Shown here: one piece after another, positions 1-12,547 of the stretch
How the letters are laid out: each line of letters starts with the position of its first letter
Position numbering within the stretch: position 1 is the first letter of the stretch
DNA from: a virus
Lineage: Duplodnaviria; Heunggongvirae; Uroviricota; Caudoviricetes
Virus record (IMG/VR): IMGVR_UViG_2675903434_000005
DNA length: 12,547 nucleotides
Strand: one strand, 5' to 3'
Program-made: the position numbers and the translations under genes
The notes under the pieces: generated by a model
What the model was told of the DNA's origin: nothing
Seen by the model: the letters and a program-made list of their open reading frames with translations, nothing else
Databases searched by the model: none

Positions 1-1
1 A

Positions 2-1282
2 TTAATTTTTCATTGCTTCGTTATGGGGCATGGTTGGGGCAAACTCGCTTAACTGTGTATTTAACAAAGCTACCTGTGCATTATTGTTTTCAGACATCCA
101 TTTTCCGTATACCTGAAATACCATTTGCGCATCTGCATGGCCCATCTGGTTTGCTATAAATGCCGGGTTAGCACCAGCTGTCAGCGACCAGCAGGCATAA
201 GTATGTCTCGACTGATATGATTTTCGATGGCGGAGTCCGGCACGTTTTATCGCTGCGTCCCACATCTGCCTTATTGAGTCAACGGTAAAATGGTCACCAT
301 AATTTTTTACTCTCGCTGACACTTCAGGTTGAAAAACAAAGGTGCATTTATGTTTTTCTGTTCTGCCATACTCTCTGAGGTGAACATCAATGATATGCTC
401 TTTGCTCAGTCTCGTTAATGTCATCTGACTCCGGAGAGCGTCGATTGCTGGCTTAATAAGATGAATGACCCGATTGGTTCCCGCCTGTGTTTTTGGTACC
501 GTGAAACGGTCTTTTGCTAAATTTCTCCTGATCATCATTGTTCCATTTTTCAGATCTATGTCCTCCCATCCAAGTGCACACAGCTCACCAGGGCGAACGC
601 CAGTATAAACAGAAACACACCATAAATTTTTGGCTTGCTGATTTCTGCACGCATCGATAAGACGGATGAATTCCTCCCGCGAAAGAGGATCCGGAATGGT
701 TCTTGATTCCTTTAATGGCGAGATCCCCTTAAACGGGTTATCTGCCAGGTAACCGTTATCAACACCAAACTGGAACACGGCGTTAAGATTTGTCATGTAA
801 TTATTTACAGTTACAGCCGATCTCCCTGGTTGTGTAACAATATAGTTACTTTTGGGGATCTGGTATCCAGTCAGTAGCTCTTTACGAACCTCCAGTAATT
901 TTTCTTTATTAATCGATGAGGCAAGATTTTTTTCACCGATTATGCTCAGGATATTTTTGATGACGGCACGGTATGTGTTGAGTGATGTTTTTGCGACTTC
1001 AGTTTCTTTCAGTGCCAGAAATTTTTCAGCCAGTTCTTTTATGGTTAAATCTTGTCGGGTCTCACCAAATTTTTCCAGATTGCGTGAGGAGGGAAACTGT
1101 TTTGCATAGTCGAAAACACCAGTTTTTATTGCGTAACAAACAGAGGCGCGTAGCTCACCTGCAGCGCGCCTGTTTTTTGCTGTGTCAGGAACCCCCAGGT
1201 TTTCCCTGACTCTTACGCCTTTATAAACAAACCAGATACGTAATTTCCCTCCATGGTTTTCCACGCCTGTCGGATATTTCAT
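2..1282 (-). CDS. Phage tyrosine integrase (site-specific recombinase); stop codon at bases 2-4
   Basis: ORF track 2..1297 (431 aa). C-terminus carries tyrosine-recombinase catalytic residues (HTYACW...GH...Y) and the N-terminus (MKYPTGVE..GK.RIWF) resembles lambdoid prophage integrases from memory. Start chosen at ATG 1282 (MKYPTGV), which has a weak AGAG Shine-Dalgarno; the upstream ATG at 1297 has none. Last gene of the leftward operon, as in lambda int. Confidence 0.85.
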   Translation of the reverse strand: MKYPTGVENHGGKLRIWFVYKGVRVRENLGVPDTAKNRRAAGELRASVCYAIKTGVFDYAKQFPSSRNLEKFGETRQDLTIKELAEKFLALKETEVAKTSLNTYRAVIKNILSIIGEKNLASSINKEKLLEVRKELLTGYQIPKSNYIVTQPGRSAVTVNNYMTNLNAVFQFGVDNGYLADNPFKGISPLKESRTIPDPLSREEFIRLIDACRNQQAKNLWCVSVYTGVRPGELCALGWEDIDLKNGTMMIRRNLAKDRFTVPKTQAGTNRVIHLIKPAIDALRSQMTLTRLSKEHIIDVHLREYGRTEKHKCTFVFQPEVSARVKNYGDHFTVDSIRQMWDAAIKRAGLRHRKSYQSRHTYACWSLTAGANPAFIANQMGHADAQMVFQVYGKWMSENNNAQVALLNTQLSEFAPTMPHNEAMKN

Positions 1283-1316
1283 TTCAATTTCTCTCATTAG
1301 TTAGTGTGGCTTTTAG

Positions 1317-1568
1317 TCAAGTAAGATGACGTCTTGGTCTTGCTGATGCCTGGCGCTCAATCCAGCGATCAATTTCTTCCAGGTTGTAAAAGCATGGACT
1401 GTTATCCCATGGCATACCGTCATGAGCGACATGCTTATATTCCCTTCCTTCCATAAACGATTTTTCCCGGGCCTTTTTTAACGTACCTTTTTTTATTCCT
1501 TTCAGCGCAATTAACTGCTCTTCGGATACCCATTTGCCGGGAGAGACAATCATGATTACTTCGCTCAT
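1317..1568 (-). CDS. Excisionase-like small DNA-binding protein (Xis)
   Basis: 83-aa ORF immediately upstream of int on the same strand, 19 bp from the int start; size and position are typical of a lambdoid xis. Identity is by position, not by a recognised motif. Confidence 0.6.
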   Translation of the reverse strand: MSEVIMIVSPGKWVSEEQLIALKGIKKGTLKKAREKSFMEGREYKHVAHDGMPWDNSPCFYNLEEIDRWIERQASARPRRHLT

Positions 1569-1640
1569 CGATTTCTTTATCTCTTACATCAGACGAGCGC
1601 CGGTTGCAGAATACCAGTCACAACCGGCGACAGTTGAACA

Positions 1641-4112
1641 TTAAGAATCAGCCTGACTCGGGATCAGTTTTTGCCAGATAACTGAAACGTATTTTGCCTG
1701 GTAACGGGCGTCATCAAGTGCATTATGGCGCTCACCTTCGAATGGAATAGCCGTTCTGGCATCGAAGTCTATGGCTTTCCCCAGCTCAACGATTGTGCGT
1801 ACATCGCGATCGTTGTAGTAACGCCACGGGCAGGGGATCCCCTGCCGTTCGTATGAACGGCGCAAAATCGTGTTGTCGAAGTTGGCTCCATTTCCCCAGA
1901 CCTGAACAAAAAATTCACCGGAGTTTTCGTCGATAAATTCCCACAATTGTAACAGTGCATCATCTAACGGGATTTCATCGGTCATAATGGCAGATTGCGC
2001 TTCGCGTGATTGCTTAAGCCACCATTTAATGGTGTCCCGATCAATGACTCCGCCAGCAGTTTCCAGATCGATAGTCTTACTAAATTCCGGTCCCATATCT
2101 CCGGTTTGCGGATCGAAAAATATTGCACCTATTGAGATGATCGGGGCATCAGGATTTTTTCCCATGGTTTCAAGGTCGATCATTAGATGGTCACACGTCC
2201 TGCTGGTGGATGTGATTTCTTGATGACCGTTCACCTTAATTGAGTGATCTGCCGTCTCGCCAGTTTCATTATCGCTATCGTGATGCTGATTGCCGCCAGT
2301 GTTCTCCTTGTGTGGATGTTCAGCGCCTTCCATTTCCTCCGGATCATCTTCCTGAACTTCAATCTGATACTCTTCATCGAATGTTTCCTGGTATGTTGCG
2401 TCGCCCATTACCGCGCCACAATCAGGGCAGTTGCCGCCGCCGGTCTGACCGCAGGCGGTGCAGACTTTTTCCACTTCCTGTTGCGCCACTGATTCAGGCT
2501 GTTTCGTTTCTGGCTCGTTTTGTAACGCATTTGGGCTGTTTTGTTCCGCTTTTTGGTAGTTCCGTTCCGATTCATGCTGGTTCTGGTTCACAGAATCGCG
2601 GGTCTGGATCCCCTTAACCCATTTCGGATCATTCGGGTCACTAATCCCTTCAACAAATTCACCACGTGATGCAGCAAGCAACTTATCGGCGTCAGGCTGG
2701 ATGATATTGGCTGCCTGCATAATTTTGTTTACTTCGTCAGCGGTAACTTTTATCGGCTCTGGTTGTTCTGAATCTTCAGCGGTATCTACATTTTGCGGTA
2801 AGCCCGTGTATGTGCCATTTTTTCGGGCAAAATATTCTTCTTTTGTGATTTCAGTGGCGCCAGCAGCCAGTGCCTTATCCAGACCAGAAAGTTTGTTTGC
2901 GCGACCGTATTTTTCTCCGTCCTTATCTGCGAAGAGGAAATAGAACGGCCCCTCACGCTCTACAGATGGTTCAGCTTCCGGCGCGGTTTCATTTTTTGGG
3001 ATATCAGATACCTCAGTTTCCACTGCATCAGTTTGTGTTTCTGATGACTGGAGAACATCAACAGTGCCCAGGTCTGTTTCTTCATTCTCAAACACGCCCT
3101 TTGTCGTCAGGTATTCGCAGATATATTTGTTCAGTGCTACGGGATCTTTGTGAATGTCGATCGGACGCTCACGGACAAGGCCAAAAATAGTTTGGCGGTC
3201 GTAGCGAAGGGCATCAGGCTGTTTGCGCATTGATGCCGAGATACGCTTCCAGTCTTCGCGGTCGTTGTCGATAACTTCATTTTTTGCCCAGCGATGGATG
3301 CTGCCGTCAATGTTTCCGGCATCCACATCACCAGGCCAGAGAGCGTAGGCCAGTTCGTCATCCAGTGTTTTCCATGTCTGCTTGTATTCGCGATGAATGG
3401 CAGCAATGACCGGGCTGATTTTTCCTGTTGAATTTTCAGTGTACTGTTGATTGGCTCTGGCGCGGGCGAGATCAACAACAGACGTGTATTTTCCGGTTTC
3501 CTTGCGTTCACCTTCGCGACGTTTTTTCCAGATGCGCATCTCTGCCTGAATTTCGGGCCATTTAGCACCAGGAATACATTTATGCTTAACCCACCCAATG
3601 GCGTGCAACTTAAGCTCCGGATACATGGCGTTAACTTCTGGCATTTTCATCAACGCTTCAACGATATGTCCGTCGAATGTTGCCATGTCTTCCTGCAACA
3701 ATTCCTGTGCGCTAATAACCATATCAACGGTGATGTTTTCACATGTGTCGAACTTAACCATGACAGCGTTCTGTACTTCAGGGGCCAGCTTGTCAAAAGT
3801 GACGTTCATCGGATCGGATTCAGTCTCAACCGGGACAAAAGAAGCAGACTCCTCATCCCAGCGGTTTTCCTGCATATATTCAGCATCCCATGAATCGAGG
3901 GCAGGGCGGGGTATGCCAGGTTTATCCTCGCAGACAATAAATTTATAAGCGCAGTCCTGAGCAGCCGGATAATGTTCCAGGAATTGCCAGTGAAATTTTG
4001 CTCGAGCACGGCGTTCGTCGCCAGCTTCAATGGCTGTGGCTACAGCCACAGCGCCTTCTTCCCTTGTTGCCAGTTCGTCAGGAATAGCGGCGCAAATAAA
4101 GACTTTACTCAT
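1641..4112 (-). CDS. Exonuclease, intact YdfE-like: RecE-like N-terminal region, central CxxC-x7-CxxC zinc ribbon, C-terminal DEDDh 3'-5' exonuclease domain
   Basis: ORF track 1641..4148. Start set at ATG 4112 (MSKVFICAA), which has a GAGG Shine-Dalgarno about 10 nt upstream. C-terminal ~190 aa show DEDDh motifs: MIDLETMG (Exo I), WGNGANFD (Exo II), HNALDDARY (Exo III). The middle holds CTACGQTGGGNCPDCG and Asp/Glu-rich linkers. Occupies the position of ydfE in the Qin gene order. Confidence 0.8.
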   Translation of the reverse strand: MSKVFICAAIPDELATREEGAVAVATAIEAGDERRARAKFHWQFLEHYPAAQDCAYKFIVCEDKPGIPRPALDSWDAEYMQENRWDEESASFVPVETESDPMNVTFDKLAPEVQNAVMVKFDTCENITVDMVISAQELLQEDMATFDGHIVEALMKMPEVNAMYPELKLHAIGWVKHKCIPGAKWPEIQAEMRIWKKRREGERKETGKYTSVVDLARARANQQYTENSTGKISPVIAAIHREYKQTWKTLDDELAYALWPGDVDAGNIDGSIHRWAKNEVIDNDREDWKRISASMRKQPDALRYDRQTIFGLVRERPIDIHKDPVALNKYICEYLTTKGVFENEETDLGTVDVLQSSETQTDAVETEVSDIPKNETAPEAEPSVEREGPFYFLFADKDGEKYGRANKLSGLDKALAAGATEITKEEYFARKNGTYTGLPQNVDTAEDSEQPEPIKVTADEVNKIMQAANIIQPDADKLLAASRGEFVEGISDPNDPKWVKGIQTRDSVNQNQHESERNYQKAEQNSPNALQNEPETKQPESVAQQEVEKVCTACGQTGGGNCPDCGAVMGDATYQETFDEEYQIEVQEDDPEEMEGAEHPHKENTGGNQHHDSDNETGETADHSIKVNGHQEITSTSRTCDHLMIDLETMGKNPDAPIISIGAIFFDPQTGDMGPEFSKTIDLETAGGVIDRDTIKWWLKQSREAQSAIMTDEIPLDDALLQLWEFIDENSGEFFVQVWGNGANFDNTILRRSYERQGIPCPWRYYNDRDVRTIVELGKAIDFDARTAIPFEGERHNALDDARYQAKYVSVIWQKLIPSQADS

Positions 4113-4204
4113 TTGTTTTAACCTCATGACAGATTTAAGGATGAACAAATCCCTGCCATTGCTGGCATATAAGAATGAAACCGGATATTTATTACGGAAC
4201 TGTT

Positions 4205-4396
4205 TTAAAGACCTGCCGGGATTTCGATATTATCCTGGTGAATAACTTTATCGACCGGGTAACAGTTACCGGGAATTTTCTGTTCGGTTGCTGCAGTCAT
4301 ACACTCCTGCATTGTCCTGTGAACACTGACTGCAATATCAACTGGCTCTCCGGAAACAAGAAAAACTGTCAGAACAAGCACAAATGCTGAATTCAT
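4205..4396 (-). CDS. ydfD: YdfD-like small protein with N-terminal hydrophobic segment (63 aa)
   Basis: ATG at 4396 forms an ATGA overlap with the upstream stop, and an AGGA Shine-Dalgarno sits 8 nt upstream. N-terminus MNSAFVLVLTVFLVSG is a predicted transmembrane or signal segment. The 63-aa length and position directly downstream of dicB match Qin ydfD; assignment is by synteny and length. Confidence 0.6.
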   Translation of the reverse strand: MNSAFVLVLTVFLVSGEPVDIAVSVHRTMQECMTAATEQKIPGNCYPVDKVIHQDNIEIPAGL

Positions 4397-4581
4397 TGTG
4401 CACATCCTTTTGGCATCAGACGTAAACGAGCCAGCATTGAAACAATGCATATTTTATTTAATAGCTCCCGTTCTTGTTTTCTCTTGTTAATGGCATCTTC
4501 AGTAAATACTGGGTTACTGATAGTGACACCAATTTCAAAACAACCTTCAGACGTATTAACGTTTGGTAATAACGTTTTCAT
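4393..4581 (-). CDS. dicB: DicB-like cell-division inhibitor (62 aa)
   Basis: ATG at 4581 is preceded by a GAGGA Shine-Dalgarno at 7-nt spacing. It is 62 aa and sits directly downstream of the DicF sequence on the same strand, as in the Qin dicB operon. Confidence 0.7.
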   Translation of the reverse strand: MKTLLPNVNTSEGCFEIGVTISNPVFTEDAINKRKQERELLNKICIVSMLARLRLMPKGCAQ

Positions 4582-4750
4582 TATCGCGTCCTCAACAATG
4601 AATTTTGTGATGCAGTGCCTGGTGCCTCCAGGTGACGTTAACCAGTTAACAATTAACGCCGGATACAGAGAATCCACCCATAACACTGTTTTTGGTTTTA
4701 ACTGTTCCGCGTGCGCTCAGCCGCATTCACCACATCACAAAATTCACTTT

Positions 4751-4808
4751 AAAAAGGGCGGCAGAGCAGTCACGGAGTAAAACTGATACCGCCAAACGTC
4801 ACCAGAAA
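4751..4808 (-). ncRNA. dicF: DicF small regulatory RNA (antisense regulator of ftsZ and other mRNAs)
   Basis: Minus-strand sequence TTTCTGGTGACGTTTGGCGGTATCAGTTTTACTCCGTGACTGCTCTGCCGCCCTTTTT matches the E. coli DicF sequence as I recall it, including the 3' U-tract terminator. It lies between the ydfC-like gene and dicB, as in Qin. Confidence 0.7.
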
Positions 4809-5148
4809 ATTGATAACAGAGGGCGTTGCAGCGGGGTTGTCACTTAAGCGTATGGTCAACCTGACAACCCGGTGTCCTCAACGGGGAAGAAATAACCCCG
4901 CCATACTTACCGCCGCACCATTTCGCGGGTTGCCACAACCGGAAGCGCACGGTCGACGAAAATTTAACGACAGGCTATCTATGAACCAGCTACCTCGCCG
5001 TGCGCTTTCGCGTTATGGTCTGACTTTTCAGGGAAATATCCTTTCAGTAAACTGTCAGTGCCGGATGCTCACCCGTGTCCGGCGCACGCACTCCACCTCA
5101 CCCGTGGAGAACTCCTTAATTACCAACCTTAGCTTCGTTGGTTAGCTA

Positions 5149-5367
5149 TTAACGCGGGTATGTAATCATTCTGGCAATGCTTAATGCCGCTGCTTTTTCC
5201 AGATTGGTGATATCCTGCTCCAGAGCGGACAGATTTTCAGCCTGCTTAGCCCTGGCTTCATTGGCCCATTTCAGATCCTGCGCTGCATTAATTTTCTGGC
5301 GCATCCACTCATAAAGTTCATCATCGGTATAGTCTGGCGCGATGATGACGGGTTCTCGTTTCTGCAT
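5149..5367 (-). CDS. ydfC: YdfC-like small protein (72 aa)
   Basis: ORF track 5149..5367. GAGGAA Shine-Dalgarno about 6 nt upstream of the ATG. The 72-aa length and position upstream of dicF match Qin ydfC. Confidence 0.6.
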   Translation of the reverse strand: MQKREPVIIAPDYTDDELYEWMRQKINAAQDLKWANEARAKQAENLSALEQDITNLEKAAALSIARMITYPR

Positions 5368-5396
5368 ACTGATTCCTCGCGGTGCTGTTTCGCTTA

Positions 5397-5525
5397 TCAG
5401 CCGTTAGATTTTGCCGAACTGGAAAGCGCCTGTTTAAATTCGTTGAAGCTGTGAGCTTCTTCGCCTTCGGCAAGGCCTTCGAAGTATTCTTCGTAAGCCT
5501 TTTCCATGATTGTGTCAAAATCCAT
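5397..5525 (-). CDS. ydfB: YdfB-like small protein (42 aa), not in the ORF track because it is under 60 aa
   Basis: Translated by hand: MDFDTIMEKAYEEYFEGLAEGEEAHSFNEFKQALSSSAKSNG. AGGTGA Shine-Dalgarno upstream; its ATG lies 1 nt after the stop of the upstream gene (TGATATG). Length and position match Qin ydfB. Confidence 0.55.
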   Translation of the reverse strand: MDFDTIMEKAYEEYFEGLAEGEEAHSFNEFKQALSSSAKSNG

Positions 5526-5526
5526 A

Positions 5527-5682
5527 TCACTCACCTGAGTTTCTTTCCAGCCAGCGACGGGCACCATTTTCGGTTTTAAACGTTTTGCTTTTGGTATACG
5601 TCATTGCGGTGAAGGTGCCGTCCTGGTTTGGAAACACGCCGTACACCAGAGATTCGTTGTTGCCAAGATCGATAGTATCCAT
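5527..5682 (-). CDS. ydfA: YdfA/YdaF-like (DUF1391-type) small protein (51 aa)
   Basis: Part of ORF 5527..5763. Start chosen at ATG 5682 (MDTIDLGNNESLVYGVF...), which has a GAGG Shine-Dalgarno 5 nt upstream, giving exactly 51 aa; the longer 78-aa form has no ribosome-binding site. First gene of the leftward small-gene operon. Confidence 0.6.
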   Translation of the reverse strand: MDTIDLGNNESLVYGVFPNQDGTFTAMTYTKSKTFKTENGARRWLERNSGE

Positions 5683-5861
5683 GCTGACCTCATTTCCCCT
5701 TAACGCCGGGGTAGCGGAACAAAAACCTGCTGCATAGTTATTAAAGTTGAACCCTGCCGTCATGTTCTTACGCCTCGGGCTGGCTACTTAACCCCTGACC
5801 ACTGCCTGGTAACTCGAAGTATTGCCCTGCATTCTGTAGGATGGGGTGAGGGAATGAATGA

Positions 5862-5910
5862 AGTTTAGAAAGACGAACTTTCCAGGTCAATGTTTTTTTA
5901 TCAAAACATT
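5862..5910 (-). promoter_or_regulatory. Candidate leftward early promoter (pL-like) with adjacent operator-like palindrome
   Basis: On the minus strand: TTGACC (-35, plus coordinates 5885-5890), 17-bp spacer, TAAACT (-10, 5862-5867), about 175 nt upstream of the ydfA-like start. Abutting the -35 is a perfect palindrome AATGTTTT-N6-AAAACATT (5889-5910) with the same TGTTTT/AAAACA half-sites found next to the repressor start codon. Confidence 0.4.
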
Positions 5911-5974
5911 TTAAGCAGGCAGCTGTTAAGCCATCACCACGATGGCATACAGTTAATCAAATAGATGAGGTTGG

Positions 5975-6613
5975 TTAAATATCTTGTTGAATTTTAAAGC
6001 ATACGCCCAATATGCAAGATAGATCATCCAGCATAATTGAAGGGTAGCGAGGATTCGTGGGGACTAAAAGAATATCCGGCCCTTCTATCTCCAGTTTACG
6101 AATGACAGGTGTTGTGGTCCCTTTGGGTAAGGCAAGGACAATATTTCCTGGTTGTACGGTTCGATCGGGATCAACAAAAACTGTTGAACCATTTGGGATG
6201 GAAACTCCCCCACCAGATGTTGACATACTGTCACTCTCTAGAACAACTGCAAAGGTATTGACCGGGATTTCTCCGACAAGCTGCACACAAGAGGTTATTG
6301 AGGAATTTTTCATATAATCACTCCAGCTTGCTGCCTGCTGAAGTGATAGTAGCGGAACCGTTTTTATCGGCGGTAAAGATAGATCAAGCGAATCACCTGT
6401 ATTTAACTCTCCTCCATTAAGAAGCCAATTTTCGTTTACTTTCAATATTTTTGCCAGTGAACTTATGTAACGCGAGGACGGCGCTCCTCCACCGTTCATC
6501 CATTGACTTACGGAGCCTTTTGATGCGCCAGTGCCATTGACAAGGTCTTTGCCTTTCAGGTTTAGCGCATGCATACGTTGGGTTATGCGTTCAGATATAG
6601 TTTGCTTGCTCAT
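5975..6613 (-). CDS. CI-like prophage repressor (N-terminal HTH, C-terminal S24 LexA-type autopeptidase domain)
   Basis: ORF track 5975..6613 (212 aa). C-terminal motifs align with lambda CI: LESDSM vs VEGNSM (Ser nucleophile), VFVDPDRTVQPGNIVLA vs ILVDPEQAVEPGDFCIA, IRKL vs FKKL (Lys), LVPTNPRYPSI vs LQPLNPQYPMI. N-terminus has an HTH (GASKGSVSQWMNG). Divergent from the Cro-like gene. Confidence 0.9.
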   Translation of the reverse strand: MSKQTISERITQRMHALNLKGKDLVNGTGASKGSVSQWMNGGGAPSSRYISSLAKILKVNENWLLNGGELNTGDSLDLSLPPIKTVPLLSLQQAASWSDYMKNSSITSCVQLVGEIPVNTFAVVLESDSMSTSGGGVSIPNGSTVFVDPDRTVQPGNIVLALPKGTTTPVIRKLEIEGPDILLVPTNPRYPSIMLDDLSCILGVCFKIQQDI

Positions 6614-6704
6614 GTTTTGATTTTAAAACACAGATGGTTTTGTTTCTTGACTTTCTTTGGTTTTGATTATTAAACTTTTGACGTTCAGTTTTATGGAGCG
6701 ACTC
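6613..6704. promoter_or_regulatory. Divergent switch region (OR-like): operator repeats, rightward promoter, leaderless leftward promoter
   Basis: Palindrome TGTTTT-N6-AAAACA at 6613-6630. GTTTTG starts at 6614, 6637 and 6660, exactly 23 bp apart. Rightward TTGACT (6647-6652), 18-bp spacer, TAAACT (6671-6676). Leftward TAAAAT -10 (6620-6625) ends 6 nt before the repressor ATG, implying a leaderless transcript as for lambda cI from PRM. Confidence 0.45.
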
Positions 6705-6935
6705 ATGAAAAAATCAGAAGTATTAGGCTATTTTGGCGGAGTTGTTAAAACAGCCGCAGCTCTAGGAACGTCAAAAACCACAGTCAGCATGTGGGGGGAA
6801 GAGGTTCCGTGGAAATGGGCGTTGCTAATTCAGGCAGTCACTGCCGGGGCGCTCAAATATGAGTTACACATACCGACGGTTGTCATTCCCGGTTCTGATC
6901 ATAATCCGCCTTCTAACCAAGGGGGGGATTCATGA
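6705..6935 (+). CDS. Cro-like HTH regulator of the YdaS family (77 aa)
   Basis: Part of ORF 6657..6935. Start chosen at ATG 6705 (MKKSEVLGYFGG...), with GGAG 6 nt upstream. HTH region VKTAAALGTSKTTVSMW. First rightward gene, divergent from the repressor. Confidence 0.75.
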   Translation: MKKSEVLGYFGGVVKTAAALGTSKTTVSMWGEEVPWKWALLIQAVTAGALKYELHIPTVVIPGSDHNPPSNQGGDS

Positions 6936-7357
6936 AAATCAAGCATGAACACATCCGCATGGCGATGAATGCCTGGGCGCATCCGGACGGCGAAAAAGTA
7001 CCGGCTGCGAAAATTACCAAAGCGTATTTCGAGCTGGGAATGACGTTCCCGGAACTGTATGACGACAGCCATCCGGAAGCCCTGGCTCGCAATACCCAGA
7101 AAATTTTCCGCTGGGTAGAGAAAGACACCCCTGATGCAGTTGAAAAAATTCAGGCGTTGTTACCAGCGATCGAAAAGGCAATGCCACCTTTGCTGGTGGC
7201 CAGAATGCGCAGCCACAGTTCAGCTTATTTTCGGGAGCTGGTGGAGACGCGGGAGCGACTGGTGAGAGACGCTGATGATTTTGTCGCAGTGGCAATCGCC
7301 GGTTTCAATCAGATGAACCGTGGTGGCCCGGCAGGAAATGCTGTGGCAGTACATTGA
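6932..7357 (+). CDS. ydaT: YdaT-like protein (reported functional analogue of lambda CII in cryptic prophages)
   Basis: ORF track 6932..7357 (141 aa). ATGA start/stop overlap with the upstream Cro-like gene. N-terminus MKIKHEHIRMAMN and the ~140-aa length match my recollection of Rac/CP-933P YdaT. Confidence 0.65.
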   Translation: MKIKHEHIRMAMNAWAHPDGEKVPAAKITKAYFELGMTFPELYDDSHPEALARNTQKIFRWVEKDTPDAVEKIQALLPAIEKAMPPLLVARMRSHSSAYFRELVETRERLVRDADDFVAVAIAGFNQMNRGGPAGNAVAVH

Positions 7358-7428
7358 CTGACAATAGCCATATCGAATCGCTTCCGGCAACTCGTGAGTA
7401 AAAAGATTCGGTATCAGAAGAGGTGAGT

Positions 7429-8499
7429 ATGGCTAACGCCTGGCTCAGATTATGGCATGACATGCCAAATGACCCTAAGTGGCGAACAATTGCCAGGGTG
7501 TCAGGGCAGCCAATTGCAACAGTGATGGCAGTGTATATCCACCTCCTGGTGAGCGCGTCACGAAATGTCACGCGAGGTCACATTGATGTCACGACAGAAG
7601 ATTTGGCAAGTGCGCTCGACGTGACAGAAGAGGTAATTGATTCAATTTTGCAGACGATGCAGGGGCGGGTACTTGATGGTGATTTAATCACTGGATGGGA
7701 AAAACGCCAGGTGCTGAAAGAGGACAACGGCAATATTTCGCAAACCGCAAAATCTCCGGCAGAGCGCAAGAGGGCGCAGCGAGAGAGGGAAAGAAAGCGG
7801 GAACAAAATGGCGATTGTCACGGCGCGTCACGAAATGTCACGCACATGTCACGACGAGTCACGACAGATAAAGATACAGATAAAGATACAGATCAAGAAG
7901 ATCAAAACACTATGGTCCATGGCGTAAAAAACGCCACGAACCAGGCAGGGGATGTTCAGACCGTCAATCCTGGTCAGCCAGCAGGCACGACACCGGAAGC
8001 CGATTCAGCGTATGCGCTGAAAGCCGATTCGGGCGCTGTGCAGCAGGTGATGACCCCAAGGCCGGAGCAATCACACCAACTGCAGCAGCCTGAAGCCGAT
8101 TCCGCCATTCAGCGGGAAGCCGATCGGGTAGTCCCGGAAAACACCGGGCTGTCTGTGGGACGAGTGGATTATCCGGATGTGTTCGAACAGGTCTGGCGGG
8201 AGTACCCGTTGCGTGCCGGAGCAAACCCGAAGAAATCCGCTTTCAGTGCCTGGAAGGCCAGATTACGCGAGGGGGTGCCACCAGAGGCCATGCTGGATGG
8301 CGTGAGGCGTTACGCAAGATACTTGGCGGCTACCGGGAAAACGGGAACGGAATTTGTTCAGCGAGCGACGACGTTTTTTGGACCGGACCGGAATTTTGAG
8401 AACCCCTGGTTGCTCCCGGTAAGCGGCACGAACAACCAGCGTTGTGTGAATCATATTTCTGAACCGGATACCGAAATTCCACCGGGCTTCAGGGGGTAA
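7429..8499 (+). CDS. Replication initiator (lambda O-like, replisome-organizer N-terminal domain), origin embedded in the gene
   Basis: ORF track 7423..8499. ATG 7429 is preferred, with AAGAGG about 5 nt upstream. N-terminus ANAWLRLWHDMPNDPKWRTIA resembles phage replisome-organizer N-terminal domains. The gene contains two iteron clusters and an AT-rich tandem repeat, as ori-lambda lies within O. Confidence 0.75.
   Translation: MANAWLRLWHDMPNDPKWRTIARVSGQPIATVMAVYIHLLVSASRNVTRGHIDVTTEDLASALDVTEEVIDSILQTMQGRVLDGDLITGWEKRQVLKEDNGNISQTAKSPAERKRAQRERERKREQNGDCHGASRNVTHMSRRVTTDKDTDKDTDQEDQNTMVHGVKNATNQAGDVQTVNPGQPAGTTPEADSAYALKADSGAVQQVMTPRPEQSHQLQQPEADSAIQREADRVVPENTGLSVGRVDYPDVFEQVWREYPLRAGANPKKSAFSAWKARLREGVPPEAMLDGVRRYARYLAATGKTGTEFVQRATTFFGPDRNFENPWLLPVSGTNNQRCVNHISEPDTEIPPGFRG
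7553..7600. repeat. Iteron cluster 1: four GTCAC(G) copies at 10-11 bp phasing (candidate ori)
   Basis: GTCACG at 7557, 7567 and 7588, plus GTCAC at 7577; helical-turn spacing, inside the replication initiator gene. Confidence 0.5.
7814..7866. repeat. Iteron cluster 2: five GTCACG copies at 10-11 bp phasing (candidate ori)
   Basis: GTCACG at 7817, 7827, 7837, 7848 and 7858. The 21-mer GCGCGTCACGAAATGTCACGC is shared with cluster 1. Confidence 0.5.
7867..7910. repeat. AT-rich tandem repeat next to the iterons (possible DNA-unwinding element with two GATC sites)
   Basis: Perfect 2 x 12-bp tandem GATAAAGATACA (7867-7890), then GATCAAGAAGATCAAAAC; encodes DKDTDKDTDQEDQ within the initiator. Confidence 0.45.
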
Positions 8500-8539
8500 G
8501 TGTTGATTTCTGGTCATGAGGTAATTTTCAGGAGGGCTT

Positions 8540-8962
8540 GTGGCAAAAGTTTTTACACAAGAAGAGCGAGAAAAAATTAAAGGGCAGGTTGTTGAACTCG
8601 TACGCCAGAGTGGGCGTGAGACGTTACGGCAACTGGAAGTCAAGACAGGTGCGACAAGATATCTGATGAGCGTTCTCGCAAGAGAGCTGGTTGCCAGCGG
8701 CGATGTATACAACTCCGGCTACGGGTTATTCCCCTCTGAACAGGCGCGTAAGGACTGGCAAAACGCCCGCAAAAAACTCTCGAGGGCAAAGGTGAAGAAA
8801 CCTGCTGTGGTTGATCCGGACCTTATCTGGTCATCACCTGACGGAGAAATACGTCGCTACGACAGTCGCCTAAACATAATCTGTCGCGAGTGCCGGAAGA
8901 GTGAAGCTATGCAGCGTGTACTGGCTTTCTATCAGGGTAATTTTCAGGAGGCGGTACTGTGA
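8540..8962 (+). CDS. Hypothetical phage protein (140 aa), GTG start
   Basis: ORF track 8540..8962. GTG at 8540 is preceded by GGAGGG; protein-like composition, C-terminal CRECRK; the stop abuts the next gene region. Confidence 0.6.
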   Translation: MAKVFTQEEREKIKGQVVELVRQSGRETLRQLEVKTGATRYLMSVLARELVASGDVYNSGYGLFPSEQARKDWQNARKKLSRAKVKKPAVVDPDLIWSSPDGEIRRYDSRLNIICRECRKSEAMQRVLAFYQGNFQEAVL

Positions 8963-9019
8963 GTGAAATTAGCTATCAGGCTTCAATTACCGCTGGCATT
9001 CGCATCAAAGGAGAGGAGC

Positions 9020-9376
9020 ATGGAAATAAAACCAGAGGATGAGTTAAGCAATATCGTTTTATTTCCGGTAAAAGAGGATGACCCTCGTAATCAGGTTAAT
9101 TTTCTTTATGAGCCATCGGAAAGACCATATTGTCATCACGCCTCTGTCCGGGTTGACGAAAAAGAGCGTCAGGTCCGCTGTAAAATCTGCGGTGCAGTTG
9201 TGGAGCCATTTGACTGGATGCTCTCTGTGGCGAAAAGAGAAACCAGACTGGCAGATGATGTAAGGCTCTTGCGTCAGGAGGAGCGGGAAAGGCGAAAAAA
9301 TATAGAAAAGCTAATTCAGATTGAGCGTAACGCGAAAGCGCGGATACGCAGGGCGACAAAATCCAGAACTGAATAA
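9020..9376 (+). CDS. Hypothetical protein with CHH...CxxC zinc-ribbon-like motif and basic coiled-coil tail (118 aa)
   Basis: Part of ORF 8963..9376. Start chosen at ATG 9020 (MEIKPEDE), with GGAGAGGAG immediately upstream. Motif PYCHHASVRVDEKERQVRCKICG. Confidence 0.6.
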   Translation: MEIKPEDELSNIVLFPVKEDDPRNQVNFLYEPSERPYCHHASVRVDEKERQVRCKICGAVVEPFDWMLSVAKRETRLADDVRLLRQEERERRKNIEKLIQIERNAKARIRRATKSRTE

Positions 9377-9469
9377 TTAAATTTAGCTCTGTTAAAAATT
9401 TAATCCTTAACCGGAGGGATTTCTGCACCCTCAGAACATCAGGAGGCCGCCCGAAAGGGCGGTAGTTAA

Positions 9470-9652
9470 ATGCGAAAGTTTAAAATAATTATTGAAACGG
9501 GAATAGCCGGTGGAGATTTCGAGGATGAATTCGAAGTGGATGATGATGCGACGCCTGATGAAATACATGACGAAGCAAAAGATATTTTCTTTAACTACTG
9601 CAATTACTCATATCACGAAATAAAAGACGAAGAGGAAGAACAAAATGGCTGA
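9470..9652 (+). CDS. Small highly acidic protein (60 aa, about 21 Asp/Glu against 5 Lys/Arg)
   Basis: ORF track 9470..9652. An AGGAGG Shine-Dalgarno lies 23 nt upstream, with a GC hairpin between it and the ATG. Confidence 0.55.
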   Translation: MRKFKIIIETGIAGGDFEDEFEVDDDATPDEIHDEAKDIFFNYCNYSYHEIKDEEEEQNG

Positions 9653-9821
9653 TTTTGGTTCAACTAAATACAACGTCAGTTTTGAAGAATGGCATGAACT
9701 GTTAATGGACTATGCAGAGTTACGTGGTGGCAGTGCTGCTGATGCTGAAGCATGGCGTGATGATTATGAAGCAGGAAAAACTCCGGTCGAAGCATATTGT
9801 GATGAGTGGGGCGATGAATGA
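9645..9821 (+). CDS. Small acidic Trp-rich protein (58 aa)
   Basis: Translated by hand: MADFGSTKYNVSFEEWHELLMDYAELRGGSAADAEAWRDDYEAGKTPVEAYCDEWGDE. GAGGAAG Shine-Dalgarno about 7 nt upstream; overlaps the upstream stop and ends in an ATGA overlap with the next ORF. Confidence 0.5.
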   Translation: MADFGSTKYNVSFEEWHELLMDYAELRGGSAADAEAWRDDYEAGKTPVEAYCDEWGDE

Positions 9822-10134
9822 GCGAGGTTAATTATCAGGAAGGGCATGAAACGGCGGGGCAAGCAAAAACAGTGGCATGGCGATATCGCTACGTGAAAAA
9901 AAAGGCGTTACGGACTTTCAGGGGAAGTAGTGGTCTGGTGACTGGAAATATGTACCGAAAAAAGAGGATTGTAACGACAGGCCGAACTATGAAATTCAGG
10001 CCTTATTCACTGCCCCGCCAGTCCCGGTTACATCAGAAGAACTGGTTAAAGCTGTGCACTTTTATGAACAACTAAAACGCGAAAATCCACCAGCATCCGG
10101 AAACCTGATTACAGATTCCCAGATAAGGCAATGA
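9818..10134 (+). pseudogene. Disrupted coding region: ATG-initiated frame and stop-coupled frame differ by -1 (frameshift pseudogene or programmed frameshift)
   Basis: Frame A (ATG 9818, coupled to the upstream stop) becomes Lys/Arg-rich and ends at 10075. The -1 frame holds a protein-like 67-codon stretch (WSGDWKYVPKKEDCNDRPNYEIQALF...DSQIRQ) ending in TGA 10132-10134 coupled to a downstream ATG, but has no start and follows TAG 9928-9930. A_AAA_AAG heptamers are phased in frame A at 9898-9904 and 9958-9964. Confidence 0.4.
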
Positions 10135-10229
10135 GCTACCTGGCGCAGAACGGGCTGATAAGTATGGGGAATGTTTTACGATGAATATTTAGACTAAAGA
10201 GTTTGTAACGCTATGTAAGTGATTTTTTC

Positions 10230-10258
10230 TGGTTTAGATATTTATATGTCCGGCCAAA
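10230..10258. repeat. Upstream copy of an imperfect ~30-bp direct repeat flanking the AT-rich membrane-protein gene
   Basis: TGGTTTAGATATTTATATGTCCGGCCAAA here versus TGGTTTAGTTGGATATTTACTGTGCCGGACAAA at 10501-10534. Confidence 0.5.
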
Positions 10259-10304
10259 TTGAGGTGTGTTTAAATGTAATTGCACATTGATTGTAGGAGG
10301 AATA

Positions 10305-10484
10305 ATGAAAAACGCATTGCAGTTTTTGTTTGTTGCGTTCTGGTTGTTCGTATCATGTATGCCCATCATCTTCACAGCAAGGTATATGGAAAAAGTTGAT
10401 GTTTTGATATTAATATTTGGATATATAAATGCCCTTTTTTTAGGGGTGTTCATGGCGGTCATGTGCATTGAATACTGGCGGTAA
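10305..10484 (+). CDS. Small two-helix membrane protein (59 aa) on an AT-rich islet
   Basis: Part of ORF 10266..10484. Start chosen at ATG 10305, with a perfect AGGAGG 5 nt upstream. Two hydrophobic helices (ALQFLFVAFWLFVSCMPIIF and VLILIFGYINALFLGVFMAVMCI). GC is visibly lower than in the flanks. Confidence 0.55.
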   Translation: MKNALQFLFVAFWLFVSCMPIIFTARYMEKVDVLILIFGYINALFLGVFMAVMCIEYWR

Positions 10485-10500
10485 ATACAGCGAACGCCAT

Positions 10501-10534
10501 TGGTTTAGTTGGATATTTACTGTGCCGGACAAAA
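10501..10534. repeat. Downstream copy of the ~30-bp direct repeat, immediately upstream of the candidate hok promoter
   Basis: See the repeat at 10230-10258. Confidence 0.5.
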
Positions 10535-10539
10535 ACGGT

Positions 10540-10567
10540 TTGCGGGGAAATCTTAGTTAAGTAGAAT
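10540..10567 (+). promoter_or_regulatory. Candidate hok mRNA promoter
   Basis: TTGCGG (10540-10545), 16-bp spacer, TAGAAT (10562-10567). The predicted transcript start falls at about 10574, inside the 5' element that is complementary to the mRNA 3' end. Confidence 0.4.
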
Positions 10568-10686
10568 GACTGCGGGTGCTTGAGGCTATCTGTCTCAGGC
10601 ATGAACACCAAAAGGCAGATAGAGAAAAGCCCCAGTTAACATTACGCGTCCTGCAAGACGCTTAACATTAATCTGAGGCCATATCT

Positions 10687-10746
10687 ATGCGACACATAGA
10701 GATTAGCCTCTTACGGACCGAAAGGTCAAGGAGAAGCAGGCTATGA
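10687..10746 (+). CDS. Short leader ORF translationally coupled to hok (mok-like, 19 codons)
   Basis: ATG 10687 with GAGG upstream; its TGA stop (10744-10746) overlaps the hok ATG (10743-10745) as ATGA. Confidence 0.35.
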   Translation: MRHIEISLLRTERSRRSRL

Positions 10747-10898
10747 AGCAGCAAAAGGCGATGTTAATCGCCCTGATCGTCATCTGTTTAACCGTCATAG
10801 TGACGGCACTGGTAACGAGGAAAGACCTCTGCGAGGTACGAATCCGAACCGGCCAGACGGAGGTCGCTGTCTTCACAGCTTACGAACCTGAGGAGTAA
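10743..10898 (+). CDS. hokD: Hok/Gef-family type I toxin (51 aa), RelF/HokD-like
   Basis: Translated by hand: MKQQKAMLIALIVICLTVIVTALVTRKDLCEVRIRTGQTEVAVFTAYEPEE, which has the Hok/Gef signature (single TM helix, TRKxLCE, conserved periplasmic tail). AAGGAG Shine-Dalgarno upstream. Position before the Rem-like and YdfU-like genes matches Qin hokD. Confidence 0.8.
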   Translation: MKQQKAMLIALIVICLTVIVTALVTRKDLCEVRIRTGQTEVAVFTAYEPEE

Positions 10899-10967
10899 GA
10901 GACCTGGCGGGGGAGAAATCCCTCGCCACCTCTGATGTGTCAGGCATCCTCAACGCACCCGCACGTA

Positions 10968-10993
10968 ACCCGCTTCGGCGGGTTTTGTTTTTT
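10968..10993 (+). terminator. Intrinsic terminator at the end of the hok transcript
   Basis: ACCCGC-TTCG-GCGGGT hairpin followed by TTTTGTTTTTT. Confidence 0.6.
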
Positions 10994-11065
10994 CCTGGCA
11001 TTCTGGTTTACAATTCGCACGCCAGCCTGAACAACTGGCACCTGCTGCGCCAGCAGAGACAACCG

Positions 11066-11344
11066 ATGGCGCACGATACCAAATTACACAATTCTAATGA
11101 TTCTGCCGTCTTTGCCAGTAGGTGCGGACGGCGTTTTCACGCATTCAAATCAGACTGGTTCCAGCATCCTCCATGCACTGAAGAGCAGGCGGAATGGATA
11201 ATTCAGTGTTACCGCAGGCGCGGATACGAGGTTAAGAAAGCTCTTAGCCTCGACTACCGTCACTGGATAATCTCAGTCAGACTCCCTTACTCCGAACGCC
11301 CACCGCGTTCATCCCGCACATACCAGCAACGGATCTGGAGGTAA
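11066..11344 (+). CDS. Small Cys/Arg-rich protein, Rem-like by position (92 aa)
   Basis: Part of ORF 10937..11344. The first ATG lying downstream of the hok terminator is 11066; it has no strong ribosome-binding site. The stop lies 1 nt before the next gene. Sits between hok and the YdfU-like gene. Confidence 0.45.
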   Translation: MAHDTKLHNSNDSAVFASRCGRRFHAFKSDWFQHPPCTEEQAEWIIQCYRRRGYEVKKALSLDYRHWIISVRLPYSERPPRSSRTYQQRIWR

Positions 11345-11345
11345 C

Positions 11346-12395
11346 GTGCGGGTATTACTTCGACCTGTTCTGGTACCGGAACTCGGGGTGGTGATCGTTA
11401 AGCCGGGCCGTGAATCCATGCCGGTATTCCACAATACCCGGGTACTGGTGGAGCCGGAACCGAAAAGCATGCGTAATCTGCCGTCCGGGGTCGTTCCTGC
11501 CGTTCGCCAGCCGCTGGTGGAAGACAAAACATTGCTGCCGTTTTTCAGTAACGCACGGGTGATTCGTGCTGCTGGTGGTGCTGGTGCATTGTCTGACTGG
11601 CTGTTGCGCCATATTAAATCCTGCCAGTGGCCACACGGCGATTATCACCACAGTGAAACCGTCATTCACCGTTATGGTACCGGCGCAATGGTGTTGTGCT
11701 GGCACTGCGACAACCAGCTGCGTGACCAGACATCCGAATCACTCGAGCAACTTGCTCATCAAAACCTGTCAGCATGGATGATTGACGTCATCGGTCACGC
11801 AATAAGCGGTACGCAGGAGCGTGAATTATCTCTGGCTGAATTATCCTGGTGGGCGGTCCGAAATCAGGTGGCGGATGCGCTACCTGAAGCGGTATTACGT
11901 CGCTCGCTGGGATTACCAGCGGAAAAAATCCGCTCAATGTACCGCGAAAGCGACATCGTACCGGGAGAGCAGACCGCCACCAGCATATTGAAACAGCGCA
12001 CAAAAAATCTTGCACTGTTGCCTCACGCCCACCAGGAACAACACCCACTACAGGAAAGGACGGTGGTAAGCATCACCGTTGATCCTGAGTCTCCGGAATC
12101 TTTCATGAAGCTACCTAAACGTCGCCGCTGGGTTAAGGAGAAATACACTCGCTGGGTGAAGACACAGCCGTGTGCTTGCTGCGGTATGCCAGCCGACGAT
12201 CCGCATCATCTGATTGGTCACGGGCAGGGCGGAATGGGAACCAAAGCACATGATCTTTTTGTGTTGCCTTTATGCAGAAAGCATCACGACGAACTGCATA
12301 CGGATACCGTGGCATTTGAAGAGAAGTATGGCTCCCAACTGGAGCTGATTTTTCGATTTATCGATCACGCGCTGGCAATTGGTGTGCTGGCCTAA
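11346..12395 (+). CDS. YdfU-like (DUF968-type) protein, 349 aa, with C-terminal HNH-like zinc-finger motif
   Basis: ORF track 11346..12395. GTG start preceded by GGAGG at 6-nt spacing. C-terminus CACCGMPADDPHHLIGHG...LCRKHHDELH resembles an HNH nuclease fold. Length and position immediately upstream of Q match Qin ydfU. Confidence 0.8.
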   Translation: MRVLLRPVLVPELGVVIVKPGRESMPVFHNTRVLVEPEPKSMRNLPSGVVPAVRQPLVEDKTLLPFFSNARVIRAAGGAGALSDWLLRHIKSCQWPHGDYHHSETVIHRYGTGAMVLCWHCDNQLRDQTSESLEQLAHQNLSAWMIDVIGHAISGTQERELSLAELSWWAVRNQVADALPEAVLRRSLGLPAEKIRSMYRESDIVPGEQTATSILKQRTKNLALLPHAHQEQHPLQERTVVSITVDPESPESFMKLPKRRRWVKEKYTRWVKTQPCACCGMPADDPHHLIGHGQGGMGTKAHDLFVLPLCRKHHDELHTDTVAFEEKYGSQLELIFRFIDHALAIGVLA

Positions 12396-12412
12396 TTTTG
12401 TGGAGTAAGTTG

Positions 12413-12459
12413 ATGCGTGATATTCAGATGGTTCTTGAGCGTTGGGGAGCGTGGGCGGC
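12413..12459 (+). CDS. N-terminal fragment of a Q-like late antiterminator, interrupted by an N gap
   Basis: ATG 12413 with GGAG 7 nt upstream. MRDIQMVLERWGAWAA matches my recollection of lambdoid Q-family N-termini. The reading frame after the gap cannot be established. Confidence 0.45.
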
Positions 12460-12469
12460 NNNNNNNNNN
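12460..12469. other. Run of 10 ambiguous bases (assembly gap or mask)
   Basis: Literal n x 10 in the sequence. Confidence 0.99.
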
Positions 12470-12547
12470 GCTTTGCCACAAGGTTTCTCCTCTTTTATCA
12501 ATTTGGGTTGTTATCAAATCGTTACGCGATGTTTGTGTTATCTTTAA

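Follow-up and report, generated by a model that had tools for sequence, protein, structure and literature searches.

The open reading frame at 1641..4112 (minus strand) of a 12,547-nt stretch of viral DNA, called the window here at its full length, encodes the intact exonuclease of the early left operon of Qin-type lambdoid phages. Our favored explanation, held with moderate confidence, is that this protein acts as an annealase-independent exonuclease on DNA 3' ends during lytic growth. The gene itself is no discovery. Nor is the protein unusual: it belongs to a catalogued family, with PHROG and Pfam families of its own, that is present in most E. coli genomes, and thousands of genomes already carry annotated near-identical proteins. 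The features on which the argument rests are as follows.

1641..4112, minus strand: complete exonuclease coding sequence, 823 aa plus stop (stop codon 1641-1643), from the ORF list and translation
4122..4125, minus strand: Shine-Dalgarno-like GAGG seen in the sequence, 9 nt 5' of the ATG at 4112
3513..4112, minus strand: 'YdfE-type' N-terminal module, aa 1-200 (AF2 pLDDT mostly 80-90; dN/dS 0.05-0.14)
3381..3512, minus strand: basic linker, predicted disordered, aa 201-244 (pLDDT <50 for aa 201-238; composition)
3078..3380, minus strand: conserved helical core, aa 245-345 (BLASTP and PHROG cross-hits; pLDDT ~81-89; dN/dS 0.10-0.14)
2193..3077, minus strand: central, mostly acidic region, aa 346-640, homologous to RecE ~350-591 (BLASTP; dN/dS 0.23-0.73)
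2793..2957, minus strand: small folded insert (beta-beta-alpha-beta-alpha), aa ~386-440 (AF2 pLDDT 76-85)
2595..2669, minus strand: conserved motif SRGEFVEGISDPNDPKWVKGIQTRD, aa 482-506, nearly identical in RecE (BLASTP)
2418..2462, minus strand: CxxC-x7-CxxC zinc-ribbon-like knuckle, aa 551-565 (motif search; same motif in RecE)
1674..2189, minus strand: DEDDh 3'-5' exonuclease domain (Rv2179c/DexA family), aa 642-813 (PF16473, E=1.1e-66)
2166-2180, minus strand: Exo I, with D646 and E648
1875-1898, minus strand: Exo II, with D746
1707-1727, minus strand: Exo III, with H796 and D801
1317..1568, minus strand: excisionase (xis), directly 3' of the exonuclease gene with no gene between (PF06806; annotation of near-identical loci)
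2-1297: integrase (int), beyond xis (annotation of near-identical loci)
4205..4807, minus strand: ydfD (DUF1482), dicB and the DicF sRNA, the upstream genes of the exonuclease operon (Pfam, Rfam, PMC10448788)
4756-4807, minus strand: DicF sRNA (Rfam)

The ORF is real, its length lying far beyond chance, and the intact 823-aa frame proposed in the initial annotation was borne out: it begins with ATG behind a good ribosome-binding site and is matched end to end by the PHROG 2082 profile (positions 1-822 of 823). An in-frame TTG at 4148 is an alternative start that would extend the product to 835 aa. At the DNA level the gene is 99.9% identical to RefSeq WP_001537739.1, annotated as 'exonuclease'. 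An internal start at M644, from which a stand-alone nuclease domain could be made, was considered and rejected; the sole AGGA lies 13 nt upstream. Scanning for promoters and terminators around the gene returned sites no more numerous than in shuffled sequence.

PF16473 matched the C terminus with 224 bits (cut-off 27), the match spanning positions 2-177 of the 177-position profile. The five catalytic residues (D646, E648, D746, H796, and D801) were all invariant in a three-way alignment that included T4 DexA and a stand-alone homolog from a phage. Pfam and the alignment thus upheld the multi-domain nuclease with a C-terminal DEDDh 3'-5' exonuclease and three Exo motifs described earlier from the sequence, and neither a non-nuclease fold nor a substituted catalytic residue was found. 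A Pfam search of the protein detected no PD-(D/E)XK domain, PF16473 occupying that position, and the dN/dS of the DEDDh domain was 0.11-0.17. The only solved structure matched by sequence search was PDB 8KEL, an 'Exodeoxyribonuclease' (E=2e-7), which we take to be T4 DexA on the basis of the T4 dexA alignment and the DexA structure paper. The closest stand-alone homolog of the domain, with 60% identity, is encoded by Stx phage 1720a-02; it was considered as a candidate for the E. coli enzyme EcD and rejected as not being EcD.

T4 DexA (exonuclease A; PDB 8KEL/8KEN) and the window's domain both belong to PF16473, their DEDDh residues all align, and D90 of DexA is conserved. The 227-aa DexA of T4, a lytic phage, stands alone, whereas here the domain ends an 823-aa protein. 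In a stretch of low identity, the counterpart of DexA W152 is Y766, also an aromatic residue, and opposite D169 stands A780, two to four residues from D782 and D784. Both DexA and EcD have been experimentally shown to be 3'-5' DNA exonucleases (PMC12153337). Counting against the favored explanation, exoribonuclease is the activity described for Rv2179c, the founding member of the family, and '3'-5' exoribonuclease' is the NCBI name of many copies, so that RNA may instead be the substrate; identity to DexA is only 27%.

The region preceding the nuclease domain is shared with RecE (exodeoxyribonuclease VIII of the Rac prophage). The two proteins have a common core and acidic center (aa 245-625 versus RecE 278-591), including the DPNDPKW motif and the CxxC-x7-CxxC knuckle. 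BLASTP against the genuine Rac RecE aligned only aa 262-625 with RecE 278-591, at 39% identity overall (E=5e-63) and near-identity over aa ~463-625. Likewise, the NCBIfam RecE equivalog NF007259 matched only aa 246-625, scoring 281 bits, which is below its cut-off of 1269. Unlike RecE, which carries a 5'-3' PD-(D/E)XK/DUF3799 nuclease (PF12684 at residues 615-850), the window protein ends in a 3'-5' DEDDh domain, its N terminus gives no Pfam match to PF06630, and its locus has no adjacent recT. The helical core is common to RecE (278-350), to forms that join a RecE-type N terminus to DEDDh, and to the phrog_2489 family, as seen in BLASTP against RecE and the E. coli L005 protein and in PHROG cross-hits.

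Within the central region, AF2 pLDDT was below 50 except at aa ~386-440. For this small insert neither RecE nor the L005-type protein offers a clear equivalent; in both it gave a poor, gapped alignment to unrelated acidic sequence. A second AF2 model, of aa 346-823 and so including the nuclease domain, had a mean pLDDT of 37, with the homologs in its alignment all at least 71% identical. The long Asp/Glu-rich linkers recorded in the initial annotation were recovered, with 28% D/E and a single K/R in aa 346-385 and 29% D/E and a net charge of -17 in aa 571-640. Motif SRGEFVEGISDPNDPKWVKGIQTRD occurs in some, not all, DEDDh long forms and phrog_2489-type proteins. The knuckle reads C551-x2-C554-x7-C562-x2-C565, and all four Cys were present in 123 of 171 related proteins; single-Cys losses (C-to-Y and C-to-S) occur, and more distant long forms have no knuckle. 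A central zinc ribbon had been placed at about 2400-2460; the motif does lie there, at 2418-2462, but as part of the module shared with RecE and without strict conservation. Across the protein, every folded module had a dN/dS of 0.05-0.17, compared with 0.3-0.7 for the linkers. All folded modules are thus under strong purifying selection.

One earlier claim was not borne out by sequence, namely that the N-terminal region is RecE-like. No match was found between aa 1-244 and PF06630, the Pfam family of the RecE N terminus, and the similarity to RecE is central (aa ~245-625). An AF2 model of aa 1-350 (pLDDT 79) predicted an alpha/beta sub-domain at aa ~1-100 and a helical sub-domain at aa ~105-200 for the YdfE-type module, which in close homologs carries precomputed Pfam assignments to PF27430/PF27432. 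Foldseek of this model against BFVD returned nothing at E<=1e-3. An hhalign comparison of YdfE-type with RecE-type N termini was borderline (probability 53%, E=1.4e-4, 144 columns). Judged by sequence, aa 1-244 form a separate module, different from the RecE N terminus.

The gene order in the window (repressor, ydfABC, DicF, dicB, ydfD, exonuclease, xis, int) is that of a Qin-type lambdoid early left operon, and the exonuclease occupies the same slot by xis and int as RecE does in Rac. The window's repressor is a LexA-like S24 protein by Pfam; in K-12 the dicB operon is repressed by DicA (PMC10448788, PMC11430063). The order exonuclease-xis-int was found in 6/6 intact long-form loci, which comprise four Escherichia-type copies (one on a contig labeled Veillonella) and those of Pluralibacter and Scandinavium; six species show this order. 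Searches with RecT by tblastn were negative for the window, the complete Tritos phage genome, and L005, and Pfam scans of the window's other ORFs gave no match to an annealase family. The annotation of the Tritos genome lists no annealase and no Gam, and an adjacent annealase gene was absent from every related long-form locus examined. These searches agree with the earlier observation that the window has no RecT-like annealase and that the locus is not a canonical RecET pair. As no annealase gene is adjacent in any lineage examined, the system does not belong with the two-component recombinases RecET and Red.

Of 5426 complete E. coli genomes, 3537 (~65%) had a full-length copy, annotated as 'exonuclease', and intact copies are carried by the viable phages HannyBb, Tritos, PhiR42_1, mEp460, and Evi (plaque-forming or inducible); the protein also occurs in prophages of Shiga-toxin-producing E. 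coli. In K-12-lineage genomes only the first ~255 codons of ydfE are kept, abutting an IS2 fragment, so that the window gene is, as had been proposed, the intact counterpart of the truncated K-12 ydfE. Since pseudogene copies exist in K-12 (IS2 insertion), PPompW (frameshift), and Shigella flexneri (fragmented), the gene is dispensable for the host. In the literature searched, ydfE is mentioned only as a pseudogene, no paper names PF16473, and no functional, biochemical, or genetic test of this protein or any long form was found.

Comparison of the sequences indicates that the gene is a mosaic, in which a shared core and center are combined with two N-terminal modules and three nuclease domains. 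The architecture of RecE is PF06630, the shared center, and PDDEXK, with recT adjacent. L005 and many diverged clusters combine PF06630 with DEDDh, without an annealase; among these long forms are the 'exodeoxyribonuclease VIII' of phage vB_EcoS-640R1 and proteins of Pluralibacter and Scandinavium prophages. They have the same center, DEDDh domain, and gene order as the window, and the L005 form matches it over the last ~370 aa (98% DNA identity), but they carry a genuine RecE-type N terminus where the window protein has a YdfE-type one. The phrog_2489 'exonuclease' family (Klebsiella and Salmonella prophages; gp07 of Pectobacterium phage ZF40) shares the YdfE-type N terminus and core, with 25-38% identity where aligned. 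Its C-terminal domain differs (phrog_7838), being a third, nuclease-like type with no Pfam or PDB sequence match, and its next gene encodes Sipho_Gp157/'Mu Gam-like'. Alignment depth was limited, as two of three homolog searches retrieved nothing beyond near-identical proteins from E. coli, a good many of which were fragments at contig ends.

Under the favored explanation, a DNA 3'-end exonuclease of lytic growth, the two-metal DEDDh 3'-to-5' domain of the T4 DexA/Rv2179c family makes up the C terminus and is tethered to a scaffold by the long acidic linker, for which mostly disorder is predicted. The core and center of this scaffold (aa ~245-640) are common to RecE, and the N-terminal YdfE-type unit is separate. 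Because the gene sits in a repressor-controlled, dicB-type operon, the exonuclease is expected to be made only upon prophage induction or infection. It would then strip nucleotides from free DNA 3' ends, alone. The scaffold appears interchangeable among 5'-3' PD-(D/E)XK (RecE), 3'-5' DEDDh, and the third nuclease type, and presumably gives targeting or oligomerization, with the C-terminal domain setting the chemistry. The most likely role would be DexA-like, with linear DNA ends of the host, of competitors, or of phage intermediates being trimmed or degraded in lytic growth. Recombination, anti-defense, and nucleic-acid processing had all been named earlier as candidate roles, a range that the evidence narrows without settling.

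It is less probable, though still worth weighing, that the protein is an exclusion or defense nuclease of the HREX/EcD type, which would selectively degrade the hydroxymethyl-cytosine DNA of superinfecting T-even phages and so shield the lysogen or induced cell. EcD, from the same species and the same Pfam family, degraded 5hmC-containing T4 DNA and, produced from a plasmid, shielded cells from T4, and DexA homologs are reported absent from K-12 (PMC12153337), which fits the truncation of ydfE. The family is also extremely abundant in E. coli, and DicB, another product of this operon, reportedly gives protection against phage (PMC6832061). The resemblance weakens at several points, however. 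EcD (HAK9828821.1), compared here by its published description and cloning primers, is short and stand-alone, its construct beginning with MIDTET at the Exo I motif, and it has no 640-aa scaffold. None of the retrieved homologs starts with MIDTET, and one 228-aa representative has it internally. EcD has no equivalent of D90, the tetramer-forming residue whose loss leaves it dimer-only, whereas the window protein keeps it as D718, invariant in the three-way alignment. The reported 5hmC-recognition residues W152 and D169 appear, in the low-identity alignment described above, as Y766 and A780, and the operon that holds the gene is a repressed, lytic one and not lysogen-expressed. PADLOC-DB v2 gave no match to the full-length protein, and for the isolated domain only a generic CRISPR-associated DEDDh model (3.9e-7), with no specific one.

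An exonuclease for recombination, equivalent to RecE or lambda Exo and working with a host pathway (RecA/RecFOR) or an unlinked annealase, seems rather unlikely. The gene does sit beside xis where Rac has recET; the corresponding lambda genes are exo-bet-gam. The protein has about 380 aa of scaffold in common with RecE, near-identical in the part noted above, genes for DUF968/HNH and RusA lie in the right arm of exonuclease-bearing phages, and full-length RecE is reported to raise linear-linear recombination relative to the nuclease domain alone (PMC11611040). The polarity is opposite, however, and a 3'-5' exonuclease removes the 3' tail needed by annealases and RecA. An annealase was moreover absent from the window, the complete phage genome, and the related loci examined, whereas the true RecE architecture, in the one example examined, had recT adjacent.

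An Rv2179c-like exoribonuclease trimming RNA 3' ends, for example those of the DicF-containing polycistronic transcript or of host RNAs, is improbable. The Pfam and NCBI names '3'-5' exoribonuclease' would fit it, as would the processing of DicF from the same operon transcript. Yet K-12 makes DicF without the DEDDh domain, by means of RNase III and RNase E (PMC10448788), the two characterized relatives, from phage and E. coli, are DNases, and the scaffold is common to an enzyme of dsDNA ends. A decaying prophage remnant without current function, to which the pseudogene copies might point, is very improbable given the low dN/dS across the folded modules and the intact copies in plaque-forming or inducible phages and ~65% of complete genomes.

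Beyond the favored role as a lytic DNA 3'-end exonuclease, a broader idea may be entertained tentatively. The RecE-type scaffold (core and acidic center) could be a nuclease-agnostic platform for delivery or oligomerization that temperate phages load with nucleases of opposite polarity, and the DEDDh-loaded, annealase-free version could be a DNA-end system in its own right, serving a separate purpose, and not a degenerate RecE. That purpose might be, e.g., counter-defense, the exclusion of competing phages, or the neutralization of host end-processing, in a version found in about two-thirds of E. coli genomes and broken in K-12. No function has been assigned to the ~600 N-terminal residues of RecE, yet linear-linear recombination is better with the full-length enzyme (PMC11611040). 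Because the same core and center are strongly selected together with a nuclease of opposite polarity and without an annealase, whatever the scaffold does should require neither RecT nor 5'-3' resection, and natural domain swaps provide a series for probing it. As K-12 has only the truncated ydfE, any phenotype would be invisible in standard laboratory strains. The long forms are obvious candidates for an anti-T4 test, given the T4 protection reported for their stand-alone relative.

The window protein is a DexA/Rv2179c-family exonuclease rather than a RecE. The initial annotation had described an intact 823-aa protein with a RecE-like N-terminal region, a zinc motif, Asp/Glu-rich linkers, and a C-terminal DEDDh exonuclease carrying all Exo motifs. 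That description was largely right, with one correction to the domain map: the RecE-like region is central instead of N-terminal. The ORF matched PHROG 2082 ('exonuclease') end to end (positions 1-822 of the 823-position profile). In the sequence the ATG is preceded by GAGG at a distance of 9 nt, and starting instead at an in-frame TTG (4148) would lengthen the protein by 12 residues.

Features of the window
1641-4112, minus strand: exonuclease coding sequence, ATG at 4112, 823 aa
2418-2462, minus strand: CxxC-x7-CxxC motif (C551-x2-C554-x7-C562-x2-C565), from a motif search
4756-4807, minus strand: DicF small RNA (Rfam, 76.7 bits), upstream of dicB
5975-6613, minus strand: LexA-like S24 repressor, 212 aa, HTH and S24-peptidase domains
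10574-10898, plus strand: complete hok/sok module, sok RNA (106.7 bits) and a 51-aa Hok-like ORF at 10743-10898

Pfam family PF16473 ('Rv2179c-like 3'-5' exoribonuclease domain') matched aa 642-813 (E=1.1e-66), which assigns the C-terminus to a nuclease family. D646, E648, D746, H796, and D801 were invariant, with no catalytic substitution, in an alignment of the window protein, T4 DexA, and a stand-alone Stx-phage homologue, and the DEDDh active site is thus intact. The only structures matched by sequence were 8KEL and 8KEN, both 227-aa 'Exodeoxyribonuclease' entries, which we presume to be T4 DexA judging by the T4 dexA alignment and the DexA structure paper. An exhaustive HMMER search with the domain recovered 12,079 cluster representatives, mostly stand-alone proteins of 180-200 aa.

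Against RecE from the genuine Rac recE-recT locus, BLASTP aligned only aa 262-625 (RecE 278-591; 39% identity overall), with identity close to complete between aa ~463 and 625, a stretch that holds the zinc knuckle and acidic tail. The NCBI RecE equivalog model matched only aa 246-625, scoring 281 bits where the cut-off is 1269. RecE has a PF06630 N-terminus and a PD-(D/E)XK-like DUF3799 nuclease domain, whereas the window protein has neither. Its aa 1-244 form a separate module, the same part that persists as YdfE in K-12, for which close homologues have precomputed assignments to Pfam PF27430 and PF27432. Compared profile to profile with RecE-type N-termini, the module gave a borderline result for remote homology (probability 53%, E=1.4e-4).

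The window protein is one tile of a mosaic family, in which several architectures have parts in common with it.

Architectures sharing parts with the window protein
RecE, Rac prophage: PF06630, common center, PD-(D/E)XK; recT adjacent
RecE-type N-terminus with DEDDh, phage vB_EcoS-640R1, 813 aa: PF06630, common center, same DEDDh; int-xis-exo-ydfD-dicB, no RecT
Window protein, 823 aa: YdfE-type N-terminus, common center, DEDDh; int-xis-exo-ydfD-dicB context, no RecT
phrog_2489, Klebsiella and Salmonella prophages and Pectobacterium ZF40 gp07: YdfE-type N-terminus, core, another nuclease-like domain; next gene Sipho_Gp157 / 'Mu Gam-like'
575-aa form, many E. coli genomes: core, center, and DEDDh, without the N-terminal module

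All eight sampled long-form representatives combined PF06630 with PF16473, their DEDDh domains being 56-97% identical to that of the window, and this architecture also occurs in Pluralibacter and Scandinavium prophages. Many complete E. coli genomes list the 575-aa form (P0376 and about 80 similar proteins) as a complete '3'-5' exoribonuclease'. Stenotrophomonas phage vB_SmeS_BUCT708 encodes a 710-aa protein (4974-7106) that shares 88-92% identity with proteins encoded in Klebsiella genomes, which is odd given its recorded host.

All four knuckle cysteines were complete in 123 of the 171 retrieved proteins bearing the central DPNDPKW motif. With C-to-Y and C-to-S variants in existence and no knuckle at all in the more distant long forms, the zinc ribbon, though real, is neither universal nor tightly constrained. 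Variants with one ligand lost, CTACGQTGGGNYPDC and STACGQSGGGNCPDC, were seen in P0020, P0408, and other proteins, the STACGQSGGGNCPDC form in many of the 575-aa copies that complete genomes carry; such natural variants suggest that zinc binding is under relaxed constraint. Two stretches are strongly acidic by composition, aa 346-385 (28% D/E) and aa 571-640 (29% D/E, net charge -17). A short motif, LAAxRGE[FY]V[ED]GISDPxDPKW (2595-2669, aa 482-506), recurs in RecE, P0149, P0206, P0216, P0217, and P0224. It accompanies all three C-terminal nuclease types but is absent from other members of each, and in this patchiness it acts like a mobile sub-module or docking motif.

Nei-Gojobori dN/dS among four diverged intact copies was 0.05-0.14 in the N-terminal sub-domains, 0.10-0.14 in the conserved core, 0.11-0.17 in the DEDDh domain where divergence sufficed for measurement, 0.3-0.4 in the linkers, and 0.38-0.73 in the zinc knuckle and acidic stretch. 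Within single pairs dS ranged along the gene from about 0.05 to 1.1, pointing to intragenic recombination. Four parts emerged when aa 1-350 were modeled with AF2 (38-sequence alignment; pLDDT 79, pTM 0.37): aa ~1-100 are an alpha/beta sub-domain and aa ~105-200 a helical one, aa 201-238 are disordered, and aa 245-343 make up a helical core.

The window is an arm of a Qin-type lambdoid prophage, with the minus-strand order S24 repressor, ydfA/ydfB/ydfC homologues, DicF, dicB, ydfD, exonuclease, xis, and int. Its immunity region (5975-6935) is unlike that of K-12 Qin, and with a LexA-like repressor and a P22-Cro-type regulator in place of DicA and DicC the arm looks SOS-inducible; the remainder of the dicB operon is Qin-like despite this difference. 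In the literature the dicBF operon (ydfABC-dicF-dicB-ydfD-ydfE) is DicA-repressed, YdfD is described as its sole other characterized product beside DicF and DicB, and ydfE has been called a pseudogene (PMC10448788, PMC11430063). As first noted, ydfE is truncated in K-12 Qin: K-12-lineage genomes retain only the first ~255 codons, abutting an IS2 fragment, with an annotation of incomplete exonuclease. The best genome match (99.9% identity, annotated 'exonuclease') adjoins rspB, the Qin attachment region. Of 5426 complete E. coli genomes, 3537 hold full-length copies (at least 80% coverage), at a median of 2 and a maximum of 10 matching places per genome; such copies also stand in 17 phage records, among them HannyBb, Tritos, PhiR42_1, mEp460, and Evi. 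This is an abundant prophage protein, already catalogued in databases.

The reported lack of a RecT-like annealase gene held: RecT gave no tblastn match in the window, in the 46-kb Tritos genome, or in L005, a locus combining a RecE-type N-terminus with DEDDh; the Tritos annotation includes neither annealase nor Gam; and no annealase family turned up when the window's other ORFs were scanned with Pfam, the scanned right-arm ORFs matching P22 Cro, YdaT, DUF977, a weak zinc ribbon, DUF7167, and DUF968/HNH. In all six intact loci (four Escherichia-type, one of them on a Veillonella-labeled contig, plus Pluralibacter and Scandinavium), xis and int directly follow the long-form gene. A Serratia microhaemolytica prophage (L023, 5563-7570) has a stand-alone 189-aa DEDDh gene in the same slot directly upstream of xis-int, preceded by genes for a DUF2303 protein and a 193-aa ORF.

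The closest characterized relatives are DNases. Together with the operon position, the scaffold in common with RecE, and the missing annealase, this leads us to lean modestly toward an exonuclease that would be expressed at prophage induction or infection and act on DNA 3' ends without an annealase, its scaffold perhaps giving targeting or oligomerization. RecE's enigmatic scaffold is here paired with a nuclease of the opposite polarity, with no RecT beside it. An EcD-like defensive role is unlikely, although EcD, a stand-alone E. coli homologue, reportedly degrades 5hmC-containing T4 DNA and protects cells against T4 (PMC12153337): in the window protein D718 (DexA D90) is retained, DexA W152 aligns with Y and D169 with A in a stretch of low identity, the gene sits in a repressed operon, and PADLOC gave no defense-system-specific match. 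RecE-like recombination seems slightly less likely still, given the opposite polarity and missing annealase. An RNase role is improbable, as DicF is made in K-12 without the DEDDh domain (PMC10448788), and decay, at odds with the dN/dS values, is very improbable.

Individual copies have become pseudogenes, by an annotated deletion-frameshift in PPompW_EH1846 and by splitting into several short ORFs in Shigella flexneri (L026). On the Veillonella parvula-labeled MAG contig JAGZPX010000007.1 lies an E. coli-type Qin-like arm; its DEDDh domain shares 99% identity with that of the window, and the contig's label probably reflects a binning error. Ten consecutive Ns (12460-12469) lie a short way downstream of the DUF968/HNH gene (11346-12395) and have the look of an assembly gap or masked stretch.

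Follow-up and report, generated by a model that had tools for sequence, protein, structure and literature searches.

DicF is among the oldest known bacterial small RNAs, and the question raised by its locus here is what the RNA lying immediately upstream of it in the transcript is for. The locus sits in a 12,547-nt stretch of viral DNA (Caudoviricetes; IMG/VR record IMGVR_UViG_2675903434_000005), hereafter called the window. An earlier note on this DNA had placed DicF on the minus strand within an intact ydfABC-dicF-dicB-ydfD operon, and had suggested that a perfect 9-bp inverted repeat just 5' of DicF could be a processing determinant.

DicF, its operon and its processing sites

DicF is indeed encoded on the minus strand, as evidenced by a covariance match to RF00039 (4756-4807, 76.7 bits vs. 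a gathering score of 48) spanning model positions 1-52 of 52, by its position between ydfC and dicB (flanking genes assigned from ORFs and Pfam) and by a terminator hairpin of -15.1 kcal/mol followed by CUUUUU, with a U5 tract at 4751-4755 (minus strand) directly 3' of the 53-nt form. The alignment to E. coli K-12 dicF called for in the earlier note gave 100% identity to MG1655 across DicF and the 9-bp hairpin, and the ydfC-dicF spacer is 99% identical. For K-12 DicF, a 53-nt RNA that represses ftsZ has been shown to be made in vivo (PMC5069750), and the description of DicB and DicF as inhibitors of cell division agrees with published work (PMC10448788, PMC5069750). The operon is complete as had been claimed, without frameshifts and with the Qin-like gene lengths listed in Table 1; its tight coupling, on the other hand, holds only within the pairs ydfA/ydfB (1 nt apart), ydfB/ydfC (29 nt apart) and dicB/ydfD (4-nt overlap) but not from ydfC to dicB, where a gap of 567 untranslated nt contains dicF. 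DicF and the operon in the window are already known and very common, with matches to a 216-nt query including DicF (window 4745-4960) in 4425 of 5426 complete E. coli genomes, and matches to the operon region in 4682 of these genomes, at a median of two places per genome.

Table 1. Coordinates of the features of the window, from its first letter onward
Feature	Position	Strand	Size or sequence	Basis
Integrase	2-1297	minus		Pfam, RefSeq annotation of near-identical prophages
Excisionase	1317-1568	minus		Pfam, RefSeq annotation of near-identical prophages
Exonuclease	1641-4112	minus	823 aa	Pfam, RefSeq annotation of near-identical prophages
ydfD	4205-4396	minus	63 aa	Pfam DUF1482 3.9e-26
dicB	4393-4581	minus	62 aa	Pfam DicB 1.9e-40
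DicF small RNA	4756-4808	minus	53-nt form	Rfam RF00039; K-12 identity
Spacer with RNase E site 4809/4808	4797-4825	minus		predicted fold of the 190-nt precursor
Conserved structured domain	4826-4938	minus	113 nt, five helices	alignments A3, A4; model R1
Helix P0	4938-4933 with 4831-4826	minus	UUGUGG with CUGCAA	A3/A4
Helix P1	4928-4924 with 4917-4913	minus	CCGCG with UGCGG	A3/A4
Helix P2a	4912-4909 with 4873-4870	minus	CGGU with ACCG	A3/A4
Helix P2 (variable hairpin)	4899-4896 with 4886-4883	minus		A3/A4
9-bp hairpin (helix P3)	4834-4870	minus	9 bp	exact inverted repeat, covariation
Helix P3, core	4868-4862 with 4842-4836	minus		A3/A4
Probable pseudoknot, 5' strand	4901-4906	minus	GUAUGG	complementarity, one covarying pair
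Probable pseudoknot, 3' strand (in the 19-nt loop of P3)	4850-4855	minus	CCAUAC	complementarity, one covarying pair
Long irregular stem	4933-5018	minus	~25 bp; 13-nt arms	fold z = -4.71
ydfC	5149-5367	minus	72 aa	ORF/translation, RefSeq names in relatives
ydfB	5397-5525	minus	42 aa	ORF/translation, RefSeq names in relatives
ydfA	5527-5682	minus	51 aa	Pfam DUF1391
Promoter-like site	5862-5890	minus	TTGACC, 17 nt, TAAACT	consensus scan only
S24-peptidase / HTH repressor	5975-6613	minus	212 aa	Pfam Peptidase_S24 4.3e-13
P22-type Cro	6657-6935	plus		Pfam P22_Cro 1.6e-15

The prophage is lambdoid, and the window covers its left arm. Its operon shares gene order, gene lengths, DicF sequence, hairpin and spacer with that of the K-12 prophage Qin, and the K-12 operon region is 98.9% identical to it across 95% of the length. 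The host prophage is nevertheless not Qin itself, because it carries an S24 cI-type repressor, a P22-type Cro and, past ydfD, intact exonuclease, excisionase and integrase genes, in contrast to DicA/DicC and the IS2-disrupted remnants of K-12; homology to K-12 ends at ~5720 in the window, and control by DicA/DicC was not found here. The int, xis and exo genes share the strand of the DicF terminator and follow it, while the genes for P22-type Cro, a YdaT-like protein and replication run divergently, rightward from the immunity region. Between the repressor gene and ydfA, the promoter-like site is a candidate counterpart of dicBp or pL. Neither ydfA, ydfB and ydfC nor the short ORFs upstream of the domain described below have an N-like annotation in Pfam or PHROGs, and the PHROGs matches of the three ydf genes are to families of unknown function.

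For the processing sites, and for the occurrence of both termination and read-through at DicF, we rely on the literature. The 5' end of the 53-nt form is generated by RNase E, whereas its 3' end is set either by Rho-independent termination or by RNase III acting on the read-through RNA, the latter yielding a 72-nt form (PMC10448788, PMC5069750); RNase III also sets the 5' end of a ~190-nt species, with the cut at 813/814 in the numbering of PMC10448788, and this species, comprising the upstream domain and DicF, accumulates in vivo (PMC10448788). In the window, the RNase E cut corresponds to 4809/4808, and counting 190 nt back from 4755 to 4944 would place the RNase III cut at about 4945/4944. 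The latter position belongs to the 3' arm of a long, irregular stem spanning 4933-5018 (-37.4 kcal/mol, z = -4.71, with none of 200 shuffles folding equally well), the arms of which are conserved in sequence across Qin-type loci while the apex is variable. We surmise that this stem is the likely RNase III substrate and, since the cut for the 190-nt species maps into it, that the stem rather than the 9-bp hairpin is the RNase III determinant. The hexamer UUGUGG (4938-4933) serves two helices, contributing to the base of this stem as well as to the 5' strand of helix P0 in the domain. On the other side of the domain, the predicted fold of the precursor contains a small hairpin in which UGUUAUCA (4818-4811) pairs with the seed of DicF, UGGUGACG (4804-4797), and the loop contains the RNase E site; it is possible that the seed would be masked in this manner. 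We also considered a long-range stem around the domain and DicF, pairing CCGUGCGCU upstream with AGCGCACG downstream; it can form in Qin-type loci, and we set it aside because the upstream arm is missing in vB_Apl-pPE4 and in the cdtI type.

The 9-bp hairpin and the domain around it

The inverted repeat is exact as had been read, with GGGTTGTCA at 4834-4842 and TGACAACCC at 4862-4870 complementary at 9 of 9 positions across 19 intervening nt, and the hairpin is retained in both the minimum-energy and the centroid folds. As judged from the window sequence alone, it is not significant: about 1.5 perfect 9-bp inverted repeats with loops of 3-30 nt are expected by chance in a window of the same size and composition, 68% of resampled windows contain at least one, and the present window has five distinct ones. 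We accept the hairpin as real because of covariation in its relatives. Within the core, which pairs GUUGUCA (4868-4862) with UGACAAC (4842-4836) around the loop 4861-4843, five of the seven pairs show compensatory changes among 49 distinct sequences, as exemplified by GGAUCACCA/UGGUGAUCC in the type designated L303, GUUGCCA/UGGCAAC in phage P1 and type L281, and GUCGUCA/UGACAGC in type L304. The outermost two pairs of the 9-bp stem are less certain, with G4870 possibly closing helix P2a instead and position 4869 changing frequently without compensation.

These comparisons make us highly confident that the hairpin is a genuine helix (P3) of a larger conserved RNA domain which serves as the body of the 190-nt precursor of DicF. 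Scanning viral and metagenome contigs by pattern, a sampling biased to matches of a 29-base pattern (29 positions fixed), yielded 261 instances with 153 distinct sequences; DicF follows 88 of these, and other modules follow the remaining 65. The covariance model R1 was built from a MAFFT alignment (A3) of 46 representatives, not fitted to any structure, and in turn gave an alignment of 51 sequences (A4). In A4, 96.9% of the cells were standard-paired vs. 31-59% with the partners slid by 1-3 columns, 15 of 32 pairs had changed on both sides vs. 4-8 in the slid controls, and none of 500 shuffles matched any of the observed measures; analysis of A3 showed the same picture. The model scored 147.5 bits at the domain in the window, and helix P0 carries five compensatory pairs in the L303 type. 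Relatives found among phages by blastn, as well as loci chosen by the DicF core, are independent of the search pattern and agree with the pattern-based sample.

The outer helix P0 encloses P1, the P2a/P2 arm and P3, and a probable pseudoknot connects GUAUGG, in the internal loop of the P2 arm, with CCAUAC in the loop of P3. The 6-nt complementarity behind this pseudoknot is present in 49 of 49 distinct sequences, although the search pattern itself had dictated four of the six pairs; the one pair that it left free on both sides covaries, being U-A in 42 sequences, C-G in 4 from two lineages, U-G in 3 and unpaired in none. Two further scans, aimed at 5'-strand variants, returned only three singletons, one forming a wobble and two breaking a pair, and none compensated. 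We thus consider the pseudoknot probable, with weaker support than for the helices. Many of the bases outside the helices are strongly conserved as well.

The domain measures 125-134 nt across relatives, with indels chiefly in P2 and not in multiples of three; these frame-breaking indels, together with the compensatory pairs, rule out a protein-coding constraint. A tRNA-like element was likewise rejected, as ARAGORN found no tRNA or tmRNA in the window. In searches of Rfam 15 with cmscan, the domain had no match in the window, with only noise at E<=10, and no matches at E<=0.01 were seen in the P1, P7, cdtI and F1055 loci. No second copy of the domain was found in the window or in related contigs.

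Where the domain occurs

A blastn search with window positions 4745-4960 recovered relatives of the DicF-upstream segment that lack DicF, at 88% identity in phages cdtI, Ayreon and 2H10 and in Stx2c phages, at 82% in Salmonella phage F1055 and at 75-80% in P1, P7 and P1-like plasmids. Aligning these relatives revealed a conserved block of ~110 nt, followed by a different terminator hairpin in each lineage. Conversely, all 99 of 99 viral contigs chosen by the DicF core alone have one full-length domain directly upstream. The domain is a single copy per locus (100 matches in 100 sources with R1 at E<=1), with none in the rightward operon. Among 165 distinct domain loci, 162 have a terminator hairpin and U-tract starting 27-87 nt past P0, and the seed/terminator modules behind the domain fall into at least 10 classes besides DicF, with a domain-to-terminator spacer of 8-51 nt that differs in sequence between classes. 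One type, comprising L303 and L358, retains the fold and has the most compensatory changes, with no adjacent terminator and with ~2 kb devoid of ORFs around it. In a Salmonella genome, a DicF-like terminator is combined with a different seed, and the domain is missing. No RNase III stem was evident upstream at loci of the P1 and cdtI types.

The copy in phage P1 scores 99.6 bits with R1. What the P1 record labels a 'dicF-like region' in the ban leader (AF234172, 68791-68892) is the same conserved block; that annotation is a similarity note only, and P1 lacks DicF, with a different seed and terminator behind the domain (GCCCAUCUUCGGGUGGGC, then a U run). In P1 and P7, the domain begins ~25 nt past the -10 element of the C1-controlled ban promoter (Pban) and is followed by the terminator, then by tRNA genes and non-coding sequence amounting to more than 1 kb, and finally by tciA and ban. 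The distance from the repressor gene (cI) or the pL region to the domain further downstream is 300-350 nt in cdtI, Ayreon, an Stx2c phage and vB_Apl-pPE4. The equivalent position downstream of the repressor in lambda is occupied by nutL and N, and no N-like gene was detectable at the domain locus in any of these four phages. In all contexts examined, the stretch between the promoter or last gene and the coding gene that follows comprises at least ~550 untranslated nt, and in the window the domain follows ydfABC and precedes the only clear intrinsic terminator of the operon.

As for the modules behind the domain, we considered whether the small RNA of the cdtI type is AgvB, and rejected this since AgvB lies 3' of PR' and not in the leftward operon; the two have only a CACAACA motif in common. 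The Pas small RNAs, described in a preprint, proved irrelevant to the DicF locus.

What the domain may do

While the structure, conservation, genomic positions and link to terminators were observed here, an antitermination activity is what we infer from them. We tentatively propose, with a probability of roughly 0.4, that the domain is a cis-acting aid to terminator read-through and, by analogy, a functional counterpart of the put RNAs of phage HK022; that it amounts to a new class of processive antiterminator RNA in N-less Qin/Rac-like phages and the P1 ban operon is a somewhat bolder suggestion, to which we give slightly less credence. The domain is the 5' body of the ~190-nt DicF precursor, with RNase III cutting 6 nt 5' of it and RNase E cutting 17 nt 3' of it to free the 53-nt DicF, and constitutes a leader element common to the repressor-controlled early operons of Qin/Rac-like lambdoid phages and the ban operon of P1/P7. 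In the scheme that we propose, the folded nascent domain would act in cis on its own RNA polymerase, or on the RNA in the exit channel, such that a fraction of polymerases would pass the small-RNA terminator as well as Rho-dependent sites in the untranslated leader. The genes behind the terminator that must still be transcribed are, in the window, dicB, ydfD, exo, xis and int.

We favor read-through for the following reasons: 1) the domain invariably belongs to a repressor-controlled early operon and lies in a long part of it that is untranslated; 2) it is positioned just 5' of an intrinsic terminator, ahead of genes that are required; 3) it occurs at the 5' ends of primary transcripts, where a promoter dedicated to the small RNA would suffice; 4) it persists in one lineage without an adjacent small RNA, with retention of the domain in L303/L358 in the absence of an adjacent terminator implying a role beyond maturing a neighboring small RNA; 5) its complexity is beyond any need of RNase E cleavage. 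In K-12, the terminated transcript and a read-through ydfABC-dicFB-ydfD transcript both exist (PMC10448788). As an aside, K-12 Qin is a defective prophage with few phage proteins, and read-through is present there all the same. More generally, a folded RNA upstream of a terminator can suppress termination (bioRxiv 10.64898/2026.06.17.733018), and put provides a precedent for an antiterminator RNA that is independent of protein (PMC9378689).

Several observations speak against this reading. The read-through transcript accumulated in Northern blots only upon inactivation of RNase E (PMC10448788), and termination at DicF is efficient enough to yield the 53-nt RNA, so any antitermination must be partial. 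In Qin-type loci, the base of the RNase III stem holds CCAUAA/CACAA, an upstream partner with which UUGUGG can pair first, and such a capture would hold back the folding of the full domain. At 8-51 nt, the spacer also exceeds the very short spacers that worked in 'tug-of-war' experiments (bioRxiv 10.64898/2026.06.17.733018). Lastly, a small-RNA-like module that is nearly always found downstream fits a role in small-RNA biogenesis equally well.

The comparison with HK022, in the immunity region of which we located putL and putR through their mutual similarity, shows both likeness and difference. Both systems comprise structured RNAs encoded in cis in repressor-controlled early operons upstream of terminators, with conserved unpaired bases and no N gene at that place, and a put-like position past the early promoter and before terminators is found for the domain in P1/P7, cdtI, Ayreon, an Stx2c phage and vB_Apl-pPE4. 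In contrast to put, which is ~70 nt with two stems and present as putL and putR, the domain is ~113 nt with five helices and a pseudoknot, and occurs once per genome. Comparing the domain with putL and putR by blastn, by local alignment and by R1 with filters off returned only noise. This lack of similarity and the single copy likewise count against the read-through reading. Factor-independent antitermination by HK022 put depends on the zinc-binding domain of the beta' subunit.

The main rival holds that the domain is a platform for small-RNA biogenesis, acting after synthesis and on its own transcript only; as such, it would define or present the RNase E site, mask the seed until cleavage and stabilize the 190-nt intermediate, and would release any seed and terminator module as a 5'-monophosphate small RNA. 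This is a serious possibility, though we judge it improbable on balance. The mapped RNase III and RNase E sites bracket the domain exactly, the 190-nt species that contains it accumulates in vivo, the domain is found at every one of the DicF loci sampled by the DicF core, a small-RNA-like module stands behind 162 of the 165 domain loci, and the predicted pairing of the DicF seed with the spacer leaves the RNase E site in a loop. However, the four-way junction, pseudoknot and conserved unpaired bases far exceed the known needs of RNase E, for which the site already lies in the usual AU-rich context. In P1, the cdtI type and vB_Apl-pPE4, moreover, the domain is near the primary 5' end, such that a promoter placed before the seed would do. 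The two can also be uncoupled, with the Salmonella DicF-like small RNA having no domain and the L303/L358 domain having no small-RNA module, and ectopic 53-nt DicF is active without the domain (PMC5069750). Known small RNAs excised by RNase E or RNase III include 3'-UTR-derived small RNAs and the RNase III-processed ManS and CJnc190. To our knowledge, a conserved multi-helix domain with a pseudoknot, common to unrelated seeds, is absent from all of these.

Alternatively, the domain may be a riboswitch-like sensor, i.e. an aptamer recognizing either a protein or a small molecule, that would set the ratio between termination, yielding the small RNA only, and read-through into dicB/kil and the recombination and excision genes; we consider this unlikely. 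Like riboswitch aptamers, including those of the 'tug-of-war' kind, the domain has a multi-helix junction and a long-range pseudoknot upstream of an intrinsic terminator. Its 113 nt, the pairing of a loop with an internal loop, its conserved unpaired bases and its covariation-supported fold are all typical of aptamers, a terminator follows in 98% of the loci, and riboswitches with no sequence overlap between aptamer and terminator have been reported (bioRxiv 10.64898/2026.06.17.733018). Unlike riboswitches, however, the domain shows no conserved switching helix: a CCGCUG/UGGCGG pairing is possible in the window but absent in the cdtI type, no exclusive pairing of terminator with antiterminator is conserved, and the spacer to the terminator is longer and variable, with unrelated sequences between classes. 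Furthermore, its setting is a phage early operon rather than a metabolic gene, the gene context gives no hint of a ligand, and there is no Rfam match.

A further reading, which we find similarly hard to favor, is that RNase III and RNase E together free a ~135-nt RNA that acts in trans, for instance through a host protein that it binds. In its favor, the cuts on either side are documented, a pseudoknotted fold this compact would withstand nucleases, and the loops are conserved; on the other hand, a ~135-nt species is unreported, albeit on blots probed for DicF which would be blind to it, the upstream RNase III stem is not evident in P1-type and cdtI-type loci, and no known protein-binding motif was recognized in the domain.

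The version in the earlier note, namely that the 9-bp hairpin by itself directs processing by RNase III or RNase E, is very unlikely. The hairpin does lie upstream of the DicF 5' end, at a distance of 26 nt, and all of the predicted folds contain it as a stable helix. RNase III, however, requires about two helical turns of duplex, and the 9-bp helix is too short to be its substrate, falling well below the ~20 bp or more that would be expected at a mapped cut; the mapped RNase III site is ~75 nt upstream in another stem, the RNase E site is 26 nt downstream, and the hairpin is kept at loci that have no DicF. There is hardly any chance that the repeat is fortuitous or conserved on account of an overlapping coding frame, despite the number of such repeats expected per window, the hypothetical ORFs annotated across the region in some phage records and the window ORFs at 4810-5145 (plus strand) and 4840-4950 (minus strand), a reading that we rejected because compensatory changes maintain the pairs and the indels would shift any spanning frame.

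The new finding is that the 137 nt by which the long-known 190-nt precursor exceeds the 53-nt DicF are a strongly conserved, covariation-supported and probably pseudoknotted domain and not a passive spacer, and that this domain is common to at least 10 other prophage small-RNA cassettes and to the leader of the P1 ban operon. It is found neither in Rfam nor in the searchable literature, where a full-text search for its sequence strings returned only unrelated papers, and an earlier description in older DicF or P1 papers is possible; in the annotation of the P1 genome, the sequence similarity to dicF was noticed long ago. If the domain serves instead as a platform for maturation, it would be a modular 'launch pad' for phage small RNAs. 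If our preferred reading of read-through is true, the domain would explain how lambdoid phages lacking N express their kil/dicB, recombination, excision and integration genes from behind a strong terminator, and it would add a second kind to the protein-independent antiterminator RNAs, of which only one is known. As an antiterminator, it would also allow fast-evolving small-RNA genes such as dicF to sit inside early operons.

Possible alternative pairings at the domain base and predicted pairing of the DicF seed

In the stretch 5' of DicF, we noticed that the hexamer UUGUGG has two possible partners, an upstream CCAUAA, which reads CACAA instead in many relatives, and a downstream CUGCAA/CCACAA, these upstream and downstream partners being direct repeats of one another. 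Pairing with the upstream partner forms the bottom of the long irregular stem that is probably cut by RNase III (the RNase III stem); pairing with the downstream partner closes P0, the outer helix of the conserved 113-nt folded RNA (the domain). Given these alternative partners, we surmise that folding of the domain could be licensed by RNase III cleavage. In the predicted fold of the DicF precursor, the DicF seed UGGUGACG is paired with UGUUAUCA, with the RNase E site lying inside the 6-nt loop of this hairpin, and we postulate that the seed may be masked by this pairing until cleavage. Compensatory changes in the UGGUGACG/UGUUAUCA pairing were absent among the variants, all of which were compatible with it.

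Motifs resembling ops and boxA

The heptamer GGCGGUA is identical to nt 1-7 of the RfaH ops element (GGCGGTAGNNTG) and departs from it at the eighth base. One copy lies within the domain's invariant core, and another forms the 5' arm of most terminators. When the 190-nt DicF precursor is folded at minimum energy, the terminator's 3' arm is paired to the GGCGGUA of the domain and not to its own 5' arm. The 5' flank of P0 in the non-Qin types (L196, L197, L207, L281 and L292) reads UGCUCUC(U/A)... and is partly boxA-like (GCUCUUUA), a likeness that is weak; in Qin-type loci, those with a dicBF operon, the corresponding bases are paired within the RNase III stem.

Other features of the window

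Elsewhere in the window, the sok match fits a type I toxin-antitoxin locus of the hok/sok (hokD-like) kind on the prophage's right arm, and there are four perfect inverted repeats of at least 9 bp with short loops besides the DicF-side hairpin.

Features of the window and of related loci
Feature	Location	Strand	Remarks
UUGUGG	window 4933-4938		
Upstream partner	window 5013-5018		
Downstream partner	window 4826-4831		
DicF seed hairpin	window 4797-4818		
GGCGGUA	window 4908-4914, 4787-4793		
Stretch conserved 3' of the small-RNA terminator	window 4617-4730; L370 3280-3410		
sok antitoxin RNA	window 10574-10745	+	Rfam RF01794, 106.7 bits
Inverted repeats	window 1598-1629, 5318-5348, 9022-9066, 9376-9404		9022-9066, up to 11 bp
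10 consecutive N	window 12460-12469		
One domain copy, then two tandem, near-identical small-RNA modules, then kil in place of dicB	L370 3094-3279		Actinobacillus phage vB_Apl-pPE4, PP818812
Domain copy with greatest divergence, many compensatory pairs	L358 3000-5000; L303		metagenome contigs
DicF-like terminator (GGCGGCAUCAG...CUGCCGCC, then U run)	L028 ~3600-3700		Salmonella enterica chromosome
Stretch matching DicF and flank	MT713136.1 249906-249979		Aeromonas phage AP1
Small-RNA variant with CCACCACAACA, 3' of domain	L196 ~2600-2690; L367; L368		cdtI/Ayreon/Stx2c-phage type

Relatives of the domain and of its small-RNA modules

Conservation between dicB-type and kil-type loci extends 3' of the small-RNA terminator, in a stretch that includes the palindrome GTTAACTGGTTAAC and, within the dicB/kil 5' UTR, the hairpin CCUGG-AGGCA-CCAGG. 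The vB_Apl-pPE4 region resembles an E. coli Rac/Qin-type lambdoid phage, making Actinobacillus surprising as its stated host. Near the most divergent domain copies, no terminator was found within 200 nt, and in the surrounding ~2 kb neither a convincing ORF nor an Rfam match was found; this domain may be a portion of a longer non-coding transcript.

As for sequences resembling DicF, the DicF-like Salmonella terminator follows another seed and is without the domain upstream. The Aeromonas phage match, 74 nt at 98.6% identity, is close to the end of a 254-kb record and may represent contamination or a chimeric assembly. The R1 seed of GcvB has CACAACA as its consensus target, a motif that occurs within CCACCACAACA of the cdtI/Ayreon/Stx2c-type small RNA and likewise in the sponge AgvB; these two RNAs differ in phage position. 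We speculate that the cdtI/Ayreon/Stx2c-type small RNA may be a further GcvB sponge.

Follow-up and report, generated by a model that had tools for sequence, protein, structure and literature searches.

A probable lysis/lysogeny switch with its own repressor and operators in a lambdoid prophage of Escherichia coli

Introduction

The closest described systems are the immunity regions of the prophages CP-933P and Qin and of phage lambda. In CP-933P (Sp12) of E. coli O157:H7, the PaaR2-YdaS-YdaT module has been characterized in detail (Jurenas et al. 2021, PMC8630535; Prolic-Kalinsek et al. 2023, PMC9986795). The 5'-RACE starts were in line with the predicted promoters PR933P and PRM933P, leaderless translation of the paaR2 mRNA was proven by the RACE start together with N-terminal sequencing, and reporter assays showed that PaaR2 and YdaS repress PR, PRM and PL. 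YdaT was footprinted on the site OM, an inverted repeat of the form TTGATT-N6-AATCAA (PMC9986795). In Qin of E. coli K-12, DicA and DicC have been reported to form a bistable switch on dicBp, and the dicA mRNA is leaderless, as are the racR and ymfK mRNAs of K-12.

In this work, we analyzed a window of 12,547 nucleotides of viral DNA, a part of which had been described in a sequence-only reading as a lambda-like bistable switch with palindromic operators, phased repeats and a probable leaderless repressor mRNA. The sequence features named in that reading all lie where it placed them, and every computationally testable part of its interpretation is supported, with corrections that are given below. 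The region probably serves as the lysis/lysogeny (immunity) switch in an E. coli prophage of lambdoid type, belonging to the Qin/Rac/CP-933P group, with an immunity specificity of its own. We consider this the best overall explanation of the repressor, the operators, the Cro-like protein and YdaT, and a likely one, with binding and transcript ends drawn from analogy. The locus has its own repressor and its own operator sequence but would work in the manner of switches already studied in detail, and the concepts of lambdoid switches are unchanged by the finding.

Comparison with CP-933P, Qin and lambda

The locus shares with CP-933P the prophage backbone and the gene order, with a leftward repressor gene, a Cro analogue, YdaT and replication genes; the divergent region is 91 bp here and 97 bp there. 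PR reads TTGACT-18-TAAACT in both (in a CP-933P-type locus as read), the repressor ATG lies 6 nt after the -10, strong and weak operators alternate in OR, an operator copy is found at PL, and a YdaT box, a putative one here with a degenerate left half, covers the ydaT start codon. In contrast, the repressor is an S24/LexA-like protein of 212 aa, whereas PaaR2 has no peptidase domain and is encoded in the operon of a toxin-antitoxin pair, and the Cro analogue comes from another family, P22_Cro/DicC. The operator is of the type GTTTTGAT...AAAACA instead of GTTTAGTAA, with a spacing of 23 bp instead of about 19.5 bp (in the CP-933P-type locus L094 as read), and OR3 lies over the start site, whereas IR1 of CP-933P is located at about -12 to -29.

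The resemblance to Qin lies in a DicA-like N-terminal region of the repressor (35% identity over 65 aa by BLASTP), a DicC-like Cro analogue, the same leftward operon, a PL -35 that reads TTGACC in both, and an operator abutting the repressor start codon. DicA, however, has 135 aa without an S24 domain and is relieved by the antirepressor Rem, its operators are of the TGTTAGT...ACTAACA type and flank the -35 of dicBp on both sides, where only the upstream one is recognizable here, and Qin has no ydaT at this position.

With lambda, the locus has in common a repressor of two domains, the C-terminal one of the S24 type, three operators (23 bp apart here, 24 and 23 bp in lambda), OR1 and OR2 on PR in nearly the same register, a PRM -10 that is 6 nt from the ATG of a repressor gene (lambda cI is leaderless), operator copies at PL, and a gene for a CII-type activator after cro. 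Unlike in lambda, the start sites of PR and PRM are about 70 bp apart rather than 82 bp, PL has one operator instead of three, the presumed cleavage position carries Ala-Ala instead of Ala-Gly, and the CII analogue is the unrelated YdaT. The locus thus provides a natural S24-domain counterpart to the experimentally studied DicA and PaaR2 switches.

An exchangeable immunity cassette

Homology to prophages of other immunity types stops at position 5848 and resumes at 6927, delimiting a cassette of about 5849–6926. The flanks (5700–5848 and 6927–7400) are 84–99% identical to prophages bearing different regulators, and the cassette is exchangeable between these otherwise homologous prophages, as heteroimmune lambdoid phages exchange theirs. 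It comprises PL with one operator, the 212-aa repressor gene, a tripartite OR and the gene of the P22-Cro/DicC family, and is followed by ydaT. Each of the sister cassettes, L010, L011, L012 and Qin, has a different motif that is common to its own OL and OR.

The operon to the left of the cassette is of the ydfA/DUF1391, ydfB, ydfC, DicF sRNA and dicB type. The cassette presumably controls this dicF/dicB cell-division-inhibitor operon together with prophage induction, so that knowledge of its operators and of the true start of the repressor helps annotation and the prediction of immunity groups. At least 1035 of the 5426 complete E. coli genomes contain the cassette when this allele alone is counted, approximately one in five. 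The coexistence of a CI-like repressor with YdaT, previously described as a mosaic combination, is therefore real but common.

The repressor and its start codon

The repressor gene occupies 5975–6613 on the minus strand and encodes an N-terminal helix-turn-helix domain like those of DicA, 434 and P22 C2, followed by a C-terminal S24 domain of the LexA and lambda CI type. The S24 domain scores 49.4 bits in Pfam (Peptidase_S24, PF00717, E=4.3e-13; cut-off, 23.3 bits), and the Pfam HTH_3 match is weak (E=3.9e-4), its 20.8 bits falling just under the cut-off of 23. The N-terminal domain is nevertheless recognized by NCBIfam DicA over residues 1–71 (E=1.5e-9), and the N-terminal domains of 434 and P22 C2 align from residues 1–6. 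Intact lambda CI (3bdn) matches residues 13–204 with E=7.5e-10, and structures of its C-terminal domain match with E=4e-9 to 5e-8, in agreement with the earlier description of the protein as CI-like; its identity to any characterized phage repressor is nonetheless about 28–30% or lower. Ser129 (in SDSM) and Lys173 (in IRKL) align with the catalytic Ser149 and Lys192 of lambda and are kept in all alleles. The counterpart of lambda Ala111-Gly112 is Ala94-Ala95 (QQAASW), invariant in the alleles and different from the Ala-Gly or Cys-Gly usual at a scissile position, whereas the sister cassette L010 has AG there. RecA-stimulated self-cleavage is therefore not assured.

Judged by coding signature and alignments, the start codon is the ATG at 6613. 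Within the first 13 codons, the alleles show 0, 1 and 5–6 changes at codon positions 1, 2 and 3, respectively, and a TAA in the same frame precedes the ATG by 9 nt. This coding signature, together with the helix-turn-helix alignments that begin at residues 1–6, argues against the two downstream starts in existing records, M14 in a phage record and M101 in RefSeq. The latter was probably chosen because M101 is preceded by a GGAG Shine-Dalgarno (SD) sequence. The RefSeq records examined annotate only the C-terminal 113 aa, and this truncated stretch corresponds to a PHROG of unknown function, so that the repressor, which is among the most informative genes of a prophage, is mislabelled in these records and probably in many more.

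Predicted operator sites at OL and OR

A palindrome TGTTTT-N6-AAAACA had been proposed at both promoter regions, and exactly two copies are present in the window, at 5891–5908 (extendable to 5889–5910) and 6613–6630, where 0.10 is expected from whole-window shuffles. No further copy was found in the whole window even with 1 mismatch. The first copy, OL (5889–5910), is the palindrome AATGTTTT-N6-AAAACATT, whose 18-mer core at 5891–5908, TGTTTTTTTATCAAAACA, matches the pattern exactly; on the minus strand OL reads TGTTTTGATAAAAAAACA. It had been placed at the leftward promoter, where it indeed lies, but it abuts the -35 of PL, overlapping its first 2 bp with the center at about -44.5, rather than covering the core promoter.

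The other copy is OR3 (6613–6630, TGTTTTGATTTTAAAACA), which extends over the start codon of the repressor gene and over both the -10 and the presumed start site of PRM. It is followed by OR2 (6636–6653, GGTTTTGTTTCTTGACTT), with a conserved left half-site, a degenerate right half and the PR -35 inside it, and by OR1 (6659–6676, GGTTTTGATTATTAAACT), which overlaps the PR spacer and -10 (TAAACT, 6671–6676). None of the four sites is assigned to a strand. GTTTTG half-sites begin at 6614, 6637 and 6660, exactly 23 bp apart as had been noted, so the 91-bp gap between the divergent repressor and cro-like genes holds two strong sites and one half-site in phase. The proposed resemblance to lambda OR1-OR2-OR3 holds for the spacing but not for the completeness of OR2 or for the register relative to PRM, which is about 10 bp off that of lambda. 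The consensus of the 18-bp sites is tGTTTTGAT-N3-AAAACA, and in a position weight matrix built from the four sites, OR2 among them, OR1 ranks best in the window, OL third and OR2 fourth (18.5). Across the window, 6 copies of the half-site GTTTTGAT are present where 0.78 would be expected.

Both intergenic regions are AT-rich (31% and 45% GC), and consensus promoter hits alone are not significant (3 found against 2.2 expected from shuffles), which would suit a chance origin of the palindromes and phased repeats in AT-rich promoter DNA. When the two AT-rich intergenic stretches were shuffled 20,000 times with their dinucleotide composition preserved, however, the palindrome arose with P=1e-4 in the OR stretch and P=5e-5 in the OL stretch and never in both, no perfect 6-N6-6 palindrome of any sequence was ever common to the two stretches, and three equally spaced GTTTTG copies appeared in 5e-5 of the shuffles. 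These local shuffles, together with the conservation in alleles described in the next section, effectively rule out chance.

Several additional sites were considered and rejected. The best candidate for an extra OL site in the PL core (5862–5879) matches at 11 of 18 positions, 6 of which are the -10 itself, and it is polymorphic in 80 near-identical loci and diverged in the alleles; no conserved operator was recognized in the PL core, where sister cassettes have one. A fourth in-phase OR site (6682–6699) matches at about 8 of 18 positions and is not conserved. Reading ATCAAAAC as an IHF site is disfavored by eye, as its flanks misfit the IHF consensus, WATCAANNNNTTR. A literature search for the operator strings found no paper.

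The sites might instead be targets mainly of another regulator, the Cro/DicC-like protein alone or YdaT, with the S24 repressor recognizing something else. Both strong OR sites contain TTGATT, the YdaT half-site (6617–6622 in OR3 and 6663–6668 in OR1), and the YdaT encoded here shares 90% identity with the CP-933P protein footprinted on TTGATT-N6-AATCAA. A perfect palindrome on the PRM side would also suit a Cro-like protein, given that the PRM-side operator of lambda is the one that Cro binds best and CI worst. However, the inverted repeat TTGATT-N6-AATCAA is absent from OR and OL, which have single half-sites only, with TTGATA in OL, and YdaT is without effect on PR, PRM and PL in CP-933P. 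Furthermore, ydaT is a gene outside the immunity cassette that other immunity types also possess, whereas the operator motif is particular to this cassette, and a lambdoid repressor and its Cro normally share operators. We therefore regard such a regulator as very unlikely and retain the repressor, together with the Cro analogue, as the predicted ligand.

Conservation of the operators

Alleles whose repressor is 84% identical have changed at 36–42% of third codon positions, while the three 18-mers of the divergent region keep 53 of 54 bases in each of the two such alleles compared, L002 and L005. OR3 is conserved at 17/18 positions in L002 and 18/18 in L005, OR2 at 18/18 in both, and OR1 at 18/18 in L002 and 17/18 in L005, where the sole change, G6659T, is towards the consensus. 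At the same level of divergence OL keeps 21 of 22 bases, whereas 3–4 of the 5 bp (60–80%) in the spacer immediately left of OR2 (6631–6635) have changed. Over the two alleles, 2 changes in 108 operator positions compare with 165 in 424 third codon positions (Fisher p=3e-17). Allele variation is concentrated in the 6631–6635 spacer, around the PR start (6679–6682) and in the PL spacer. The 80 near-identical loci show no polymorphism in OR3 or OR2, and in OL they vary only within the central T run. Judged by these alignments, the palindromes and phased half-sites are phylogenetic footprints.

The alleles with 84% identity have the same recognition helix, ASKGSVSQW, as the repressor described here, in keeping with their unchanged operators. 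In the L002–L004 lineage the same half-site position (position 6 of TGTTTTGAT) is changed in both OR3 and OL, a parallel change that may hint at co-variation between operator and recognition helix. More distant relatives of the repressor were absent from two scans of species-representative genomes, viral contigs yielded only copies at least 98% identical, and a word-index protein search returned nothing below 72% identity except fragments; the next phage repressors are about 30% identical and have unrelated operators.

A different reading takes the locus as a decaying cryptic-prophage remnant, whose features are relics without a working switch. The Ala-Ala at the scissile position would agree with decay, as would a 102-bp in-frame deletion in the repressor linker together with a 1-bp deletion in OL in the alleles L006 and L007, a frameshifted cro-like gene in some genomes, and the fact that the phage records with the cassette are in-silico prophage predictions rather than induced virions. 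On the other hand, purifying selection on the repressor is strong (77 changes at third codon positions against 17 and 17 at the first and second) and stronger still on the operators, a cluster of 802 sequences has an intact 212-aa protein as its representative, and the cassette is widespread in complete genomes. Qin and CP-933P are cryptic too and still have working bistable switches. We consider decay quite improbable and a functional switch the better account.

Promoters and the repressor transcript

TAAACT had been named as the -10 of both candidate early promoters, and a promoter scan returned both. PL is TTGACC-17-TAAACT (5890–5862, minus strand), with the -35 at 5885–5890 and the -10 at 5862–5867; it is the predicted promoter of the leftward ydfA-ydfB-ydfC-dicF-dicB-type operon and the analogue of dicBp and lambda PL. 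Its -10 is invariant in L002–L005, where the adjacent spacer varies, and individual loci among the 80 near-identical ones vary at 5862 and 5867; the flank conserved with other immunity types ends just downstream, at 5848. The -35 is TTGATC in diverged alleles, and a -35 (TTGACT or TTGACC) lies at the equivalent place in the sister cassettes L010 and L012 and in Qin. An alternative PL with a -10 TAAAAT at 5908–5913 was discarded, as the hexamer is not kept in L002–L005. On the plus strand, PR is TTGACT-18-TAAACT (6647–6676), its -35 at 6647–6652.

The repressor ATG has no SD sequence: the computed duplex ΔG is +0.9 kcal/mol, compared with -5.6 for the cro-like gene, -11.0 for ydaT and a background median of -2.4. 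As previously noted, a TAAAAT, read from the sequence as the candidate PRM -10 (6620–6625, minus strand), lies 6 nt (CAAAAC) before the ATG at 6613–6611. This geometry, which is the same in lambda cI and in paaR2 (GATAAT-N6-ATG), predicts that the repressor mRNA is leaderless or nearly so and starts at the A of the ATG at 6613. Alternatively, the repressor might be translated from transcripts of upstream promoters only, either a PRE-type promoter near ydaT or an intergenic one, by SD-independent initiation on an A/U-rich leader. The TAAAAT promoter has a poor -35 (AAGAAA) and was not called by the scan, a TAnnnT near an ATG easily arises by chance in DNA of 31% GC and is weak evidence alone, and a PRE-type transcript must use the same SD-less ATG in any case. 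Against this, the -35 of lambda PRM is poor too, the hexamer and its 6-nt spacer are invariant across alleles except at 6618 in L002–L004, and the same spacing goes with mRNAs that are leaderless in lambda cI and paaR2, as the dicA, racR and ymfK mRNAs also are. We find upstream promoters as the only source unlikely and favor a leaderless transcript, which would add one more case to the pattern of E. coli prophage repressors made from leaderless mRNAs.

With a PRM start at 6613, the centers of OR3 and OR2 fall at about -8.5 and -31.5; in lambda, the corresponding centers are at -19 and -42. The shorter distance between the two start sites thus places OR3 and OR2 some 10 bp nearer to PRM, and this speaks against activation of PRM from OR2 in the manner of lambda. 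The repressor is accordingly unlikely to stimulate its own synthesis from OR2, and the switch may follow a logic other than that of lambda.

The Cro-like protein and YdaT

The rightward genes had been described as YdaS/YdaT-type, which is right for the second gene only. The first, at 6705–6935 on the plus strand, encodes a 76-aa protein of the P22_Cro/DicC family (Pfam P22_Cro, PF14549, E=9.4e-16, 57.8 bits, above the cut-off of 30.2; NCBIfam DicC, E=1.5e-7, under the subfamily cut-off; PHROG 409), and no YdaS-family match at E<=0.01 was found for it in Pfam or NCBIfam. Its start is preceded by the SD sequence GGAG (6695–6698). An upstream in-frame ATG at 6693 was rejected, with a duplex ΔG of +0.3 against -5.6 for 6705 and the ATG lost in L005.

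The second gene (6932–7357, plus strand) is ydaT, the CII analogue, whose 141-aa product belongs to Pfam YdaT_toxin (PF06254) and to PHROG 163, 'CII-like transcriptional activator'. The protein is 90% identical to the CP-933P crystal structure 8bt1 (E=1e-81) and 97% identical to 3c4r (E=2e-90). A putative YdaT box, GGGATT-CATGAA-AATCAA, the counterpart of OM in CP-933P, lies over the cro stop and the ydaT start (6925–6942, no strand assigned). It matches TTGATT-N6-AATCAA at 10 of 12 positions, with 4 of 6 in the left half GGGATT, and L094 has TTGATT-CATGAA-AATCAA at the same place. Since homology with other immunity types starts at 6927, the left half-site of the box sits on the cassette boundary.

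A model for the switch

By analogy with lambda, CP-933P and Qin, we infer which protein binds which site, the 5' ends of the transcripts, repression and activation, bistability and SOS inducibility. The 212-aa repressor would be made from the weak PRM, and its dimers would occupy the 18-bp sites: OR1 over the PR -10, the weaker OR2 over the PR -35, OR3 over the -10, start site and ATG of PRM, and OL abutting the PL -35 as one further site. Occupation of OR1 and OR2 would switch off PR and with it the cro-like gene, ydaT and the replication genes, whereas occupation of OL, alone or through a loop of about 720 bp between OL and OR, would silence PL and the dicF/dicB-type operon, and occupation of OR3 would limit repressor synthesis. 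The P22-Cro/DicC-family protein made from PR would bind the same sites and switch off PRM, leading to two mutually exclusive states. YdaT, bound at the box over its own start codon, may activate PRE-type transcription that runs leftward through cro and on into the repressor gene.

The only perfect palindromes are OR3, on the repressor start site (+1 to -17), and OL, just upstream of the PL -35 and without a conserved operator in the PL core. This raises a further possibility, a lambdoid switch wired unlike lambda in several respects at once. Silencing of the toxic dicF/dicB operon would then hinge on the OL-OR loop or on contacts at the -35 or with the alpha subunit, PRM would be subject to self-repression only, with no activation by CI, and the CII analogue might bind OR directly through the embedded TTGATT. 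We give this combination as a whole only a small chance.

On the minus strand, 30 nt downstream of the repressor stop codon, RNA folding yields a hairpin, GCCAUC-GUGGU-GAUGGC (5930–5946), within a 95-nt stretch (5886–5980) whose fold z is -2.8 with the OL palindrome folded as a hairpin included. It has no U tract. The allele substitutions are all in the loop (5936–5940) while the stems are invariant, and the hairpin may mark the end of the repressor transcript.

Prophage setting and immunity cassette

The window covers the early region of a lambdoid prophage of E. coli, with genes for an integrase, an excisionase, a RecE-like exonuclease, dicB (ORF 4393-4581, minus strand), the DicF sRNA (4756-4807, minus strand; Rfam RF00039, 76.7 bits), ydfC, ydfB and DUF1391/ydfA, beyond which lie the switch locus and then an O-like replication gene, with hok/sok further to the right. 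The match to the sok antisense RNA (10574-10745, plus strand; Rfam RF01794, 106.7 bits) indicates that the late-early region holds a hok/sok toxin-antitoxin locus. Because DicF and dicB come after DUF1391/ydfA, ydfB and ydfC in the leftward direction, the leftward promoter PL, under operator control, would drive a homologue of the Qin dicBF cell-division-inhibitor operon. Positions 12460-12469, not far from the window's right-hand end, are a run of 10 N, which are masked or gap bases.

A 1.7-kb stretch was covered to at least 80% in 1035 of 5426 complete E. coli genomes. Many further genomes match the flanks only (5700-5848 and 6927-7400) and have different regulators between them, which delimits an immunity cassette of about 5849-6926. 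The cassette encloses both operator palindromes; its left boundary lies a short way downstream of the PL -10, and on the right it reaches the left half of the YdaT box. Qin and three sister cassettes that share this backbone (L010, L011, L012) each carry their own motif common to OL and OR, which is how immunity-type-specific operators should look. The nearest systems are CP-933P PaaR2-YdaS-YdaT (PMC8630535, PMC9986795), dicA/dicC/dicBp of Qin, and lambda, and the architecture is the same as theirs. In its details the repressor sequence is new: among other phage repressors the nearest shares about 30% identity, no relatives were found in one-genome-per-species scans, and the operator sequence was not found in the searchable literature. 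A new repressor and operator sequence on a known architecture amounts to a well-known kind of switch with a new immunity specificity.

The repressor and its start codon

The repressor gene (5975-6613, minus strand) encodes 212 amino acids with an N-terminal HTH and a Peptidase_S24 domain. The latter, together with a match to lambda CI (3bdn, E=7.5e-10), bears out the CI-like assignment of the sequence-only reading; the N-terminal domains of 434 and P22 C2 also match, as does NCBIfam DicA over residues 1-71 (E=1.5e-9). The annotated start varies among records. Two RefSeq loci (L008, L009) have a 113-residue protein from Met101 (6313), named 'LexA family protein', which leaves the HTH domain unannotated, and a phage record (L001) has 199 residues from Met14. 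In codons 1-13 the first, second and third positions have 0, 1 and 5-6 changes, a TAA in frame precedes the ATG at 6613 by 9 nt, and the 434, P22 C2 and DicA domain alignments begin at residues 1-6, which together place the start at 6613. Met101 has a GGAG of its own (dG -5.9 kcal/mol), but the codon pattern and the domain alignments favour 6613. The repressor is therefore annotated too short in the public records examined, which is the most useful practical point of this analysis. PHROG 8558 ('unknown function', 114 positions) matches residues 101-212 exactly and so seems to have been built from truncated repressor calls.

The GGAG (6314-6330, minus strand), 7 nt ahead of the internal Met101 codon and just past the putative cleavage site, probably misleads gene callers. 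It may have arisen by chance from the conserved SWSDYM codons, or Met101 could be a real internal start yielding a protein of the C-terminal domain only. Ser129 and Lys173 are present, and Ala94-Ala95 occupies the position of the Ala-Gly bond, a caveat for any predicted SOS induction. In the S24-type repressors of sister cassettes L010 and L012, the catalytic-serine position aligns with Ala (GDAM) or Thr (DDTM), suggesting that some 'LexA family' prophage repressors of this kind cannot self-cleave.

Operators and their conservation

The palindrome TGTTTT-N6-AAAACA, previously noted as shared by PL and the repressor start, is present as exact matches at 5891-5908 and 6613-6630, two in 12.5 kb, and a search of the whole window with one mismatch allowed gave nothing beyond these copies (0.10 expected). 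Because the two intergenic stretches are AT-rich (45% and 31% GC), the test was redone on dinucleotide-preserving shuffles of those stretches alone. The palindrome then arose at frequencies of 1e-4 in the OR stretch and 5e-5 in the OL stretch and never in both together, and no perfect 6-N6-6 palindrome of any sequence was common to both in 20,000 shuffles. The GTTTTG half-sites at 6614, 6637 and 6660 are indeed 23 bp apart, and an equally spaced triplet occurred in 5e-5 of local shuffles.

The likeness among sites extends further than first described. OR3 (6613-6630) and OR1 (6659-6676) on the plus strand and OL (5889-5910) on the minus strand share the pattern (T/G)GTTTTGAT-N3-(A/T)AAAC(A/T), and OR2 (6636-6653) retains GGTTTTG only. 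The 8-mer GTTTTGAT has 6 copies in the window versus 0.78 expected, including minus-strand copies at 7901 and 11758. At 10398-10417 (plus strand), within small overlapping ORFs upstream of hok/sok, there is a lone ATGTTTTGAT left half-site resembling that of an operator (TGTTTTGATATTAATATT), the fifth-best in the window by a weight matrix built from the four sites.

Alleles with an 84%-identical repressor (L002-L005) were retrieved and aligned. Within the repressor gene 36-42% of third codon positions differ, whereas the three OR 18-mers show one change in 54 bases per allele (2/108 versus 165/424; Fisher p=3e-17). Of the 5 positions in the spacer 6631-6635, 3-4 are changed in the diverged alleles, and 6679-6682, around the predicted start of the rightward promoter PR, is also variable. 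OL has one change per allele (21/22 conserved); at PL, the -10 is invariant, the -35 retains TTGA, and 5-7 of the 17 spacer positions differ. These alleles share an identical recognition-helix segment, ASKGSVSQW. Among 80 near-identical viral-contig copies, OR3 and OR2 show no polymorphism and OL is polymorphic in its central T run only.

In L002-L004 (repressor allele P0004), position 6 of TGTTTTGAT is altered in OR3 (6618 T to C) and OL (5903 T to A, operator strand) alike, with the remainder intact; this could be a concerted operator change or simply a position without protein contact. L006 and L007 have a 102-bp in-frame deletion (equivalent to 6314-6415) by which the repressor loses its linker and putative cleavage region, leaving 178 amino acids, and a 1-bp deletion in the OL central T run (equivalent to 5893) that shortens the half-site spacing. 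Between the repressor stop codon and OL lies a conserved hairpin (5930-5946, minus strand; 6-bp stem) in which every substitution among alleles falls in the loop; as no U tract follows, it is not a canonical terminator.

Promoters and a predicted leaderless repressor mRNA

Both early promoters carry the TAAACT -10 originally proposed, as TTGACT-18-TAAACT for PR (6647-6676, plus strand) and TTGACC-17-TAAACT for PL (5890-5862, minus strand). A consensus scan gave 3 hits versus 2.2 expected, so that hits alone are not above expectation. By our own reading of the CP-933P-type locus, PR933P is likewise TTGACT-18-TAAACT, and in the CP-933P paper 5'-RACE starts agree with the predicted promoters.

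OR1 lies over the PR spacer and -10 and the PR -35 falls within OR2, a register close to that of OR1 and OR2 on lambda PR. Relative to a predicted start of the repressor promoter PRM at 6613, OR3 spans +1 to -17 and OR2 -23 to -40, whereas the lambda centres are at -19 and -42. Since this register is unlike that of lambda, activation of PRM from OR2 in the lambda manner is not a safe assumption. At PL there is one OL site, centred at about -44.5, and its extended arms reach 2 bp into the -35. Qin and the sister cassettes differ in having an extra operator in the PL spacer or -10, where none is recognisable or conserved here. Repression of PL may come about through occlusion at the -35, or an OL-OR loop of about 720 bp may be responsible.

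On the reverse strand, TAAAAT-CAAAAC-ATG (6625-6611) places TAAAAT 6 nt from the repressor ATG, as had been noted. No Shine-Dalgarno sequence is present in the 20 nt upstream of the ATG at 6613 (duplex dG +0.9 kcal/mol, compared with -5.6 for cro and -11.0 for ydaT). Lambda PRM likewise has a -10 hexamer, 6 nt and ATG, as does CP-933P paaR2 (GATAAT-TACCAC-ATG in the CP-933P-type locus L094). The paaR2 mRNA is leaderless according to the 5' RACE, N-terminal sequencing and mass spectrometry of the CP-933P study, and dRNA-seq has revealed leaderless repressor mRNAs in Qin (dicA), Rac (racR) and e14 (ymfK). By analogy, a leaderless repressor mRNA is a well-founded prediction here.

Cro-like protein, YdaT and the proposed circuit

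The rightward genes had been described as YdaS/YdaT-type, which stands for the second (6932-7357, plus strand), whose product is 90% identical to crystallised CP-933P YdaT (8bt1) and 97% to 3c4r, but not for the first (6705-6935, plus strand), which belongs to the P22_Cro/DicC family rather than YdaS. The sites, their selective conservation, the protein families, the start codon, the absent Shine-Dalgarno sequence and the cassette boundaries are direct observations, from which a circuit can be proposed with all binding and regulatory steps inferred from lambda, CP-933P and Qin. The repressor on OR1, OR2 and OL would silence PR and PL, and occupancy of OR3 would limit PRM. The Cro/DicC-like protein would compete for the same sites and silence PRM, and YdaT would bring about establishment transcription.

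The published YdaT site OM is TTGATT-N6-AATCAA (PMC9986795). In CP-933P-type loci, recognised by PaaR2 (MQKKE...), it reads TTGATT-CATGAA-AATCAA over the ydaT start codon, and the window has a putative YdaT box, GGGATT-CATGAA-AATCAA, at 6925-6942. The conserved block includes the right half of this box and GATT, and its left two bases are cassette-derived and part of the G-run Shine-Dalgarno of ydaT. In CP-933P, YdaT turns on a leftward PRE-type promoter at this box, and by analogy such a promoter is likely here too. The G run (6921-6927) upstream of ydaT, which doubles as the Shine-Dalgarno and the degenerate left half of the box, has 6 or 7 G (loci L152, L159, L160 and L171 versus L103 and L166).

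Follow-up and report, generated by a model that had tools for sequence, protein, structure and literature searches.

Do the two short, overlapping genes that follow the rightward promoter of an Escherichia coli lambdoid prophage encode a toxin and its antitoxin, or do they encode the Cro- and CII-like members of a lysogeny switch? The question is raised by positions 6705–7357 of the 12,547-nucleotide stretch of viral DNA analyzed here (IMG/VR record IMGVR_UViG_2675903434_000005; the window). A sequence-only reading had favored functional analogues of Cro and CII over a toxin–antitoxin module, and that preference is upheld by the published function of near-identical homologues, by the position of a binding site (the YdaT box), and by the order of the genes. 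We conclude that 6705–7357 is very probably the rightward early operon of a lambdoid prophage, that is, a switch composed of a Cro-type repressor and a CII analogue, YdaT. The question itself is already settled by experiments on near-identical proteins, and the cassette is already known; our additions are a correction of the annotation, the recognition that the ATGA overlap between the two genes is allele-specific, and a comparative case for a box-proximal, class II-type PRE promoter.

The immunity module and its divergent repressor

The window belongs to an E. coli lambdoid prophage: its left end encodes an integrase, an excisionase, and a RecE-like exonuclease; dicB, DicF, and ydfC/ydfB/DUF1391 follow, and then a divergently transcribed CI-like repressor. 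To the right of cro and ydaT lie a replication initiator (7423–8499, plus strand), which occupies the position of lambda O, and a DUF977 protein. The initiator matches PHROG 3729 ('replication initiation protein', E = 1.8e-256), is named 'phage replisome organizer' by PGAP, and marks the right-hand end of the immunity module, in which the gene order is cI, cro, ydaT, and replication genes. Positions 5900–7500 are 100% identical in E. coli strain 602354 and in three other genomes, and positions 5693–10354 are 98.8% identical to the deposited genome of phage vB_EcoS-640R1.

The repressor gene (5975–6613, minus strand) encodes 212 residues with an N-terminal HTH and a C-terminal S24 (LexA/CI-type) domain. 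The protein scores 49.4 bits against Pfam Peptidase_S24 (cutoff 23.3) and 20.8 bits against HTH_3, slightly under the cutoff; PHROG 4 ('transcriptional repressor') covers residues 2–211, and the alignment to lambda CI extends over residues 13–204. In this alignment S129 coincides with the Ser149 nucleophile of lambda CI, A94–A95 stands in place of the A111–G112 cleavage site, and R172, with K173 beside it, is aligned with K192, the catalytic Lys; this pattern is kept in relatives down to 84% identity (the relatives found by the protein-homologue search were all at least 72% identical). The description of the protein as a classical CI/S24 repressor is thus only partly justified: it fits the S24 domain and the Ser nucleophile but, by alignment, neither the Ala-Ala site nor the Arg at the Lys position. 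Nor does the pairing with an S24 repressor make the locus a special test case, as had been proposed: such pairings are frequent (in about 1,035 complete E. coli genomes), and by alignment the S24 domain is non-canonical at two hallmark positions.

In identical DNA, PGAP annotates only the C-terminal 112 residues of the repressor; the full 212-residue reading frame is open in the window and is 84–99% identical in relatives. PGAP likely picks a downstream start because the ATG of cI (6613) has no Shine-Dalgarno sequence, as read from the DNA, which would fit a leaderless message. A PRM-like −10 hexamer (TAAAAT; 6620–6625, minus strand) ends 7 nt before the A of this ATG, and cI is probably translated from a leaderless mRNA by analogy with lambda cI and with paaR2 of CP-933P, both of which are demonstrated to be leaderless.

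Three operator-like repeats with a spacing of 23 bp (6613–6629, 6636–6652, and 6659–6675; consensus about GGTTTTGATTnTTAAAC) were found as direct-repeat families D1 and D2; they overlap both the start of cI and the −35 and −10 hexamers of a PR-like promoter. When the window was searched with the operator pattern, these sites were the only ones returned (2 matches vs 0.27 expected). By analogy with lambda OR1–3, CI and Cro would bind these repeats. The PR-like sigma-70 promoter (TTGACT-18-TAAACT; 6647–6676, plus strand) matches the consensus at 9 of 12 positions in a promoter scan and is located within the divergent intergenic region (91 bp), 29 nt ahead of the start of the HTH gene. The consensus match alone is not significant; the candidate promoter is correctly placed, and the proposal that the HTH/YdaT pair directly follows a rightward promoter is consistent with it.

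The Cro-type gene and the G run at its 3′ end

The first gene of the pair (6705–6935, plus strand), located in the 'YdaS' position, begins with the ATG at 6705, is preceded by a Shine-Dalgarno sequence (GGAG, 6695–6698), and ends with the TGA at 6933–6935; its coordinates had been read correctly, but the protein contains 76 residues, the earlier count of 77 having included the stop codon. We assign it to the P22 Cro/DicC family, since it exceeds the curated threshold of Pfam P22_Cro (PF14549) across the Cro domain (57.8 bits, cutoff 30.2, E = 9.4e-16, residues 2–53). The protein also matches PHROG 409 and the structure of P22 Cro (PDB 1RZS; E = 2.3e-8, residues 1–53). The Cro-type protein would be expected to compete with the divergent CI-like repressor for the three operators.

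These assignments place the module among known switches. It resembles that of lambda in having divergent cI and cro-cII transcription units, three operators at 23-bp spacing, and a probably leaderless cI; it differs in that its Cro is an all-helical HTH protein of the P22 type. PF14549 also includes DicC, and the likeness to the DicA–DicC pair of Qin extends to the N-terminus of the repressor, which resembles that of DicA, and to dicB and the DicF sRNA, which lie leftward in the window. However, the scores against the NCBIfam DicC and DicA models are far under their cutoffs (31.5 bits for the HTH protein against DicC), and the window repressor has an added S24 domain.

The ATGA overlap of the HTH gene with ydaT that had been noticed earlier is genuine: it is located at 6932–6935 of the window sequence. 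It is also allele-specific. A run of seven G's (G7; 6921–6927, plus strand) sets the frame of the 3′ end of cro and provides a Shine-Dalgarno-like stretch for ydaT; with G7, Cro ends in ...GGDS* and the genes share ATGA, whereas with G6, Cro ends in ...GGIHENQA*, the stop codon is at 6946–6948, and the overlap with ydaT is 17 nt. Among 22 rows sampled at even spacing from E. coli genomes with the cro type of the window, about 2 have G7, the minority allele, and the remaining 20 have one base fewer; G6 is the form found in most E. coli records, as well as in O157 strain F7508 (L002) and phage vB_EcoS-640R1 (L009). The G7 frame is the frame of CP-933P YdaS (both proteins finish in ...DS* with an ATGA overlap), and both types of overlap, ATGA and 17 nt, are native with other cro types.

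PGAP flags cro as 'frameshifted' in a genome that is 100% identical over 5900–7500 because G6 is the common allele and the window has G7. The flag probably overstates the damage, as the change in the G run touches only the tail beyond the Cro domain. Some genomes differ from the window over 1.6 kb by the single-base gap in the G run alone; a single-base gap between near-identical genomes fits either slippage or homopolymer sequencing error.

YdaT, its box, and a predicted PRE-like promoter

The second gene, ydaT (6932–7357, plus strand; ATG at 6932, TGA at 7355–7357), has the coordinates and the length, 141 residues, that had been reported for it. The protein exceeds the threshold of Pfam YdaT_toxin (PF06254; 39.6 bits, cutoff 21) and matches PHROG 163 ('CII-like transcriptional activator', E = 1.9e-45). 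It is 97.2% identical (4 substitutions in 141 residues) to PDB 3C4R, a YdaT-family protein from E. coli O6 solved by structural genomics, for which a structure only, with no functional data, was deposited. It is also 86.5% identical to the YdaT of CP-933P (PDB 8BT1), with 4 differences in the 96 residues of the DNA-binding domain (residues 1–96). In 8BT1 the HTH domain is POU-like, and the long helix after it packs into the four-helix bundle of a tetramer with 222 symmetry (Prolic-Kalinsek 2023, PMC9986795; Jurenas 2021, PMC8630535), and 3C4R is described as forming the same tetramer (PMC9986795). R53 and R60, that is, all of the DNA-contacting residues named in the structural paper (PMC9986795), are kept in the window protein; changes in helix 50–63 relative to 8BT1 are limited to V62L and E63D; and of the seven residues of the bundle core, L110, V111, F117, V118, and A121 are retained and two are replaced conservatively (I103L, V114A). 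Its identity to the solved tetramers therefore identifies window YdaT, by homology, as a tetrameric factor predicted to have a POU-like HTH domain and the C-terminal helix of the four-helix bundle.

A CII-like fold had been anticipated for YdaT, but the solved homologues have instead the POU-like HTH and the 222 tetramer. A search for Pfam domains at E ≤ 0.01 returned no CII match, and the PDB matches at E ≤ 1 include no structure of lambda CII; YdaT is an analogue of lambda CII by position and function only and is not identified as its homologue. The DNA sites also differ: lambda CII recognizes a direct repeat, TTGC-N6-TTGC, whereas the YdaT tetramer recognizes an inverted repeat. Phages Tritos, vB_EcoS-813R8, and vB_EcoS-640R1 encode a YdaT that is 100% identical to that of the window, and the records for vB_EcoS-813R8 and vB_EcoS-640R1 label it 'activator protein cII'.

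In DNase I footprinting, the YdaT of CP-933P protects TTGATT-N6-AATCAA, which is located where ydaS meets ydaT (PMC9986795, PMC8630535). The best match of the window to TTGATTN6AATCAA is GGGATTCATGAAAATCAA at 6925–6942 (GGGATT-CATGAA-AATCAA; 10 of 12 positions, 2 mismatches), an inverted repeat at the gene junction with the ATG of ydaT in its spacer; this putative YdaT box is the equivalent of the CP-933P site OM, TTGATTCATGAAAATCAA, which has the same position, the same location of the ATG in its spacer, and the same ATGA overlap. We identified the CP-933P junction in IMG/VR by means of the published ydaS primer sequence; one locus (L003) that had been considered as CP-933P was rejected, being a PaaR/ParE paralogue whose YdaS and YdaT do not match those published. 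The placement of the box on the ydaT start codon is in accord with the published OM, OL, and OR oligonucleotides. In Rac, a YdaT box, ATGATTCATGAAAATCAA, is located at the ydaT ATG and is bound by Rac YdaT (PMC11879457). One HTH pair of the YdaT tetramer would thus be expected to bind the inverted repeat spanning the start codon of ydaT; the site expected from the homologues is the cro/ydaT junction, which is some 310 bp away from the start of the repressor gene, and not the region directly upstream of the repressor gene in which binding had been anticipated.

The promoter-proximal half-site of the window box is AATCCC, not AATCAA; those of relatives are AATCAA, AATCAT, and AATCAC. The outer two positions vary among relatives, and a C at the fifth position was seen only in the cro type of the window. 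AATCCC is the most divergent half-site among the E. coli-type loci, and the affinity of the window box may be lower for that reason. A putative equivalent of OL, the weak secondary YdaT site of CP-933P, is present in the 5′ coding region of ydaT (6961–6986; 1 mismatch to the OL oligonucleotide), although its conservation may reflect a simple coding constraint. Additional YdaT boxes are not enriched in the window: 9 matches at ≤3 mismatches were found vs 10.1 expected, and only the junction site has 2. Separately, one of the 3-mismatch boxes (1634–1651, upstream of xis) is accompanied by TAnnnT at offset 39, a coincidence for which the chance expectation is about 0.8, and TTGATT half-sites fall inside two of the CI/Cro operator-like repeats.

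CP-933P YdaT activates a leftward promoter, PRE933P (PMC9986795, PMC8630535). The reporter fragment published for PRE933P (120 bp) includes the box and the hexamer TACAAT; since it begins a mere 18 nt rightward of the box, the promoter must be located at or to the left of the box. We compared the cro 3′ ends adjoining the box, numbering the box as nt 1–18 on the minus strand: a TAnnnT hexamer is present at nt 39–41, that is, on the left side and 20–22 nt from the box, in all 20 of the clusters. The offset is kept in 12 of 12 contexts that share <50% identity over the adjacent 60 nt; the background elsewhere is 0.78 of 20 per average 3-offset window. The hexamer is TATGAT in the window (6903 to 6898, minus strand) and TACAAT in CP-933P; in a Rac-type locus, with a YdaT only 31% identical, TACGAT occupies the same position (offset 39). 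The −35 region is poor in all of the loci compared (CCCCCC in the window). With a start about 7 nt past the hexamer, that is, near 6891, the center of the box would be near −42.5, the position of a class II activator; this geometry suggests that YdaT activates a box-proximal promoter from the class II position, and we predict that TATGAT at 6898–6903 (minus strand) is the −10 hexamer of a YdaT-dependent PRE-like promoter.

Published descriptions of the promoter differ from this one. In CP-933P the box was placed downstream of PRE933P and was said to contain the transcription start (Prolic-Kalinsek 2023, PMC9986795); in Rac, where mutation of the box abolishes the 29-fold activation of leftward transcription by YdaT (PMC11879457), activation was attributed to a promoter at a distance of about 190 bp (Wons 2025, PMC11879457). 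The proximal −10 that we propose is absent from both descriptions.

For close homologues of window YdaT, binding to the box, tetramerization, and activation of the reverse promoter have been demonstrated, and the CP-933P protein is not toxic. By analogy with the CP-933P and Rac proteins, and given the conserved spacing of the −10 hexamer, window YdaT would bind its box and activate the leftward promoter. The proposed sequence of events begins with a transcript from the PR-like promoter (6647–6676) that would supply the Cro-type repressor and, from the overlapping frame, YdaT; YdaT centered about 42 bp upstream of a start near 6891 would then activate the weak PRE-like promoter (TATGAT, no recognizable −35), and the leftward transcript, antisense through cro and into the repressor gene, would help repression to be established or maintained, in the manner of lambda CII. 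The predicted arrangement also resembles lambda in its leftward promoter at the cro/cII junction, which depends on an activator, has a poor −35, and gives a transcript antisense to cro. Besides the divergent half-site and the differing published descriptions of the promoter, three observations count against the model: CP-933P YdaT is without effect on PRM, PR, or PL (PMC9986795, PMC8630535), Rac YdaT, 31% identical, is toxic on overexpression, and the PRE-type transcript would meet a cI start without a visible Shine-Dalgarno sequence. An OOP-like antisense terminator inside ydaT (minus strand, 7200–7183) was considered and rejected, the hairpin being broken in two loci (L014 and L016) and the T-run missing in a Klebsiella homologue; terminator matches are near chance in number (3 found vs 1.5 expected).

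The G run falls exactly in the −35 region of the predicted PRE-like promoter. It is a long shot that G6/G7 is a slippage-prone tuning element of lysogeny; if it were, one G more or less would alter together the spacing from the box to the −10 (20 vs 21 nt), the C-terminus of Cro, and the cro/ydaT overlap, the change in overlap (ATGA vs 17 nt) would alter cro/ydaT translational coupling, and sibling prophages otherwise identical over 1.6 kb would differ heritably in the set-point of lysogeny.

Known relatives, competing explanations, and annotation

The closest characterized system is PaaR2–YdaS–YdaT from cryptic prophage CP-933P/Sp12 (E. coli O157:H7), in which, as in the window, a repressor is followed by a cro-like gene, ydaT, and replication genes; both have the box over the start codon of ydaT, an ATGA overlap, and the weak OL site, and their DNA homology begins only at window position 6927. 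The two differ in the repressor (PaaR2, with no S24 domain and accompanied by the ParE2/PaaA2 toxin–antitoxin pair, vs the 212-residue CI-like HTH + S24 protein), in the upstream HTH protein (the 100-residue, XRE-type YdaS vs the 76-residue protein of the P22 Cro/DicC type), and in the box (a perfect TTGATT vs GGGATT). RacR–YdaS–YdaT of Rac (E. coli K-12) is more distant, with about 31% YdaT identity, but shares the tetramer, the box at the ydaT ATG, and leftward activation toward the repressor gene, and Rac YdaT cross-reacts with the CP-933P box (PMC11879457); Rac also has extra intergenic YdaT operators, toxicity mediated by rcsA, and a RacR without S24.

Of the 5,426 complete E. coli genomes, 1,035 have the cro + ydaT pair at ≥80% coverage, and 3,036 have ydaT alone. 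Most other ydaT loci are homologous to the window at the DNA level from 6927 onward, a position within the left half-site of the box; therefore, ydaT is a cassette that recombines onto many immunity modules. In E. coli genomes and in IMG/VR pattern scans, from which the diversity of junctions was drawn (the genome-contig scan gave 4 loci), the cassette is joined to at least 12 unrelated upstream genes, and the adjoining repressors include S24-type CI proteins, 139-residue HTH proteins, a RacR-annotated repressor, PaaR-type proteins with ParE, and DicA-like proteins.

It is extremely improbable that the pair is a type II toxin–antitoxin module, in which YdaT would be the toxin and the upstream HTH protein the antitoxin that neutralizes it and autoregulates the operon. 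The small, overlapping two-gene layout and the database names (Pfam 'YdaT_toxin'; PGAP 'toxin YdaT family protein') fit such a module, but the YdaT of CP-933P, 86.5% identical, is a non-toxic, sequence-specific DNA-binding activator (PMC9986795, PMC8630535); derepression or overexpression of Rac YdaS and YdaT is toxic, but this toxicity is explained by transcriptional activation of rcsA and involves no toxin activity. Moreover, the upstream protein of the window belongs to the P22 Cro family, ydaT is located in the cII position ahead of the replication genes, and its shuffling among many unrelated upstream HTH genes and repressors contradicts the co-evolving interface of a toxin and its antitoxin. 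That YdaT mainly regulates host genes or acts as a repressor, and is not a CII-like activator that promotes lysogeny, is also quite improbable, although regulation of host genes, as in Rac, may be an additional function. Rac YdaT does bind and activate host rcsA and also binds intergenic operators, the second DNA-binding face of the tetramer is unoccupied (PMC9986795, PMC8630535), and the TTGATT half-sites within two CI/Cro operators would suit such a role; however, full boxes in the window do not exceed chance expectation, CP-933P YdaT does not bind the cI–cro intergenic region, and the fixed spacing between the box and the −10 hexamer points to a phage promoter as the selected target.

We also consider it unlikely, if somewhat less so, that the locus is a decayed remnant, that is, that a frameshift has made cro a pseudogene, that cI is truncated or cannot be cleaved, and that the switch no longer works. 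The 'frameshifted' cro and the 112-residue repressor called by PGAP suggest decay, as does the minority status of G7; but the frameshift alters only the last residues of Cro (...GGDS* vs ...GGIHENQA*), well past the Cro domain (residues 1–53), the G7 frame ends as does that of the functional CP-933P YdaS (...DS*, ATGA overlap), and the short repressor call would be explained by a leaderless start. The Ala-Ala at the cleavage site and the Arg at the position of the catalytic Lys would fit a non-cleavable repressor; nevertheless, the 212-residue reading frame is intact, its identity among relatives is 84–99%, and the module is 98.8% identical to that of a deposited phage genome.

The Cro-type repressor and the CII analogue YdaT together thus remain the best account of 6705–7357. 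The label 'toxin YdaT family protein' is attached to this protein in thousands of E. coli genomes, and, together, the PGAP labels (a toxin, a frameshifted cro, and half of a repressor) could make an intact lysogeny switch look like the remnant of a toxin–antitoxin module. The predicted geometry of the box-proximal promoter refines, in a way that can be tested, what has been published on PRE in CP-933P and on leftward activation in Rac.

The repressor gene and its S24 domain

In the window, an open reading frame of 212 residues with a helix-turn-helix and an S24 domain occupies 5975-6613 (minus strand); in identical or near-identical genomes, PGAP calls only the C-terminal 112 residues of the same repressor, as a 'LexA family protein'. 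No Shine-Dalgarno sequence is found at the ATG of this CI-like repressor gene (cI), and only 7 nt separate that ATG from the end of a TAAAAT hexamer upstream; taken together, these two features suggest that the cI mRNA is leaderless.

The equivalences of the S24 residues were read from an alignment to lambda CI. The serine nucleophile is kept (S129); the repressor has Ala-Ala (A94-A95) where the cleavage site is Ala-Gly, and an arginine (R172, in R172-K173) at the position of the catalytic lysine. All three features are kept in relatives of the repressor down to 84% identity. The S24 repressor that adjoins ydaT in L014, another ydaT-bearing locus, differs: it has Ala-Gly and Lys-Lys, but alanine at the serine position (EGDAM).

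Sequences resembling the YdaT box and the OOP terminator

The YdaT box, an inverted repeat of the type TTGATT-N6-AATCAA at the ydaT start codon (6925-6942), has a look-alike at 1634-1651 (CTGATTCTTAATGTTCAA on the minus strand, three mismatches), ~70 nt from the excisionase gene on its upstream side. A TATTCT hexamer (1608-1613, minus strand; TAnnnT) lies at offset 39 from this site, as at the YdaT box. The pair could be a PI-like promoter for int/xis, but one coincidence of a three-mismatch box with TAnnnT at this offset is expected by chance. Of the three CI/Cro operator repeats, two also contain the half-site hexamer TTGATT (6616-6621 and 6662-6667), and neither of these sites has a full YdaT box.

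Antisense within ydaT (7183-7200, minus strand), a terminator-like hairpin followed by a T-run resembles the lambda OOP terminator; the hairpin and T-run are not kept in homologous loci, and we judged them to be due to chance.

Other features of the window

As in Qin-type prophages, the sRNA DicF (4756-4807, minus strand; Rfam, 76.7 bits) and DicB, an intact cell-division inhibitor of 62 residues (4393-4581, minus strand), lie to the left of the immunity region. A hok/sok type I toxin-antitoxin locus (10574-10745 and 10743-10898, plus strand) consists of a sok RNA (Rfam, 106.7 bits) adjoining a Hok-like reading frame of 51 residues. Near the right end, 10 consecutive N bases (12460-12469) are masked or unresolved sequence.

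The G-run and the mosaic boundary

The run at 6921-6927 is either G7 or G6 in prophages that show no other difference over 1.6 kb; its length moves the cro stop codon (6933 vs 6946) and changes the distance from the YdaT box to the predicted -10 hexamer (6898-6903, minus strand) by 1 nt. A sharp mosaic boundary is located at 6927, with most E. coli ydaT loci matching the window only rightwards from there. On the left, the cassette of ydaT and replication genes adjoins at least 12 cro 3' ends that are unrelated to one another, and it occurs with several repressor types.

Follow-up and report, generated by a model that had tools for sequence, protein, structure and literature searches.

We consider it highly probable that positions 7553-7910 of the window, by which we mean the whole 12,547-nucleotide stretch of DNA analyzed here, are the replication origin of a lambdoid prophage and that this origin is embedded in the gene for its own initiator. 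A preliminary description of this DNA had read the region in the same way, and the relatives that we have now compared support it through their conserved arrays of a short iteron, their conserved AT-rich tract and the covariation of the iteron between genomes. We infer the origin function from the sequence, for which an ori-λ-like reading is the best.

The initiator gene and its prophage setting

The window is of the lambdoid, Rac/Qin-like E. coli prophage type. It contains an integrase gene (2-1297, minus strand), a RecE-like ORF listed between the integrase and the DicF RNA (4756-4807, minus strand), the gene for an S24 CI-type repressor (5975-6613, minus strand), a P22-Cro-like gene (6657-6935) and a YdaT/CII-like gene (6932-7357). 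After these CI, Cro and CII-like genes comes an ORF for 356 amino acids (7429-8499, plus strand), with an ATG at 7429 and a GAGG ribosome-binding site upstream, which had previously been taken for the initiator gene. That assignment holds, as the protein matches PHROG 3729, ‘replication initiation protein’, with E = 1.7e-256 and with residues 1-356 aligned to positions 1-356 of the 356 in the profile. No Pfam model scored above its cut-off against the whole protein or either half, and the same was the case with NCBIfam. The gene is often labeled ‘hypothetical protein’ in RefSeq, and in the PGAP annotation a number of copies in E. coli go by ‘phage replisome organizer’. The family comprises more than 800 protein clusters. 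It is followed by a DUF977/Ren-like gene (8540-8962) and then by a zinc-ribbon protein; there is no P or DnaC-like loader gene directly downstream, and no helicase or loader gene is encoded in the window. In the iteron region, Rfam gave no RNA element and internal promoters were at chance level in number.

DNA that is 97-99% identical to that of the window is found in Escherichia phages Tritos, Evi and 204576 and in several vB_Eco phages. Tritos (98.5% identical) was deposited as a complete phage genome of 46 kb in which the initiator is the sole annotated replication gene, with no annotated loader or helicase. The N-terminal part of the gene and its repeats together constitute a module of N-domain and origin. 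Of 5426 complete E. coli genomes, 2080 (about 38%) carry it, and it is also found in prophages of hosts that range from Enterobacterales to Burkholderiales.

AlphaFold, given an alignment of 37 sequences, divides the initiator into a winged-helix domain (residues ~1-95), a basic helix (110-126), a disordered linker (128-160) and a C-terminal domain, and the model is confident only in residues 11-90, where block pLDDT is 83-93 with a dip to 74 at residues 41-50; pLDDT is below 50 for residues 128-160. The winged-helix-like domain has helices at residues 29-45, 56-63 and 67-77 and a β-hairpin at ~78-88. All of the Foldseek matches in the PDB were winged-helix regulators, each of them non-significant (E = 0.3-2), and are consistent with a winged helix but no proof of one. 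The initiator may be a remote relative of the N-terminal domain of phage replisome organizers (PF09681/TIGR01714), as the profile alignment extends over the full model (5-120 to 1-115 of 121). The matches are weak, with scores of 15.2 bits against a cut-off of 23.3 and 15.4 against 49.8, respectively, and none of 37 family members matched these models at E ≤ 0.01. As for the C-terminal half, PHROG profiles call residues 122-356 a ‘DnaD-like helicase loader’, and the last 24 residues (GTNNQRCVNHISEPDTEIPPGFRG; 8425-8496, plus strand) resemble the C-terminal tail of the host primosomal protein DnaT, matching positions 156-179 of 179 in NCBIfam NF002770 (E = 0.0015) and the PDB entries 6aep, 2ru8 and 9zbt (E = 0.02-0.07) with an identical SEPDxxIPPGFRG motif.

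Iteron arrays and AT-rich tract within the coding sequence

Exact GTCACG hexamers begin at 7557, 7567, 7588, 7817, 7827, 7837, 7848 and 7858 on the plus strand and at 7620 on the minus strand, which bears out the nine copies in two clusters that had been reported. The clusters in the initiator gene hold nine of the 13 copies in the window, where the probability of at least nine in 310 bp is ~3e-15 (Poisson, window background rate). In the 46-kb Tritos genome the sole GTCACG cluster is the one inside the initiator gene, other 320-bp stretches have at most two copies, and there is no second, distant cluster that would be an analogue of SPP1 oriR.

Array 1 (7557-7593, plus strand) consists of four direct sites spaced 10, 11 and 10 bp apart, namely GTCACG at 7557, 7567 and 7588 and a GTCACA variant at 7578, a tenth and degenerate site that fills the gap in the array. 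It encodes residues 43-55 (ASRNVTRGHIDVT), with its hexamers in three different codon registers, and is without an AT-rich neighbor. An inverted copy (7620-7625, minus strand; CGTGAC on the plus strand) lies 32 bp past array 1 in the codons for D64-V65-T66. Array 2 (7817-7863, plus strand), separated from array 1 by 260 bp, has five direct GTCACG sites spaced 10, 10, 11 and 10 bp apart and encodes residues 130-145. The 10-11 bp phasing that had been ascribed to all nine copies applies to the direct sites, and the inverted copy falls outside it. The 21-mer GCGCGTCACGAAATGTCACGC, described before as common to both clusters, is present in exactly two copies, at 7553 and, 270 bp on, at 7823, and the repeats translate in frame as SRNVTRGHIDVTT and SRNVTHMSRRVTT.

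Two unusual tracts flank array 2. Just 5′ of it is a polypurine tract (7758-7817, plus strand), the top 60-mer of the window in purine content (0.80), which encodes the basic helix AERKRAQRERERKRE. Past the last iteron is an AT-rich, A-rich tract (7864-7907, plus strand; GC 0.35) that we consider a candidate DNA-unwinding element, made up of 2.9 copies of ACAGATAAAGAT. The perfect 2 x 12-bp tandem repeat that had been noticed here is confirmed at 7864 and 7876, and there is an imperfect third copy besides (TRF, 7864-7898). The least stable 40-mer of the gene is at 7867-7907 (ΔG -44.7 against a window mean of -55.8, s.d. 4.1; 99.6th percentile). The two GATC (Dam) sites that had been counted as part of the origin are present within this tract at 7891 and 7900, 9 bp apart (7891-7903). 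The pair is not kept in a Pseudomonas relative and an Aeromonas relative has only one of the sites; because it is not conserved, it is probably not a defining part of the origin and is likely to be incidental or specific to enterobacterial hosts. We also looked by eye at a DnaA-trio-like reading of the (GATAAA)n tract and rejected it as a misfit to the published consensus. Directly past the AT-rich tract there is an imperfect palindrome (7913-7943; DNA fold -8.7 kcal/mol, z = -3.05) that is terminator-like on the minus strand and is also found in Shigella phage 75/02 Stx, which has only the C-terminal module in common with the window.

In the AlphaFold model, array 1 codes for the loop between helices 29-45 and 56-63, preceding the helix-turn-helix, and array 2 and the AT-rich tract are positioned in the disordered interdomain linker. 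The array 1 loop varies in length among relatives by way of insertions that carry extra iterons, with two more iterons in E. albertii and a long insertion in a Pseudomonas locus. The idea that the array 1 loop serves as the recognition element finds no support as a general rule, since the loop precedes the helix-turn-helix in the model and the GTC to GTA changes described below are silent there.

A tblastn search with the N-terminal 157 residues gave relatives of ~70% amino acid identity in Aeromonas phage pAEv1818 and in Pseudomonas phages, and our set of relatives comprises these finds and about 40 more genome loci, one per species. The preliminary description had asked for the iterons to be compared in related prophages, and they are far from absent there. 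In ~27 other species of Gamma- and Betaproteobacteria both arrays are at the same gene offsets and the AT-rich tract is kept. In most species of the GTCAC type, GTCAC(G) is found at gene offsets 129, 139, 149 and 160 on the plus strand and the inverted copy at 193 on the minus strand. In the relatives array 2 has 3-6 copies at about 387-430, nearly all of them spaced 10 or 11 bp apart. Three relatives from AT-rich hosts (L032, L034 and L039) have degenerate arrays only.

Because the repeats keep the reading frame and ASRNVTRGH.DVT is a nearly invariant peptide of the initiator family, the DNA repeats might be nothing but a by-product of a repeated peptide (SRNVT...VTT), or might have arisen by chance, and be without function as DNA. 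The conserved codons of four-fold type argue strongly otherwise. A gap-free codon alignment of the window with 23 relatives (24 sequences) gives them a mean third-position entropy of 0.14 bits within hexamers and 1.71 bits outside them (7 against 25 codons, Mann-Whitney p = 3.6e-5), so that synonymous positions are frozen only within the hexamers. V47 is GTC, T48 is ACG, G50 is GGT and V54 is GTC in 24 of 24 sequences, while R49, which adjoins these frozen codons, uses four different codons. Under the inverted copy, V65 is encoded by GTG in all 20 of the sequences that have a valine there. The hexamers are read as g|TCA|CGa (S-R), GTC|ACG (V-T) and gGT|CAC (G-H), and because three codon registers are used the repeated peptide cannot account for them. 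The superposition of DNA and protein constraints that had been suggested for these repeats is borne out by the frozen synonymous sites.

The AT-rich tract shows the same kind of constraint. A tract of the AGATAA type (NNAGATAAAGATA... in most) is found directly 3′ of the last array 2 iteron in all 27 of the tabulated loci. Its GC content is 0.18-0.49 (≤0.40 in 26 of the 27) and its GC3 is 0.00-0.29, compared with a GC3 of 0.40-0.67 elsewhere in the gene and a GC content of up to 70% in the loci themselves. The AGATAA motif outlasts shifts of the reading frame, being read in a shifted frame in four loci, for example as LDKRR or PQIREE in place of DKDKD. These comparisons show that strong purifying selection acts on the DNA of the arrays and of the AT-rich tract.

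An alternative is that the arrays are initiator-binding sites that serve mainly in control (autoregulation by transcription block, titration or ‘handcuffing’) with replication starting elsewhere or otherwise. The presence of one and the same site in two separate arrays is reminiscent of plasmid control iterons, both arrays are within the transcribed initiator gene, and array 1 stands apart from any AT-rich DNA. We nevertheless regard this alternative as unlikely. Array 2 is always fused to a tract of low stability that is selected as DNA even in GC-rich hosts, such a fusion is the signature of an unwinding element rather than of an operator, and Tritos has no other GTCACG cluster to serve as the real origin. 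For array 1 alone, a role in control is compatible with the origin reading that we prefer.

Covariation of the two arrays and their link to the initiator N-terminal domain

In distant relatives the two-array layout is found with another hexamer, the arrays lying at about nt 130-190 and nt 360-450, and the two arrays of any one genome always have the same hexamer. At least four natural hexamer types are seen, these being GTCACG, GTAACG (in Pantoea, Enterobacter, Marinobacter and Sphingomonas), GCAACG (in Ralstonia phage Hennie, Cupriavidus and Burkholderia) and CGAACG (in five loci). The nearest contrast is that of Erwinia, which has GTCACG, with Enterobacter and Pantoea, which have GTAACG, at a mean column identity of 83% at the DNA level. 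Between them, successive iterons of both arrays show the same change of C to A, the V-T codons changing silently from GTC to GTA, and in the inverted copies of Enterobacter G has changed to T. One iteron with the C to A switch encodes the start of the putative recognition helix, where His is changed to Asn between Erwinia and Enterobacter. Inspection by eye for specificity-determining residues outside of the iteron-encoded segments gave no consistent column, and phylogeny confounds the comparison.

A concerted change of this kind is the pattern that would be expected for the sites of one specific reader. A repeated peptide gives no reason for protein-silent changes that occur in concert in both arrays and, taken with the three codon registers, the frame-shifted AT-rich motif and the minute probability of a chance cluster, they leave the by-product reading effectively refuted on the sequence evidence, with next to no probability of being correct.

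The sole constant gene partner of the arrays is the N-terminal domain of the initiator, as the C-terminal domain, LygF and Cro are not constant. The C-terminal domain is swapped among relatives, a DnaT domain being present in 10 of 37 aligned members, and in phage 75/02 Stx the C-domain of the window is joined to a different N-domain. The helicase genes downstream of the initiator also vary between relatives. As we read these comparisons, the switching of the hexamer in both arrays shows selection at the DNA level and ties the sites to the predicted N-terminal winged-helix domain.

The arrays might instead be bound by another protein, such as a host factor or a YdaT/CII-like or LygF/Ren-like product, and function in regulation, exclusion or packaging. 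The window and the Aeromonas and Pseudomonas relatives do have a YdaT-like gene upstream, and LygF has a weak DNA-binding PHROG match. However, an HMM search, used because tblastn was too insensitive to assess co-occurrence, found no YdaT-like ORF within the flanks of 30 of the 38 array-bearing loci, and LygF was found in one of 46 loci. That the hexamer switches between N-domain clades across hosts from Enterobacterales to Burkholderiales speaks against a conserved host factor, and the arrays always lie inside the region that encodes the N-domain and linker. We therefore consider binding by another protein to be very improbable.

A proposed mechanism and its relation to known origins

We now put forward a hypothetical mechanism for initiation at this origin. 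We propose that copies of the N-terminal winged-helix domain line up head-to-tail along one face of the DNA, each occupying a 6-bp iteron, at one copy per helical turn. OmpR/PhoB-type winged-helix transcription factors bind in tandem and head-to-tail on direct repeats at 10-11 bp, and the likeness, which is an analogy with no homology claimed, is one of binding mode only, with short direct repeats, one per turn, and a winged-helix reader. A core of 6 bp is short for an iteron, and the real site may include flanking bases. Array 2, with its five sites, would be the main platform for the initiator, and the nucleoprotein complex formed there would destabilize the adjoining A-rich tract (7864-7907). 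The C-terminal domain with its DnaT-like tail would then recruit DnaB, the helicase of the host, probably together with the host's loader DnaC, which we propose because no loader or helicase gene is present. Array 1, with four direct sites and one inverted site in what appears to be a permissive surface loop of the DNA-binding domain, most likely joins the complex by looping or wrapping, and it may alternatively be a control element that acts by autoregulatory road-blocking or by the pairing of origins. Transcription from the early rightward promoter would pass through the origin, as it does in λ.

Phage origins inside initiator genes are textbook knowledge, and the layout seen here is in principle an ordinary one, that of λ, found in an unrelated and uncharacterized initiator family. 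In the literature searched there was no binding or replication experiment on this family and no paper describing this origin, and the literature on oriJ of the K-12 Rac prophage held nothing on the iteron region.

In λ and Stx phages, ori-λ lies inside gene O, an origin in mid-initiator with transcription from the early rightward promoter (PMC3349717, PMC7466680). The preliminary description had likened the present region to it, and the likeness stands for layout and gene offset and fails for the protein, which is not detectably homologous to λ O: hhalign gave a probability of 0.1%, BLASTP gave E = 0.1 in the low-complexity linker only, and there was no match to PF04492 (Phage_rep_O). In both systems an iteron array is followed directly, on the promoter-distal side, by an A-rich, AT-rich tract, at nearly equal gene offsets (the annotated λ iterons are at nt 349-433, followed by ACACAAAAGACACTATTACAAAAGAAAAAAG, and array 2 is at 389-435). 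In both the array falls in the linker that joins the DNA-binding domain to the C-terminal one, which here is predicted and applies to array 2, and the number of iterons varies (4 or 6 in λ and Stx phages, 3-6 in the present family). In both, too, the N-domain is exchanged together with the origin as one module, and the C-terminal domain is a second such module. On the other hand, the λ iterons are 18-bp sites ~20-24 bp apart, whereas here direct 6-bp cores are spaced 10-11 bp apart and the ~18-19 bp iterons expected of a λ-type origin are not found. Moreover, unlike in λ, there is a second array inside the coding sequence of the DNA-binding domain itself, and the next gene is of the DUF977/Ren-like type and not a P-type loader.

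Other known origins resemble this one in part. SPP1 oriL lies within gene 38, which encodes the replisome organizer G38P, and the rep gene of TP901-1 has internal repeats (PMC6316719). The hhalign probability of homology to the present initiator is 0.1% for G38P and 1.4% for TP901-1 Rep. SPP1 has its second origin, oriR, ~13 kb away and encodes its own loader and helicase, whereas in the present gene 260 bp separate the two arrays and the window encodes neither protein. Iteron plasmid origins of the RepA, π or TrfA type also have direct-repeat arrays for a winged-helix initiator and an AT-rich neighbor, and in them, too, control could be exerted by a second, separate cluster of these sites. 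However, plasmid iterons are ~17-22 bp long and usually intergenic (PMC2647930), in contrast to a 6-bp core within coding sequence, and Pfam found no Rep_3-type domain in the initiator.

What sets this origin apart from ori-λ and SPP1 oriL would be the 6-bp iteron of one helical turn, the second array in the codons of the DNA-binding domain and an initiator that acts solo. Rather tentatively, we suggest that it stands for a class of its own among phage origins, in which the codons for the initiator's DNA-binding domain and linker double as its binding sites, the two arrays cooperate by looping, and a single protein recruits the host helicase through its DnaT-like tail with no loader of its own, although we think it less probable that all of this applies than that it does not. 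What the comparisons point to with good support is an unusually clear case of dual coding together with natural switching of iteron specificity, in a very widespread module.

Recognition of this origin allows the origin to be annotated precisely in a very common type of prophage, and DNA constraints in three codon registers would explain why the ASRNVTRGH.DVT peptide is nearly invariant. It also carries a warning, in that recoding or codon-optimizing the initiator gene would destroy its predicted origin. The gene with its origin, about 1.1 kb, is a candidate one-gene replicon for vector design, and the hexamer types offer a natural series of iteron specificities in which to study the co-evolution of initiator and origin. 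If the class that we tentatively suggest is real, one short stretch of DNA would carry both halves of an origin-initiator specificity pair, and these could switch in concert. The family would then supply minimal replicons that are orthogonal by nature, and it would be a clean example of protein sequence being driven by dual coding.

Iteron types and arrays among relatives

The two arrays of the initiator gene (window 7557-7593 and 7817-7863) are built from the hexamer GTCACG, and comparison of the loci of relatives (L-numbers) shows that this single initiator family is served by several natural iteron types. In place of GTCACG, GCAACG is found in L004, L044, and L045, CGAACG in L003, L033, L035, and L037, and GTAACG in L026, L029 (Enterobacter), L036, and L038, and within any one genome both arrays always share the same hexamer. 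The GTCACG units of L030, an Erwinia locus, additionally overlap, with a spacing of 5 bp (GTCACGTCACGTCACG).

At three AT-rich loci from Ventosimonas and Entomomonas metagenome-assembled genomes (L032, L034, and L039), array 2 survives only as degenerate remnants (AAACGAACGC...TGAAC) and array 1 is not discernible; all three retain long (GATAAA)n tracts. These relatives may be prophages in decay, or may rely on a site that is weaker or different. In Serratia and Pantoea (L040 and L043) the same N-terminal domain is followed by a different downstream part, YVYYVA...GISRNPWAR... (gene nt ~300-480), which on visual inspection looks similar to a T5orf172/GIY-YIG-like domain, and iteron arrays are absent from both loci. 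Here the DNA-binding domain may have been reused for a purpose other than replication.

Sequence surroundings and database copies

Immediately 5' of array 2 lies a purine-rich 60-mer (window 7758-7817; 80% A+G on the plus strand) that codes for a basic helix and has the highest purine content among all 60-mers of the window. Together with the A-rich tract that follows the array (7864-7907), it gives the origin region a strong strand asymmetry. Elsewhere in the window, Rfam identifies the DicF antisense RNA on the minus strand (4756-4807; 76.7 bits) and sok, the antitoxin RNA from a hok/sok module, on the plus strand (10574-10745; 106.7 bits), and a run of 10 N at 12460-12469 represents masked sequence or an assembly gap.

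Many of the database copies of the initiator are labeled 'partial' and lie on very short contigs (protein clusters P0002, P0008, P0009, and P0018); in one cluster of 1121 members the longest contig is 683 bp. Complete E. coli genomes carry up to four copies of the initiator module, and draft assemblies seem to break at it frequently.

C-terminal module and a possible link to host helicase loading

[quoted passage not shown] The fusion and its DnaC-like neighbor indicate that modules can be exchanged at the linker and that the same C-terminal domain would work with or without a phage-encoded loader. Directly 3' of the AT-rich tract is an imperfect palindrome (7913-7943), terminator-like on the minus strand, with a predicted DNA hairpin of -8.7 kcal/mol (z = -3.05). 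It marks the module junction, since it is also present in 75/02 Stx, which has only the C-terminal module in common.

The initiator itself ends in ...VNHISEPDTEIPPGFRG (window 8425-8496), near-identical to the C-terminal tail of the host primosomal protein DnaT, INSVSEPDNHIPPGFRG (PDB 6aep, 2ru8, and 9zbt), and its IPPGFRG motif is also terminal in several relatives whose C-terminal domains otherwise differ. No loader gene is present in the window, and the phage may tap into the host's machinery for helicase loading or restart in the manner of DnaT.

Follow-up and report, generated by a model that had tools for sequence, protein, structure and literature searches.

A Ren-family gene and a zinc-ribbon gene, neither of them a helicase loader, follow the replication initiator in a probable Rac/Qin-like lambdoid prophage

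How is the replicative helicase loaded when the initiator gene of a lambdoid phage is not followed by a loader gene? In the 12,547-nucleotide stretch of viral DNA analysed here (IMG/VR record IMGVR_UViG_2675903434_000005, referred to below as the window), two small genes, gene 1 (8540–8962, 140 aa) and gene 2 (9020–9376, 118 aa), separate the gene of a 356-aa initiator, which contains iterons, from those of two small acidic proteins. A preliminary description, made from the letters alone, had suggested that either the initiator recruits host loading functions through its C-terminal domain or the two small proteins are novel replication accessory factors. We consider it likely that the segment consists of two non-loader genes that a Rac/Qin-like lambdoid prophage of E. 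coli carries in its rightward early operon, alongside an initiator-only replication module, gene 1 being a Ren-family member and gene 2 a mobile accessory gene.

Layout of the locus

The genes of the region are as follows.

7429–8499, + strand: replication initiator ("phage replisome organizer"), 356 aa (PHROG 3729, RefSeq name, homologues)
8540–8962, + strand: gene 1, Ren-family/DUF977 ("LygF") protein, 140 aa (Pfam DUF977, PHROG 142, hhalign against lambda Ren)
9020–9376, + strand: gene 2, zinc-ribbon and long-helix protein, 118 aa, PHROG 1621 (PHROG, homologues, AF2 model)
9470–9652, + strand: acidic DUF7167 protein, 60 aa (Pfam DUF7167)
9645–9821, + strand: acidic 58-aa protein, 3' of the DUF7167 gene (ORF and shared gene order)

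Direct reading of the open reading frames confirmed the positions first given for genes 1 and 2, and all ORFs of the window's replication module are intact. No promoter-like or terminator-like sites beyond chance were found between 8300 and 9800, and the genes are therefore read as part of one rightward operon. A search of Rfam with positions 8540–9376 returned no RNA family, and the PADLOC defence and anti-defence catalogue had no match for gene 1, gene 2, the initiator or the three downstream genes.

Absence of a helicase loader from the window

The earlier remark that a helicase-loader gene is missing after the initiator held across the whole length of the window, both in profile searches and by tblastn. 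None of the DnaC-type or P-type loader or helicase families in Pfam, PHROG and NCBIfam matched any ORF of the window, which also gave no tblastn match to E. coli DnaC, YdaV, a DnaC-like phage protein, lambda P or a P-like protein. No phage-encoded helicase, loader or primase occurs in these 12.5 kb, which span int to the gene before Q (the late half of the prophage lies outside), and none is annotated in the complete genome of phage HannyBb, where tblastn also gave no DnaC-like or P-like match. The impression that neither small protein looks like a loader was likewise borne out: neither matched a loader family, the P-loop motif GxxxxGK[ST] is absent from both sequences when they are read directly, and both proteins co-occur with real loaders. 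A disguised loader in gene 1 or gene 2 was rejected on this co-occurrence and on the lack of any AAA+ or P-like signal.

The layout is a common one. The whole 2.3-kb arrangement is present in 683 complete E. coli genomes, CFT073 included, and prophages in hundreds of sequenced E. coli match it at 99% identity. Among 80 IMG/VR loci anchored on DUF977, 54 have the initiator directly upstream, while 24 have a DnaC-like or P-like loader together with DUF1627 in that place; the annotated phages 75/02 Stx, Rac-SA53, HannyBb and PhiR46_1 show the same range of replication modules upstream of the gene 1 family. The modules of Rac and the Stx phages (initiator, DnaC-like YdaV or lambda-P-like loader, DUF1627, DUF977) share with the window their DUF977 gene and the same or related initiators, and in many cases the gene 2 cassette follows there too. 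They differ from it in the loader and DUF1627, which the window lacks; here, a 40-nt spacer with a 16-mer junction joins the initiator to DUF977.

Gene 2 was found in 19 of the 54 loader-less and 7 of the 24 loader-bearing DUF977 loci, and loci anchored on gene 2 itself numbered 40 with and 27 without a loader. It is absent from the complete genomes of Tritos (which has the window's initiator type), mEp460_ev081 and HannyBb (lambda-O-like initiator). Whether gene 2 is present does not depend on the loader state: it occurs with and without a loader and is absent from these three phages, whose initiators are of the same type or related. As such, the finding matters little, since the layout is common and both genes are already catalogued, as DUF977 or "Ren-like" and as PHROG 1621.

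The initiator and its origin

The initiator starts at ATG 7429, is matched by PHROG 3729 ("replication initiation protein") with E = 1.8e-256, and carries the RefSeq name "phage replisome organizer". An N-terminal part for origin binding is followed, after a low-complexity linker, by a conserved C-terminal domain that is 63–65% identical to its counterpart in phage 75/02 Stx. Homologues begin with MAN.WLRLW, and two PHROGs labelled "DnaD-like helicase loader" (phrog_1701 and phrog_10469) match the protein in part. Repeats within the gene fall into two clusters.

7557–7595, no strand assigned: iteron cluster 1, four GTCACG/GTCACA-type repeats in ~10-bp phase, within the initiator gene (repeat search, family D1)
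7817–7865, no strand assigned: iteron cluster 2, five GTCACG repeats in 10-bp phase (repeat search, family D1)

Directly after cluster 2, the A+T-richer sequence ACAGATAAAGAT occurs twice in tandem at 7864–7887 (repeat family D7), and cluster 2 and this tandem repeat are the probable origin core. The initiator gene (7429–8499) thus holds its own iterated origin, as expected of an initiator-only lambdoid module. We take this layout to correspond to what is called an "initiator-solo" module. A literature search for "initiator-solo" found no paper, and one that combined "replisome organizer", "lambdoid" and "helicase loader" returned only papers on SPP1.

The O–P module of lambda, of the class named "initiator-helicase loader" (Weigel and Seitz 2006, as cited in Thomason et al. 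2021), resembles the window in having origin iterons in the initiator gene, in its position after cro/cII-like genes and in the ren-type gene that comes next. The window, however, has no P, and its initiator ends in a DnaT-type tail, whereas lambda O ends in ...TDWIYGVDL. Here the initiator alone would make up the replication module, binding the iterons inside its own gene, and the helicase would be loaded via host DnaB–DnaC, which the initiator would bring in through its conserved C-terminal domain and DnaT-like tail. We infer that such use of host DnaB–DnaC is the likelier of the two options first put forward, and the half of that either/or which gave the initiator a route to host loading functions is kept, while the half that cast the small proteins as novel stand-ins for a loader is not.

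A DnaT-like tail on the initiator

One further element was recognised at the end of the initiator.

8443–8496, + strand: DnaT-like C-terminal tail of the initiator (CVNHISEPDTEIPPGFRG) (BLASTP, NCBIfam DnaT, PDB DnaT chains)

BLASTP of the initiator against E. coli DnaT aligned the two C-termini with 15 of 25 residues identical (E = 1e-7), the last ~18 residues of the initiator (SEPDTEIPPGFRG) matching the extreme C-terminus of DnaT (SEPDSQIPPGFRG). The tail aligns to positions 156–179 of the NCBIfam DnaT model, and the PDB DnaT chains 6aep, 2ru8 and 9zbt_D match as well. The likeness does not extend to the DnaT N-terminal or C-terminal domain, neither of which was detected in the window's initiator. 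PF17948, the three-helix C-terminal ssDNA-binding domain of DnaT, gave no Pfam match in this initiator, although it is present in some sister initiators. We considered whether the C-terminal domain of the initiator might be homologous to that of DnaT, and rejected this, as the homologue profile matches DnaT structures only in its last 23–26 positions. The NCBIfam DnaT model scored the initiator at 18 bits, far below its cut-off of 201. The relation between the two proteins is a shared short tail, not membership of one family.

The presence of the tail follows the type of loader. It was found on all 116 initiators, from four families, that have a DnaC-like loader or no loader next to them, and on none of the 21 that have a P-like loader next, these counts covering about five initiator lineages and IMG/VR loci that are closely related, non-independent prophages. 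A separate set, obtained with a different arginine codon in the tail pattern, gave 27 matches and 24 tail-bearing initiators from other enterobacterial prophages; three of these have a DnaC-like gene 3 nt downstream, none has a P-like gene, and a DUF977 ORF occurs in only two of the loci.

The tail (...S-x-P-D-x-x-I-P-P-G-F-R-G-stop), common to E. coli DnaT and at least four unrelated families of phage initiators, could conceivably be a portable docking peptide for the complex of a DnaC-type loader and DnaB, which would let loader-less modules recruit host DnaB–DnaC; we advance this tentatively and regard it as rather doubtful. Initiators paired with a lambda-P-type loader would then bear a different ending (...TDW...). 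If true, the peptide would be the long-sought DnaB/DnaC recruitment element of DnaT in replication restart. A structural paper of 2026 on the DnaT preprimosome proposes the N-terminal domain of DnaT, and not the tail, as a candidate recruiter of DnaB/DnaC; that paper uses none of the terms "C-terminal tail", "C-terminus", "C-terminal peptide" and "CTT", and the tail is not discussed in the sections covered here. The pairing of the tail with a DnaC-type loader or none, and never with a P-type loader, offers a cheap, testable hypothesis on how DnaT and the initiators recruit DnaB–DnaC.

Gene 1

Gene 1 runs from GTG 8540 to TGA 8962, with AGGAGG 4 nt 5' of the start, and contains two conserved parts.

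8558–8788, + strand: winged-helix domain of gene 1, residues 7–83 (AF2, profile matches, Foldseek)
8873–8932, + strand: C-terminal Ren motif of gene 1 (NIICRECRKSEAMQRVLAFY), with 60% identity to residues 73–92 of lambda Ren

The protein matches Pfam DUF977 (PF06163) over its full length (1–136) with 98.5 bits, against a cut-off of 22.1. PHROG 142 matches both gene 1 (E = 2.3e-47) and lambda Ren (E = 1.6e-41), and hhalign aligned the two with a probability of 95% (E = 3.4e-8) over 73 columns that span the winged helix and the motif. BLASTP against lambda Ren gave E = 4e-7 with 12 of 20 residues identical, and alignment A2 shows no variation at the motif residues N, E, C, R, S, M and R. Judged by these comparisons of sequence, gene 1 is a homologue of lambda Ren and a member of the Ren family. 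The winged helix was modelled by AF2 with a pLDDT of ~90; the gene 1 profile matched the winged helices of Z-alpha, MntR and AraR at ~1e-3, and Foldseek matched ArsR/MarR/GntR folds with probabilities of 0.97–1.0. DUF977 had already been assigned to the winged helices by a published COMPASS result (PMC2686095). Searching the literature for "DUF977" gave a single paper, in which it is called just a winged helix, and for "LygF", among the matches listed, the only bacterial papers were Salmonella genome announcements, the rest being on unrelated subjects. K-12 YdaW, considered as another DUF977 protein, proved by profile match to belong to DUF1627.

With lambda Ren, gene 1 shares PHROG 142, the winged-helix N-terminus, the C-terminal motif N-x-[IV]-x-x-E-C-R-x-S-x-x-M-x-R-V-L-A-x-Y and a place in the pR operon that closes the replication genes. 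The two differ in length (96 aa in lambda Ren, 140 aa in gene 1, which adds a poorly ordered insertion of ~40 residues between the conserved parts), in that Pfam DUF977 does not match lambda Ren, and in that gene 1 comes after an initiator without a loader. The AF2 model of the C-terminal part of gene 1 is of low confidence (pLDDT 50–74).

In the rightward early operon, gene 1 comes next after the replication genes, as in lambda O–P–ren, and the same position was found in 78 of 80 related loci. According to the supplement of Thomason et al. (2021), ren classically follows O and P and is co-translated with them, and a role in replication is suspected, not shown. Lambda ren mutants are excluded by RexAB, with suppressors that map to O and P, and Ren binds RexA and RexB in two-hybrid assays, both the resistance to RexAB exclusion and these interactions being known for lambda Ren only; no rexAB was seen in the window. 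By analogy, gene 1 most likely acts on or around the phage replication complex, where it would be a dispensable modulator or protector and not a helicase loader. The occurrence of ren-type genes with initiator-only as well as initiator-loader modules bears on the question of what Ren does.

Gene 2

Three elements were distinguished in gene 2 and at its start.

8992–9039, + strand: Ea22-like relic (3' end of the gene), out of frame with gene 2 and overlapping its start (tblastn)
9131–9190, + strand: zinc ribbon of gene 2, C38-x-H40 ... C54-x-x-C57 (four invariant ligands; two short AF2 strands)
9206–9370, + strand: long helix of gene 2, residues 63–117 (AF2 and homologue alignment)

The zinc motif first read as CHH...CxxC is real, and its precise form is C38-x-H40...C54-x-x-C57, as H39 is not conserved. 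The basic helical tail that had been proposed corresponds to the AF2 helix of residues 63–117, with a pLDDT of 83–95 over residues 71–110; the second half of this 55-residue helix, LRxEExxRRxNIEKLIQIERNAKARIRR, is nearly invariant. PHROG 1621, of unknown function, matched residues 20–136 of the longer 137-aa frame at profile positions 1–120 of 134 (E = 3.1e-56), and those of the 150 homologues that carry a name are almost all from Enterobacterales, none of them a characterised protein. PDB, BFVD, Pfam, NCBIfam and PADLOC gave no informative match. The homologue profile found only a coiled-coil chance match to EzrA among PDB sequences, and the best Foldseek hits of the model (E = 0.32 in PDB, 0.25 in BFVD) were generic zinc ribbons.

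The longest ORF spans 8963–9376 (137 aa), whereas the conserved start is ATG 9020 (118 aa), which is preceded by GGAGAGGAG. Met1 is invariant in 29 homologues and the RefSeq start is identical, which, together with the Ea22-like relic lying in another frame at 8992–9039, led us to reject the 137-aa product. Separately, AGGAGG lies 7 nt upstream of GTG 8963, and some translation from that codon is possible.

The relic consists of the last 16 aa of the Ea22-like protein gp18 of Stx2 phage ArgO145, 100% identical by tblastn; in ArgO145, the Ea22-like gene overlaps the start of the gene 2 homologue. There, gene 2, DUF7167 and the 58-aa gene stand in the same order between Ea22-like genes, resembling the Ea22/exo-xis-type cassettes of lambdoid and Stx phages, but in the leftward pL operon, whereas the window's cassette lies in the rightward operon after DUF977. 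In ArgO145 and the IMG/VR loci, the DUF7167 and 58-aa genes travel with gene 2 as one cassette, and recombinant fusions of Ea22 to gene 2 are present in the databases. The relic, gene 2, DUF7167 and the 58-aa protein would thus form a mobile accessory cassette that recombines into and out of both early operons, with gene 2 no part of the replication module. Gene 2 probably dimerises through its long helix. Its architecture and conservation lead to the guess that it most likely binds a conserved host macromolecule through the invariant arginine-rich helix, and it could be a new host-targeting factor.

Alternative readings

The preliminary description's other option gave the two proteins the part of new accessory factors for replication; in place of a loader, they would bridge the initiator to host DnaB. 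Both genes do come straight after the initiator in one operon, gene 1 adjoins the initiator in 54 of 54 loader-less DUF977 loci, the AF2 models show nucleic-acid- or protein-binding architectures, and Ren has been suspected of a replication role (supplement of Thomason et al. 2021). Gene 1, however, belongs to the Ren family, and DnaC-like or P-like loaders lie upstream in 24 DUF977 loci and 40 gene 2 loci. Complete phages that share the window's initiator type, or have a related one, lack gene 2, which in ArgO145 sits in the leftward operon. Both proteins lack a P-loop, and neither resembles DnaC, DnaI, lambda P or DnaD. Of the 24 initiators found separately with the tail pattern, 21 are not followed by a DnaC-like gene; in that set, the two loci that have a DUF977 ORF (L180 and L189) both fall outside the ~285-aa loader-less group, and gene 2 occurs in no locus. 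A loader-replacing role is thus very improbable. Hardly less improbable is a role for gene 2 in reprogramming host RNA polymerase, as a DksA/TraR-type or TFIIB-ribbon transcription factor comparable to Orf73 in the exo-xis region of lambda. TraR-like proteins occur in that region of lambda, and gene 2 is associated with Ea22/exo-xis-type accessory genes; its N-terminus is acidic, it combines a zinc ribbon with a long helix, and it has a weak Pfam match to the TFIIB ribbon (E = 2e-4) and TFIIB or RNA polymerase ribbons as its top Foldseek matches. The Pfam match, however, scores 21.2 bits, below the gathering cut-off of 29, and the Foldseek E-values are all at least about 0.25–0.3, with query-normalised TM-scores of ~0.2. 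The DksA/TraR zinc-finger family gave no Pfam match, and the order of elements, ribbon and then helix, is unlike that of DksA/TraR, an identity that neither Pfam nor the fold search supports.

A different reading takes the loader-less layout as a decayed, replication-dead prophage remnant, in which a deletion removed the loader and DUF1627 and left genes 1 and 2 beside the initiator. The junction does look like a scar, with two copies of a 16-mer.

8520–8535, + strand: junction 16-mer GGTAATTTTCAGGAGG, copy 1 (read directly; supplies the Shine-Dalgarno sequence of gene 1)
8936–8951, + strand: junction 16-mer, copy 2, at the 3' end of gene 1 (read directly; locus comparison)

The upstream copy, which repeats the 3' end of the DUF977 gene after a two-codon mini-ORF (ATG-AGG-TAA, 8516–8524), is present at 54 of 54 DUF977 loci that lack a loader and at none of the 24 that have one. 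In loader-bearing relatives, the ATG of the loader lies at a comparable position, a few nt past the initiator stop, and initiators of the same type are found with and without the loader and DUF1627. Many E. coli prophages of the window's type are defective, the closest RefSeq locus having frameshifted int and cro genes. Against decay stand the intact ORFs of the window's module, the 683 complete genomes with this layout, and its presence in records deposited as complete phages: HannyBb (source "bird poop"), Tritos and mEp460_ev081. Even if the layout arose by deletion, its function need not have been lost, provided that host DnaC can take over, and we consider a replication-dead remnant unlikely. 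Under the preferred reading, that of an initiator-only module followed by two non-loader genes, E. coli lambdoid phages commonly have an initiator with no loader next to it, in a layout that is apparently functional and does not point to hidden loaders.

Gene arrangement of the replication module

The window is the early region of a Rac/Qin-type E. coli lambdoid prophage, laid out as follows:

Minus strand: integrase, excisionase, large exonuclease, DicF RNA, cI-like repressor
Plus strand: DicC/Cro-like, YdaT/cII-like, initiator, genes 1 and 2, small acidic proteins, hok/sok, DUF968 HNH
4756–4807, minus strand: DicF antisense RNA (Rfam, 76.7 bits)
8540–8962, plus strand: gene 1, GTG to TGA, 140 aa, AGGAGG 4 nt upstream
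9020–9376, plus strand: gene 2, ATG at 9020, 118 aa; the mechanical ORF begins earlier, at GTG 8963
10574–10745, plus strand: sok antitoxin RNA (Rfam, 106.7 bits)

The 2.3 kb from 7400 to 9700 matched prophages of complete E. coli genomes at 99.2–99.5% identity, among the best matches listed; 683 complete E. coli genomes, including CFT073, carry at least 80% of it at one site, and vB_EcoS-640R1 and vB_EcoS-813R8, both deposited as phages, are 98% identical to it. A Hok-type toxin ORF (10743–10898) adjoins the sok RNA, and a short run of ambiguous bases at ≈12440–12470, near the right end, gives XXXX in three overlapping ORF translations.

The preliminary description placed two genes between the initiator and the acidic proteins, with no loader gene, and the ORFs, the 356-aa initiator upstream and the two acidic proteins downstream were all confirmed. 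Family profile searches and tblastn found no helicase or loader gene encoded anywhere in the window. No promoter-like or terminator-like signal beyond chance was found to break the operon of initiator, genes 1 and 2 and acidic genes. A G+C-rich hairpin, GGCCGCCCGAAAGGGCGG, at 9425–9470, just 5' of the start codon of DUF7167 (the first acidic gene), has no T-run and was not called a terminator. This anatomy is real but ordinary, and has already been catalogued, with gene 1 belonging to the Ren family and gene 2 being mobile, accessory and uncharacterised.

Gene 1 and the Ren family

Pfam DUF977 matches the gene 1 protein over its full length (98.5 bits), and the protein falls in PHROG 142, labelled "Ren-like exclusion protein". 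The label is not an empty one: λ Ren itself is assigned to the same PHROG, the C-terminal motifs of the two proteins are 60% identical (BLASTP, E = 4e-7), and a profile of diverse DUF977 proteins aligns with λ Ren over the motif as well as the N-terminal domain (hhalign, probability 95%). A winged helix makes up the N-terminal 80 residues, modeled by AF2 with pLDDT ≈90, with PDB profile matches to Zα, MntR and AraR domains at ≈1e-3 and Foldseek probabilities of 0.97–1.0 to ArsR/MarR/GntR folds. DUF977 was previously reported as a winged helix from COMPASS (PMC2686095). About 40 poorly ordered residues separate this domain from the Ren motif.

The ren gene of λ overlaps P, and O, P and ren are co-translated; RexAB excludes phages mutant in ren, and suppressors of this exclusion map to O and P; two-hybrid assays show binding of Ren to both RexA and RexB; and Ren is suspected of an as yet undefined part in replication (Thomason et al. 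2021, bioRxiv 10.1101/2021.04.19.439022). "LygF", the name of DUF977 in several phage records, is as far as we could tell a mere label: among the literature matches listed, in the portions available, Salmonella genome announcements were the only bacterial papers.

Gene 2 is part of a mobile cassette

Gene 2 almost certainly starts at ATG 9020: Met1 and the peptide that follows are conserved in 29 diverse homologues, RefSeq uses the same start, and the relic of an Ea22-like gene, in another frame, overlaps it. The CHH...CxxC motif of the preliminary description resolves into four invariant zinc ligands (C38, H40, C54 and C57), and its helical tail is a genuine C-terminal helix (residues 63–117), nearly invariant in its second half. 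The AF2 model shows a flexible N-terminus, containing a conserved ExELSNVVxFP peptide, followed by a two-strand zinc ribbon and a single 55-residue helix. We found 150 homologues, almost all from Enterobacterales where the source was named; the family, PHROG 1621, is annotated as of unknown function. Searches against PDB sequences, PDB folds, BFVD folds, Pfam, NCBIfam and PADLOC returned no informative match, the sole family signal being a generic TFIIB-type ribbon below threshold. The remote homology search proposed earlier identified gene 1 as a relative of λ Ren and left gene 2 without an informative match.

More can be learned about gene 2 from its genomic behaviour than from its sequence. 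DUF7167 and the 58-aa acidic gene travel together with it, its upstream neighbour is often an Ea22-like gene in place of DUF977, and fusions with Ea22-like N-termini are present in databases. The Stx2 phage ArgO145 has the entire cassette in its leftward operon, with the recombination genes on one side and int on the other, and its Ea22-like gp18 overlaps the gene 2 homologue. Our window retains the 16 final codons of an Ea22-like gene (8992–9039), a 100% match to the end of gp18 of ArgO145; they overlap the start of gene 2 and mark the left edge of the imported cassette.

Genes 1 and 2 do not depend on loader status

We collected two sets of 80 IMG/VR loci, one anchored on DUF977 and the other on gene 2, and mapped reference proteins onto them by tblastn. 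The loci are close relatives, and the counts represent arrangements, not independent events.

Upstream context of the anchor gene in the IMG/VR loci
DUF977 anchor: initiator directly upstream, no loader, 54; loader upstream (DnaC-like or λ-P-like), 24; cut by contig end, 2
Gene 2 anchor: initiator directly upstream, no loader, 27; loader upstream (DnaC-like or λ-P-like), 40; cut by contig end, 12

Within the DUF977 set, gene 2 was present in 19/54 loader-less and 7/24 loader-bearing loci. Every loader in this set, whether DnaC-like or P-like, comes before DUF1627, which in turn precedes DUF977, and DUF1627 never occurs in the loader-less modules; a loader without DUF1627 was seen in seven gene-2-anchored loci. 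DUF1627 itself carries winged helices and has a weak match to the Ren-like PHROG 142 (E = 4e-8). Annotated phages cover the same range. The order is initiator, DnaC-like loader, DUF1627, Ren-like in 75/02 Stx, and YdaU, P-like, DUF1627, LygF in Rac-SA53. PhiR46_1 has an exonuclease gene directly upstream of LygF and, on the other strand of the locus, a large gene annotated as "primase". In HannyBb, Tritos and mEp460_ev081, whose genomes are complete, DUF977 directly follows the initiator and gene 2 is absent. The HannyBb genome has no annotated helicase, loader or primase, and no tblastn match to DnaC-like or P-like proteins.

Since both genes are found in loader-bearing and loader-less loci, they are independent of phage loader status. 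This replication module commonly lacks a loader, and phages with this initiator can do without gene 2, provided that the deposited phages are viable.

The initiator carries a DnaT-like tail

The initiator gene contains nine phased GTCACG iterons, arranged at 10-bp phase in two clusters that are followed by a tandem ACAGATAAAGAT (together 7557–7595 and 7817–7887). The iteron DNA doubles as coding sequence for NVT/RVT repeats and DKDTDKDTD stretches of the protein; additional iterons are presumably present in homologues that have extra NVTTCHGVSRRG residues. The family is mosaic, with at least three unrelated N-terminal (origin-binding) parts, a variable acidic linker and a strongly conserved C-terminal domain, and all members close with ...ISEPDTEIPPGFRG.

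This tail (8443–8496) is the one found at the C-terminus of E. coli DnaT (SEPDSQIPPGFRG; BLASTP, E = 1e-7) and is also matched by the NCBIfam DnaT model and PDB DnaT chains; no similarity between initiator and DnaT was found beyond it. The λ-O-like initiator of HannyBb closes with the same 18–20 residues, 100% identical, and K-12 YdaU ends in a close variant. In the collected loci, the tail (IPPGFRG-stop) was present on 116/116 initiators of four otherwise unrelated types, one of them λ-O-like, with a DnaC-like loader or none, but on none of the 21 YdaU-SA53-type initiators with a λ-P-like loader downstream. The P-paired initiators (YdaU of Rac-SA53, λ O) instead have a ...TDW... end. Scanning separately for DNA that encodes the tail with a different arginine codon produced 27 matches, 24 of them tail-bearing initiators of other enterobacterial prophages. 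Three have a DnaC-like gene 3 nt downstream, most have no loader, and none has a P-like one; a DUF977 ORF was found in only two of these loci and gene 2 in none.

We considered the two options offered for the missing loader. That the small genes are novel replication accessory factors found no support, whereas recruitment of host functions by the initiator is the better supported. We infer that the C-terminal domain and tail may couple the origin complex to a DnaC-type loader–DnaB complex, and that a phage without its own loader would use that of the host. The 2026 preprimosome structures leave the recruitment of DnaB/DnaC by DnaT unresolved and favour its N-terminal domain. Some potential for novelty lies only in the DnaT-type tail as a portable docking motif, outside 8540–9376.

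Origin of the loader-less junction

Gene 1 is flanked by an exact 16-nt direct repeat, GGTAATTTTCAGGAGG, at 8520–8535 and 8936–8951, each copy providing a GTG a few nt further on with its Shine-Dalgarno sequence. All 54 loader-less loci among the 80 anchored on DUF977 carry GGTAATTTTCAGGAGG, an exact copy of the final 16-nt region of the DUF977 gene, in the 40-nt spacer that separates initiator and DUF977; in the 24 loader-bearing loci, the upstream copy is never present and only the 3' copy is found. Short-homology junctions are typical of lambdoid mosaics, and the pattern is suggestive, but only suggestive, of a recombination or deletion scar at short homologies. The spacer also contains, just past the initiator stop, a two-codon mini-ORF, ATG-AGG-TAA (8516–8524), which may be a relic of a loader start codon; relatives with a loader have its ATG within a few nt of the initiator stop, and in one of them (L031), the ATG of the DnaC-like gene lies 8 nt past that stop, in a GTGTCATGA context.

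Follow-up and report, generated by a model that had tools for sequence, protein, structure and literature searches.

Two overlapping genes of Escherichia coli lambdoid prophages encode small acidic accessory proteins that are candidate counter-defense factors

Introduction

What could a lambdoid phage gain from two overlapping genes whose products are the most acidic of their locus? The question is raised by a 12,547-nucleotide stretch of DNA (hereafter the window), a degraded Rac/Qin-type lambdoid prophage of E. coli, in which two such genes, ORF1 and ORF2, follow the replication genes. The original prediction, made from the letters of this DNA, assigned the pair to the class of DNA-mimic anti-restriction or anti-defense proteins exemplified by Ocr, ArdA and some anti-CRISPRs. 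The features of the window, in order, are as follows.

2–1297, minus strand: integrase; the excisionase gene belongs to the same leftward set
1641–4148, minus strand: RecE-like exonuclease
4756–4807, minus strand: DicF sRNA; dicB belongs to the same leftward set
5975–6613, minus strand: cI-type repressor
Rightward set, before the O-like replication gene: cro/cII-like genes
7423–8499, rightward: O-like replication gene
8540–8962, rightward: DUF977
8963–9376, rightward: zinc-ribbon/coiled-coil ORF of 137 aa, followed by ORF1
9441–9446, plus strand: Shine–Dalgarno sequence AGGAGG of ORF1, 23 nt upstream of the AUG
9446–9463, plus strand: GC-rich hairpin (GCCGCCC-GAAA-GGGCGGU; 7-bp stem, GAAA loop), located between the Shine–Dalgarno sequence and the start codon
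9470–9652, plus strand: ORF1, 60 aa; DUF7167 (PF23768; phrog_1997)
9632–9636, plus strand: Shine–Dalgarno sequence GAGGA of ORF2, inside ORF1 at its 3' end; the ATG at 9645 follows after 8 nt
9645–9821, plus strand: ORF2, 58 aa; C-terminal part of phrog_519, an unnamed family
9818–10075, plus strand: ORF3, pseudogene; what is left of a degraded 171-aa gene
10574–10745 (sok) and 10743–10898 (hokD): hok/sok locus, downstream of ORF1 and ORF2
Between hok/sok and DUF968: rem-like ORF
11346–12395: DUF968, downstream of ORF1 and ORF2

Results

Organization of the locus

In E. coli lambdoid prophages, the cassette is arranged as a Shine–Dalgarno sequence, a hairpin, ORF1 and ORF2, the two genes overlapping by eight nucleotides (octamer ATGGCTGA, 9645–9652), which suggests that their translation is coupled. 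ORF1 comprises 9 Asp, 11 Glu, 4 Lys and 1 Arg (20 acidic against 5 basic residues), resulting in a net charge of −15 and a pI of 4.05, whereas ORF2 has a net charge of −12, a pI of 4.05 and three Trp; the original estimates were about −16, about −12 and three Trp. When the 47 ORFs that start with ATG and reach at least 50 aa, over all six frames of the window, were ranked by charge per residue, ORF1 was the most acidic (−0.25) and ORF2 (−0.21) lay beyond the 5th percentile. The description of two adjacent, overlapping and extremely acidic ORFs is thereby borne out, as these are the two most acidic of the window. Their GC content (0.37 for ORF1 and 0.44 for ORF2) is low compared with that of the window (0.48) and of the neighboring replication genes (0.51–0.54).

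The pair had been placed between the replication genes and Q, in agreement with the O-like gene found upstream and with the locus of strain WB61, which is identical and continues downstream with RusA and with what remains of the Q antiterminator gene. Q itself falls beyond the end of the window. The cassette is probably co-transcribed with the replication genes of the early rightward operon during lytic growth, since it lies on the plus strand of a region (8400–10967) in which no plus-strand promoter-like or terminator-like site was found.

The leader of ORF1 has an unusual spacing: the Shine–Dalgarno sequence and the AUG are 23 nt apart in the linear sequence and 6 nt apart with the 18-nt hairpin looped out. 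The hairpin is present in both the minimum free energy and the centroid folds and is followed by AGUUAA and then by the AUG. Bacteriophage T4 genes 38 and 25 have split ribosome-binding sites, in which a hairpin between the Shine–Dalgarno sequence and the AUG restores a functional spacing. The ORF1 leader resembles them in that a stable 18-nt hairpin separates the two elements, and the hairpin and Shine–Dalgarno sequence likely form a split ribosome-binding site as well. Alternatively, the hairpin could act as an mRNA stabilizer or processing site. All E. coli copies examined, the 90%-identity Qin variant among them, have the same hairpin sequence, which leaves no covariation to assess, and no Rfam family covers it. 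We discarded an intrinsic terminator, as no T-run comes after the hairpin and the terminator prediction did not flag it.

Comparison of the window with phage ArgO145 and with the STEC strain 03_3013 reveals that homology begins ~33 nt upstream of the ORF1 ATG, and the AGGAGG leader moves together with ORF1. The interval first singled out by the original prediction opened at 9441, which is the first base of this Shine–Dalgarno sequence. ArgO145 and 03_3013 have an additional 70-aa gene inserted upstream of the cassette; its acidic, Trp-rich product (phrog_4659) was rejected as an ORF2 paralogue, given an HMM E-value of only 0.29.

Conservation and decay in E. coli

A 721-nt region of the locus is present in 2656 of the 5426 complete E. 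coli genomes. A probe comprising ORF1 and its leader matched 2200 places in 1874 of these genomes and an ORF2 probe matched 2215 places in 1904 of them, the linked pair being found in ~35%. Sequenced temperate phages, among them the Stx phage ArgO145, also have identical or near-identical copies. Relative to the Qin variant, dN/dS (Nei–Gojobori) is 0.10 for ORF1 and 0.18 for ORF2, and it is 0.09 for ORF2 relative to an IncI2 plasmid homologue. By this measure, ORF1 and ORF2 are real genes under purifying selection.

Copies of the 90–95% identity class, which accounts for 750 records with the ORF1 probe, were sampled in two Qin-type cryptic prophages (PhiR42_1 and the one of strain PC6). Both carry the same nonsense mutations, K37* in ORF1 and W37* in ORF2, along with an ATG-to-GTG change of the ORF2 start codon. 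Decay where the prophage no longer grows lytically suggests that the genes have a role in the phage life cycle rather than in the lysogen, either in lytic growth or when the phage enters a new cell.

The ORF1 family

ORF1 is a full-length member of the Pfam family DUF7167 (PF23768), with residues 2–53 aligning to profile positions 1–60 of 60 (E = 7.9e-15; 55.1 bits for a gathering cut-off of 24.4). RefSeq names it a DUF7167 family protein, and it also matches phrog_1997 (PHROG E = 9e-31). The profile search, which had been proposed together with the original prediction, thus placed ORF1 in DUF7167 and found no Pfam family for ORF2; the Pfam, NCBIfam and PADLOC scans taken together returned DUF7167 for ORF1 and nothing for ORF2.

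Using tblastn, we detected ORF1 in 38 phage records, E. coli lambdoids among them. The homologues in Klebsiella, Enterococcus and Pseudomonas phages share 37–70% identity with ORF1.

Klebsiella prophage: 70% identity
Guernseyvirinae phage VLCpiS11a: 48% identity; overlaps the start of an exonuclease gene, with a Gp2.5-like annealing protein adjoining
Enterococcus Kochikohdavirus (MDA2): ~42% identity; directly after an exonuclease gene
150-kb Pseudomonas and E. coli phages: 37% identity

Virulent Enterococcus Herelleviridae carry ORF1, which was found on 15 plasmids only. Elsewhere, its homologues sit in replication or recombination modules. The conserved features, common to phages of Gram-negative and Gram-positive hosts, are the motifs MR+F+V.IET, FEV.DDAT.EEI and A+D.F, a Cys and an acidic tail. 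A first IMG/VR scan retrieved identical E. coli copies only, and a second one, seeded with a distant member, yielded ~20 diverse contexts with no recurrent informative neighbor. ORF2 is missing from all the ORF1 contexts examined outside E. coli.

The ORF2 family

ORF2 has no Pfam or NCBIfam match and corresponds to phrog_519 (E = 4.5e-23), its residues 1–58 aligning to profile positions 76–137 of 143; the additional N-terminal columns of the profile stem from longer mosaic or fused members. An exhaustive HMM search of 1.84 billion representatives with a 66-sequence alignment (E up to 1e-3) returned 203 clusters at 50% identity, nearly all of them stand-alone proteins of 47–70 aa. The fused parts of the long hits mostly lack Pfam domains, and single fusions involve a RIIB-like domain and GemA. 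An apparent fusion to DUF1187 was rejected as read-through of the neighboring IncI2 gene. Homologues of ORF1 and ORF2 occur across bacterial phyla.

The 202 phage records with ORF2 include Ackermannviridae (Kuttervirus, Taipeivirus), Lastavirus, Autographiviridae (T7-like; Koutsourovirus phiKDA1) and a Drexlerviridae phage. Kuttervirus copies come after the major capsid gene. In P2-like prophages of Salmonella and Morganella, ORF2 directly follows gpA at the edge of the variable gpA–portal region, a position that we counted toward a counter-defense role, and one such locus carries an nSTAND ATPase. Mu-like prophages of Aquitalea also carry ORF2, and a neighbor of ORF2 in a Mu-like prophage gives a weak Acb2/Tad1-hairpin match. 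In phage IME392, a NADAR gene precedes the ORF2 homologue by 18 nt, and in EP_H11 the homologue is fused to NADAR; linkage to NADAR was discarded as a general rule, as it concerns 2 of ~750 records only.

ORF2 is also found on 561 plasmids, 516 of which are predicted to be conjugative, of the IncI2, IncT and IncU/MOBH types. IncI2 plasmids, including the mcr-1.1 plasmid pC2, have an 88%-identical copy after a DUF1187 gene, within an operon in which a CaiF/GrlA-type regulator comes first and SPFH/NfeD genes lead on to those of the T4SS. On the circular plasmid, this copy lies ~15 kb from mobC, across repA and on the side opposite the relaxase. IncT and IncU/MOBH megaplasmids harbor copies of 49–52% identity in long same-strand arrays of small hypothetical genes. 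The upstream neighbor of ORF2 thus varies (DUF1187, a membrane protein, gpA or NADAR) and the downstream one is different in every lineage. Judged by these distributions, ORF1 and ORF2 are unrelated and independently mobile, with linkage confined to E. coli lambdoid prophages.

Predicted structures and conserved charge

The AlphaFold2 (AF2) model of ORF1, computed from the single sequence, consists of a β-hairpin (strands 2–8 and 17–23) followed by a helix (29–58), with a pLDDT of 80 and a low-confidence acidic tail. ORF2, for which the 66-sequence alignment served as input, is predicted to fold as a three-helix bundle (helices 13–27, 34–42 and 47–55; pLDDT 88). Foldseek searches of the PDB gave no match for either model (best E-values of 2.6 and 2.9), nor did sequence (phmmer) and profile (hmmsearch) searches of the PDB with both families (best E-value of 0.13).

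The near-invariant residues of ORF2 (F13, W16, L20, A24, W37, Y41, G44 and W55) are spaced as in a helical core, and eight positions (15, 33, 35, 39, 40, 42, 53 and 58) have Asp or Glu with a conservation of at least 75%. The family has a median net charge of −7 to −9, and 103 distant representatives have a median of −7, with 95% of them negative. Because of these conserved acidic positions and of the family-wide negative charge, the alignments indicate that the acidity of ORF2 is selected and in part position-specific, centered on helix 2.

Discussion

Our preferred reading, to which we assign a probability of roughly 0.38 and which is accordingly tentative, is that ORF1 and ORF2 are independent acidic decoys that engage a host nucleic-acid-binding protein while the phage grows lytically or becomes established. 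Each of these unrelated single-domain accessory proteins would be expressed early, ORF1 being translated via the putative split ribosome-binding site, and would act alone as a stoichiometric binder whose conserved negative surface occupies the nucleic-acid-binding site of the host protein. We infer that the target would most likely be a defense or DNA-processing enzyme, and the outcome would be protection of incoming or replicating mobile-element DNA. The points that we counted for the decoy reading are purifying selection, the family-wide acidity of ORF2 and its spread over unrelated mobile elements, the decay in cryptic prophages, the low GC content, the mobile boundary 33 nt upstream of ORF1 and the region free of plus-strand promoter-like and terminator-like sites. 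They make a counter-defense or host-protein decoy role plausible.

Several neighbors and fusions of ORF2 suggest the same by guilt by association, which is a weak argument: the NADAR gene next to or fused with it, the RIIB-like and GemA fusions and the neighbor with the Acb2/Tad1-hairpin match. Phage NADARs (AdfN) are anti-DarTG1 factors (PMC11825919). Small toxin-blocking counter-defense proteins such as AdfA and AdfB (anti-DarT) were compared with ORF2 on this ground, and the NADAR link goes no further than these two phages among the ~750 records. For the Kuttervirus members of phrog_519, there is a software prediction as anti-CRISPRs (PMC9409062); this prediction and a proteome table were all that a literature search on DUF7167, the two PHROG families and their member proteins returned, and searches of the supplements of two accessory-gene screens and one anti-defense prediction by peptide motif or family identifier gave no real match. 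Both families are already catalogued (DUF, PHROG), with no known function or solved relative.

The main alternative, which we regard as unlikely, holds that the two proteins are modulators of development or host physiology comparable to the lambda exo–xis proteins (Orf60a, Orf61, Orf63 and Ea8.5), binding host transcription factors or RNA polymerase and tuning lysis–lysogeny or stress responses. In STEC prophages and ArgO145, the cassette belongs to a mosaic block with ead/Ea22-like, DUF551, TraR-like and HNH genes, the ead/Ea22-like gene usually coming next after it, and the exo–xis proteins and Ea22 are likewise small early lambdoid accessory proteins, the former being poorly defined in function (PMC8614690, PMC10869804). 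However, virulent phages and conjugative plasmids, in which ORF2 is common, have no lysis–lysogeny decision to make, and ORF1 is found in the virulent Enterococcus Herelleviridae. Moreover, the PDB holds Orf63, Ea8.5 and Ea22, yet neither ORF1 nor ORF2 has sequence or profile similarity to any of its entries.

The decoy reading has two narrower forms. In the first, which is quite improbable, ORF1 and ORF2 are DNA mimics like Ocr and ArdA, blocking type I restriction–modification (and BREX) by way of the DNA-binding groove. T7 Ocr (gp0.3) and the ArdA proteins of plasmids and transposons are also small and very acidic, and their genes lie in the early or establishment regions of mobile elements; ardA is found, as ORF2 is, both in phages and on conjugative plasmids, and in the PLSDB gene table, which is incomplete, no ardA is annotated for the IncI2 plasmid examined. 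The DNA-mimic class named in the original prediction holds up as far as the extreme acidity is concerned, which is conserved throughout the ORF2 family, but not in its resemblance to known mimics: there was no match to the Pfam Ocr or ArdA families at E-values up to 1 and no fold match to solved structures. The two proteins are about half the size of Ocr and ArdA or less and, modelled as monomers, are predicted to form compact domains of 58–60 residues (β-β-α for ORF1 and a three-helix bundle for ORF2), far shorter than the elongated Ocr and ArdA dimers, and nothing points to type I restriction–modification specifically. A specific Ocr/ArdA-like mechanism has no direct support. The anti-CRISPR example given in the same prediction fared no better, since the cassette is flanked by the zinc-ribbon ORF on one side and by a pseudogene on the other, no HTH (aca-type) gene lies next to it, and the PDB searches gave no match to solved anti-CRISPRs.

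The second form, concerning ORF1 and in our view very unlikely, is that DUF7167 proteins inhibit a host exonuclease or helicase–nuclease (RecBCD/AddAB), in the manner of T7 gp5.9, lambda Gam and P22 Abc2, and thereby protect linear replication products and let the recombination system of the phage itself work. T7 gene 5.9 and lambda gam adjoin their phage exonuclease genes, and gp5.9 is an acidic helical dimer of ~52 aa. ORF1 and its homologues (56–60 aa) are similar to gp5.9 in size and acidity; they abut exonuclease genes in VLCpiS11a and in the Enterococcus Kochikohdavirus, and others belong to replication or recombination modules. Against this stand the restriction of exonuclease adjacency to two lineages, the lack of homology between ORF1 and gp5.9 or Gam, the predicted β-hairpin and helix of ORF1, which differ from the helical dimer of gp5.9, and the absence of a PDB sequence or fold match. 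RecBCD and AddAB also differ in architecture, and yet the ORF1 proteins of E. coli and Enterococcus phages share ~42% identity.

That the two genes form an obligate pair (a heterodimer or two-component system), or that an acidic antitoxin-like protein is partnered with a basic ORF3, is highly improbable and largely refuted by the distribution. The genes overlap and are probably coupled, and the E. coli probes match nearly equal numbers of places (2200 and 2215), but outside E. coli lambdoids each gene occurs without the other, and outside E. coli unrelated genes come after ORF1. ORF3 does have a net charge of +16. This charge arises from out-of-frame translation: alignment with the intact gene of L148 reveals a +2 insertion in the A-run at 9896–9903, homology ends after ~280 nt and RefSeq marks the gene "frameshifted; internal stop". 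ORF3 was accordingly rejected as a basic partner or toxin, being a frameshift artefact in a truncated remnant of the 171-aa gene, and there is no intact, conserved toxin partner. Finally, chance ORFs or decaying junk, as a degraded Rac/Qin-like prophage, an adjoining pseudogene and the stop codons of Qin-type copies might suggest, are refuted by the dN/dS values of 0.09–0.18, by intact and 100% identical copies in many genomes and inducible phages, and by homologues across bacterial phyla.

ORF1 and ORF2 are best described as small acidic accessory proteins of mobile elements and as candidate counter-defense factors; at present they are a well-defined candidate and not a discovery. Should either protein prove to block a defense or repair enzyme, the counter-defense repertoire would gain a new family of very small inhibitors; if they are instead developmental modulators, they would enlarge a group of lambdoid accessory proteins that is poorly understood. 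Their small size makes both amenable to direct biochemistry and structure determination. Of the two families, that of ORF2 is the more attractive one for experiments, given how widely it is distributed: it is found in about one-third of complete E. coli genomes, in Kuttervirus phages of the therapeutic type and on the IncI2 type that carries mcr-1. Since it occurs both in phages and on mcr-1-type plasmids, its target could affect phage host range and plasmid spread.

A bolder version, possible but on balance doubtful as a whole, is that the ORF2 family is an unrecognized, broadly distributed counter-defense protein, an acidic three-helix decoy of 50–60 aa directed against a common host defense that targets nucleic acids, and that DUF7167 independently supplies another inhibitor, whose target may be a host nuclease. 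The users of ORF2 would then comprise at least six unrelated phage groups together with IncI2 (mcr-1-type), IncT and MOBH conjugative plasmids.

Translation start and junction of the ORF1–ORF2 pair

The leader of ORF1, the gene for the 60-aa acidic DUF7167 protein, occupies window positions 9441-9469 and places 23 nt between the SD AGGAGG and the AUG. This spacer contains a 7-bp GC hairpin whose loop is of the GNRA type (GAAA). Since the SD–AUG spacing becomes 6 nt once the hairpin is looped out, the leader looks, from its sequence, like a putative split ribosome-binding site. The SD–hairpin element travels with ORF1 from one prophage context to another, and no sequence difference was seen among its E. 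coli copies.

ORF2, which encodes the 58-aa acidic Trp-rich protein, starts in an 8-nt overlap, ATGGCTGA (window 9645-9652, L013:1793-1800 and L015:7001-7008), that sets the end of the upstream gene (...G-stop) within codons 1-3 of ORF2. This overlap is shared by three unrelated upstream genes, encoding DUF7167, DUF1187 and a 140-aa membrane protein. Not all ORF2 copies show it: L144 has no overlap and the P2-like copies are different.

ORF2 3′ end and distant homologue

The ORF2 3′ end (window 9745-9821) behaves as a recombination joint. Its last 77 nt are found again, at 98.7% identity, in phage phiSTEC1575-Stx2k (L004:3001-3077), where an unrelated 125-aa protein has them as its C-terminal coding sequence, and the P1-like phage JL22 (L039:3501-3574) harbors a 21-codon, out-of-frame relic ahead of a methyltransferase gene.

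The JGI metagenome contig L032 carries two SocA_Panacea genes, one preceded by a distant homologue of ORF2 (36% identity) and the other by an unrelated 51-aa ORF.

L032:3297-4210 and 4250-5176, SocA_Panacea (PanA antitoxin-domain) genes, a small ORF before each

Judged by gene order, the arrangement resembles two small-gene-plus-PanA modules.

Genes flanking the pair

Two genes are found upstream of ORF1, the second in STEC prophages and the Stx phage ArgO145:

8963-9376 (window), zinc-ribbon ORF, 137 aa (118 aa with the RefSeq start), phrog_1621
L037:3572-3784 and L002:4755-4967, 70-aa acidic Trp-rich gene, phrog_4659

In the product of the first, a basic coiled coil comes after the CxxC...CxxC zinc ribbon, and the sole Pfam match is a weak Zn_Ribbon_TF; the label 'class I SAM-dependent methyltransferase', given to the homologue of this ORF in some RefSeq and phage records, found no support in this analysis. 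The phrog_4659 gene is an insertion separating the zinc-ribbon ORF from ORF1, and shows no detectable relationship to ORF2 (HMM E 0.29).

Downstream of ORF2, the basic 85-aa ORF3 (9818-10075) was rejected as a genuine gene and is a frameshift artefact. The underlying gene, 171 aa when intact (L148:3349-3864), is disrupted by a +2 insertion in the A-run 9896-9903, and also by an internal stop codon and by a later deletion. Likeness of ORF3 to ead/Ea22-like N-termini is limited to its first 16 aa.

Other elements of the window

4393-4581 (−), DicB cell-division inhibitor ORF, 62 aa, leftward operon
4756-4807 (−), DicF sRNA, Rfam 76.7 bits, leftward operon
10574-10745 (+), sok RNA, Rfam 106.7 bits
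10743-10898 (+), hokD ORF
10967-10984 (+), terminator-like hairpin with T-run

The DicF sRNA and DicB ORF mark the leftward arm of the prophage as Qin/Kim-like. The last three elements make up a complete hok/sok-type locus (10574-10984, +). A run of ten masked bases (N) at 12460-12469 breaks the sequence shortly after the DUF968 gene.

Follow-up and report, generated by a model that had tools for sequence, protein, structure and literature searches.

How can a ribosome find a start codon that lies 23 nt beyond its Shine-Dalgarno (SD) sequence, with a stable G-C hairpin standing between the two? The question is raised by a short intergenic site in a 12,547-nucleotide stretch of viral DNA (IMG/VR record IMGVR_UViG_2675903434_000005), which was analysed as a whole and is referred to here as the window. 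We took an SD-start distance of more than about 13-15 nt as too long for direct use, and a spacing of about 5-11 nt, counted with the hairpin looped out, as functional; the corresponding values at this site are 23 nt and 7 nt. On balance, the comparative evidence set out below suggests that positions 9441-9472 are a split, or noncontiguous, translation-initiation region of the kind found at genes 38 and 25 of phage T4, and that this region is portable. The example is new; the mechanism is already known from phage T4.

We identify the window as a lambdoid E. coli prophage of the Qin/Rac type. A 1.2-kb query taken from it (8900-10100) is 99.9% identical to Escherichia phage vB_EcoS-640R1, whose record opens with integrase, excisionase, exonuclease VIII, DicB and DicF, runs through the repressor, DicC, cII, replication protein O, LygF/DUF977 and a hypothetical protein to the site, and continues beyond it with DUF7167, two small ORFs, hok/sok, rem, YdfU, RusA and Q. 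By this gene order the site is part of the rightward early operon, with the replication genes before it and the nin-like genes after it. The gene immediately downstream is annotated in RefSeq as a 'DUF7167 family protein'. When the whole window was searched against Rfam 15 at gathering thresholds, no family was found at the site and only the DicF and sok RNAs were found elsewhere (Table 1), in keeping with a Qin-type prophage that has a hok/sok module. A permissive E-value search of 9250-9600 gave SscA as its best match, which at 18.5 bits (E = 1.2) falls below the threshold of 60. The known prophage small RNAs AgvB/AsxR and PasA-D were set aside as candidates, since they are located near the late promoter and lysis genes and not at the site. 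A promoter scan of the window found nothing at 9441-9472, and a full-text literature search with the hairpin sequence matched no paper.

Table 1. Positions of the sequence features discussed, numbered from the first letter of the window.
Feature	Position	Strand	Remarks
DicF RNA (Rfam)	4756-4807	-	76.7 bits
Upstream ORF, 137 aa, hypothetical	8963-9376	+	Weak zinc-ribbon hit
AU-rich hairpin CTGAAT / AATTAA / ATTTAG at the left edge of the cassette, over the upstream stop	9369-9386	+	Homology among upstream contexts begins here; from minimum-energy folds
Stop codon TAA of the upstream ORF	9374-9376	+	Inside the cassette, at its left edge
Conserved left half (T)TAATCCTTAACCGGAGGG	9400-9418	+	SD-like GGAGGG at 9413-9418
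UCCU	9404-9407	+	Can pair weakly with AGGA 9441-9444
'Second hairpin', corrected position	9414-9432	+	GAGGG 9414-9418, 9-nt loop, CCCTC 9428-9432
Shine-Dalgarno sequence AGGAGG	9441-9446	+	Flush with the stem base; read directly from the sequence
Spacer hairpin CCGCCC-GAAA-GGGCGG	9447-9462	+	6 G-C pairs, −12.4 kcal/mol
5' arm CCGCCC	9447-9452	+
Loop GAAA	9453-9456	+
3' arm GGGCGG	9457-9462	+
Spacer TAGTTAA, 7 nt	9463-9469	+	A/U-rich, single-stranded; final TAA in frame
DUF7167 gene, 60 aa	9470-9652	+	Gene served by the putative initiation region in the window; ORF list, Pfam PF23768
sok antitoxin RNA (Rfam)	10574-10745	+	106.7 bits
Run of ten N, near the right end	12460-12469		Assembly gap or masking

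The layout of the site is that of the original prediction: its AGGAGG 23 nt ahead of ATG 9470 and its 6-bp GC stem with a GAAA loop match base for base, and the stem folds with the energy listed in Table 1. This becomes −14.4 kcal/mol with an optional seventh pair, G9446-U9463. Pair probabilities in the hairpin are close to 1.0 in all ten of the sequence contexts that were folded. The hairpin is contained wholly within the SD-ATG spacer, and the last G of the SD alone can join the stem, so that the SD core and the AUG are left free. In the same ten contexts the SD is partly accessible, with a weak 4-bp alternative pairing to the upstream UCCU, and its duplex with the 3' end of 16S rRNA is predicted at −10.3 kcal/mol. 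A long-range helix between 9381-9388 and 9463-9470, present in the first fold, was discarded; it is lost when other upstream or downstream variants are folded. The 22-mer of SD plus hairpin occurs once in the window against an expectation of 0, but GC-rich 6-bp hairpins are not in themselves rare, with 7 distinct examples there compared with about 2 in Markov simulations. The arrangement of SD, hairpin and start is essentially unique in the window. One further hit was returned by the scan, on the minus strand, and its weak AGGA lies within a coding region; it is likely to be spurious.

The start codon itself is well placed. The in-frame TAA at the end of the spacer (9467-9469) directly precedes ATG 9470, which is therefore the earliest possible start of the ORF. 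Position 1 of the Pfam DUF7167 profile (PF23768) aligns to residue 2 of the ORF, and from codon 3 onwards the differences between copies are synonymous third-position changes; by these two sequence criteria ATG 9470 is validated as the genuine DUF7167 start. Reading of the region as part of some other coding sequence, either a small ORF or a −1 frameshift extension through the cassette, was rejected, as there is neither a canonical start nor a slippery site and the indels of natural variants break the frame.

The SD and hairpin do not belong to this one gene. They form the right end of an intergenic cassette of about 95 nt (9369-9464), of which more than 170 copies were gathered by two anchored scans of viral contigs and by further searches that started from three of the downstream proteins. 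Across five aligned contexts the sequence is conserved between about 9400 and 9464, and some E. coli genomes align only over 9398-9464, with other genes on either side. Between cassettes that have different downstream genes, homology ends 0-2 nt past the stem (9462-9464). On the left there are at least eight different upstream genes, and homology starts at the stop codon, all of them ending ...CTGAATAATTAAAT. In different phages the genes on either side of the cassette are thus non-homologous, as they are for a mosaic-junction linker. A start codon follows 6-11 nt 3' of the stem in 174 loci, which represent at least six unrelated ORF families: DUF7167 (MRKFKIII...; stem-ATG distance 7 nt), DUF4014 (6 nt), Ea22-like (MTELTKE...; 8-9 nt), a 43-aa ORF (8 nt), MQEIKENI... 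(9 nt) and M(G/E)ITKERL... (11 nt). The last of these (MGITKERL or MEITKERL) has a GGAG of its own 3' of the stem and is an exception to the single-SD pattern. Some sources name the DUF4014 homologues P0085, P0127, P0166 and P0181 'sugar / O-polysaccharide acetyltransferase inhibitor', which hints at the function of this one cassette-served family.

The cassette is common. Its 67-nt core is present in 2372 of 5426 complete E. coli genomes (about 44%), at 3011 places and in up to five per genome, and is annotated in none of these places. The cassette is also found in a few plasmid records of E. albertii and E. fergusonii, and in Shigella and Citrobacter. Outside these two genera and Escherichia, a scan of genomes for the pattern returned mostly unrelated terminators. 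By our reading of the gene order, the copy in phage ArgO145 lies in the early-left (Ea22) region. Of the prophages of K-12 MG1655, the three that were checked (Rac, Qin and DLP12) have no cassette, and K-12 ribosome-profiling data are for this reason uninformative. Two records stand out by their labels. A copy 100% identical to that of E. coli is carried by Actinobacillus phage vB_Apl-pPE4 (PP818812.1, 11344-11413), where the surrounding sequence matches the window at about 92% identity; this is unexpected for the host Actinobacillus pleuropneumoniae. A 3-kb contig of a metagenome-assembled genome labelled Collinsella sp. (L282) has the E. coli cassette (about 1284-1304) together with the DUF7167 gene, and is probably a mis-binned fragment of an E. 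coli prophage.

At three loci, L146, L172 and L280 (Citrobacter braakii), the cassette is arranged differently: a convergent cassette on the minus strand stops some 11 nt short of the hairpin, which has no plus-strand start after it. In such a setting the hairpin may have a different use. The convergent cassette at these loci has a 184-aa ORF (MNKINVLGVIIKHYK...) and a second ORF; the loop is AAAA in L146 and L172 and GAAA in L280. The hairpin is also a place where sequences are joined, with the breakpoints of at least nine different junctions, several of them independent, and several mobile-element insertions at or within it. In L426, L434, L436 and L432 the ends of foreign DNA are inserted either directly at the foot of the stem on its 5' side or within the loop, and one inserted end, ...AAGTTGGCAGCATTACC, resembles a terminus of IS1.

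What is held constant among these copies is informative about both the SD and the stem. In 147 loci collected with a search anchor that excluded the SD, the GGAG core is invariant despite variation in the flanking bases and in the A-rich stretch before the SD (the variants being AGGAGA, AGGAGT, CGGAGG, GGGAGA and AAGGAGA). Natural variants with a mutated SD (AGGAAG) exist, and in two loci (L181 and L214) the SD and the 5' arm have been lost by recombination and the gene retained. The hairpin falls into 30 haplotypes in 155 loci, in which the non-Watson-Crick cells of the stem comprise 51 G-U and 11 A-C; the G-U haplotypes are frequent, and those with A-C are rare, each being represented by one to three loci. 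Strand-symmetric neutral mutation would yield equal numbers of the two, and the excess of G-U therefore fits a stem formed in the plus-strand RNA. In the 5' arm the only changes that reach an appreciable frequency are those that preserve pairing. One full compensatory change, from G:C to A:U, is seen in L136, and the A-C intermediate has also been observed; some haplotypes weaken the stem (−2.6 to −4.6 kcal/mol). In a formal covariation test 97.4% of cells were paired, which is no better than in shuffles, because the copies are on average 94% identical. Much of the apparent conservation may be mere recent shared ancestry, and a search for more distant DUF7167 homologues, which returned almost exclusively E. 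coli, gained no extra divergence. We consider a real stem plausible from these patterns and do not claim phylogenetic proof of it.

The loop is less constrained. The GNRA loop originally noted is present in the window as GAAA, which is also the usual form, and is not strictly kept: GGCA, GAGA, TAAA and AAAA occur as well. These variants indicate that a GNRA loop is dispensable, and they speak against a protein that recognises the loop specifically.

A natural rearrangement indicates which parts of the cassette matter. The two halves are separated by a 70-aa ORF in 7 of 80 DUF7167 loci and in the Stx phage ArgO145 (2758-2970 in L176, the ArgO145 locus; also in L195 and six other loci). The SD of the inserted ORF is the GGAGG of the left half, in contiguous arrangement with a 7-nt spacer, so that the cassette joins two initiation regions. 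Left over 3' of the inserted ORF is a minimal intercistronic form of 33 nt, in which a stop codon is followed by TGTC, AGGAGG, the hairpin, TAGTTAA and ATG. This form precedes both DUF7167 and DUF4014 genes, with a post-hairpin spacer of 6-7 nt, implying that the SD and hairpin are a self-contained unit for which the upstream hairpin is dispensable.

Homologues that have no cassette provide a further comparison. DUF4014 proteins with the same N-terminus are then preceded by contiguous SDs, for example AAAGGAGAGTGAT-ATG or AAATGGGAGTGAT-ATG, and Ea22-like proteins by contiguous AAAGGAGAGTGAT-ATG, TTGAGGATTAATAA-ATG and TAAGGAGTAACAC-ATG. For these two families the contiguous SD-ATG spacers measure 4-8 nt, compared with 6-9 nt after the hairpin in the cassette copies, a match that is expected if the hairpin is effectively skipped. 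A second common junction with a contiguous SD, AAAGGAG(A/C)GTGAT-ATG, is also found ahead of DUF4014 and Ea22-like genes (L356, L352, L443, L444 and L446); here the TGA stop of the upstream gene lies one base ahead of the ATG.

Two other hairpins lie further upstream. The hairpin at the left edge of the cassette varies in its 3' arm, to ATTCAG, in which a G-C pair replaces G-U, or to ATCCAG, which gives a mismatch. A second hairpin had been predicted at 9409-9413 / 9423-9427, which is 5 nt away from its real position (Table 1). As a functional element it finds no support: the common variant GGATGG breaks a pair, compensatory changes are not seen, the hairpin is missing from the 33-nt form, and in ArgO145 the GGAGG that corresponds to its GGAGGG arm is the ordinary SD of another gene. 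It is probably incidental, to judge from these variants, and is built partly from a relic SD.

The closest parallels are genes 38 and 25 of T4, the two natural SD-hairpin-AUG cases that are usually cited. The SD-AUG distance is reduced from 22 nt to 5 in gene 38 and from 27 nt to 11 in gene 25, and disruption of the stem lowers translation of both (PMC3014915 section 29; PMC7297116 section 9). The sequence features of this type, namely the SD distance, the spacer hairpin, the residual spacing and a genuine start, are all found at the cassette site. Measured along the sequence, the SD is too far off to function (22 and 27 nt in T4, 23 nt in the cassette), a stable hairpin lies wholly between SD and AUG, the effective spacing is comparable (5 and 11 nt in T4, 6-7 nt in the window and 6-11 nt across the cassette copies), and in both cases the genes are phage genes expressed in E. 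coli. There are differences, however. The two share no sequence homology, and a temperate lambdoid prophage is compared with a T-even phage. The SD of the cassette abuts the stem without a linker, and its last base can pair into the stem, a geometry untried in T4. The cassette serves at least six gene families rather than forming the leader of one gene. Finally, mutagenesis and probing stand behind the T4 cases, and sequence comparison behind the cassette.

Other structured sites offer partial likenesses. In E. coli rpmE and thrS a hairpin that is a repressor operator separates the SD from an AU-rich enhancer upstream of it (PMC7297116). As in the cassette, a stable stem-loop is tolerated within the ribosome-binding region and organises its parts (PMC7297116), but it is upstream of the SD in these genes and between SD and AUG in the cassette, where no binding protein is indicated. 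Intrinsic terminators share the G-C-rich stem and the stable tetraloop, and an identical 21-mer forms terminators in unrelated bacteria. In these, however, the GGAGG pairs with a downstream CCTCC that is followed by a T-run; the GGAGG of the cassette has no such pairing, and its 3' flank is A-rich (TAGTTAA, TAAGAA, TAATGAAAA), without a U-tract and with a start within 6-11 nt. In a lambdoid nut site, just past the early promoter, boxA is followed by boxB, a hairpin whose pentaloop is GNRA-like. This identity was rejected for the cassette hairpin, which has no boxA-like sequence before it and a variable tetraloop, and which is about 2.5 kb or more into the operon, after the replication genes. 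Linker sequences at the junctions of mosaic lambdoid genomes are usually discussed only as recombination substrates in the literature on modular evolution. The cassette is like them in being a short conserved segment that reaches from a stop codon to just before the next start, between non-homologous genes, and differs from them in its specific, structured ribosome-binding anatomy.

Could the hairpin have some purpose other than the spacing of SD and start? The chief role of the hairpin might be that of an RNA element between cistrons, whether as a block to 3' exonucleases, as a structure that processes or stabilises the upstream message, or as a decayed terminator. Translation would then be weak or would proceed from the A/U-rich spacer independently of an SD, and AGGAGG would be incidental or a standby site. 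The ordinary terminators of unrelated bacteria to which the same 21-mer belongs (GGAGGCCGCCCGAAAGGGCGGCCTCC, then a T-run) would suit such an origin, as would the A-rich spacers, the non-significant covariation and the hairpins between convergent genes in L146, L172 and L280, which have no plus-strand start after them. We nevertheless think it unlikely. A U-tract is found in no variant, the tail in the window being UAGUUAAAU and those of other variants A-rich, and the terminator scan of the window gave nothing at the hairpin, as anticipated in the original prediction, which had thought a terminator improbable for the same want of a U-tract. The invariance of the GGAG core amid varying neighbours also tells against an incidental AGGAGG, and in every co-directional case, over at least six families, a start codon lies within 6-11 nt. 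The homologous genes have strong contiguous SDs elsewhere, so they are not generally SD-independent.

If an SD is needed, it could instead be a different one. The only other SD-like stretch near the ATG is in the loop and 3' arm (AAGGG/GGGCGG), 7-12 nt from the ATG, and the hairpin would then be inhibitory, keeping the expression of accessory genes low. The sequence concerned, GAAAGGGCGG, pairs with the anti-SD at −8.3 kcal/mol, is at a canonical distance from the ATG and resembles the contiguous junction AAAGGAGAGTGATATG of homologues, and the recombinants L181 and L214, which have it without AGGAGG, keep an intact gene. It is, however, buried in the hairpin, and its exposure would cost 12.4-15.5 kcal/mol, more than the duplex returns; the perfect AGGAGG flush with the stem and the invariant GGAG would be left unexplained, and the restriction of the 5' arm to pairing-preserving changes is the opposite of what relief from an inhibitory stem would produce. 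We regard this explanation as decidedly improbable. That leaves a protein or DNA site, either an operator for an RNA-binding protein of phage or host (a translational repressor, or boxB-like antitermination) or a 16-bp palindrome recognised in DNA by a protein or by recombination. GNRA-type hairpins are indeed protein targets in lambdoid phages, as boxB illustrates, and the breakpoints and mobile-element insertions at the hairpin would agree with a recombination site. The chance of such a site nevertheless seems very small: the loop is not strictly kept, a boxA-like partner is lacking, the early promoters are kilobases away, no Rfam family matches, and the prevalence of G-U over A-C points to a constraint on RNA rather than a symmetric one on DNA.

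The split initiation region accommodates most of these observations. The original prediction that the hairpin restores a functional SD-ATG spacing is favoured by the genuine start, the invariant GGAG, the 6-11 nt spacing, the want of an accessible rival SD and of a terminator tail, and the contiguous SDs of homologues. Against it stand the natural variants with a weakened stem, a mutated SD, or an SD and 5' arm lost and the gene kept, the family that has its own GGAG 3' of the stem, and the SD that abuts the stem and can pair into it; with covariation that is not significant, the reading is probable rather than proven. In the mechanism that we propose, the 30S subunit would pair with AGGAGG, and the neighbouring 16-nt G-C hairpin would remain folded and be looped out of the mRNA track. 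The AUG, although 23 nt off in sequence, would then come to within about 6-7 nt of the SD duplex, not counting the width of one helix. We infer both that the hairpin persists on the ribosome and that AGGAGG is the SD actually used. Any gene joined 6-11 nt past the stem could be translated from the cassette, which would in effect be a portable ribosome-binding site.

A bolder suggestion, which we offer tentatively and with considerable doubt, is that the cassette is a natural insulated as well as portable ribosome-binding site, in which the hairpin fixes the geometry of SD and start and shields initiation from the flanking sequences. If this is true, an accessory gene recombined just 3' of the stem would be expressed at once, and the 3' edge of the hairpin would be a preferred docking point for gene exchange among lambdoid prophages.

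Confirmation of the split initiation region would add a third natural SD-hairpin-AUG region to the two of T4, this one from temperate lambdoid phages and common to several unrelated genes. Gene finders and models of ribosome-binding-site strength that assume a contiguous SD spacing would then mis-score such starts. With one initiation region in front of many genes, the cassette would provide a natural test bed for the way in which ribosomes handle a folded spacer, and possibly a model for the continued expression of genes newly joined in mosaic phage genomes.

Follow-up and report, generated by a model that had tools for sequence, protein, structure and literature searches.

A slippery heptamer within the probable remains of a phrog_660 gene in an E. 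coli prophage

Our window (the whole stretch of DNA analysed here, 12,547 nucleotides) is the early part of a lambdoid prophage of E. coli and contains, at 9818-10184, a reading frame that opens with an ATG and a second frame, displaced by -1, that ends in a coupled ATGA, with a dnaX-type heptamer, A_AAA_AAG, placed where a ribosome might pass from the one to the other. The original prediction left three explanations of this arrangement, namely a programmed frameshift, an amber/nonsense pseudogene, or a homopolymer sequencing error, and the question is which of them accounts for the locus. Comparison with intact homologues indicates that 9818-10184 is very probably what is left of a small accessory phrog_660 gene, a pseudogene inactivated several times over and split over all three frames. 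Judged from these alignments, it is a case of ordinary gene decay and not of programmed recoding. The locus is already recorded as a pseudogene in RefSeq by PGAP with the remark "frameshifted; internal stop".

Layout of the locus and its setting in the prophage

The features described in the original prediction are present in the sequence, with the correction that the A8 run occupies 9896-9903. The ATG at 9818 overlaps the stop codon of the upstream 58-aa gene (ATGA, with the TGA at 9819-9821) and opens an ORF of 85 codons that ends at 10075. The heptamer AAAAAAG occurs at both 9898-9904 and 9958-9964, in each case in the X_XXY_YYZ phase, with its first A the third base of a frame-0 codon. As proposed, a -1 slip at 9958-9964 would lead into EDCNDRPNYEIQALF...SQIRQ and on to the TGA at 10132-10134, a stop that overlaps an ATG at 10131, and the junction peptide predicted for such a slip is ...GNMYRKKEDCNDRPNYEIQALF... 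(...NMYRKK/EDCNDRP..., the stroke marking the junction). The ATG at 9877 likewise opens the -1 frame, which the TAG at 9928-9930 closes after 17 codons. The short ORF at 10131-10184 does consist of 17 sense codons and a stop, but its reading as a separate small gene did not survive alignment, which identifies it as an orphaned ancestral C-terminus.

The number of heptamers offers no additional signal. AAAAAAG is found five times on the two strands of the window, as compared with 4.2 +/- 2.0 in shuffled sequences, and 88 of 200 shuffles reach five. The non-random part of the locus is the broken reading frame, which intact homologues explain, the heptamer number being at chance level.

Gene order in the window begins with an integrase, an excisionase, a large exonuclease and the DicF sRNA, continues with an S24-peptidase (cI-type) repressor, Cro, YdaT, a replication protein and DUF977, and then passes through small genes of unknown function (phrog_1621, DUF7167/phrog_1997 and phrog_519) to the disrupted ORF, an AT-rich islet, hok/sok, DUF968 and RusA. 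The disrupted ORF sits in the early-right region, flanked by the replication genes on one side and the hok/sok-DUF968-rusA block on the other. DicF (4756-4807, minus strand; Rfam, 76.7 bits, full length) belongs to the early-left operon, and a related prophage in E. coli MS6198 carries the same early-left operon with dicB and ydfABC-like genes. In a zero-offset comparison, the window and MS6198 are colinear only from about 6900 to about 11100, and the left arm of the window's prophage, integrase included, is unlike that of MS6198. At least 30 complete genomes of E. coli (all 30 of the matches listed) contain the 1.1 kb around the locus at 100% identity, and 638 records match it at 99% or better.

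Immediately upstream, two small genes at 9470-9652 (60 aa) and 9645-9821 (58 aa) overlap by 8 nt, and the ATGA at 9818 follows. These overlaps suggest that the start of the pseudogene is still translationally coupled to its neighbours, and because of this apparently retained coupling an 85-aa junk peptide is probably produced.

Downstream lies the AT-rich islet (10185-10500; GC 0.31-0.38), which contains, on the plus strand, an unannotated hydrophobic 59-aa ORF (MKNALQFLFVAFWLFVSCMPIIF...) running from the ATG at 10305 to a TAA at 10482-10484, with an AGGAGG at 10295-10300 immediately 5' of the start. Searches of this ORF against Pfam, NCBIfam and PHROG gave no match; the stretch is left blank by PGAP, and phage records place there an 85-aa ORF on the opposite strand, named "hornerin". 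The prophage that carries the intact 171-aa gene discussed below (L006) has a different short segment in this place, and on that account the islet looks like a moron-type cassette swap. Directly beyond it is a complete type I toxin-antitoxin module of the hok/sok type, with sok at 10574-10745 (plus strand; Rfam match, 106.7 bits) and the hokD CDS at 10743-10898 (plus strand). In a scan of the whole window at Rfam gathering thresholds only sok and DicF were matched, and none in 9818-10184; a scan of 9400-10950 for promoters and terminators returned one promoter-like match on the minus strand and zero terminators, fewer than in shuffled sequences.

Comparison with intact phrog_660 genes

Homologues of the disrupted ORF exist as single uninterrupted ORFs of 171, 141 or 104 aa. 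Intact versions of 171 aa (WP_001289995.1, in L006) and 104 aa (WP_001529162.1, in L003) occupy the same position in related prophages, as does the 141-aa example P0034, each following the DUF7167 and 58-aa genes and preceding hok/sok. These genes are 90-95% identical to the window at the nucleotide level, and all three remnants of the window's gene align with them. Against the 171-aa gene the window gives four aligned blocks, with 75-95% nucleotide identity per block, and a conceptually repaired translation of the window shares 68-85% identity with the other sequences in the alignment.

The intact 171-aa protein matches phrog_660 with E = 6e-72 over model positions 34-193 of 193, thus reaching the end of the model. 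PHROGs, in which phrog_660 is annotated as of unknown function, provided its only family match; Pfam and NCBIfam searches of the same protein returned no significant family, and a sub-threshold match to AphA_like (E = 0.026) was disregarded. The phrog_660-type family comprises 1567 uninterrupted proteins in a search clustered at 90%, or 474 representatives at 50% identity. An AlphaFold2 model of the 171-aa homologue has a mean pLDDT of 52.5, too poor for a fold search, and its only moderately confident part is a small beta unit at residues 20-62 (pLDDT about 75). The motif TD...W.GDWKYVP, which is invariant in all 14 intact members aligned, lies inside this predicted unit.

Mosaicism in the family is striking. 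Three modules can be told apart, a beta module at about residues 15-60, a middle one at 60-115 and a C-terminal one at 120-171, and these have been joined by recombination to numerous unrelated N-termini (ead/Ea22-like, DUF551), as can be seen in L006 (601-1113) and in P0034, P0056, P0080, P0089, P0106 and P0043, and in-frame deletions in the family fall between short ENPP/DNPP repeats.

Three lesions set the window apart from the intact genes. The N-terminal remnant, in the ATG frame (9818-9903, plus strand), reads MSEVNYQEGHETAGQAKTVAWRYRYVKK with one extra K from expansion of the run, and aligns codon for codon with the genes of L003 and L006 as far as the A run. The first lesion is the run itself: the homopolymer at 9896-9903 is A8 in the window and A6 in all intact homologues, which read GTG-AAAAAA-GG, and the resulting +2 insertion places everything downstream in the -1 frame. 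The central remnant (9904-10099, plus strand) is accordingly read at -1 relative to ATG 9818, as GVTDFQGK, a stop, and then WSGDWKYVPKKEDCNDRP...ENPPASG. That stop is the second lesion, the TAG at 9928-9930 in the ancestral frame, where intact homologues have CAG (Gln) or CTG.

The heptamer at 9958-9964 also lies in the central remnant and arises from a C-to-A change at 9960. The intact sequence is ACAAAAG, and the substitution converts ACA to AAA, a Thr-to-Lys replacement (T47K) that turns Pro-Thr-Lys-Glu into Pro-Lys-Lys-Glu. It is only in the A8 allele that this heptamer stands in the X_XXY_YYZ phase.

Further along, the window differs in length from the 171-aa form by 90 nt in frame, with the junction at 10079-10080 between ENPP and DNPP repeats. 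This difference is not necessarily a lesion, because intact 141-aa proteins (P0034) share the shorter form. The third lesion is a 61-nt out-of-frame deletion with its junction at 10099-10100, located by pairwise nucleotide alignment, which puts the original C-terminal codons, roughly the last 28, into the third frame and creates a false tail, NLITDSQIRQ followed by a stop. The C-terminal remnant (10100-10184, plus strand) reads KPDYRFPDKAMSYLAQNGLISMGNVLR to the stop and contains the 17-codon ORF at 10131-10184. In BLASTP, the translation of 10083-10181 matched residues 145-171 of the intact 171-aa protein with 17 of 27 residues identical (E = 2e-11), and the ancestral reading frame ended at the TGA at 10182-10184. 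As for the "coupled ATGA" at 10131, its ATG once encoded a Met within the old protein, and the deletion-created frame merely happens to run into it.

Homology to phrog_660 extends along the whole length of the locus, and a single uninterrupted ORF is not found; we have filed it as a phrog_660 pseudogene and not as a functional member because of the +2 frameshift, the TAG and the 61-nt out-of-frame deletion. The pseudogene alternative of the original prediction was right in this sense, although the homologue alignments add a frameshift and an out-of-frame deletion to the nonsense codon that it had in mind. Under standard decoding, the 85-aa ORF at 9818-10075 (plus strand) joins 28 native residues to 57 out-of-frame residues.

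The annotation in RefSeq agrees in substance. PGAP calls a pseudogene in every identical copy inspected, including those of MS6198, strain 98203 and O104:H4 2009EL-2071, and the sequences of MS6198_RS31675 (E. coli MS6198, NZ_CP015834.1) and O3O_RS32025 (O104:H4 2009EL-2071) are 100% or 99.7% identical to that of the window. Described as "hypothetical protein; frameshifted; internal stop", the PGAP pseudogene corresponds to window 9818-10134; unlike the present mapping, it stops short of the orphaned C-terminal codons at 10100-10184 and leaves the 61-nt deletion unrecorded.

Run-length alleles and the alternatives to decay

We looked for the 95-97-nt haplotype that spans the run, the TAG and the heptamer by exact match in a set of 5,426 complete genomes of E. 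coli. The TAG-plus-heptamer haplotype was found with A6 in 423 genomes, with A7 in 75 and with A8 in 353. Among the loci compared individually, L004, L009 and L012 have A6, L005 and L010 have A7, and the window, L001, L002, L008 and L011 have A8. The ATG frame yields products of 36, 40 and 85 aa from A6, A7 and A8, respectively, and no run length in the TAG lineage yields a full-length protein. All three products are found in a public protein collection, the 40-aa and 85-aa products each on at least 1000 contigs. The alleles are further distinguished by linked SNPs, V4 and T18 being common to A7 and A8, and I4 and P18 being found in A6.

Within the A6 group, L004 (NZ_CP010315.1) carries at 601-1022 a 423-nt version of the pseudogene in which a further CAG has become TAG and 4 nt have been deleted, the phage record PhiR42_1 (L012) has a pseudogene of the same type, and the neighbouring DUF7167 gene of L004 (253-435) also has an internal stop. 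The prophage lineage of L004 is thus one in which several small genes of the block are decaying together, in a pattern of continuing decay.

A functional dnaX-type frameshift would start at ATG 9818, slip by -1 at the A_AAA_AAG at 9958-9964, and yield a 105-aa fusion ending at the TGA at 10132-10134. Much in the A8 allele is suggestive of this. Relative to the ATG frame the heptamer has the X_XXY_YYZ phase, the -1 frame runs open from it as far as 10134, and the allele is common and stable, being carried by 353 complete genomes, with at least 1000 contigs that encode its 85-aa product. The arrangement is also neat, in that the +2 shift steps over the TAG and an in-phase A_AAA_AAG follows 55 nt downstream. 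Few motifs in E. coli are as prone to shift as A_AAA_AAG, and unselected occurrences of it exist in weakly expressed genes (PMC5009743). Given the neat geometry and this proneness to shift, the A8 allele probably does give rise to some trans-frame product.

The comparison with intact genes, however, runs against a programmed event. In the alignment to intact prophages that the original prediction had proposed as a check, the ancestral single frame was conserved and the heptamer was absent from every intact homologue examined; one uninterrupted ORF with A6 and ACAAAAG is what was found, the very outcome that the prediction had named as telling against its recoding alternative. The heptamer occurs in the A6 and A7 alleles too, in which no frame can be restored by it, so that in more than half of the carriers of the TAG haplotype it is unable to connect any frames at all, and the relation between the frames varies with A6, A7 and A8 such that the two-frame layout is itself not conserved. 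Moreover, the product of the slip would have TD..W.GDWKYVP replaced by ALRTFRGSSGLVTGNMYR, and would be missing the C-terminal module as well.

In E. coli dnaX, A_AAA_AAG has an SD-like element on its 5' side and a stem-loop on its 3' side; in sites of this type the former is expected about 10 nt from the heptamer, and the latter, which may also be a pseudoknot, at a distance of 5-8 nt. The window's A8 allele shares the heptamer and the correct phase with dnaX, but differs from it in having no flanking stimulator, no conservation of the heptamer or of the two-frame layout, and a predicted product that is disrupted. The 18 nt upstream of the heptamer (9940-9957, GACTGGAAATATGTACCG), read directly, contain no GGAGG- or AGGGAG-like element. 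The 70 nt downstream (9965-10034) fold with an MFE of -14.6 kcal/mol, where shuffles average -13.3 (z = -0.49, 61 of 200 shuffles as good or better), and the RNA downstream of both heptamers folds no better than shuffles. In E. coli reporters without stimulators, heptamers raise frameshifting only 2- to 10-fold over a background of 0.055% (PMC4066793). Of the features that characterise dnaX-type sites, then, the phase is found (in A8 only), and an upstream SD-like element, a downstream fold more stable than in shuffles and conservation are not. The comparative data already largely refute a programmed frameshift, and we regard a functional one at this site as very unlikely. As for the heptamer of the A8 run, a slip there (or transcriptional slippage) leads back into the ancestral frame, where the TAG terminates the product at about 37 codons.

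A weaker form of the same proposal is that A8 is an adventitious "amber bypass", in which the +2 shift carries ribosomes past the TAG at 9928-9930, an unstimulated -1 slip at 9958-9964 (probably 0.5% or less) returns a few of them to the ancestral frame, and a partly active 105-aa chimera explains why the allele is so common. There is a parallel in the "compensatory" frameshifting of herpesvirus thymidine kinase G-run mutants (PMC5009743), where an indel is likewise combined with a shift-prone site and few ribosomes could reach the downstream frame. The window differs from those mutants in that its rescued product would still be without the invariant motif and the C-terminal module, and in that nothing points to selection for it; we hold such a bypass, too, to be very improbable.

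Alternatively, the A run might be a phase-variable contingency tract, switched on and off by slipped-strand mispairing, and the polymorphism of the tract (A6, A7 and A8 on otherwise identical 95-97-nt haplotypes) is what such a locus would present. A length that restores the full ORF, however, is not found: in the lineage with the variable tract no length does so, given the TAG at 9928-9930 in the ancestral frame, and all intact alleles have A6. A tract of A6-A8 is also short for efficient phase variation. We regard a contingency locus as extremely unlikely.

An equally slight chance attaches to the 85-aa ORF at 9818-10075 being a new, functional, overprinted protein that is translationally coupled to the upstream gene. 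The ATGA would provide the coupling, the ORF is predicted by gene callers on no fewer than 1000 contigs, and 57 codons of the alternative frame are without a stop; yet an open stretch of that length is unremarkable, with a probability of about 0.07 in random sequence by our own estimate of (61/64)^57. In the sister A6 and A7 alleles, moreover, the product shrinks to 36 or 40 aa, a family match is obtained for the region only through the ancestral frame, and PGAP treats it as a pseudogene.

That the gene is intact apart from an error of sequencing or assembly in a homopolymer, namely the A8 run and possibly also the A6 of the second heptamer, can be dismissed as next to impossible, for although homopolymers are error-prone and the run is A6, A7 or A8 in different assemblies, the identical 97-nt A8 haplotype recurs in 353 complete genomes, its 85-aa product lies on at least 1000 contigs from NCBI, ENA, JGI and Logan, clinical isolates assembled with SPAdes from HiSeq reads also carry the allele, the linkage of V4 and T18 with A7/A8 and of I4 and P18 with A6 marks the lengths as inherited alleles, and correction of the run would leave the TAG and the 61-nt deletion in place. 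Two records, vB_EcoS-640R1 and 813R8, were considered as viable phage carriers of A8 and rejected as such, being PHASTER-predicted prophages from Illumina assemblies and not isolated virions; their Illumina origin means that A8 is not a long-read artefact, and they are uninformative on dispensability for lytic growth.

A proposed history of decay

With decay as the preferred reading, a history of the locus can be suggested, the order of the mutations being inferred from the states that the alleles share. A gene of the 141-aa type would first have gained the amber codon, which is common to all alleles with a variable run, and function would have been lost, most simply through this shared TAG. 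The A run may then have drifted freely among A6, A7 and A8 by replication slippage. The 61-nt deletion could have followed the loss of function, or alternatively could have been acquired by recombination, since the otherwise intact gene of L003 carries the same deletion. Recombination among these mosaic prophages is evident from L003, which has the 61-nt deletion without the TAG.

The phase of the second heptamer with the ATG frame would in this history be a by-product of the expansion to A8. Standard decoding would give only the 85-aa junk peptide, coupled translationally to the upstream gene, and a -1 slip, whether at the one heptamer or at the other, would amount to noise on which selection does not act.

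A homopolymer indel, a chance point mutation to A_AAA_AAG and ATGA overlaps made by a deletion can between them mimic a designed two-frame gene, and the locus provides a worked example of a decaying gene that imitates a recoding signal, a resemblance resolved by comparison with intact alleles. For the prophages themselves, the three exact TAG haplotypes put the number of complete E. coli genomes with an inactivated phrog_660 gene at 851 or more, of roughly 1,750 that match the locus, which is consistent with the gene being dispensable in the lysogen.

Follow-up and report, generated by a model that had tools for sequence, protein, structure and literature searches.

The AT-rich islet upstream of the hok/sok toxin-antitoxin locus in the window (the whole analysed stretch of 12,547 nucleotides) is probably an exchangeable cassette in one of its allelic forms, carried in the early-right (nin-like) region of Qin/lambdoid prophages of Escherichia coli. 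Its sole functional element is likely to be ORF59, which sequence comparison shows to be a real protein-coding gene under purifying selection. ORF59 is a mostly unannotated orphan gene, solid but ordinary as a finding. The features of the locus are listed in Table 1.

Table 1. Positions of the cassette, of ORF59 and of neighbouring features, numbered from the first letter of the window
Feature	Position	Strand	Basis or remark
Upstream early-region gene, internally deleted and frameshifted pseudogene	9818..10184	+	its stop codon is the left cassette boundary
Stub ATG AAT ATT TAG (MNI*)	10181..10192	+	start site of the ATGA-coupled 27-aa ORF elsewhere
AT-rich exchangeable cassette (islet), allele A	10185..10530	.	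GC minimum and homology breakpoints
Upstream imperfect direct repeat copy	10230..10258	+	specific to allele A; 45 nt inside the left boundary
Shine-Dalgarno AGGAGG	10295..10300	+	read from sequence
ORF59 (MKNALQFLFVAFWLFVSCMPIIFTARYMEKVDVLILIFGYINALFLGVFMAVMCIEYWR), predicted 59-aa two-helix membrane protein	10305..10484 (ATG to stop)	+	three-allele comparison
T7 run in codons 44-46, frameshift hot spot	10435..10441	+	frameshifted proteins in database
Downstream imperfect direct repeat copy	10501..10533	+	stops 6 nt short of the hok -35
hok promoter, outside the cassette	10540..10567	+	-35 TTGCGG 10540-45, 16-nt spacer, -10 TAGAAT 10562-67
hok/sok locus	10574..10898	+	leader with sok/mok 10574-10745; hokD CDS 10743-10898 (RefSeq)

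The sharp drop in GC content described in the original prediction was confirmed. The GC content is 0.358 in the 346 nt of the islet and 0.476 in the whole window, of which the islet is the lowest-GC stretch; 0.6% of windows of the same size are equally GC-poor, and each of them overlaps the islet. On the left, homology with L006 and with prophages of the 27-aa type (see below) stops after '...ttttacgATGA' (10178-10184), which places the boundary at 10184/10185. On the right, homology with O157-type and 27-aa-type hok loci resumes at 'AAAAACGGTTTGCGG' (10531), giving a boundary at 10530/10531. The intact version of the upstream gene encodes 171 aa (L006, 2666-3181), and in the identical locus of NC_018661 the gene is labelled 'frameshifted; internal stop' by RefSeq. 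Of 5426 complete E. coli genomes, 1570 contain the islet at an identity of at least 95%, and a RefSeq feature lay under it in none of the 60 rows sampled. The cassette has the last upstream early gene on its left and the hok/sok toxin-antitoxin locus on its right, and it is probably exchanged among phages through recombination in two conserved flanking stretches, the upstream gene's 3' end and the hok promoter.

In prophages, one of three alternative small hydrophobic ORFs stands before almost every hok/sok locus. Among 100 usable hok loci from IMG/VR, ORF59 was present in 27 and a 27-aa ORF (MTWPEA...CRWG*) alone in 41. A 34-aa ORF (WP_001278450.1) was found in 21, nine of which also carried the 27-aa ORF, and the remaining 11 loci had other content, about half of it broken 27-aa ORFs. 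In L006 and in at least 41 of the IMG/VR hok loci, ATGA is followed by the 27-aa reading frame, the TAA stop codon of which overlaps AAAAACGG. Like ORF59, the 27-aa and 34-aa ORFs are small and hydrophobic and occupy the same slot, from the upstream early gene to the hok promoter, on the same strand. They differ from it in having one helix instead of two and in showing no detectable sequence similarity; moreover, ORF59 is served by a Shine-Dalgarno sequence of its own, and the 27-aa ORF is coupled to the upstream gene through ATGA.

Three alleles of ORF59 were distinguished. Allele A is that of the window. Allele B, from strain TA280, has 76% amino acid identity to A, and a profile search returned it as P0050/P0059 (WP_024211701.1). 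Allele C is located in a prophage remnant adjoining ttcA, has 41% amino acid identity to A, and occurs in 1045 of the 5426 complete E. coli genomes; this set may overlap with the 1570 genomes carrying allele A. An exhaustive HMMER search recovered a homologue of the same length and 41% identity (P0037, E = 3.7e-9). Allele C is intact in more than 1000 genomes, including the B2 strains Nissle, ATCC 25922, LF82 and ST131, and the integrase, the DUF1627 gene, hok and the neighbouring transporter gene of the same remnant are decayed. Carriers across all alleles include O104:H4, ST131, Nissle 1917 and LF82. A tblastn search against 50,697 phage records matched three E. coli phages only, all with allele A, and in a scan of genome contigs ORF59 was detected in two Shigella flexneri genomes only. 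Matches in contigs of Algoriphagus, Prevotella and Dokdonia were chance 20-mer matches with no homology to the islet. According to the homology searches, the ORF59 family is limited to Escherichia and Shigella.

The predicted 59-aa double-transmembrane ORF was recovered as described, with two hydrophobic segments. It is also, as had been stated, the only gene of the islet as far as a conserved frame is concerned. ORF length was at chance level, an ATG-started ORF of at least 59 aa being found in about 20% of random sequences of islet composition; ORF59 is therefore significant only through comparison with the other alleles. In alleles A, B and C the frame has exactly 59 codons and can be aligned without gaps. 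Start, stop and length are kept at nucleotide identities down to 59%, and the flanks gather indels: between A and B, the ORF is 84% identical and free of gaps, the 5' flank is 62% identical and contains 7 gap columns, and the 3' flank is 70% identical. The dN/dS ratios were 0.35 (A-B), 0.26 (B-C) and 0.23 (A-C), the last being a rough value because dS is saturated for this pair. Conservation was highest at codon position 2 and lowest at position 3, with nucleotide identities at positions 1/2/3 of.87/.92/.75 for A-B and.58/.72/.48 for A-C, and different codons are used at 14 of the 24 residues conserved between A and C. When substitutions were simulated at random, an open frame with the observed amino acid identity or better was obtained in 0.04-0.1% of trials. 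All five other frames have stops in allele C. ORF59 was thus found to be conserved in relatives and not absent from them.

Within allele A, ORF59 was intact in all 100 copies fetched. The polymorphism in these copies comprises 7 non-synonymous sites and 1 synonymous site, which looks neutral and is underpowered, as such a ratio has a probability of about 10% even at a dN/dS of 0.3 and seven sites cannot separate 0.3 from 1. Frameshifted products (...FFRGVHGGHVH) were found in the protein database (P0019, P0021, P0024, P0025 and P0028); no frameshift at the T7 run occurred among the 100 fetched DNA copies. The RefSeq pipeline PGAP makes no gene call at ORF59. An antisense 85-aa ORF (10211-10468, minus strand), annotated as 'hornerin' in some phage records, was rejected because it is not conserved, having stops in allele C. 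A 72-aa extension with a GTG start was rejected as well, since in allele C it falls out of frame and runs into a stop.

The Shine-Dalgarno sequence had been called perfect, which fits its motif and not its spacing, since just 4 nt separate it from the ATG. A10298G, giving AGGGGG, is a common polymorphism of this motif in allele A, and the equivalent position reads GGGGGG in allele B and AGGGA in allele C. Consensus scans, by which weak or non-sigma-70 promoters may be missed, revealed neither a promoter nor a terminator of its own for ORF59 in allele A or allele B. No promoter-like site preceded ORF59 in allele C, where the single terminator-like site was located inside the ORF; the numbers of promoter- and terminator-like sites in alleles B and C were not above shuffle expectation. 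The -10-like hexamers TGTAAT (10275-80) and TTGAGG (10259-64) were inspected manually and dismissed, as neither has a conserved partner hexamer in allele B or C. The leader RNA showed no fold beyond that of shuffled sequences (z = 0.03), and the interval between ORF59 and hok no significant fold (z = -1.2). Since no own promoter or terminator was detectable, ORF59 would be transcribed by read-through from the early-right operon, and translation may start from its own Shine-Dalgarno sequence.

The product is predicted to be a 59-residue helical hairpin of the inner membrane. Hydropathy analysis gave a GRAVY of 1.31 and two hydrophobic segments for the 59 aa, and AlphaFold2 placed helices at residues 2-25 and 30-58 with moderate confidence (mean pLDDT 69, 11 sequences). 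By the positive-inside rule, both ends would be cytoplasmic and the short, mostly acidic loop periplasmic. Invariant residues include G39, A43 and L44, and G47 is nearly invariant, which results in a small-residue zipper motif G39xxxA43xxxG47 in the second helix; the conserved face of the first helix is W13...S17-C18-x-P20-I21-I22-x-T24, and the C-terminus (...IEYWR) directly follows helix 2. Judging from the motif alone, the protein may act in the membrane by helix-helix packing, whether the partner is a second copy or a membrane protein of the host or phage. No significant family match was obtained with Pfam, PHROGs, NCBIfam or PADLOC; the best matches, to phrog_2720 (E = 0.93, function unknown in PHROGs) and TIGR04104 (E = 0.2), were taken as chance. 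PADLOC assigned none of alleles A, B and C to a defence or exclusion family, a sequence profile search of the PDB gave 0 matches, and Foldseek against BFVD returned nothing below E = 0.89, the two-helix hairpin fold being too simple to inform. A literature search by accession numbers and peptide string found no paper on ORF59. Superinfection exclusion, type I toxicity and abortive infection had been proposed as functions, and the searches lend no sequence support to any of the three.

Read as an insertion model, the original prediction makes the islet a moron that arrived through an event generating or using repeats, the 30-bp repeats marking its boundaries. Imperfect direct repeats are indeed present in allele A (about 26 matched positions, 3 gaps), and when the 5' flank was aligned with the 3' flank the Smith-Waterman score of 25 exceeded the shuffle mean of 13.8 (P ~0.001); the atypical composition of the islet also fits an insertion. 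Against it, the breakpoints seen in other prophages fall 45 nt upstream of copy 1 and at the downstream end of copy 2, of which only the last 3 nt are inside the hok module common to other prophages. Allele B (P = 0.84) and allele C (P = 0.62) lack the repeat, and its copies in allele A are as polymorphic as the remaining flanks. A query for chimeric junctions detected no empty, precisely deleted or repeat-recombined site in the 5426 E. coli genomes; presence or absence exactly between the repeats was not seen in relatives, the slot being filled by other small ORFs. Nor does the downstream copy sit directly on the hok promoter, as had been stated, since it covers about -73 to -41. Insertion at the repeats is therefore extremely improbable, and the repeats are peculiar to allele A and not insertion scars. 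It is very unlikely that the islet is a non-coding AT-rich spacer or regulatory DNA, for example bound by H-NS or serving as an upstream element of the hok promoter, with ORF59 a chance frame. A T-rich strand is automatically translated as hydrophobic, and the random-sequence frequency of such ORFs, the missing PGAP call, the 7:1 polymorphism within allele A and the restriction to Escherichia and Shigella would all agree with a chance frame; this is opposed by the constant start, stop and length beside flank indels, the codon-position pattern, the dN/dS of 0.23-0.35, the simulation (P <=0.001) and the lack of any other conserved frame. Small size, hydrophobicity, prophage location, a strong Shine-Dalgarno sequence and the neighbouring type I locus would suit a toxin from a so far unrecognised type I toxin-antitoxin system, its antitoxin being a small RNA that the islet encodes antisense to the gene or overlapping it. 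However, consensus scans, which a small RNA may escape, showed no promoter- or terminator-like site on either islet strand, and the leader is no more structured than shuffled sequences. Rfam searches in gathering and permissive modes returned only hok/sok and DicF and nothing real in the islet, where weak snoRNA-type matches were attributed to chance. No toxin family of Pfam, NCBIfam or PADLOC matched, and ORF59 has two helices, unlike most known type I toxins, which have one; such a toxin is highly improbable.

The remaining alternatives concern the link to hok/sok. The locus was identified by Rfam (RF01794, 106.7 bits, model start 10574), and its promoter region is conserved in all hok loci compared. 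At least 80% of the segment 10100-10620 was present in 1549 records and the islet in 1552, so that the hok promoter and leader follow nearly every allele A. Allele B lies upstream of an intact hok/sok and allele C upstream of what remains of the 3' part of hok (62 nt at 81% identity); all three alleles are thus directly upstream of hok or its remnant. A preprint on Hok diversity does not mention neighbouring genes. ORF59 could work together with hok/sok, as a membrane protein that modulates the Hok toxin, protects against it or cooperates with it, or as a second membrane effector of the same module, in which case prophages would carry the ORF59-hok pair as a unit and not hok alone. The position of the three diverged alleles immediately 5' of hok, the lack of a terminator between the two genes and the persistence of intact allele C within its decayed remnant would speak for this. 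Conversely, ORF59 is missing from about 70% of the sampled prophage hok loci, where unrelated ORFs of 27 or 34 aa take its place; hok has a promoter of its own; and conserved gene order alone can explain the linkage. Alleles A and B are joined to nearly identical hok sequences (94%), which indicates that ORF59 and hok recombine independently, and ORF59 outlasts split or deleted hok in Qin-type prophages and with allele C, which argues against dependence on hok. The partnership is considered distinctly unlikely. A somewhat wider reading, in which ORF59 is no mere passenger and forms a selected membrane component working with or replacing hok/sok, either as a Hok immunity protein or modulator or as a host-domesticated independent membrane effector, is drawn from the strict hok adjacency of three anciently diverged alleles and from survival in the decayed remnant; it is likewise unlikely. 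The exchangeable cassette with a selected membrane-protein gene remains the preferred reading.

ORF59 adds a well-supported entry to the poorly catalogued small membrane proteins of E. coli prophages. An annotation error is corrected at the same time, as in some phage records the antisense frame, which is not conserved, has been annotated in place of ORF59. The regular occurrence of one of three ORFs before hok/sok could matter for the use of hok by phages. ORF59 would be a new small-protein effector if it proved to interact with Hok or to keep phages out.

Morons in the Hendrix/Juhala sense are extra genes of deviant composition which have their own promoter and terminator and are expressed from the repressed prophage. 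With morons of the lambdoid nin/early-right region ORF59 shares an atypical composition, replacement in relatives at the same slot and dispensability for the core phage programme. It differs in being one of three alternative cassettes and not an insertion into an empty site, and the strict definition does not apply because no own promoter or terminator was detected in any allele. Of the 'acquired moron cassette' originally proposed, the distinct composition, the exchangeability and the genuine gene for a small, predicted two-helix membrane protein were retained, whereas its own transcription signals and an empty site were not found.

Type I toxins of the Hok/Gef group resemble ORF59 in being small, very hydrophobic, prophage-borne and predicted to reside in the inner membrane, and hok is its direct neighbour. 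In contrast to Hok with its single helix, ORF59 has two helices; it shows no sequence similarity to Hok or to Pfam Hok_Gef and is without a mok-like leader ORF, a folded leader or a detectable antisense RNA. Searches of Pfam, NCBIfam and PADLOC gave no match to known type I toxin families (Hok/Gef, Ldr, Ibs, TisB, ShoB, Fst and others). Class II holins or pinholins, such as S21 of phage 21, have two helices in about 68 aa and a glycine-zipper second helix that drives oligomerisation. Proteins of this class measure about 60-75 aa and have a highly charged cytoplasmic C-terminal tail, and their genes adjoin the endolysin gene in the lysis cassette downstream of Q. ORF59 differs from these in that it ends in ...IEYWR without a charged C-terminal tail and lies outside the lysis cassette, upstream of DUF968, RusA and Q and beside hok; no holin family profile of Pfam or PHROGs matched it. 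It resembles S21 in size, in the predicted two-helix hairpin and in the small-xxx-small-xxx-small motif of its second helix.

The window corresponds to the immunity and early region of an E. coli prophage of the Qin/lambdoid type (see table). Its segment 10050-10760 matches E. coli O104:H4 2009EL-2071 at 100% identity. The DicF small RNA on the opposite arm confirms a Qin-like dicB operon there. The early-region gene upstream of the islet (9818-10184) is a pseudogene with an internal deletion (approximately 170 nt missing between 10093 and about 10104) and a frameshift; its 171-aa product is intact in prophage L006 (2666-3181). A run of N occurs at approximately 12430-12445.

Features of the window, alleles of ORF59 and segments of the divided hok locus (window numbering unless another locus is named)
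Feature	Position	Strand	Remarks
DicF RNA	4756-4807	-	Rfam RF00039, 76.7 bits
Early-right operon		+	
hok promoter, -35	10540-45		TTGCGG
hok promoter, -10	10562-67		TAGAAT
hok/sok leader	10574-10745		Rfam RF01794, 106.7 bits
hokD	10743-10898		complete hok/sok leader upstream
279-bp ORF, DUF968, RusA, Q antiterminator	further downstream		homology with NC_018661
ORF59, allele B (strain TA280)	L108 6580-6759		
ORF59, allele C (prophage remnant)	L106 829-1008		
Qin-type split, matching parts of the window	10098-10744, 10729-10992		
Qin-type split, L002	3999-4645, 7919-8183		
Qin-type split, L005	3004-3650		

The predicted drop in GC content was confirmed: 10185-10530 has a G+C content of 0.358 versus 0.476 overall and is the lowest 346-nt window of the sequence. 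The 59-codon reading frame (ORF59, allele A) was also found as described, with its ATG at 10305, its stop at 10484 and AGGAGG at 10295-10300; this Shine-Dalgarno motif, though perfect in itself, is spaced just 4 nt from the ATG and is polymorphic (AGGGGG). The length of ORF59 by itself is proof of nothing; an ATG-initiated ORF of at least 59 aa is expected by chance in about 20% of sequences with this composition. An 85-aa antisense ORF (10211-10468, minus strand) is annotated instead in the phage records ON470612.1 (as "hornerin") and PV340562.1 (as "hypothetical protein"). It was rejected as a gene, as it is non-conserved and interrupted by stops in allele C.

Word-based protein searches returned only E. 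coli and Shigella copies with at least 71% identity, many in truncated form. An exhaustive HMMER search retrieved P0037, a 59-aa protein aligned without gaps over its full length (41% identity, E = 3.7e-9), and a profile search retrieved WP_024211701.1 of strain TA280 (P0050/P0059, 76% identity). Alleles A, B and C comprise exactly 59 codons each. Nucleotide identity at the three codon positions was.87/.92/.75 for A-B and.58/.72/.48 for A-C, and Nei-Gojobori dN/dS was 0.35 (A-B), 0.23 (A-C) and 0.26 (B-C), with dS saturated where C was compared. A and C use different codons at 14 of 24 identical residues, and all five other frames of allele C contain stops. When the number of substitutions observed between A and C was placed at random, the frame stayed open in 3-7% of trials; in 0.04-0.1% an open frame also kept an amino-acid identity no lower than that observed. 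In the A-B comparison, the ORF was 84% identical with 0 gaps, as against 62% for the 5' flank (7 gap columns) and 70% for the 3' flank.

The allele-A frame was intact in all 100 fetched copies (metagenomes, Shigella, IMG/VR). Polymorphism within allele A (7 non-synonymous, 1 synonymous) counts against coding but is underpowered. Recurrent +1 and -1 frameshifts at a T7 homopolymer (10435-10441) occur rarely in public protein sets (P0019, P0021-P0025, P0028) and in none of the 100 fetched DNA copies; either sequencing errors or slippage could account for them. We conclude that ORF59 is an authentic gene, subject to purifying selection of moderate strength.

Two hydrophobic segments were evident from hydropathy, and AlphaFold2 (11 sequences) modelled helices at 2-25 and 30-58 (pLDDT 69). 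Invariant positions were M1, L5, L8, W13, S17, C18, P20, I21, I22, T24, L36, F38, G39, A43, L44, E56 and W58; N42, G47, F49, I55 and R59 were nearly so. G39xxxA43xxxG47 forms a small-residue zipper, a motif of helix packing in other membrane proteins. Since every allele has a basic N-terminus (MK, MKK, MRK) and a loop that is either neutral (A) or acidic (B, with TAEEMEEVD, and C), the two termini are probably cytoplasmic. Nothing significant was found in Pfam, PHROGs, NCBIfam or PADLOC, a profile search of PDB gave no match, and a fold search of BFVD gave no significant match.

Among 5426 complete E. coli genomes, 1570 carry allele A, in every case with at least 95% identity; no RefSeq feature lay under it in any of 60 sampled rows. 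At least 80% of 10100-10620 was present in 1549 records, and the hok promoter and leader therefore nearly always follow the islet. Allele B lies upstream of an intact hok/sok (115 bits). The TA280 scaffold (L108, region 6215-6480) shows an N gap and, flanking it, a duplicate of the allele-B cassette that most likely arose in assembly. A single copy of allele C is found in 1045 of the 5426 genomes, including Nissle, ATCC 25922, LF82 and ST131. It lies in an approximately 1.6-kb prophage remnant adjoining ttcA, where K-12 has the Rac prophage, amid an integrase fragment, a DUF1627 fragment and a frameshifted metal ABC permease gene, and is followed by a hok 3' remnant (81% identity over 62 nt; score 64, shuffle maximum 27). 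In Nissle the remnant (L107 7213-9398) is highly decayed with ORF59 as its only intact reading frame; the remnant is kept in 1045 complete genomes.

In Qin-type prophages (PhiR42_1, UMNK88), the ORF59 cassette, hok promoter and sok/mok leader reach the hok ATG, followed by an IS/ISNCY element, ydfW, flxA, ydfV, relBE and then the hokD coding region; the two hok parts overlap by 16 nt (10729-10744). Since hokD lies beyond the IS-to-relBE block, the relBE-hokD arrangement of K-12 style, without sok, has the appearance of a roughly 3.3-kb insertion that parted hok from its own control region.

The cassette begins directly after "...ttttacgATGA" (10178-10184), the stop of the upstream gene; its right boundary is at 10531, the start of AAAAACGGTTTGCGG. 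In other prophages this slot holds a 27-aa hydrophobic ORF (MTWPEA...CRWG), ATGA-coupled to the upstream gene, whose TAA stop overlaps AAAAACGG, where the hok promoter module begins; in the window only ATG AAT ATT TAG is left of it. The O157:H7 type carries the 27-aa ORF, a 34-aa hydrophobic ORF (WP_001278450.1) and a hairpin. Among 100 usable IMG/VR hok loci with the common promoter 15-mer, ORF59 occupied 27, the 27-aa ORF alone 41 and the 34-aa ORF 21 (9 with the 27-aa ORF too); 11 had other contents, about half of them broken 27-aa ORFs. Almost every prophage hok/sok locus is preceded by a small hydrophobic ORF of one of three unrelated types (27, 34 or 59 aa; L003 2246-2470, L006 3180-3262, IMG/VR loci from L109 onward). 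In one case the 27-aa ORF is followed by a convergent ParDE pair replacing hok (L006 3386-3948). As this type II pair can replace hok/sok and relBE was acquired in Qin, the slot between the early genes and DUF968-RusA-Q is a toxin-antitoxin hot spot.

How the cassette entered the slot had originally been read from the direct repeats, taken as insertion boundaries with the downstream copy on the hok promoter. An imperfect repeat does exist at 10230-10258 and 10501-10533 (score 25 against a shuffle mean of 13.8, P ~0.001 for this flank pair); its downstream copy does not sit on the promoter, stopping 6 nt upstream of the -35 box. Repeat-bounded insertion was rejected, because the repeats are internal to the cassette, alleles B (P = 0.84) and C (P = 0.62) show no equivalent of them, and a chimeric query gave no precise deletion or repeat-recombined junction in 5426 complete E. 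coli genomes. The hok sequences attached to A and B are 94% identical, whereas the ORFs differ by 16% and the flanks by 30-38%, a pattern that bears the signature of cassette exchange through recombination in conserved flanks. Most of the original prediction was right. ORF59 is a true gene that annotation tends to miss; the reading of the repeats as an insertion was wrong.

Scans of both strands of the islet revealed no sigma-70 consensus promoter and no intrinsic terminator. In alleles B and C the stretch ahead of the ORF likewise gave none, and neither the leader nor the ORF-hok spacer had RNA structure beyond shuffles. ORF59 would for these reasons be transcribed by read-through of the early-right operon. 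A Ribo-seq study of UPEC CFT073 (bioRxiv 10.64898/2026.09.28.754932) reports 338 new small ORFs and mentions hok four times; its dataset may show whether allele C is expressed.

Because three old alleles all lie strictly next to hok, and allele C has persisted in a decayed remnant, ORF59 could be functionally tied to hok or domesticated by the host. Either is improbable, since ORF59 is missing from most hok loci and has outlasted hok in two lineages. The most fitting label for ORF59 is that of a new orphan family among the small membrane proteins of prophages. Its size and hydrophobicity recall type I toxins and pinholins, but it differs from both in sequence, context and architecture. It behaves like the moron-like accessory small genes of lambdoid phages, although, with no promoter and terminator of its own detected, it falls outside the strict definition of a moron.

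Follow-up and report, generated by a model that had tools for sequence, protein, structure and literature searches.

A probable complete hok/sok-type toxin-antitoxin module, the full-length form of hokD, in an Escherichia coli lambdoid prophage

The hok/sok system has been under study since the 1980s. The R1 locus (hok/sok, parB) is plasmid-borne and has a demonstrated role in post-segregational killing, and Hok toxicity, its suppression by Sok and 3′ processing of the mRNA have all been demonstrated for it (PMC9841398). Among prophages, hokW-sokW (Sakai prophage 5 / phage VT2-Sakai / 933W) is an experimentally validated type I toxin-antitoxin system, in which toxicity and its suppression by Sok were demonstrated and sokW was detected and found to be functional; HokW and R1 Hok share 44% protein identity (PMC8621323). 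E. coli K-12 carries hokC/mokC/sokC (gef) and, in Qin, hokD (relF), which is co-transcribed with relBE (PMC3598666).

The locus described here lies at positions 10540-10993 of the window, i.e., the whole 12,547-nt stretch of viral DNA that was analysed (IMG/VR record IMGVR_UViG_2675903434_000005). Judged from sequence comparison, it is a complete hok/sok-type type I toxin-antitoxin module and the full-length form of hokD, a reading to which we give a probability of about 0.85. An earlier note on this DNA had read it as a stand-alone hok locus, and this was borne out by homology to hokC/mokC/sokC, R1-type hok and hokW-sokW, by a match to Rfam RF01794, by folding and by covariation. The sequence features listed in that note were all present, with slightly corrected coordinates. 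The elements of the module, in order along the locus, were placed as follows.

10540-10567, plus strand: proposed hok mRNA promoter, with -35 TTGCGG (10540-10545), a 16-nt spacer and -10 TAGAAT (10562-10567)
10574-10993, plus strand: predicted full-length hok (mok-hok) mRNA, ~420 nt, with a 5′ end deduced by homology and a 3′ end at the terminator
10574-10585, plus strand: tac (translational activator element), 5′-GGGUGCUUGAGG, able to pair with fbi, with 10592-10602 or with ucb
10592-10602, plus strand: partner of tac in the nascent (metastable) 5′ hairpin, holding the 5′ copy of TCAGGCAT
10627-10635, plus strand: ucb, the anti-Shine-Dalgarno of mok (AAGCCCCAG), able to pair with the mok Shine-Dalgarno (SD) or with tac
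10675-10678, plus strand: mok SD, GAGG, 8 nt before the mok ATG
10687-10746, plus strand: mok-like leader ORF of 19 codons (MRHIEISLLRTERSRRSRL), its TGA overlapping the hok ATG (ATGA)
10706-10710, plus strand: dcb (GCCUC), partner of the mok SD in the open, or Sok-target, stem-loop
10728-10733, plus strand: hok SD, AAGGAG, read from the sequence and conserved with the R1-type locus and hokC
10743-10898, plus strand: hok toxin gene, 51 aa, product identical to K-12 HokD
10905-10928, plus strand: G+C-rich 3′-UTR hairpin seen in the fold, a likely stop for 3′ exonucleolytic trimming
10948-10960, plus strand: fbi (fold-back inhibitory element), CCUCAACGCACCC, forming twelve pairs with tac around one bulged C
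10967-10993, plus strand: predicted intrinsic terminator of the hok mRNA, a 7-bp stem with 5 G:C pairs followed by TTTTGTTTTTT
10619-10693, minus strand: predicted Sok-like antisense RNA of ~75 nt, with a 5′ single-stranded tail, a long hairpin and a GGGGCUUUUCUCU 3′ end
10700-10729, minus strand: putative Sok promoter, with -35 TTGACC (10729-10724), an 18-nt spacer and -10 TAATCT (10705-10700)

The hok product scored 82.9 bits against Pfam PF01848 (HOK_GEF; cut-off 22) and 114.7 bits against PHROG 251 ‘MokW-like host killing’. By these matches it is a small hydrophobic member of the Hok/Gef family, and would be expected to be toxic. The locus is already known, being annotated in RefSeq, and is very common. 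RefSeq chromosomal loci annotated hokD were 100% identical to the region (hokD product WP_000813254.1), and such a locus was held by 3,799 of 5,426 complete E. coli genomes, with roughly 12,600 loci in these genomes altogether; strain FDAARGOS_536 (NZ_CP033762) is one carrier of the prophage. A literature search found no named description of sokD or mokD. In the RefSeq locus the module has replication genes on one side and DUF968, rusA and an antiterminator gene on the other, and its strand is that of the flanking replication and antiterminator genes. As a moron, the module very probably occupies the early-right (nin) region of a lambdoid prophage of E. coli.

That hok is not preceded by relBE, as the earlier note had stated, was confirmed by the upstream ORFs, the identical RefSeq locus and the comparison with K-12. 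The ORFs at 9818-10072 and 10266/10305-10481 matched neither RelB nor RelE in Pfam, NCBIfam or PHROG, nor any other family there, and relBE annotation was absent from the identical RefSeq locus. The relBE-hokD (relBEF) operon arrangement was rejected for this locus, similarity to K-12 stopping about 18 nt upstream of the hok ATG. From that point through the coding sequence, fbi and the terminator the DNA was (near-)identical to K-12 Qin hokD, which encodes the same protein and has the same downstream neighbours (a DUF968 ydfU-type gene and an antiterminator). K-12 hokD lacks the promoter, tac, ucb, mok and sok and has relBE in their place, whereas the locus in the window has the full leader; fbi is still present in K-12 despite the loss of tac. 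The comparison shows K-12 hokD to be a truncated remnant of the present module, which is common in prophages.

The module was 90.5% identical in nucleotide sequence to hokW-sokW over 95% of the locus. Both are prophage-borne and have the same promoter, tac, 5′ hairpins, ucb, Sok hairpin, hok SD and fbi, but they differ in terminator and in the cassette that surrounds the mok start and the 5′ tail of Sok. Whereas MokW extends Hok in frame (70 aa), mok in the window has 19 codons and ends on ATGA; the Hok proteins are identical except at the C-terminus (FTAYEPEE in the window, FVDYESEK in HokW). Their positions in the phage also differ, in the nin region for the former and, for hokW-sokW, after small accessory genes and before a YgiW/YdeI-family gene. 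With K-12 hokC/mokC/sokC, the homology comprised the 5′ leader, the mok start position and the Sok position, so that sokC coordinates could be transferred to the window. Hok of hokC-type loci was 82% identical to Hok of the window, but mokC is an in-frame 69-aa extension, hokC has a second leader hairpin shorter by 18–21 nt, and the hokC 3′ UTR is unlike that of the window, IS186 coming next in K-12.

For the comparison with plasmid R1, an R1-type IncFII hok locus was used, with element definitions from PMC9841398. Tac, its metastable partner, ucb and the mok SD occurred in the same order, followed by a mok ATG 19 codons before hok, then dcb, the hok SD, hok and fbi, and the position of the antisense promoter was also shared. 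Nucleotide similarity was low outside these elements, and mean column identity in a three-way alignment of the window, R1-type hok and hokC was 65%. In R1, mok lies in the +1 frame and shares an overlap of 70 codons with hok, whereas mok of the window ends at the hok ATG.

A consensus scan for sigma-70 promoters over 10400-11100 on both strands flagged none, and the proposed hok and Sok promoters (8/12 consensus matches each) were placed by homology and conservation. Although the scan did not flag it, the claim that hok has its own promoter was supported by conservation of the -10 across unrelated upstream DNA, where homologues had TAGAAT, TATAAT, TACAAT or TAAAAT, with TTG present at -35. Similarity to many homologues started at 10554-10562, and the homology blocks began at the -10 or the transcription start and ended at fbi or the terminator. 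Position 10574 is where the Rfam RF01794 model begins, and it aligns with the 5′ ends of the K-12 hokC and R1-type hok mRNAs. The leader (10574-10745, plus strand) matched the full model (1-157) with 106.7 bits (gathering score 59), making it a hok-type 5′ leader in both sequence and structure. The Rfam ‘sok’ match was rejected as evidence for the orientation of Sok, since what the model represents is the sense-strand leader, running from the 5′ end of the mRNA as far as the hok ATG. The terminator at 10967-10993 was the only terminator-like site in 10400-11100. A sub-threshold match of the hok 3′ UTR to Rfam isrK (27 bits vs 50) was also recorded.

The setting of the module, between same-strand replication and antiterminator genes, would also suit expression mainly within the early-right transcript of the induced phage, with a role in lysis or phage release rather than in constitutive addiction. 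In hokW-sokW, mitomycin C triggers HokW in a RecA-dependent manner and HokW aids the release of Sp5 (PMC8621323). The conserved -10 and the homology block that starts from the promoter point instead to an autonomous transcript, and related modules occupy other positions in phages and are also found on plasmids. We consider such a role unlikely; it concerns the biological role of the module and is compatible with the molecular mechanism proposed below.

The minimum-energy fold of 10574-10993 had an energy of -175.2 kcal/mol (z = -7.7). The complementarity between the 5′ and 3′ ends that had first drawn notice was found as TGCGGGTGC/TTGAGG (10571-10585) against CCTCAA-C-GCACCCGCA (10948-10963), with one bulged C. 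Bases 10571-10573 are probably upstream of the transcript, which by homology would start at G10574, leaving the 12-bp pairing of tac with fbi. Folding, proposed in the earlier note as a check and run on 10574-10993, favoured this pairing, which was part of the minimum-energy structure and had an ensemble probability of 0.97-1.0; in the predicted structure, long-range tac:fbi pairing closes the full-length mRNA. Similarity to distant homologues stopped at 10960, the end of fbi.

None of the 600 control tiles of the window gave a duplex as strong as the end duplex (-21.5 kcal/mol), the best reaching -20.1. Dinucleotide shuffles of the G+C-rich 3′ region equalled or exceeded it in 17 of 1000 cases, so that its energy alone is only moderately unlikely under chance complementarity in a G+C-rich 3′ UTR. 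Decisive support came from conservation and covariation: in 51 homologues 99.0% of tac:fbi cells were paired, with a compensatory G:C to A:U change in four sequences, and the position is homologous to that of R1-type tac and fbi. Chance is refuted for the end pairing on these grounds, and the probability that it explains both the pairing and the octamer repeat is close to nil.

The octamer repeat, taken alone, may fairly be put down to chance. The earlier note had reported TCAGGCAT near both ends; the two copies were indeed present, at 10595-10602 and 10940-10947, but the repeat was not significant: the window has two matches where 0.49 would be expected, a count reached in 17 of 200 shuffles. 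Its reading as a meaningful repeat was rejected, as the 3′ copy was not conserved in distant homologues and each copy had a separate partner, the 5′ copy pairing with the 5′ element in the nascent hairpin and the 3′ copy with CCUGAGG at the hok end in the full-length fold (helix 14).

A metastable 5′ hairpin sequestering tac was found for the nascent transcript. The 33-nt fold had an energy of -16.9 kcal/mol (z = -4.6), and 99.8% of its cells were paired in 51 sequences, two pairs having changed on both sides. In Kluyvera, a G10585 to A substitution co-varied with both alternative partners of tac. In the full-length ensemble, ucb paired with the mok SD with a probability of 0.99, leaving the SD sequestered, while the hok SD paired with CUCUU at 10709-10713 (helix 6). 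The GAGG of the mok SD was invariant in 51/51 aligned homologues, and its helix with ucb (helix 4) showed compensatory changes at 10634:10674 and 10635:10673.

Alternative pairings were seen in shorter RNAs. A 67-nt fold paired tac with ucb, and trimming of the 3′ end to 10935 gave ensemble probabilities of 0.76 for tac:ucb and 0.22 for ucb:mok SD. With the 3′ end at 10940 or 10947 the closed form was still dominant, and the minimum-energy fold ending at 10940 did not show the open tac:ucb form. The closed-to-open switch is presented here as an inferred step, because the outcome depends on the trimming point and the two states of the trimmed RNA differ by 1 kcal/mol only. The tac:ucb helix was 99.7% paired yet invariant, and covariation therefore neither supports nor refutes it. 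By analogy with the R1 model (PMC9841398), the hairpin at 10905-10928 would be the likely point at which trimming stops; this hairpin (helix 16) carried a compensatory G:C to A:U change in 12 sequences. The GAGGC:GCCUC outer stem, which joins the mok SD to dcb, formed in 32/32 sequence variants of 10674-10712 (-9.6 to -16 kcal/mol), and was likewise part of both the Rfam consensus structure and the constrained open fold.

Over the fold as a whole, 94.3% of cells were paired in the 51 homologues, compared with 37–44% when partners were slid, and 27 pairs had changed on both sides compared with 12.4 ± 2.0 in shuffles. This covariation, which includes a concerted change in the two partners of the 5′ element, supports the predicted fold.

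The 19-codon ORF described earlier as coupled to hok was found with its ATG at 10687, codon 19 at 10741-10743 and TGA at 10744-10746, the hok ATG being at 10743-10745. Its start aligned with the annotated mokC start and with the R1-type mok ATG, giving a predicted mok leader ORF that begins about 19 codons before hok and has its own SD. The mok ATG was kept at its column in 84 of 85 distinct homologues, the frame being that of hok in 64, short with ATGA in 13 and +1 overlapping, as in R1, in seven; the ATGA-ended leader is therefore a minority form, one of three frame arrangements. A constant ATG with a varying frame is consistent with the published result that translation matters only as far as the hok start (PMC9841398).

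It could be argued that the 19-codon ORF is a frameshifted, broken mok and that hok is not translationally activated in this allele, given that 64 of the 85 relatives have mok in the hok frame and that, relative to these, the window allele shows a net 1-nt loss (a 2-nt deletion and a 1-nt insertion) in the cassette. The short form recurs, however, across several lineages, namely prophages of Escherichia, hokC-like loci of E. ruysiae and E. whittamii, and Erwinia. In every case it terminates precisely at ATGA, as would be expected if termination were coupled to reinitiation, and the window allele is common. A broken mok thus appears very improbable, and the ORF is better read as a short mok.

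An antisense Sok-like RNA had been expected on the minus strand around 10620-10700, and its position was supported by alignment to the annotated K-12 sokC, the ends of which map to 10693 (5′) and 10619 (3′). The predicted RNA folded with -31.9 kcal/mol (z = -5.7), and the expression of such an RNA would be in keeping with that of sokW in the 90.5%-identical relative. The promoter, which the earlier note had failed to place, is predicted to be TTGACC-18-TAATCT. At the homologous position the R1-type locus has TTGCGC-17-TATCCT, while most prophage copies have TTGCCT-17-TAACCT, and the putative start, 7 nt downstream of the -10, matched the mapped sokC 5′ end.

These elements allow a mechanism to be proposed, modelled on the R1 paradigm. 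A weak constitutive promoter, TTGCGG-16-TAGAAT, would give a ~420-nt mRNA starting near 10574, and during its synthesis tac would be tied up by 10592-10602 in a short hairpin. Once the RNA was complete, tac would pair with fbi (10948-10960) and ucb (10627-10635) would lock the mok SD (10675-10678), a closed full-length form that would neither be translated nor bind Sok. Slow 3′ trimming would take off fbi, after which tac would capture ucb and the mok SD would enter the SD:dcb stem-loop. Ribosomes would then read the 19-codon mok, stop at the UGA overlapping the hok AUG and be delivered to hok. The unstable ~75-nt antisense RNA (10693 to ~10619, minus strand) would pair with the mok start region, blocking mok and therefore hok, and trigger decay of the duplex.

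A structurally intact locus may still be a functionally silent relic, like the chromosomal hok loci of K-12. According to earlier work reviewed in a preprint, chromosomal hokA, hokB and hokC gave no post-segregational killing even with elements apparently intact (bioRxiv 10.1101/2025.08.07.668861). In the present locus the two promoters match the consensus weakly and escaped the scan, and decayed homologues exist, one with a deletion in tac (L006) and one with the mok ATG changed to ATA (L031). Against this, every element is present and pairs as expected, and 777 E. coli records preserve the exact leader cassette with at least 99% identity. Among 62 close relatives there is almost no variation in the hok coding sequence while the flanking DNA diverges, and the close relative hokW-sokW acts as a toxin-antitoxin pair (PMC8621323). 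A silent relic is on balance improbable.

The most variable part of the locus was 10679-10705 (~25 nt), which spans the mok start, the Sok 5′ tail and the Sok -10. Diversity was 0.15–0.21 in this cassette compared with 0–0.02 in hok, yet all 32 cassette variants keep the same stem-loop at similar energy, and the cassettes differed in every one of five genomes with co-resident pairs or trios. It is an even call whether 10679-10705 is a hypervariable specificity cassette under diversifying selection that prevents cross-talk between co-resident prophage hok/sok modules, leaving mok free to drift in three frames, with the window allele a natural minimal mok. Both non-cross-reacting Sok RNAs and a dispensable Mok peptide are already in the literature, and this reading is therefore a population-level refinement and not a new mechanism.

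Beyond annotation, the result matters little. It shows that reading of the raw sequence can recover the full hok/sok mRNA architecture, and it supplies coordinates for features unannotated in RefSeq, namely the hok promoter, tac, ucb, mok, dcb, fbi, and the predicted Sok-like RNA with its promoter. The variable recognition cassette and the recurrent minimal mok may be useful in relation to antisense specificity and orthogonal kill switches.

The window is part of an Escherichia coli lambdoid prophage, and the locus at 10540–10993 is a textbook system sitting at a site of a well-known kind: a hok/sok-type type I toxin–antitoxin module, in which hok is the toxin, mok the leader ORF and Sok the antisense RNA. 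Several RefSeq chromosomes carry positions 10480–11010 at 100% identity, with the gene annotated as hokD, and a prophage module validated by experiment, hokW-sokW of Sakai prophage 5/VT2-Sakai, shares 90.5% identity with the locus over 95% of the region. In that module HokW is toxic, sokW has a promoter of its own from which it is transcribed, repression needs Hfq as well as RNase III, and phage release after mitomycin C is aided (PMC8621323). All sequence features listed in the earlier note are present and its hok/sok-type interpretation is supported, and from relatives we infer the transcript ends, 3' processing, mok–hok coupling, toxicity and Sok expression.

In NZ_CP033762, the locus was flanked by phage replication genes and by a DUF968 gene, rusA and an antiterminator gene, and the prophage integration site adjoined a tRNA-Ser gene and mtfA. 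A match to the locus occurred in 4,956 of 5,426 complete E. coli genomes, with at least 80% coverage of 10480–11010 in 3,799 and a median of 2 places per genome (maximum 10). Plasmids and many sequenced phages also carry related loci, under the annotations host killer protein, MokW, gef or RelF. Elsewhere in the window, Rfam detected the DicF sRNA (4756–4807, minus strand; 76.7 bits, gathering score 48) and a sub-threshold STnc100-like match (4549–4758, minus strand; 34.4 bits, gathering score 47) directly downstream in the direction of DicF transcription, at lower plus-strand coordinates; both sit in the dicB-ydfD region of this Qin/Rac-like prophage. Just upstream of the hok promoter, an unannotated, very hydrophobic 59-aa ORF (10305–10484, plus strand; MKNALQFLFVAFWLFVSCMPIIF...) lies in an A+T-rich stretch (35–38% G+C); searches of Pfam, NCBIfam and PHROG gave it no match, and the identical RefSeq record has no CDS there. 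The main features of the locus are as follows.

10743–10898, plus strand: hok toxin ORF, encoding MKQQKAMLIALIVICLTVIVTALVTRKDLCEVRIRTGQTEVAVFTAYEPEE
10693 (5') to 10619 (3'), minus strand: predicted Sok-like antisense RNA, transferred by alignment from the annotated K-12 sokC
10729 to 10700, minus strand: putative Sok promoter, TTGACC (10729 to 10724), 18 nt, TAATCT (10705 to 10700), at a position homologous to other loci

The toxin matched Pfam HOK_GEF (82.9 bits) and PHROG 251 "MokW-like host killing". Its sequence UACGAA (10881–10886), spanning the Tyr47 codon, was invariant in 51/51 aligned homologues and predicted to be single-stranded in the full-length RNA; for hokB, hokC, hokD and hokE, UACGAA has been reported as the motif of TadA-type A-to-I editing, which changes Tyr to Cys (bioRxiv 10.1101/2025.08.07.668861).

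As the earlier note had stated, no relBE precedes the window hok, judging by the RefSeq locus annotation, the K-12 alignment, and Pfam and NCBIfam searches of the upstream ORFs. The hokD of K-12 Qin (relBEF operon) shares this DNA over a stretch that opens about 18 nt ahead of the ATG and takes in the coding sequence, 3' element and terminator, and all DNA further upstream is replaced by relE; the complete form is therefore the one in the window, and K-12 hokD is a truncated remnant. K-12 hokD (L003, 4020–4420) retains the 3' fold-back element (fbi) and terminator of the ancestral hok mRNA, although replacement of the leader by relBE removed tac, the 5' partner of fbi. The leader of K-12 hokC/mokC/sokC could be aligned to the window locus, with the mokC start at ATG 10687, and the R1-type hok of an IncFII plasmid had the same element order: tac, hairpin partner, AGCCCC, GAGGC, ATG, AGCCTCTTAC, CAAGGAGAAG, ATG, GGCTTACGAA and the 3' complement.

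The complementarity between the RNA ends, proposed in the earlier note, was borne out as 12 base pairs between tac (10574–10585) and fbi (10948–10960) with one bulged C, counting from a transcript start at G10574. Folding of 10574–10993 placed this pairing in the minimum-energy structure (−175.2 kcal/mol against a shuffle mean of −125.5; z = −7.7), with an ensemble probability of 0.97–1.0 in the full-length RNA. The bare duplex (−21.5 kcal/mol) was stronger than 600/600 control tiles of the window, yet shuffling the G+C-rich 3' region gave a duplex at least as strong in 17/1000 cases, so that the strong support for end pairing comes from the homologue comparison and not from duplex energy. The octamer TCAGGCAT, noted near both ends, is present at 10595–10602 and 10940–10947, but as a repeat it is unremarkable (17/200 shuffles). 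The hok 3' UTR (10907–10988; G+C hairpin, spacer, terminator) resembled Rfam isrK, a Salmonella Gifsy-prophage sRNA, at 27.1 bits, below the gathering score of 50; this could be chance or a common two-hairpin layout.

For the comparison, 133 related loci were gathered from genomes and viral contigs, and 84 distinct sequences spanned the whole unit. Similarity to the window typically started at 10554–10562 (the −10) or 10572 (the start) and stopped at 10960 (the fbi end) or 10986–10992 (the terminator), which indicates that the inherited unit is the transcript plus its −10. In a 51-sequence alignment, 94.3% of cells formed a standard pair in the full-length structure, compared with 37–44% when partners were slid, and 27 pairs had changed on both sides against 12.4 ± 2.0 in shuffles. 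Across these 51 sequences, pairing in tac:fbi reached 99.0%. In Kluyvera, where G10585 is A, fbi has the corresponding C to U change and the nascent-hairpin partner has changed to match; such coupled covariation is expected of an element with alternative partners. The stem between ucb (10627–10635, the anti-SD of mok) and the mok SD (GAGG, 10675–10678) showed compensatory A:U to G:C and G:C to C:G changes; the tac:ucb helix was invariant in the alignment and so uninformative on covariation. Decayed homologues included one with a deletion inside tac (L006) and a relBE-type copy in which the region of the hok start is disrupted (L044). Loci from Acinetobacter idrijaensis (L018, 275-bp contig), Xanthomonas pisi (L023, 431-bp contig) and a MAG (L056), whose Hok was 96–100% identical to the E. 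coli protein, most likely represent E. coli contamination of unrelated-genus assemblies.

The predicted partners of tac changed with RNA length. In the first 33 nt, tac folded onto 10592–10602 (−16.9 kcal/mol), and in the first 67 nt a tac:ucb stem matched the Rfam consensus. The full-length RNA was closed (tac:fbi 0.97–1.0, ucb:SDmok 0.99), and this form still dominated with a 3' end at 10940 or 10947; trimming to 10935 gave tac:ucb 0.76 and ucb:SDmok 0.22. Because the open and closed states were predicted to be 1 kcal/mol apart, a closed-to-open switch after 3' trimming is plausible rather than demonstrated. In the open form, the mok SD would pair with GCCUC at 10706–10710, giving a stem-loop that presents the mok start. 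The elements and their predicted energetics appear to reproduce the R1 model as summarised in PMC9841398.

A consensus promoter scan flagged neither the hok nor the Sok promoter. At the hok promoter (TTGCGG-16-TAGAAT, 10540–10567), the −10 TAGAAT or a close variant, with TTG at −35, was kept where the homologues' upstream DNA was unrelated. The earlier note had expected an antisense RNA around 10620–10700 on the minus strand, which agrees with the mapped sokC, and had failed to find its promoter, for which we now propose 10700–10729; the corresponding sequence is TTGCGC-17-TATCCT in the R1-type locus and TTGCCT-17-TAACCT in most prophage copies. In its predicted fold (−31.9 kcal/mol, z = −5.7), the putative antisense RNA has a long hairpin behind a single-stranded 5' tail and ends in GGGGCUUUUCUCU. 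Rfam RF01794 ('sok antitoxin (CssrC)') matched 10574–10745 on the plus strand (106.7 bits, gathering score 59), and because its span on the sense strand opens at the 5' end of the hok mRNA and closes at the hok ATG, it is a model of the hok leader rather than of the antisense RNA, and its match strand is uninformative on Sok direction. Automatic annotation from RF01794 would thus give 'sok' the wrong strand and excess length.

The 19-codon ORF starts at ATG 10687 and ends with TGA 10744–10746, overlapping the hok ATG. Among 85 distinct homologues, the start codon was kept in 84 (ATA in L031, a decayed copy) and the frame differed: mok was in frame with hok in 64 (an N-terminally extended Hok, as annotated for MokC and MokW), took the 19-codon form ending on ATGA in 13, and overlapped hok in the +1 frame, as in R1, in 7. 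Besides the window allele, Erwinia and hokC-like loci of E. ruysiae and E. whittamii had the 19-codon form. A varying frame behind a kept ATG agrees with experiments in which translation of mok was needed only as far as the hok start, over its first 19 codons (PMC9841398), and so the mok-like coupling read in the earlier note is supported, but the ATGA arrangement is allele-specific.

The mok start, the Sok 5' tail and the Sok −10 lie together at about 10675–10705, a hypervariable cassette within prophage hok loci that are nearly identical elsewhere; in the exact version present in the window, it occurred at ≥99% identity in 777 E. coli records. Nucleotide diversity among 62 close relatives was 0.15–0.21 in 10675–10704, against 0–0.02 across the hok coding sequence, and all 32 sequence variants of 10674–10712 folded into the same stem-loop (about −10 to −16 kcal/mol). 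In the five multi-copy genomes compared, the cassettes of co-resident copies always differed. This contrast in diversity, the kept stem-loop and the differing co-resident cassettes together suggest selection for non-cross-reacting Sok/target pairs.
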